Below are positions 1 to 5,644 of a stretch of DNA of 5,644 nucleotides, piece by piece. Within the stretch, counting starts at the first letter, position 1. Each line of letters opens with the position of its first letter. The notes under the pieces were generated by a model that worked only from the letters and a program-made list of their open reading frames with translations, was not told the DNA's origin and did no database searches. The position numbers and the translations under genes are program-made. The stretch covers positions 1 to 5,644 of the IMG/VR virus record IMGVR_UViG_3300045988_000393; one strand, given 5' to 3'. This stretch comes from a virus.

Positions 1-55
1 GGAAAATCGCACGGCGGCGGCGGCGGAAGAAGAAGGTGAAAAAATGGGATGCAGT
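1..55. repeat. Terminal redundancy, copy 1 (identical to 5590-5644). This is an assembly signature of a circular genome with a 5,589-nt unit.
   Basis: I compared the two ends base by base. 'ggaaaatcgcacggcggcggcggcggaagaagaaggtgaaaaaatgggatgcagt' occurs at 1-55 and again at 5590-5644. Positions 1-39 read in frame as GKSHGGGGGRRR*, which is the C-terminus of the 4834..5628 ORF. The ATG at 44 corresponds to the ATG at 5633. Confidence 0.95.
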
Positions 56-1066
56 AGGCCATTAATCCGGTTCTATTCTCCTGAAAACAAAGAAGCCAGC
101 GGCAGGGTTTACACCCTGTCGCGTTTTTGTGAGGAGAGAGCACACAAAAAACTTAAATATGAAGATTTGATGTACAGAACGGACGTAATGTTAATACCAT
201 GTGGACAGTGTATAGGATGTAGAATCGCACAACGTGAAGACTGGACAACAAGAATTGAAATGGAAGCAAGAGGATATCCGAAAAATCAAGTATGGTTTGT
301 TACACTAACATACGATGATGACCACGTACCGGGCATGATCGTAAAAACGGGTGAAATCCTCAGAAAAGTACAATACACATGGAGACCGGGCGCAGAGCGT
401 CCAGAAAGCGTGCAAATCTTACTCTATACAGATATCCAAAAATTTATAAAAAGGCTCAGAAAAGCCACAGGAGACGAGCTAAGATACTTTTGTGCGGGTG
501 AATACGGAGAAAAAACAGCAAGACCACACTACCACATGATTTTGTACGGTTGGAAACCAACAGACCTTGAACCAATCTACAAAAAAAGATGTAACGGTTA
601 CTTTACAAGTAAAACAATGGCAGACCTATGGGGGATGGGTCAAATTCAGATAGCACAAGCAGTGCCAGAAACCTATAGATATGTTGCAGGGTATGTTACA
701 AAAAAAATGTACGAAATTGACGGAAAAAAAGCAAACTCGTACTACGATTTAGGCCAGCCAAAACCATTTGCAAAAATGTCACTAAAACCGGGCATCGGAG
801 ATAAATGGTACAAAGAGCACAAAGAAGAAATCTGGAAACAGGGCTATATTCAGTGCACAAACGGAAAAAGAGCAAGAATACCACGATTTTACGAAAAACA
901 AATGGAAGCAGAAGACCCAATGAGACTGTGGCAGATTAAAAAAGAAAGACAAGCAAAAATCATAGCAACCAACCGCTACACATACCAAAACAAAGACTAT
1001 GCAGAAGATTTAAAAACAAAAGAGAGAATAACCAAAAAGAAAATGCACGCATCTGGAAAGCTTTAA
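44..1066 (+). CDS. VP4: Replication initiation protein VP4: Microviridae gpA-like HUH rolling-circle endonuclease, 340 aa.
   Basis: Cys cluster PCGQCIGCR (aa 52-60). Motif 1 FVTLTY (aa 85-90, nt 296-313). HUH motif PHYHMILYG (aa 161-169; HYH at nt 527-535). Double-tyrosine motif YVAGYVTKK (aa 213-221, nt 680-706), comparable to the phiX174 gpA YVAKYVNK active site. SD AAGGTGA (33-39) lies 4 nt upstream of the ATG and overlaps the VP2 stop codon. Confidence 0.92.
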   Translation: MGCSRPLIRFYSPENKEASGRVYTLSRFCEERAHKKLKYEDLMYRTDVMLIPCGQCIGCRIAQREDWTTRIEMEARGYPKNQVWFVTLTYDDDHVPGMIVKTGEILRKVQYTWRPGAERPESVQILLYTDIQKFIKRLRKATGDELRYFCAGEYGEKTARPHYHMILYGWKPTDLEPIYKKRCNGYFTSKTMADLWGMGQIQIAQAVPETYRYVAGYVTKKMYEIDGKKANSYYDLGQPKPFAKMSLKPGIGDKWYKEHKEEIWKQGYIQCTNGKRARIPRFYEKQMEAEDPMRLWQIKKERQAKIIATNRYTYQNKDYAEDLKTKERITKKKMHASGKL

Positions 1067-1077
1067 GCGGTGTCACC

Positions 1078-1120
1078 TAGCCAAGTACCTATCAAGTAAG
1101 GTACTTGGCTATATTATTTT
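1078..1120 (+). terminator. Perfect 13-bp-stem hairpin followed by a T-rich tract. Putative intrinsic terminator ending the genome-length transcription unit; alternatively an ssDNA structural element.
   Basis: TAGCCAAGTACCT (1078-1090) is the exact reverse complement of AGGTACTTGGCTA (1099-1111). The loop is ATCAAGTA (8 nt), followed by TATTATTTT (1112-1120). The element begins 12 nt after the VP4 stop (TAA 1064-1066). Confidence 0.5.
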
Positions 1121-1182
1121 ATCAGCACGCGCGCGCACGCGCGTGTAATTAATCAGCACGCGCGCGCACGCGCGTGTAATTA
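1121..1182. repeat. Perfect 31-bp tandem direct repeat (x2). Each copy contains a GC-rich palindrome and a 23-nt alternating purine-pyrimidine tract.
   Basis: ATCAGCACGCGCGCGCACGCGCGTGTAATTA occurs at 1121-1151 and again at 1152-1182 with no mismatch. In each copy CACGCGCG / loop CGCA / CGCGCGTG forms an 8-bp stem (1126-1145 and 1157-1176). The strictly alternating Pu-Py runs are 1125-1147 and 1156-1178. The surrounding sequence is AT-rich (TTA/TTT runs). Confidence 0.9.
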
Positions 1183-1218
1183 TTATTATTTATTTGTTGT
1201 AGCCGTAGTAGTAGAGTA

Positions 1219-1384
1219 CGTGGAAAAGTTGAAAACAGATAATTTTGAACGTTAGAACGTTAAAAAACGGTAAAAGCAAACGTTGAAAGATTTGTTGAAA
1301 AAATGTTAAAATGTTAAAACGCTCTGTTATGCTAAAGTTTAACAATGTGGAAATGTTGAAAACTCTGTGGAAAATGTTGAAAAC
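1219..1384. repeat. Iteron-like array of about 10 copies of GT(T/G)(G/A)AAA, including three copies of a 17-18-bp composite unit, plus three AACGTT palindromes.
   Basis: Core motif starts at 1220, 1228, 1282, 1294, 1305, 1313, 1347, 1355, 1367 and 1376. Composite unit GTGGAAA(A)(T)GTTGAAAAC occurs at 1220-1236, 1347-1363 and 1367-1384. Tandem GAACGTTA x2 at 1247-1262, with a third AACGTT at 1279-1284. A-tracts recur at roughly 8-12-bp spacing. Confidence 0.8.
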
Positions 1385-1405
1385 GCCTGCAGCGGGCATC
1401 TGTTT

Positions 1406-1443
1406 GCTTTGTCAAAATTTTTTACAAAAAACCTTGACAAAGC
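1406..1443. promoter_or_regulatory. 10-bp perfect inverted repeat (operator-like or hairpin) whose right arm contains the -35 box.
   Basis: GCTTTGTCAA (1406-1415) is the reverse complement of TTGACAAAGC (1434-1443). The intervening 18 nt contain T6 (1418-1423) and A6 (1426-1431), which can also pair. Confidence 0.6.
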
Positions 1444-1462
1444 GAACAGAAATTTATACAAT
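1434..1462 (+). promoter_or_regulatory. Sigma70-type promoter: -35 TTGACA, 17-nt spacer, -10 TACAAT.
   Basis: TTGACA at 1434-1439 (6/6 consensus). Spacer 1440-1456 is 17 nt. TACAAT at 1457-1462 (5/6). It sits about 90 nt upstream of the first gene of the co-oriented gene block and downstream of an A-tract-rich region. No gene lies between it and the upstream terminator-like hairpin. Confidence 0.65.
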
Positions 1463-1551
1463 ACAGAAAAGAGGTGAAAGCTATTCAAACGCTTGTTACC
1501 CAACATTCAATGGCTTATGAAAATACGCAAAGATAAAAGAGGATTAACAAA

Positions 1552-1941
1552 ATGATTAAATGCTATATCATGGATACAGACGCAAATGAAAATGTTGGCA
1601 AACACTTTAAAGTAAAAGAATTTGCGTGCAAAGATGGTTCACAGGTGGTTTTCATCGACAGTTATCTAGTATCAATTCTGGACATTCTCAGAAACCAAGT
1701 TGGAAAGCCAGTACACATAAACAGTGGATACCGGACACCGACAAGGAATAAAACGGTAGGCGGTGCAAAGTACTCATACCATATGCGGGGAATGGCCGCA
1801 GACATTCGGGTTGATGGCATGACCGCAATAGAAATCGCCAACAAACTGGAAAAAATCATCCCGTGCGGCTGCGGCATCATCGTATACAGTACATGGGTAC
1901 ACATCGACACGCGCACCAAAGCATACAGAAAGGGGGTGTAA
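1552..1941 (+). CDS. Peptidase M15A (Peptidase_M15_3 / LAS-fold zinc D-Ala-D-Ala carboxypeptidase-like) peptidoglycan hydrolase; putative endolysin, 129 aa.
   Basis: Family signature SGYRTPTRN...GG...SYHMRGMAAD, i.e. S-x-H-x-x-G-x-A-x-D with H77 and D84, plus the C-terminal WVHID (H117, D119). These are the H/D/H zinc ligands of the LAS enzymes. The N-terminal FKVKEFACKDG is typical of the family. SD AAGAGGA (1537-1543) lies 8 nt upstream of the ATG. No N-terminal signal peptide or TM segment. Confidence 0.88.
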   Translation: MIKCYIMDTDANENVGKHFKVKEFACKDGSQVVFIDSYLVSILDILRNQVGKPVHINSGYRTPTRNKTVGGAKYSYHMRGMAADIRVDGMTAIEIANKLEKIIPCGCGIIVYSTWVHIDTRTKAYRKGV

Positions 1942-1945
1942 ACAA

Positions 1946-2062
1946 ATGGCTCTTATCAGTATCAAAGACGTCAAGCAGGCAATCAAAATCATGATGCAAA
2001 TTCTGGAAAAGCTGGACGAAATCTATCACGCACTGCACGACCAGCCGAACGAAAAGGAGTAA
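1946..2062 (+). CDS. Small hypothetical protein, 38 aa (MALISIKDVKQAIKIMMQILEKLDEIYHALHDQPNEKE). Not in the supplied ORF track.
   Basis: ATG at 1946 lies 4 nt after the peptidase stop and is preceded by SD AAGGGGGTG (1929-1937). The reading frame fills the whole inter-ORF gap. Its last codons carry the SD (AAGGAG, 2054-2059) of the next gene. The sequence looks like an amphipathic helix and I recognise no homology. Confidence 0.4.
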   Translation: MALISIKDVKQAIKIMMQILEKLDEIYHALHDQPNEKE

Positions 2063-2068
2063 ACAAAG

Positions 2069-2296
2069 ATGATTGCAAAATCATGGAACGTCAGAGACCA
2101 GACCGAAAATGAATTAAGATTTCAAGAAGAAAAACTTTATACAAACATCGAAGCAAAGTACAGGCTCATAAAAAAAGTATCCAAAATCGAAGATGCAAAA
2201 AAAATCATCGATGAAATATGGAGAATGAAAAAATGGGCAAACGACATAGAATTAGAGCTAATGAGAAGGGAGTTCAACAATGGCGCATCGGAGTAG
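2069..2296 (+). CDS. Hypothetical protein, 75 aa, charged and helical (coiled-coil-like).
   Basis: ATG at 2069 with SD AAGGAG (2054-2059) 9 nt upstream. Same strand and same packing as its neighbours. No recognisable motif. Confidence 0.5.
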   Translation: MIAKSWNVRDQTENELRFQEEKLYTNIEAKYRLIKKVSKIEDAKKIIDEIWRMKKWANDIELELMRREFNNGASE

Positions 2297-2399
2297 AACC
2301 ACGAAGAGTAAGGACGGAAAGGTATTCAACCAGACCGCAAACAAAACGAAACGTATCAACGTTCAGAGTAAGCCAATGCGGGGGGGTACACGGCTGTGA
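2280..2399 (+). CDS. Small basic DNA-binding/packaging peptide, J-like / gokushovirus VP8 (ORF8)-like, 39 aa (MAHRSRTTKSKDGKVFNQTANKTKRINVQSKPMRGGTRL). Not in the supplied ORF track.
   Basis: Hand translation from ATG 2280 to TGA 2397-2399. SD AAGGGAG (2266-2272) lies 7 nt upstream. There are 10 K/R in 39 aa. The layout is an N-terminal basic patch, then 'F..TA', then a C-terminal PMRGG-x-RL. This matches my recollection of the small arginine/lysine-rich proteins of gokushoviruses. The stop overlaps the next gene's GTG start (GTGA). Confidence 0.6.
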   Translation: MAHRSRTTKSKDGKVFNQTANKTKRINVQSKPMRGGTRL

Positions 2400-2638
2400 T
2401 TCATAACTATTACACAATCAGAGACAAAGTTGCAAAAAAATTTGTACACGTCTGCGAGAGCGAAAACGACCAGACCATGGAACGAATGTGCAGAATCCTT
2501 GAGAAGGATGAAAAATCATTCATTGGACAGAGCGCAGGAGACTATGTTGCATATCTGTGTGCGAAGTTCAACGACGAAAACGGCGAATTTCAGAAAGTAG
2601 AACTTACCAAAGTATGGGAAGGTAAAACCAATGAGTAA
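2396..2638 (+). CDS. VP5-like non-structural protein (gokushovirus ORF5 family; proposed ssDNA synthesis/packaging role), 80 aa, GTG start.
   Basis: The N-terminus YYTIRDKVAKKF...ENDQTMERM and the later DYVAYLCAKFNDENGEF fit the remembered VP5 pattern (Y-x-[IV]-x-D-x-K-A..F ... ND..A.R.F ... ED[FY].L..[IV]G.[FY]D..TG). GTG at 2396 is the only start codon after the in-frame stop at 2369-2371. A G7 run (2380-2386) 9 nt upstream may act as an SD. Confidence 0.55.
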   Translation: MIHNYYTIRDKVAKKFVHVCESENDQTMERMCRILEKDEKSFIGQSAGDYVAYLCAKFNDENGEFQKVELTKVWEGKTNE

Positions 2639-3062
2639 AGTATACAGCAGATACAACCTGCCACCGAAAGAAGCAAGCACAGCAGGAGAACGAACACGAG
2701 ACACATACAAGTGGACAATGAACGAAAAAGGGGAAAAAGAACTAAAGCGCGATGCAGACATCGACCGGCAGGCTGAAATTCAATCATATGCCGAAGAATG
2801 CGACATTAAAAACATCGTGGCAAGAGCAGCATTTGACCCGAATTTTGCACAAGCACTAGCAAGTGGAGCAATGGACGGAAGCAACGTAGATATCACAGAT
2901 TACCCAGAAAACATCCACGAGCTTAAAAAGATGGCAGAAAAAGCAGGAAAAACCATCGAAGAAATCAATACAGAACTAAACAAACCGAAAAAAGAAGAAG
3001 AAGCAGAACCGAAAGAAGCAGAACCAAAAAAAGAAGAGGTGAAGCAGATTGAACCGGAATAA
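2631..3062 (+). CDS. VP3: Internal scaffolding protein VP3-like, 143 aa, with a low-complexity K/E/P-rich C-terminal tail.
   Basis: Size, position immediately upstream of and overlapping VP1, and a central segment (EIQSYAEECDIKNIVARA) resembling gokushovirus VP3. The ATG overlaps the preceding stop (ATGAGTAA). SD-like GGGAAGGT (2616-2623). Confidence 0.65.
   Translation: MSKVYSRYNLPPKEASTAGERTRDTYKWTMNEKGEKELKRDADIDRQAEIQSYAEECDIKNIVARAAFDPNFAQALASGAMDGSNVDITDYPENIHELKKMAEKAGKTIEEINTELNKPKKEEEAEPKEAEPKKEEVKQIEPE
3000..3029 (+). repeat. In-frame 15-nt tandem repeat inside the VP3 tail (EAEPK x2).
   Basis: GAAGCAGAACCGAAA (3000-3014) and GAAGCAGAACCAAAA (3015-3029) differ by one synonymous base. 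Confidence 0.85.
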
Positions 3063-4794
3063 CGAAGCACATTTTAACCAAATTCCAAAGACACACATCA
3101 GCCGTTCGAGATTCAAGCGGGACCAGAATGTGAAATTCACGTTTGACGCCGGAAAGTTAATCCCATTTTATGTGGATGAAGTGCTGCCGGGTGACACATT
3201 CAGTGTAGACACGGCAGGCCTTGTGCGTATGACCACGCCAATCTTCCCGGTAATGGACAATGCATACTTAGATGTATACTATTTCTTCGTACCTAACCGG
3301 ATTGTATGGGACCACTGGAAAGAATTCATGGGTGAAAACACAACCGGAGCATGGGAACAGAAAACAGAATACAGCGTACCGCAACAGTACCTAACAGGAT
3401 ATACCATGAAAAACGAAACAGACATAGAAGCATCACCAATTGGAACAGTACCAGAAGAAGAATCCATACTCGACTATATGGGCATCCCAACAAAGTGCAA
3501 TCGATTACCCGCAATTACACCTGAAGAAGCAAAAAAAGACATCAGTATAAACGCACTACCAATCAGGGGATATGTAAAAATCTGGAACGAATGGTTTAGG
3601 GAACAAAACTTAACAGACCCAGTAAAAGAACTAAAAGACGATAAACCAGAGGTATATGTAAAACTGGACAAAAGTCACGAATGGACAGACACACAGAAAA
3701 ACTTAACCGCAGCAACGGGCGGAGAGCCGCTGCCTGTCGCAAAATATCACGACTACTTTACAAGTGCACTGCCGGCACCACAAAAGGGGCCAAGCGTAGC
3801 TATCGGAATCAGCGGAGATGCAAGATTACAATGGTCATTTACAGTAGAAGAGCTGCAGAACTATGGAATCATGACAAGCAACGGCGCAACGCACCTTGTA
3901 CCGGCAAGTGGCAACACTTTAGGAGCGCCGACAAGGGCCGACACAAACGGACTTCCGCGCGTGTTACTGGGAAAAGATTCGGGCGGCACGAGTACATGGG
4001 TACCGATGCAAGCACGTCTTGACAATGTAGAAGCAGCAACAGTAAACCAACTGCGAGAAGCATTTGCAATACAGCACTACTACGAAGCACTTGCACGTGG
4101 CGGCAGTCGATACAGAGAAATTATTCGCAGCGTGTTTGGAACGCTTATTTCAGATAAAACGGTGCAGATTCCTGAATATCTGGGCGGCGGTCGTTATCCC
4201 ATCAATATGTCTCAGGTTGTACAGACGAGTAGCACAACGGCAGACAGTCCGCAGGGCAACACGGCTGCAATCAGTGTAACACCATTCAATGAAAACAGCT
4301 TTACAAAATCGTTCGAGGAACACGGGTTCATCATCGGTGTATGCTGCGTAAGACACGACCACACGTATCAGCAGGGTATCGAAAGAATGTGGAGCAGACA
4401 GGACGCACTAGACTACTACTATCCACAGTTCGCAAATCTGGGCGAGCAGCCTGTAAAAGTCAAAGAAATCTATACGGGAAAAGAACTCACAAAAGCAAAT
4501 ACAGAAGAAGTGTTTGGTTACCAAGAGGCATGGAGCGAATACAGAATGAAGCCTAACAGAGTAGCGGGCAAATTCCGCTCAAACGCAACAGGCACATTGG
4601 ACACGTGGCACTATGCTGACAACTACGACAAGCGGCCATATCTGTCAGACGAATGGATTAAGGAAGGAAAGCAAGAAATTCAGCGTACTCTTGCAGTACA
4701 GGACGAGCCGCAGTTTATTGCAGATTTTCTAATTCAAAACAATACAACCAGACCGATGCCGCTTTACAGCGTGCCGGGTCTCGAAAAACTGTAA
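3049..4794 (+). CDS. VP1: Major capsid protein VP1 (Microviridae F-protein family), 581 aa, TTG start.
   Basis: The N-terminus FNQIPKTHISRSRFKRDQNVKFTFDAGKLIPFYVDEVLPGDTF is the characteristic VP1/F N-terminal signature (RS.F ... T...G.L.P....EVLPGDT). Length is typical for the family. The in-frame stop at 3040-3042 leaves TTG 3049 as the only start upstream of the conserved motif. SD GAGGTG (3036-3041) lies 7 nt upstream. Confidence 0.93.
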   Translation: MNRNNEAHFNQIPKTHISRSRFKRDQNVKFTFDAGKLIPFYVDEVLPGDTFSVDTAGLVRMTTPIFPVMDNAYLDVYYFFVPNRIVWDHWKEFMGENTTGAWEQKTEYSVPQQYLTGYTMKNETDIEASPIGTVPEEESILDYMGIPTKCNRLPAITPEEAKKDISINALPIRGYVKIWNEWFREQNLTDPVKELKDDKPEVYVKLDKSHEWTDTQKNLTAATGGEPLPVAKYHDYFTSALPAPQKGPSVAIGISGDARLQWSFTVEELQNYGIMTSNGATHLVPASGNTLGAPTRADTNGLPRVLLGKDSGGTSTWVPMQARLDNVEAATVNQLREAFAIQHYYEALARGGSRYREIIRSVFGTLISDKTVQIPEYLGGGRYPINMSQVVQTSSTTADSPQGNTAAISVTPFNENSFTKSFEEHGFIIGVCCVRHDHTYQQGIERMWSRQDALDYYYPQFANLGEQPVKVKEIYTGKELTKANTEEVFGYQEAWSEYRMKPNRVAGKFRSNATGTLDTWHYADNYDKRPYLSDEWIKEGKQEIQRTLAVQDEPQFIADFLIQNNTTRPMPLYSVPGLEKL

Positions 4795-4805
4795 AGAAAG
4801 GAGAA

Positions 4806-4830
4806 GCCCGGAGAAATCCGGGCAATTTTT
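4806..4830 (+). terminator. GC-rich hairpin with a GAAA tetraloop plus T5 tract between VP1 and VP2. Putative leaky intrinsic terminator, attenuator or mRNA stabiliser.
   Basis: GCCCGGA (4806-4812) / GAAA (4813-4816) / TCCGGGC (4817-4823) forms a perfect 7-bp stem, followed by AATTTTT (4824-4830). It lies between the VP1 stop (4792-4794) and the VP2 ATG (4834). Confidence 0.55.
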
Positions 4831-4833
4831 AAA

Positions 4834-5628
4834 ATGGCATTTTCACTATTATCAGCAATACCAATGATTACAGGCGGTATCAGCGCAGTAAGCGGGCTTG
4901 TATCAAGTGGTGCACAACTGGCAAATGCATTTAAAGGCATGTCAGGCGGCGGGACAAGCTGGAATCAAAGCGGAAACGTCAGCCATGGAGAAAGCGCAAG
5001 CACAGGTGCAAGCGGCGTAGACTACAACGCAGCACAAGCAATGAACACCAATCTATGGAATCAAGCACTTGCAGGACAAAGCGCACAAGCAACACAGAAC
5101 GCAAAAAACAGCATCTATGCGATGGGCTTAAACACCTTAGGAGCAATTACACAGGGCGTATATAACAAAATCTCACAAGATGCAGCCATGAACTACAACT
5201 CAGCAGAAGCGCAAAAAGCTAGAGACTGGTCAGAAAAAATGAGCAATACGGCCTATCAAAGAGCCGTAAAAGACATGAGAGCAGCAGGAATAAACCCAAT
5301 CCTTGCATACACGCAAGGCGGAGCAAGCACGCCAAGCAGTGCACAAGGAACAGTAAGCGCACAGAGTATCAGCGCGCCAAGTGTAGGAACACAATCAAGT
5401 GGAATGCCAACACCACAGCAGCCATTACCGGGATGGAGCAAAACAAAAAGCTGGTCAAAAACAGACTCAAGCGGATACAGCACAGGAGGCAGTACGCAAA
5501 GCTATGGGTCAAAATGGATGGACATACCAAACGGAGAATTTAAAAACTGGTTAAGCGAAGATAAAACATCAGGCTTTAAAGCAGGCGGAGGAAAATCGCA
5601 CGGCGGCGGCGGCGGAAGAAGAAGGTGA
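4834..5628 (+). CDS. VP2: Minor capsid / DNA pilot protein VP2 (phiX174 H analogue), 264 aa.
   Basis: Hydrophobic Gly/Ser/Ala-rich N-terminus (MAFSLLSAIPMITGGISAVSGLV). Conserved core NYNSAEAQKARDWSEKMSNTAYQRAVKDMRAAGINPILAY, typical of gokushovirus VP2. S/T/G/Q-rich remainder. Located immediately downstream of VP1. Confidence 0.85.
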   Translation: MAFSLLSAIPMITGGISAVSGLVSSGAQLANAFKGMSGGGTSWNQSGNVSHGESASTGASGVDYNAAQAMNTNLWNQALAGQSAQATQNAKNSIYAMGLNTLGAITQGVYNKISQDAAMNYNSAEAQKARDWSEKMSNTAYQRAVKDMRAAGINPILAYTQGGASTPSSAQGTVSAQSISAPSVGTQSSGMPTPQQPLPGWSKTKSWSKTDSSGYSTGGSTQSYGSKWMDIPNGEFKNWLSEDKTSGFKAGGGKSHGGGGGRRR

Positions 5629-5644
5629 AAAAATGGGATGCAGT
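5590..5644. repeat. Terminal redundancy, copy 2 (identical to 1-55). It contains the VP2 3' end and the first 12 nt of VP4 (ATG 5633).
   Basis: Exact 55/55 identity with 1-55. Confidence 0.95.

Follow-up and report, generated by a model that had tools for sequence, protein, structure and literature searches.

The stretch of DNA analyzed here (the window; 5,644 nt) represents a circular gokushovirus genome of 5,589 nt; among the microviruses of animal guts, gokushoviruses predominate. The control region of this genome is located between the genes for VP4, an HUH rolling-circle Rep, and a peptidase, and comprises, in gene-sense order, a VP4-proximal hairpin, a pair of GC-rich units (the GC pair) and an invertible cassette of approx. 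205-215 bp. A first-pass annotation of the window had placed a tandem duplication (positions 1121-1182) in AT-rich surroundings between a terminator-like hairpin (1078-1111) and a promoter, an arrangement that our analyses bear out, with AT-rich flanks on the repeat and the best sigma70-like promoter at 1434-1462. As predicted from its sequence, this promoter would drive expression of the peptidase and downstream genes, and the control region is bounded on its right-hand side by the feature that contains it (1399-1462). The features of the region, except for the interior of the cassette, are as follows:

1069-1111, plus strand: GGTGTCACC motif and 13-bp hairpin (arms 1078-1090 and 1099-1111)
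1121-1151, plus strand: copy 1 of the repeat, i.e., ATCAG, a 20-nt CG/CA palindrome and TAATTA
1126-1133 and 1138-1145, plus strand: 8-bp stem of the copy 1 hairpin, with the 4-nt loop CGCA
1125-1147, plus strand: alternating purine-pyrimidine run of copy 1, 23 nt, GCACGCGCGCGCACGCGCGTGTA
1152-1182, plus strand: copy 2 of the repeat, same unit, stem 1157-1164 and 1169-1176
1156-1178, plus strand: alternating purine-pyrimidine run of copy 2, 23 nt, GCACGCGCGCGCACGCGCGTGTA
1179-1193, no strand assigned: AT tract, 15 nt, 100% A/T, between copy 2 and the trinucleotide array (trios) of the cassette; candidate DNA-unwinding element
1399-1462, plus strand: imperfect 25-nt inverted repeat (1399-1423 and 1426-1450), overlapping the promoter
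1434-1462, plus strand: best sigma70-like promoter (predicted), TTGACA-17-TACAAT

The duplication had been described as perfect, with a period of 31 bp, and Tandem Repeats Finder agreed (period 31, 2.0 copies, 100% matches, score 124, no mismatches); a second repeat search of the window returned the identical pair of 31-bp copies. Read from the sequence, each copy is laid out as ATCAG-CACGCGCG-CGCA-CGCGCGTG-TAATTA, with the 8-bp stem and CGCA loop embedded in the 23-nt alternating run as previously reported. As the chance of a 23-nt alternating run at a given start is approx. 2^-22 (by arithmetic), the runs at 1125-1147 and 1156-1178 are far beyond chance, and no GC-rich alternating runs of 12 nt or more were found elsewhere in this genome. 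The stable adjacent hairpins that had been proposed were also recovered when positions 1067-1210 were folded as ssDNA; the fold contains both 8-bp hairpins and the upstream 13-bp hairpin and has an MFE of -38.9 kcal/mol, as compared to -21.8 ± 2.7 kcal/mol for shuffled sequences (z = -6.3; equalled by 0 of 200 shuffles). A search of Rfam at permissive E-values matched no RNA family; look-alikes of miRNA hairpins at 1123-1179 and 1398-1451 were rejected as sub-threshold (27-34 bits vs. gathering scores of 70-100).

The GC pair in related genomes

Relatives were collected as two sets, i.e., 64 genomes picked by VP4 similarity only, and box-selected genomes that fall into classes A (n = 89), B (n = 18) and C; counts across these relatives refer to genomes that are not phylogenetically independent. 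Two GC-rich alternating runs were present between the hairpin and the trios in 59 of the 64 (92%) VP4-selected genomes, and class A included 62 genomes with two runs, 11 with one, 14 with none and two with three; the two-unit state, suspected earlier of being under selection, is thus recurrent. Presence of the element throughout the relatives, on the other hand, did not hold up, as the GC pair is missing from 15 of the 18 class B, 14 of the 89 class A and 4 of the 64 VP4-selected genomes; the lineages that lack it include L166 (88% VP4 identity). Since the pair is missing from about one third of the box-selected genomes, any function that it has would be modest, and since it is missing from many relatives it cannot be an essential complementary-strand origin.

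Run length in relatives ranged from 17 to 28 nt (modal length 21), and the modal period was 23, with the 31 of the window as the sole outlier. Decayed, non-alternating remnants were not seen; units are either intact or gone. Three genome architectures contain the pair, its polarity and two-unit form being shared by all of them. In class C genomes, as well as in L028 and L053, it adjoins the DnaA-box end of the cassette and not the AT-rich end, and in L079 it is located downstream of the cassette, 220-240 nt from the AT-rich end.

Units within one genome are usually non-identical. Perfect repeats of at least 21 nt were nevertheless found with five different units (in the window; L124; L018, L096, L108 and L119; L069; and L123), which indicates that homogenisation recurs, and the one-unit genome L107 stands beside two-unit relatives (L006 and L069) with an identical unit. 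The three nearest relatives of the window (L121, L163 and L165) share its flanks and carry the non-identical pair CACGCGCACGCACGCGCG-TAGA-CGCACGCGCACGCACGTG. The window's own unit was unmatched elsewhere: searches of IMG/VR and JGI metagenome contigs with the duplication junction, the 31-mer unit and the 27-mer core gave no match, and no twin of the array, in single or double copy, was found in these collections.

Overall, these data largely show that the GC pair is bipartite and composed of alternating CG/CA runs, that 1121-1182 is an allele of it that is private to this genome, and that the pair evolves by slippage, collapse and re-duplication, so that genomes carry 0, 1, 2 or 3 units. The recent duplication that had been put forward to account for the identity of the two copies fits the non-identical pair in the nearest relatives; to judge from these alignments, it is largely established that one unit was recently re-duplicated together with its flanks (ATCAG...TAATTA), that this gave a period of 31 bp and not the usual approx. 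23 bp, and that the unusually perfect hairpin of the window is an accident of sequence.

It is extremely unlikely that the second copy is an assembly artefact and that the true genome has one unit or an L121-type pair. The junction and unit lack a match in the other public contigs searched, and low-complexity GC-rich DNA is error-prone in sequencing; however, reads exceed the 62-bp array in length, assemblers as a rule tend to collapse tandem repeats and not to create them, two units are the norm, and perfect two-unit repeats arose independently in at least five other lineages.

Alternation, hairpin stability and the conserved stem-loop

Among relatives, 86-95 distinct unit sequences were found, in which the positions of the CA steps vary. 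When the hairpin stability of 86 distinct units was compared to that of permutations preserving alternation and composition, the mean z was -0.16. MFEs ranged from 0 to -12.4 kcal/mol (median approx. -5.7), many units folding at merely 0 to -4 kcal/mol and the unit of the window being the most stable and an extreme outlier. On the gene-sense strand, CA steps outnumber TG steps 270 to 61 (4.4:1; the genome A:T ratio is 2.1:1), and this bias lowers hairpin stability by approx. 1 kcal/mol relative to random assignment of CA and TG. The units thus fold no better than permuted sequences, and hairpins are not under selection. Relatives carry stem-disrupting substitutions, which the first-pass annotation had itself named as refuting evidence, and the conserved palindrome that it had proposed as a priming, PriA-loading or VP4 hairpin is not supported; what stands of the proposed replication element is a location in a non-coding control region beside an origin-like cassette. 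Copy number, for which that annotation had proposed a comparison, varies among relatives (0-3), and the palindrome shows neither conservation nor compensatory changes.

Substitutions follow a different pattern. In pairs of sequences compared in register, which are not independent of each other, the transition/transversion ratio was 3.76 inside the runs as compared to 1.30 in the flanks, and divergence was similar (9.5% in runs and 8.9% in flanks). Only in-register pairs were used and gapped alignments of alternating tracts were discarded, because tracts aligned out of phase make every mismatch look like a transversion. As judged from these comparisons, the conserved trait is alternation together with GC richness. 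The Z-DNA-prone composition pointed out in the first-pass annotation is therefore the trait that is actually conserved: the 23-nt runs are strictly alternating and CG/CA-rich, and alternation rather than sequence is maintained (59 of 64 VP4-selected genomes have intact pairs).

This pattern bears on two further explanations. The GC pair may be functionless, i.e., a slippage-made, microsatellite-like CG/CA tract tolerated in the spacer, with a neutral duplication in the window. Variation from 0 to 3 copies, repeated collapse and re-duplication, run divergence equal to that of the flanks, complete absence from several lineages (including L166) and the uniqueness of the window's unit are all consistent with neutrality, which nevertheless appears unlikely given that a 45-60-nt element is kept in place in 92% of the VP4 clade, in a 5.6-kb genome, that three architectures share its polarity and two-unit form, that substitutions are biased towards alternation (3.8 vs. 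1.3) and that no degenerate remnants remain. Alternatively, the two units could be iterons, i.e., direct-repeat binding sites for VP4 or a host protein, as might be suggested by the presence, near a candidate origin, of two direct repeats whose period is fairly constant (approx. 23 bp). We consider this very unlikely, as the repeats are not conserved in sequence (86-95 unit sequences with shifting CA steps), diverge at the same rate as their flanks and usually differ within a genome, and as the 31-bp period of the window breaks the spacing.

The truly conserved stem-loop of the region is the hairpin at 1078-1111 and not the GC units. Of 110 related genomes, 107 contained motif and hairpin (1069-1111), in each case on the gene-sense strand, and the hairpin was kept in all 64 VP4-selected genomes, with a near-invariant loop (CTATCAAGTA) and compensatory double changes at 6 of 8 pairs. 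It is a candidate nick site, terminator or ssDNA origin.

Two proposals that assign a role to the fold of the GC units can be weighed against this hairpin. In the packaged (+) strand, the units might fold into SSB-free hairpins that mark or assist complementary-strand initiation in a G4/phiX174-like manner, or form part of a multi-hairpin origin with hairpins X and Y. The hairpins of the window are very stable, and all units keep some self-pairing (median approx. -5.7 kcal/mol) because CG is self-complementary. In each of the three classes, polarity follows the gene-sense strand, even where the cassette is inverted, and in many relatives the pair is co-linear with the genuine covarying hairpins X and Y. 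An AT-rich tract follows just 3' of the units, which is where, by analogy with G4, a primase start would be expected. Microviruses require some such element (PMC9865509). Nevertheless, hairpin stability is not optimised (mean z = -0.16 for 86 units, several at 0 to -3 kcal/mol), the CA-only bias cuts stability relative to random CA/TG assignment, transitions build up without compensation, and genomes that lack the pair occur in class A (14), in class B (15 of 18) and among the close relatives (4 of 64), whereas the universal covarying hairpin at 1078-1111 is a better candidate. We regard this proposal as doubtful.

The second proposal concerns RNA, with the units serving as leaky intrinsic terminators or as 3'-end stabilisers of the VP4 transcript that insulate the cassette from read-through. 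In a consensus scan, copy 2 (1156-1177) with its AATTATTATT tail was scored as terminator-like because of this T-rich tail; in addition, polarity is tied to strand and, of the four arrangements seen, three have the pair upstream of the cassette (gene-sense). However, the T tract is not continuous (TATTATTAT), and in class B the pair lacks a T-rich tail. Terminator-like matches are not commoner in the window than in shuffles (11 vs. 7.8 ± 2.6), the hairpins are not optimised, the pair is downstream of the cassette in L079, and the stronger terminator-like hairpin at 1078-1111 is already located upstream, all of which makes an RNA-level role quite unlikely.

The DnaA-box cassette beside the repeat

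More striking than the repeat itself is its conserved neighbor, which appears to be built like a bacterial chromosome origin: only 15 nt separate the repeat from the trios, and an origin-like cassette of AT-rich tract, DnaA-trios and DnaA boxes adjoins it. Its interior features are as follows:

1194-1214, plus strand: trinucleotide array TTG TTG TAG CCG TAG TAG TAG, the last three matching the DnaA-trio consensus (5'-TAG-3' = 3'-GAT-5')
1219-1383, minus strand: cluster of DnaA-box-like 9-mers, all in one orientation
1219-1227, minus strand: box TTTTCCACG, 4 nt from the trios
1227-1235, minus strand: box AGTTGAAAA, at an 8-nt offset from the preceding box
1293-1301, minus strand: DnaA-box-like TTTTCAACA
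1346-1354, minus strand: DnaA-box-like ATTTCCACA
1354-1362, minus strand: DnaA-box-like TTTTCAACA
1366-1374, minus strand: box TTTTCCACA, perfect TTWTNCACA
1375-1383, minus strand: DnaA-box-like TTTTCAACA

This layout was compared with the basal unwinding system (BUS) of bacterial chromosome origins, which consists of DnaA boxes, DnaA-trios and an AT-rich element and is represented by B. subtilis incC, H. pylori and C. difficile oriC2 (Richardson 2016/2019; Pelliciari 2021, PMC8287927). The window has three consecutive trios (TAG TAG TAG at 1206-1214), three being the minimum for a trio array, and a fourth TAG at 1200-1202. The CGTGGAAAA box lies 4 nt past the last TAG, at the distance and in the orientation of a BUS box (no more than 2 mismatches, 0-16 bp from the trios), and an AT-rich element distal to the trios and a further box cluster are present. 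The combination of TAGTAGTAG, 4 nt and CGTGGAAAA occurs once in the window and in 0 of 300 shuffles. Six boxes with at most one mismatch lie in a single orientation within 165 nt. DnaA-like boxes are not enriched over the whole window (21 vs. 14.5 ± 4); their significance lies in clustering and orientation alone. A published, relaxed BUS rule (NAN × 3 within 16 nt of a box) was rejected as non-specific in this A-rich genome (14 matches vs. 9.6 ± 5 in shuffles).

The cassette is conserved among relatives. The 21-mer at 1194-1214 is found exactly in more than 100 genomes, and its variants retain the central A; the AT tract is TATTATTATATAAC-like and 8-33 nt long; and the first box starts 3-4 nt past the trios in 101 of 110 genomes. 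Cassettes contain 2-8 boxes with at most one mismatch, 88% of them in one orientation, and the density of perfect TTWTNCACA boxes in the cassette is 158-fold that in the remainder of the genomes (20-fold for boxes with at most one mismatch). The long contigs L024, L031, L034, L036, L044, L113, L115 and L120 were excluded from the box-scan set as chance matches (GTTGTAGT-type repeats), and L061 was also excluded. In 21 genomes the cassette is found in inverted orientation with respect to all genes, which suggests that it works as duplex DNA.

A protein-coding cassette was rejected, as the minus-strand ORF at 1190-1399 (69 aa) is open for at least 60 codons in 21% of 107 cassettes; in this frame the median open length among the 107 distinct cassettes is 28 codons, and the longest frame differs between genomes. 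The cassette is located between VP4 and the peptidase gene and not at a chromosomal oriC location beside dnaA/dnaN. A scan of 185,579 species genomes gave 37 matches, of which 35 were chance matches in low-complexity DNA and two were free microvirus contigs (5.7-5.8 kb) that binning had assigned to Prevotella and Bacteroides MAGs; no prophage or oriC match was found in these genomes. A XerCD/dif-like integration site was rejected as well, there being no resemblance and no integrated copies found. The literature searched contained no mapped gokushovirus origin, nick site or complementary-strand origin, and no link between Microviridae and DnaA boxes. Overall, 1179-1383 has the BUS layout and, on paper, would work in the manner of a BUS, but it is not a chromosomal origin.

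Possible functions and comparison with known systems

We tentatively favor, with a rough probability of 0.35, the reading that the GC pair is not a priming hairpin but a GC boundary of the replication-control region that is prone to slippage, capable of the B-Z transition and dispensable. The pair would act in the double-stranded replicative form (RF), through its physical properties and not through a specific sequence or stem; its composition points to a very stable, GC-rich block capable of the B-to-Z transition. By a crude estimate from approximate B-Z parameters, each unit would flip at a sigma of approx. -0.04 and absorb approx. 4.7 turns. In class A, where the block adjoins the short AT-rich unwinding element, it could confine and torsionally buffer the opening of the origin, separating it from the hairpin and from VP4 transcription. 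Its role would be accessory, helpful in two copies and yet dispensable. As the pair lies at the DnaA-box end in class C, L028 and L053 and is distant in L079, a pure clamp on the unwinding element cannot be universal. The CA polarity and the fixed order with the genuine GC hairpins X and Y give a hint of a strand-specific (ssDNA or RNA) role, which the duplex-level model would leave unexplained.

A bolder and rather unlikely extension is that gut gokushoviruses captured an oriC-type DnaA-box/DnaA-trio module, that host DnaA opens the RF and that the CG/CA pair is a supercoil-responsive B-Z gate. Such opening could serve theta-type RF amplification or plasmid-like carriage, or could alternatively make ssDNA accessible to VP4, the HUH Rep, at the conserved hairpin nearby.

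These analyses turn the spacer into a list of parts, i.e., a universal covarying hairpin, a dispensable and fast-evolving CG/CA pair and an invertible cassette with a DnaA-trio layout. A functional cassette would mean that a rolling-circle ssDNA phage depends on or exploits the chromosomal initiator of its host, with a bearing on host range, carrier states and minimal-replicon design. The GC pair would be a rare natural case of purine-pyrimidine alternation itself as a conserved trait; if none of these readings holds, the 31-bp repeat would be no more than the product of recent slippage within a spacer of simple sequence.

Complementary-strand origins in Microviridae include primase hairpins of the G4 type and, in phiX174, the PriA (n') assembly hairpin (Shlomai and Kornberg 1980, cited in PMC9865509). 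The GC pair resembles these in that GC-rich stem-loops of the viral strand lie in a spacer between genes and precede a single-stranded stretch rich in A and T. The G4 and phiX174 hairpins, however, are conserved as structures, whereas the stems of the GC units are not conserved, show no compensatory change and are missing from many relatives. Z-DNA-forming (CG)n and (CA)n tracts in supercoiled plasmids, reportedly described by Peck and Wang and by Rahmouni and Wells, share with the GC pair 20-24 bp of strict, CG-dominated alternation with CA steps and a transition predicted, by the crude estimate, at moderate negative supercoiling. Unlike the GC pair, these tracts are mostly engineered inserts, and the coding-strand CA polarity of the pair is not explained by Z-DNA. 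A natural phage element for which a role of the B-Z transition has been demonstrated is not known to us.

Among iteron plasmids, RK2 oriV also has a GC-rich block flanking an AT-rich region. In the iteron-plasmid origin of pMOL98, a 27-bp AT-rich region lies beside a 29-bp GC-rich region (PMC9499019). As in the phage, a GC-rich segment of tens of bp adjoins a short AT tract in an origin that contains DnaA boxes, and in both systems it is poorly defined what the GC block does. The phage block differs in being strictly alternating, bipartite, variable in copy number, dispensable and, in some genomes, located at the DnaA-box end.

The closest likeness of the cassette is to the BUS. The differences are that the cassette resides in a 5.6-kb ssDNA phage encoding an HUH rolling-circle Rep and not beside dnaA/dnaN, that its commonest box (TTTTCAACA) is one mismatch from TTWTNCACA, that its trio array includes NCG and TTG units, and that the GC pair corresponds to no BUS component (the "GC cluster" of the BUS is the 4-nt spacer). 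On the other hand, both run from an AT-rich tract through 5'-TAG-3' trios and a 4-nt spacer to TGTGGAwAA-type boxes at an 8-nt offset, with three consensus trios beside a box and a box cluster in one orientation. For the B. subtilis oligonucleotide oHM558, 5'-TAGTAGAAGTAATAGTAG-GGCC-TGTGGATT-TGTGGATAAGT, the order, the orientation, the 4-nt spacer and the 8-nt box offset all match those of the cassette.

Recent duplication within a GC-rich pair

The window represents a complete circular microvirus genome; as bases 1-55 recur exactly at 5590-5644 (a 55-nt direct repeat, i.e., the overlap of the circular assembly), the genome unit is 5,589 nt. All recognisable genes are carried by the + strand:

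44-1066, + strand, Rep/VP4 (PF23343)
1552-1941, + strand, Peptidase_M15_3
+ strand, Phage_ORF5
+ strand, Chlamy_scaf
3049-4794, + strand, Phage_F capsid

A (CGG)5 run is present at 12-26, and again at 5601-5615, within the 3' end of VP2, and a perfect 7-bp GC hairpin (GCCCGGAGAAATCCGGGC, 4806-4823), terminator-like on both strands, separates the VP1 stop from the VP2 start.

Tandem Repeats Finder identified 2.0 copies of a 31-nt unit with 100% identity at 1121-1182. Each copy reads ATCAG-CACGCGCG-CGCA-CGCGCGTG-TAATTA and contains one strictly alternating purine-pyrimidine run of 23 nt (1125-1147 and 1156-1178). Folding of 1067-1210 as ssDNA yielded two 8-bp hairpins and a 13-bp hairpin upstream (MFE = -38.9 kcal/mol; z = -6.3 as compared to dinucleotide shuffles). 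The repeat, alternating runs and hairpins described in the first-pass annotation were thus all recovered by Tandem Repeats Finder, direct reading and the ssDNA fold. The repeat junction and unit matched no IMG/VR or JGI metagenome contig, so that the two-copy state is supported by this assembly alone; that the second copy is an assembly artefact nevertheless appears highly improbable.

The spacer at 1061-1383 is conserved at the DNA level across dozens of gut gokushoviruses in GenBank. Relatives were sampled through an invariant 21-mer immediately right of the repeat (box-selected sample, ~110 genomes) and by VP4 similarity only (VP4-selected sample, 80 loci, free of 21-mer bias, 64 of which had enough downstream sequence for counting). 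These genomes are metagenomic, many from one IMG dataset, and counts across them are phylogenetically non-independent. Two GC-rich alternating runs (the GC pair) occupied the window's position in 59/64 VP4-selected loci, the upstream hairpin was present in 64/64, and TAGTAGTAG was found in 60/64 (54 forward, 6 inverted). Among box-selected genomes with the window's arrangement (class A), 62 had two runs, 11 had one, 14 had none and 2 had three. Runs were 17-28 nt long (mode 21) with a start-to-start period of mostly 23; the window's period of 31 is the single outlier, because the duplicated segment takes in non-alternating flanks.

The nearest relatives (L121, L163 and L165; VP4 identity 94-98%, and 88% whole-genome DNA identity to the window for L121) share the window's flanks but carry the non-identical pair CACGCGCACGCACGCGCG-TAGA-CGCACGCGCACGCACGTG, and a further relative with 88% VP4 identity (L166) has zero GC runs. 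The perfect repeat is therefore derived and private to the window, which bears out the earlier suggestion, made from the identity of the copies, of a recent duplication. Perfect two-unit repeats also occur in separate lineages, built from five different unit sequences; one genome (L107) has a single unit of which two others (L006 and L069) have two copies, and another (L124) has three units. Such copy changes are the mark of units that slip, collapse and duplicate anew time and again, with two units as the preferred state. No decayed remnants of units were seen in box- or VP4-selected genomes, where units were either intact or wholly missing.

Constraint on the GC pair

The proposal that the repeat is a conserved hairpin did not hold. 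As compared to permutations that keep alternation and composition, 86 distinct units folded no better (mean z = -0.16; 51% below zero), and unit MFEs lay between 0 and -12.4 kcal/mol, with the window's unit exceeding every other in stability. Counted on the gene-sense strand, YR steps were CG 553, CA 270, TG 61 and TA 71, and the CA excess renders hairpins ~1 kcal/mol weaker than under random CA/TG assignment. Neither unit sequence nor hairpin is conserved, and identification of the GC pair as priming hairpins or as iterons fails this conservation test; iterons appear very improbable. Runs and flanks have diverged equally (9.5% and 8.9%), and a neutral simple sequence is an unlikely though not negligible explanation; the ts/tv ratio is 3.76 in the runs vs. 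1.30 in the flanks, a transition bias by which alternation is preserved. Overall, these data show that the window's repeat is a recent duplication inside a conserved, bipartite, alternation-constrained yet dispensable element of the replication-control region.

Conserved hairpin and DnaA-box cassette

A 13-bp hairpin at 1078-1111, preceded by the motif GGTGTCACC (1069-1111 with the motif), was found in 107/110 genomes. Its loop hardly varies (CTATCAAGTA in relatives), its stem occurs in at least five distinct versions, and 6/8 consensus pairs show compensatory double changes; this hairpin is the genuinely structural element of the spacer. The reverse complement of its loop region contains ACTTGATA, identical to 8 nt within the origin core of phiX174 (CAACTTG/ATA); as the match is on the non-coding strand, it may be coincidental.

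Right of the repeat lies a cassette of ~205-215 bp (205 nt in the window, 1179-1383):

1179-1193, pure A/T tract, 15 nt
1194-1214, TTG TTG TAG CCG TAG TAG TAG
1215-1218, AGTA spacer
1219-1227, DnaA-like box CGTGGAAAA, with a second box AGTTGAAAA at an 8-nt offset
up to 1383, five further DnaA-like boxes; single orientation throughout the cluster

By the published definition, a bacterial basal unwinding system (BUS) consists, in this order, of DnaA box(es), a ~4-nt spacer, three or more DnaA-trios (3'-GAT-5') and an AT-rich element. The B. subtilis scaffold oligonucleotide (5'-TAGTAGAAGTAATAGTAG-GGCC-TGTGGATT-TGTGGATAAGT) and the phage cassette agree in order, strand, spacer length and 8-nt box offset, and the cassette of one relative (L017) reads, like that oligonucleotide, TAGTAGTAG-GGGC-TGTGGAAA-AGTTGAAAA. 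Across genomes, perfect TTWTNCACA boxes are 158-fold denser inside the cassette than elsewhere, with 2-8 boxes per cassette at up to one mismatch (TTTTCCACA is a recognised DnaA-box variant), and the first box begins 3-4 nt past the trios in 101/110 genomes. The strict trio/box pattern occurred once in the window and in 0 of 300 shuffles; the published relaxed BUS rule is non-specific in this genome and was left out of the evidence. The layout of AT tract, trios, 4-nt spacer and one-orientation boxes is kept in >150 gut gokushovirus genomes, and the searchable literature yielded neither a link between microviruses and DnaA boxes nor a description of this layout. A protein-coding reading of the cassette was rejected.

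In 21 genomes, the cassette's orientation is opposite to that of all genes, which indicates that it works as duplex DNA whichever strand is packaged (the packaged strand being taken as the coding strand, as in known Microviridae). Class C genomes (L009, L045, L068) carry it reversed in place; in class B (L008, L012, L020, L028 and others) it precedes the VP4 start, the AT-rich end pointing towards the conserved hairpin. It behaves as a portable, orientation-independent module. Every sequence-level feature of a DnaA-trio unwinding system is present; as the cassette sits, unlike bacterial origins, in an ssDNA rolling-circle phage, we call it BUS-like in build rather than a proven BUS.

Like the GC pair, the cassette changes by duplication: internal duplications in the first 200 nt past the 21-mer (~75 nt in L032, larger in L117) add boxes. 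A tandem GAACGTTA GAACGTTA (1247-1262), with two AACGTT palindromes, separates the first and second box groups and is partly kept (AACGTTA...ACGTTA) in many relatives. Beyond the cassette, 1399-1462 combines a 25-nt imperfect inverted repeat (88% complementarity across a 2-nt gap) with the best sigma70-like promoter (TTGACA-17-TACAAT, 11/12 matches), the two overlapping in an operator-like arrangement; a similar sequence is present in MG945781. This canonical promoter and strong Shine-Dalgarno motifs (AAGAGGTGA, GGGGGTG and AAGGAGTAA; 1470-1551, 1925-1946 and 2055-2068) suggest a possible Firmicutes- or Proteobacteria-like host. At odds with this hint, the only matches in bacterial genome bins were two relatives, both free microvirus contigs that had been placed in Prevotella and Bacteroides (Bacteroidales) MAGs.

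Placement and possible role of the GC pair

The GC pair lies between the hairpin and the cassette's AT-rich end in class A, adjoins the DnaA-box end in class C and in L028 and L053, and lies between cassette and hairpin in L079; in all arrangements it is CG/CA on the gene-sense strand. In nine genomes (L001, L006, L023, L028, L045, L068, L079, L212 and L237), extra GC hairpins X (e.g., AAGGGGTTGAC...GTCAACCCCTT) and Y (e.g., GCGCCCCA-NNNN-TGGGGC...) sit between the conserved hairpin and the GC pair, always preceding the pair in gene-sense order; their stems vary with complementarity retained, and the window has neither.

This strand polarity would suit accessory ssDNA hairpins for complementary-strand initiation, but the stems are not conserved and the pair is missing from many genomes, which makes such a role unlikely, if slightly less so than neutrality. 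An RNA terminator or insulator is more doubtful still. We tentatively favor, with a probability of roughly 0.35, a highly stable block able to switch from B- to Z-DNA, whose physical properties would matter in the replicative form. A crude calculation has each unit flipping near sigma -0.04 and absorbing ~4.7 turns in the 5.6-kb circle; such a block may delimit the short AT/trio unwinding element, act as its torsional buffer, and keep it apart from both the hairpin and VP4 transcription. Against the B-Z block count the pair's different position in classes B and C, its dispensability and the strand-tied CA bias, which this reading does not explain.

The main interest lies in the origin-like surroundings to which the repeat led. 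The GC pair resembles the GC-rich blocks beside AT-rich regions in iteron-plasmid origins, as well as Z-forming tracts, while belonging to no defined family.

Follow-up and report, generated by a model that had tools for sequence, protein, structure and literature searches.

How a wall-degrading peptidase encoded by a very small phage would reach its substrate is the question raised by a gene at positions 1552 to 1941 of the viral record IMGVR_UViG_3300045988_000393. The whole stretch of DNA analysed here, 5,644 nucleotides in length, is referred to as the window. A previous interpretation of the DNA made without database searches (the sequence-only reading) proposed that this 129-aa ORF encodes an M15A/LAS zinc peptidase, that it was acquired by a microvirus in an atypical event, and that neither the protein nor its neighbours provide a signal peptide or a holin. 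The gene and its catalytic motifs are located as follows.

1552..1941, plus strand: peptidase gene, ATG start, 129 aa plus stop; putative endolysin, single-domain Peptidase_M15_3 / MEROPS M15A (LAS-fold) zinc metallopeptidase
1774..1803, plus strand: first zinc-ligand motif S75-Y-H77-M-R-G80-M-A82-A-D84, read from the translation, with H77 and D84 as zinc ligands
1900..1908, plus strand: H117-I-D119 codons with the second zinc-ligand His, in the context W115-V-H117-x-D119

Family, fold and genome context of the peptidase

A search against Pfam showed that the protein matches PF08291 (Peptidase_M15_3) over the full profile (positions 1–108 of 108) with E=8.9e-23, which is beyond chance, and with a score of 80.9 bits, far above the gathering score of 23.2 bits. 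PF05951 also matched (E=1.4e-9), the PHROG family phrog_894, annotated as “endolysin,” was found with E=3.7e-42, and a profile comparison with PDB sequences returned 1lbu (E=1.3e-13). The zinc-ligand signature named in the sequence-only reading (H77, D84, H117) was reproduced from the translation at exactly these positions, and the S75-H77-G80-A82-D84 motif aligned with SRHMYGHAAD of 1lbu. These five residues are invariant in all 85 microvirus homologues and in a diverse alignment of 51 sequences (A2), while the H117/D119 motif is invariant in 85/85 microvirus homologues and conserved at 90% or more in A2. The ORF is intact in all 85 microvirus copies and is under purifying selection (dN/dS 0.127). 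On sequence comparison, the catalytic motif of the microvirus clade was indistinguishable from that of tailed-phage and prophage lysins.

The AlphaFold (AF2) model built from alignment A2 had a pLDDT of 97.6 and a pTM of 0.91 and consisted of one compact globular domain spanning residues 2–127. A first model, based on 30 sequences that were at least 81% identical, had been discarded (pLDDT 64, with no significant Foldseek matches). The top PDB entry in the Foldseek search with the retained model was 1lbu (E=7.9e-5, probability 1.0, TMq 0.64), followed by VanXY, VanY, Hedgehog N-domains, ChiX, LdcB, and Ply500; the predicted LAS fold was thus recovered with 1lbu as the best match and other LAS folds behind it. 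Predicted structures of tailed-phage peptidases from BFVD superposed on the model with TM values of 0.93–0.97. The full-length PF08291 match and the LAS-fold model confirmed that the protein is a genuine M15A/Peptidase_M15_3 LAS zinc peptidase (MEROPS clan MD). Judged by its sequence, it would bind zinc and hydrolyse a peptidoglycan bond, the exact bond being unpredictable in a family that comprises DD-carboxypeptidases, LD-endopeptidases, and L-Ala-D-Glu peptidases.

The window is a gokushovirus-type Microviridae genome, as indicated by matches to PF02305 (E=5.6e-146), PF23343, PF09675, PF20577, and phrog_8742. VP1 (Phage_F), the VP2 pilot protein, the VP4 Rep, the VP3 scaffold, and VP5 are all encoded on one strand of a genome of about 5–6 kb. 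The best DNA matches of the window were Microviridae/Gokushovirus records; its VP1 shared about 40–68% identity with those of relatives over the aligned part, and an exact 30-mer from this VP1 had no match in IMG/VR. Three candidate expression signals precede the peptidase.

1078..1111, plus strand: terminator-like perfect hairpin of 13 bp followed by an A/T-rich tail, immediately 3' of the VP4 stop codon
1434..1462, plus strand: best sigma-70-like promoter match, TTGACA-17-TACAAT (11/12), 90 nt upstream of the peptidase; putative promoter function
1536..1542, plus strand: Shine-Dalgarno-like AAAGAGG (GAGG core), 9 nt before the peptidase ATG

It had been suggested that the peptidase is the first gene after the only consensus promoter and has a strong Shine-Dalgarno sequence. 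The best promoter match does lie upstream of the gene, and its −35 element sits within a 25-nt inverted repeat (1399–1423 / 1426–1450). However, six promoter-like sites were found in the window, including two 10/12 matches at 1283–1312 and 1544–1571, which is fewer than the 8.9±3.2 expected from shuffling; calling the site the only consensus promoter was therefore an overstatement. A promoter match of at least 10/12 was present no more than 170 nt upstream of the peptidase in 37/85 relatives. The GAGG-core Shine-Dalgarno sequence is also present, but it is good rather than exceptional; a motif of this type precedes the peptidase in 74 of the 85 relatives. The hairpin would end the transcription unit preceding the peptidase, and perfect hairpins of at least 9 bp occur within 120 nt past VP4 in 45/81 relatives. 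Between 1552 and 4794, successive reading frames overlap or leave only short gaps, and the peptidase probably stands first after the promoter in one packed transcription unit with the order peptidase-ORF38-ORF75-ORF39-VP5-VP3-VP1.

Distribution and origin of the gene

Homologues of the peptidase fell into 1557 protein clusters, mostly from contigs of 5.6–5.9 kb, and the gene was found at 292 IMG/VR loci. The closest relatives shared 94.6% amino acid identity in GenBank and 96% in IMG/VR, and GenBank relatives such as KX513876 are already labelled “peptidase M15.” In many of them the peptidase is kept in the same slot, downstream of VP4 and ahead of the small late genes. The gene had been regarded as an atypical acquisition with only sporadic precedents, a view that does not agree with the literature. 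M15_3 peptidases of human-gut Gokushovirinae were described by Roux et al. (2012, PLoS One, PMC3394797), who attributed them to horizontal transfer from Faecalibacterium-type (pro)phages and suggested that they act as endolysins; peptidases were later treated as recurrent lysis-associated accessory genes of microviruses (Kirchberger et al., 2022, PMC9239249). Microviruses of the gut have been known to carry genes of this kind since 2012, and very often do, so the finding is correct but ordinary. It matters little as such: the family of which this is one more copy has been published and annotated in these phages for more than ten years.

The proposed horizontal acquisition was supported. Outside the microviruses, its nearest homologues are lysins of the Clostridia (pro)phage type with at most 52% identity, and a neighbour-joining tree, computed without support values, nested the microvirus clade among Clostridia homologues. 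A contig scan with A3, an alignment tighter than A2, showed that the nearest cellular homologues are overwhelmingly from Clostridia, although the scan used one motif pattern and its taxon list is therefore biased towards that motif. In 50 of 66 prophage or tailed-phage loci, a same-strand ORF with a transmembrane (TM) segment lies within 900 nt of the lysin. The peptidase was probably captured by an ancestor of this gut-gokushovirus group, the donors being tailed (pro)phages whose hosts were gut bacteria of the Clostridia type; the gene occupies an accessory slot that follows VP4 and precedes the small late genes, and it has probably moved from one microvirus backbone to another since then.

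The Clostridia affinity of the peptidase also provides a host lead for a gut phage group that has no cultured host. A Clostridia-type host is suggested by the phylogeny of the peptidase, the strong Shine-Dalgarno usage, and the sigma-A-like promoter; the scarcity of documented microviruses of Gram-positive bacteria weighs against it. Longer contigs were considered as prophages that might reveal the host, and none was usable: L177 is a concatenate of two different microviruses, L178 comprises 1.58 copies of a genome, with the junction to a bacterial DUF2079 gene lying within VP1, and in L041 a microvirus is linked to a fragment of a tailed phage (portal / head morphogenesis).

Membrane segments and access to the cell wall

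TM segments were called at a Kyte-Doolittle 19-residue mean (KD19) of at least 1.6, a threshold passed by phiX174 E, MS2 L, and lambda S105, which served as controls. The maximum KD19 of the peptidase was 1.22. Its N-terminus (MIKCYIMDTDANENVGKH) is acidic and has no hydrophobic core, and the model shows a globular fold from residue 2 onwards; in agreement with the sequence-only reading, neither hydropathy nor the AF2 model revealed a signal peptide, a SAR domain, or a TM segment. The only TM-like segment on the coding strand of the window belongs to VP2, of which residues 6–234 are covered by the match to the pilot-protein family phrog_8742.

4846..4902, plus strand: hydrophobic N-terminal segment of the VP2 pilot protein, residues 5–23 (KD19=1.73)

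The small coding-strand ORFs of the window all remained below 1.6. The best of them (1.52), an overprinted 71-aa ORF at 4064–4279 inside VP1, was rejected as it is not conserved in relatives, and a hydrophobic 49-aa ORF of one relative (L078) was likewise discarded because it overprints the conserved N-terminal part of VP1 and is confined to that genome. Hydrophobic ORFs on the minus strand, about 26 per genome, were dismissed as a composition artefact because the coding strand is A-rich (38% A). The coding strands of 90 related microvirus genomes held a mean of 0.1 TM-like ORFs each, in line with the earlier statement that no obvious holin lies near the peptidase. The residual value of the locus is a clean negative: a small coding-strand ORF above the threshold was found in only 3/92 related genomes and was positionally conserved in none. 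The endolysin component of a canonical holin-endolysin cassette is therefore present, whereas a holin and a signal or SAR sequence were not found; an amurin of the phiX174 E type was not found either, the genome having no hydrophobic coding-strand ORF and encoding a muralytic-type enzyme instead.

We consider it likely, with a probability of roughly 0.7, that the peptidase is a cytoplasmic endolysin that reaches the wall after a non-holin phage function has breached the membrane. The protein would be soluble and made in the cytoplasm, would cut a peptide bond in the stem peptides or cross-links of the host, and would serve the phage as its wall-degrading lysis enzyme. Lacking an export signal, and encoded in a genome without a holin, the peptidase most likely stays in the cytoplasm until the membrane is compromised; it would accumulate there and reach the wall only once another phage function has acted, a step of access that we purely infer. 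The membrane-compromising function would be common to the peptidase-less relatives, because those must also lyse their hosts, and the peptidase may be an add-on that completes or speeds up the destruction of the wall.

Another possibility, which we regard as doubtful, is a holin-independent export of the peptidase, either by a non-classical host route or with a helper phage protein such as ORF38, an ORF75 chaperone, or surplus VP2. Gp1/LysA of mycobacteriophage Ms6 is a chaperone precedent for lysin export. The sequence-only reading had named the two small ORFs that follow the peptidase as candidates for such a role.

1946..2062, plus strand: ORF38, conserved 38-aa amphipathic-helix protein (dN/dS 0.116; context gene)
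2069..2296, plus strand: ORF75, conserved 75-aa charged helical protein (dN/dS 0.206; context gene)

ORF38 lies directly 3' of the peptidase in the window clade, is highly conserved (62–100% identity across 84 loci), and is strongly amphipathic, with a hydrophobic moment muH(18) of 0.64. The block formed by the peptidase and ORF38 shares about 92% nucleotide identity with MZ821031, compared with at most 75% for the remaining genome, and the VP2 segment described above, the only TM-like one of the genome, also fits an assisted export. ORF75 has homologues in 25 GenBank gokushovirus records. However, ORF38 is net acidic (charge −2), hydropathy revealed no TM segment in ORF38 or ORF75, and neither had a family match in Pfam, PHROG, or NCBIfam. 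Furthermore, five peptidase-less gokushoviruses (L085–L089), which have the same backbone genes, carry ORF38 homologues detected by tblastn, each with a neighbouring 68-aa ORF that occupies the place of ORF75 and gave no tblastn match. In a second clade, the homologues of ORF38 and ORF75 occur in another order and apart from the peptidase, and no homologues of either were found alongside donor-type lysins. Because ORF38, together with a 68-aa ORF in the place of ORF75, is present in peptidase-less relatives and the gene order differs in the second clade, both are conserved lineage genes, and their role as peptidase-specific partners was rejected. If such an export did take place, it would represent a genuinely holin-independent route of a cytoplasmic endolysin to the wall.

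It is unlikely, too, that the peptidase acts as an enzymatic “amurin,” which would remain in the cytoplasm and hydrolyse soluble or lipid-linked peptidoglycan precursors (D-Ala-D-Ala, UDP-MurNAc-pentapeptide, or the stem peptide of lipid II), so that wall synthesis is starved, growing cells lyse, and no holin is needed. This would explain a lysin-type enzyme in a lineage without holin, signal peptide, or membrane protein, and it accords with the near absence of TM ORFs from the 90 related genomes. Small phages are known to lyse their hosts by blocking peptidoglycan synthesis, as do E of phiX174, A2 of Qbeta, and LysM. The fold neighbours VanXY and VanY are precursor-cleaving vancomycin-resistance enzymes, and VanX/VanXY act in the cytoplasm. 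On the other hand, its closest homologues (about 45–52% identity), from tailed phages and prophages, are endolysins encoded in cassettes that also contain holins, and the microvirus clade shares their catalytic motif. Likewise, 1LBU, the best match in both structure and sequence, and MepK, the nearest NCBIfam family, act outside the cytoplasm on the assembled or nascent wall. As an abundant gut clade, these microviruses offer a convenient system for distinguishing holin-less endolysin action from an attack on cytoplasmic precursors.

An entry function, in which a virion-associated hydrolase opens the wall locally for DNA delivery, appears very improbable. Many phages carry virion-associated lysins, and in some tailed phages an M15A domain forms part of a tail or needle protein (Gp5 OB-fold fusions); however, the peptidase is a stand-alone protein of 14.5 kDa without fusion to a structural protein, is encoded among small non-structural genes, is missing in relatives whose capsid and pilot genes are the same, and has its 45–52% identical homologues in lysis cassettes. 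To our knowledge, T=1 microvirus capsids have no slot for a virion-associated peptidoglycan hydrolase. A precedent for an entry role is the peptidoglycan hydrolase of microvirus Ebor, which was detected in virions, although in trace amount only (PMC11980548). Finally, the idea of a decaying passenger gene without function, to which the absence of this accessory gene from some close relatives might point, is effectively refuted by the conservation data given above (dN/dS, invariant catalytic residues, and 85 intact copies) and is at odds with the retention of the gene in a genome of about 5.6 kb under strong size constraint.

Comparison with known enzymes and lysis systems

The zinc D-Ala-D-Ala carboxypeptidase of Streptomyces albus G (1LBU) shares the LAS fold and the S-x-H-x-x-G-x-A-x-D motif with the microvirus peptidase at 21% identity. 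We take it to be the type enzyme of MEROPS M15A; it is presumably a secreted protein of 213 aa with an extra N-terminal peptidoglycan-binding domain. The peptidoglycan L,D-endopeptidase MepK of E. coli (YcbK, DUF882) has a related catalytic domain (NF053624, E=2.9e-14). Since the score of 53.3 bits is below the NCBIfam equivalog cutoff of 185, the peptidase is not MepK; moreover, MepK is exported to the periplasm, whereas the microvirus protein has no signal.

Single-domain M15 endolysins of tailed phages (phages of gut Clostridia and Vibrio) are closer, with about 45% identity, a length of 115–139 aa, and the same motif. These endolysins adjoin membrane proteins or holins in lysis cassettes, unlike the microvirus gene. 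The annotated endolysin of Faecalibacterium phage FP_Toutatis (AUV56799), 45.7% identical to the microvirus peptidase, has XkdX upstream, and two proteins with TM helices are encoded after the peptidase in Vibrio phage 1.105.O.

Among microviruses, phiX174 E also provides a lysis function in a coding-limited genome, as an amurin inhibiting MraY. It is a small, overprinted, non-enzymatic membrane protein with a KD19 of 2.79, whereas the best small ORF of the window reaches 1.52 and is not conserved. Gp7 of Ebor (146 aa) is an accessory wall-degrading enzyme of a microvirus and is likened to the peptidase by role and size only; it degrades peptidoglycan in vitro, has an HHpred match to PDB 6SSC, and is, according to its authors, the first experimentally verified peptidoglycan hydrolase of an ssDNA phage (PMC11980548). 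Ebor belongs to Tainavirinae, has an alphaproteobacterial host, and encodes a predicted 45-aa membrane protein, which the lineage of the window does not have.

The closest counterparts are the gut Gokushovirinae peptidases (KX513876, MZ821031, KT264793, MG945383). The clade-wide absence of TM ORFs is not discussed in the sections of Roux et al. (2012, PMC3394797) considered here. The peptidases agree in Pfam family, size, and position, as well as in the inferred Clostridiales/Faecalibacterium origin and the proposed endolysin role. Nothing of substance differs in the peptidase itself, whereas the backbone of the window is a distinct genome.

Genome organization and the peptidase family

The window (5644 nt) appeared to be a complete gokushovirus-type microvirus genome, and ORF and family annotation placed every gene on the plus strand. 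Its closest DNA matches were Microviridae/Gokushovirus records from the faeces of human, pig, and monkey, and no single match covered more than 35% of the genome. The order of features was as follows:

44-1066, plus strand, VP4 replication initiator
1067-1551, non-coding region of 485 nt between VP4 and the peptidase
1552-1941, plus strand, peptidase ORF
1946-2062, plus strand, ORF38
2069-2296, plus strand, ORF75
2280-2399, plus strand, basic 39-aa protein (phrog_10695)
2396-2638, plus strand, VP5, with a GTG start
2631-3062, plus strand, VP3 scaffold
3049-4794, plus strand, VP1 capsid
4834-5628, plus strand, VP2 pilot

Between VP1 and VP2 (4806-4823) lies a hairpin of 7 bp rich in GC, GCCCGGAGAAATCCGGGC, with AATTTTTAAA following it, that resembles a terminator or attenuator on both strands.

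Checking of the translation showed that the peptidase ORF, its length, and its residue numbering had been correctly given in the sequence-only reading. The zinc motifs read off the translation were S75-Y-H77-M-R-G80-M-A82-A-D84 and W115-V-H117-I-D119. The protein matched Pfam PF08291 (Peptidase_M15_3) over its whole length (E=8.9e-23), PHROG 894 “endolysin” (E=3.7e-42), and PF05951 (DUF882/MepK-like; E=1.4e-9). As a single-sequence query it matched PDB 1LBU, the Streptomyces albus zinc DD-carboxypeptidase, across the zinc motif (E=1.3e-5), and a profile of 51 diverse homologs matched 1LBU and VanY with E-values of 1.3e-13 and 0.0075, respectively. The first AlphaFold model rested on a shallow alignment, scored a pLDDT of only 64, and was discarded as poor; the model based on a diverse alignment reached a pLDDT of 97.6 and a pTM of 0.91. 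The top Foldseek match of the latter in the PDB was again 1LBU (E=7.9e-5, probability 1.0, TMq 0.64), followed by VanXY, VanY, Hedgehog N-terminal domains, ChiX, LdcB, and Ply500, a set that constitutes the LAS fold family. In a viral structure library the best matches came from tailed phages (“Peptidase” proteins, TM 0.93-0.97), with several “Microvirus mar..” peptidases likewise among the top structures. Residues G59, Y60, R61, S75, H77, G80, A82, D84, W115, H117, and D119 were invariant in all 85 microvirus copies, and the gene was under purifying selection (median dN/dS 0.127). Since motif, Pfam, PHROG, PDB, fold, conservation, and selection results agreed, the assignment to Peptidase_M15_3/LAS is secure, and the family proposed from the sequence alone was upheld by both the HMM search and the structure prediction.

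The Shine-Dalgarno (SD) sequence of the peptidase gene has a GAGG core 9 nt 5' of the ATG. A single consensus promoter had been claimed upstream of the gene; the best match of the genome (11/12) does lie there, at a distance of 90 nt, but the window holds six promoter-like sites against 8.9±3.2 expected from shuffled sequences. The -35 element of this match falls within a 25-nt inverted repeat (1399-1450), and only 37 of 85 relatives had a match of at least 10/12 within 170 nt upstream of the peptidase. A promoter at this position is thus plausible but unproven. The non-coding region itself was dense in structure, with a perfect 13-bp hairpin (1078-1111), a 31-nt tandem repeat (1115-1176) carrying the GC-rich palindrome CACGCGCGCGCACGCGCGTG in each copy, and a (G/A)TGTTGAAAA(C)-like motif that recurs several times across 1220-1390. 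The sequence GTTGAAAA was ~200-fold enriched in the same region of 81 relatives (3.96/kb versus 0.02/kb), 57 of which had a GC-rich block there. This non-coding stretch could be an origin, an iteron, or a regulatory region.

Distribution, exchange, and origin of the peptidase gene

Comparison of the window proteins with 84 related genomes showed that the peptidase (69-96% identity) and ORF38 (62-100%) were the best-conserved products; within its aligned portion, VP1 showed an identity of only about 40-68%. The same peptidase type, with 70-86% identity, also occurred in a second lineage of backbones (VP4 about 36%, VP1 about 41%). KT264792 (4269-4610) and MG945781 (1395-1763) share the window backbone (VP4 71-75%, ORF38 84-88%), and the peptidase at the same locus was only about 48% identical, a case of either a replaced allele or a second gene acquired in that accessory slot. 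The gene was absent from five relatives of 5.2-5.5 kb (KT264799, MG945157, MG945423, MG945135, and KT264798). Their slot was occupied by other small ORFs of no assigned function, such as a Cys-rich 58-aa ORF in MG945157 and 70-aa and 65-aa ORFs in MG945135 and KT264798; no transmembrane (TM) segment was found in the slot ORFs of these five genomes.

Nucleotide identity to MZ821031 was about 91-92% in the peptidase-ORF38 block (1540-2109) and in a portion of the repeats upstream of it (1158-1382), and 67-75% in the remainder of the genome. This mosaicism indicates that the peptidase-ORF38 module has recently recombined. The peptidase crosses lineages, is replaced or absent in relatives, and lies in the block shared with MZ821031; its behavior is therefore that of a cassette that can be exchanged, placed in an accessory slot 3' of the VP4-proximal non-coding region. 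Three longer public contigs with the peptidase were rejected as prophages and classed as assembly chimeras: L177 is a head-to-tail fusion of two distinct microviruses, L178 contains 1.58 genome copies fused within VP1 to a bacterial DUF2079 gene, and L041 fuses a microvirus to a tailed-phage portal/head-morphogenesis fragment.

A scan of one bacterial genome per species revealed no microvirus-type copy of the peptidase. The best cellular homologs had at most 52% identity and came overwhelmingly from Clostridia (Faecalibacterium, Oscillospiraceae, Acutalibacteraceae, Lachnospiraceae, and Eubacteriales). On a neighbor-joining tree without support values, the window-type copies formed a single clade, with other microvirus copies as its sister group, that was embedded among these Clostridia sequences. 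Purine-rich SD sequences at nearly every gene, together with the sigma-A-like promoter, give only a hint that a Firmicutes-type host may fit better than a Bacteroidota host.

Neighboring genes, membrane proteins, and the putative route to the cell wall

The best-supported reading is that the LAS zinc peptidase serves as an endolysin made in the cytoplasm. Its family, fold, catalytic residues, selection, and distribution, as well as the lack of TM ORFs, were shown directly, and we infer its host, role, timing, activity, and route of access: it would be expressed from a promoter-proximal position in a tightly packed operon, and its access to the wall would have to wait until some phage function other than a holin damages the membrane; the same function would also be present in the peptidase-less relatives.

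The lack of a holin and signal, first noted for this genome, held across the clade. ORFs were considered TM-like at a Kyte-Doolittle 19-residue mean (KD19) of at least 1.6; the controls phiX174 E (2.79), MS2 L (1.74), and lambda S105 (1.61) all lie above this cutoff. Coding strands of 90 related microvirus genomes contained 0.1 such ORFs per genome, and a second scan, which covered 92 genomes, gave a median per-genome maximum KD19 of 1.22 for small ORFs. Within the window, only the N-terminal part of the VP2 pilot protein exceeded the threshold (1.73). Among small ORFs, the highest-scoring one (4064-4279, KD19 1.52) was rejected as a holin, being overprinted in VP1 and not conserved. About 26 minus-strand ORFs per genome had a TM-like segment because the coding strand is A-rich (A 38.4%, T 18.2% in the window); these are spurious and a trap in holin hunting. 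Lysis without any membrane protein is an issue that concerns gokushoviruses as a whole, not the window in particular.

Holin-independent export of the peptidase, aided by ORF38, ORF75, VP2, or the host, is rather unlikely. ORF38 (dN/dS 0.116, purifying selection) and ORF75 (0.206) are real genes; the former encodes a 38-aa protein with a strongly amphipathic helix (muH 0.64), net acidic and without a TM segment, and the latter a conserved, charged helical protein of 75 aa. Their proposed partnership with the peptidase was not borne out: tblastn detected ORF38 homologs in the five peptidase-less relatives too, the second clade has the order peptidase-(ORF75)-ORF39-ORF38-VP5, and neither gene had a homolog beside donor-type lysins at prophage or tailed-phage loci. 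At the ORF75 position, the peptidase-less relatives have a 68-aa ORF with no tblastn match to ORF75. Both are core genes of the lineage rather than peptidase accessories, and either could belong to an ancestral lysis function. ORF38 had no family match, and 26 of 31 GenBank records carrying it had no annotated feature under the match. ORF75 overlaps at its 3' end the basic 39-aa ORF, whose stop overlaps the VP5 GTG start; neither is annotated in most deposited relatives. The 39-aa product is presumably a DNA-binding protein because the equivalent ORF is so annotated in Dulem virus 195.

Of 66 loci in prophages or tailed phages, 50 had a same-strand TM ORF within 900 nt of the homologous peptidase (a crude count without background control), and annotated examples had lysis-cassette neighbors. 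Action in the cytoplasm as a precursor hydrolase, an “enzymatic amurin,” is improbable for the microvirus enzyme, and a virion-associated entry enzyme is very improbable. A decaying passenger gene is effectively refuted, the catalytic residues being invariant.

Comparison with known microvirus peptidases

The peptidase gene had been seen as an atypical acquisition; the observation itself stands, and the interpretation was borne out only in part, as microvirus M15_3 genes are already known and common. GenBank relatives, annotated as “peptidase M15” or “similar to peptidase,” reached 94.6% identity, 1557 clusters in a large protein collection matched, most from 5.6-5.9 kb contigs, and 292 IMG/VR loci carried the gene. 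Roux et al. (2012; PMC3394797) describe such genes in five human-gut Gokushovirinae and six Alpavirinae, demonstrate horizontal acquisition, group the gokushovirus copies with Faecalibacterium and other Clostridiales, note that prophage homologs adjoin holins, and propose an endolysin role. M15 peptidases have also been reported from cultured marine and Bacteroides microviruses, and the peptidoglycan hydrolase of microvirus Ebor was shown to degrade peptidoglycan (PMC11980548). Kirchberger et al. (2022; PMC9239249) described microvirus peptidases as recurrent accessory genes linked to lysis and a ~700-nt peptidase region swapped between distant microvirus families, and the cassette-like behavior of the peptidase in our comparison agrees with this published picture.
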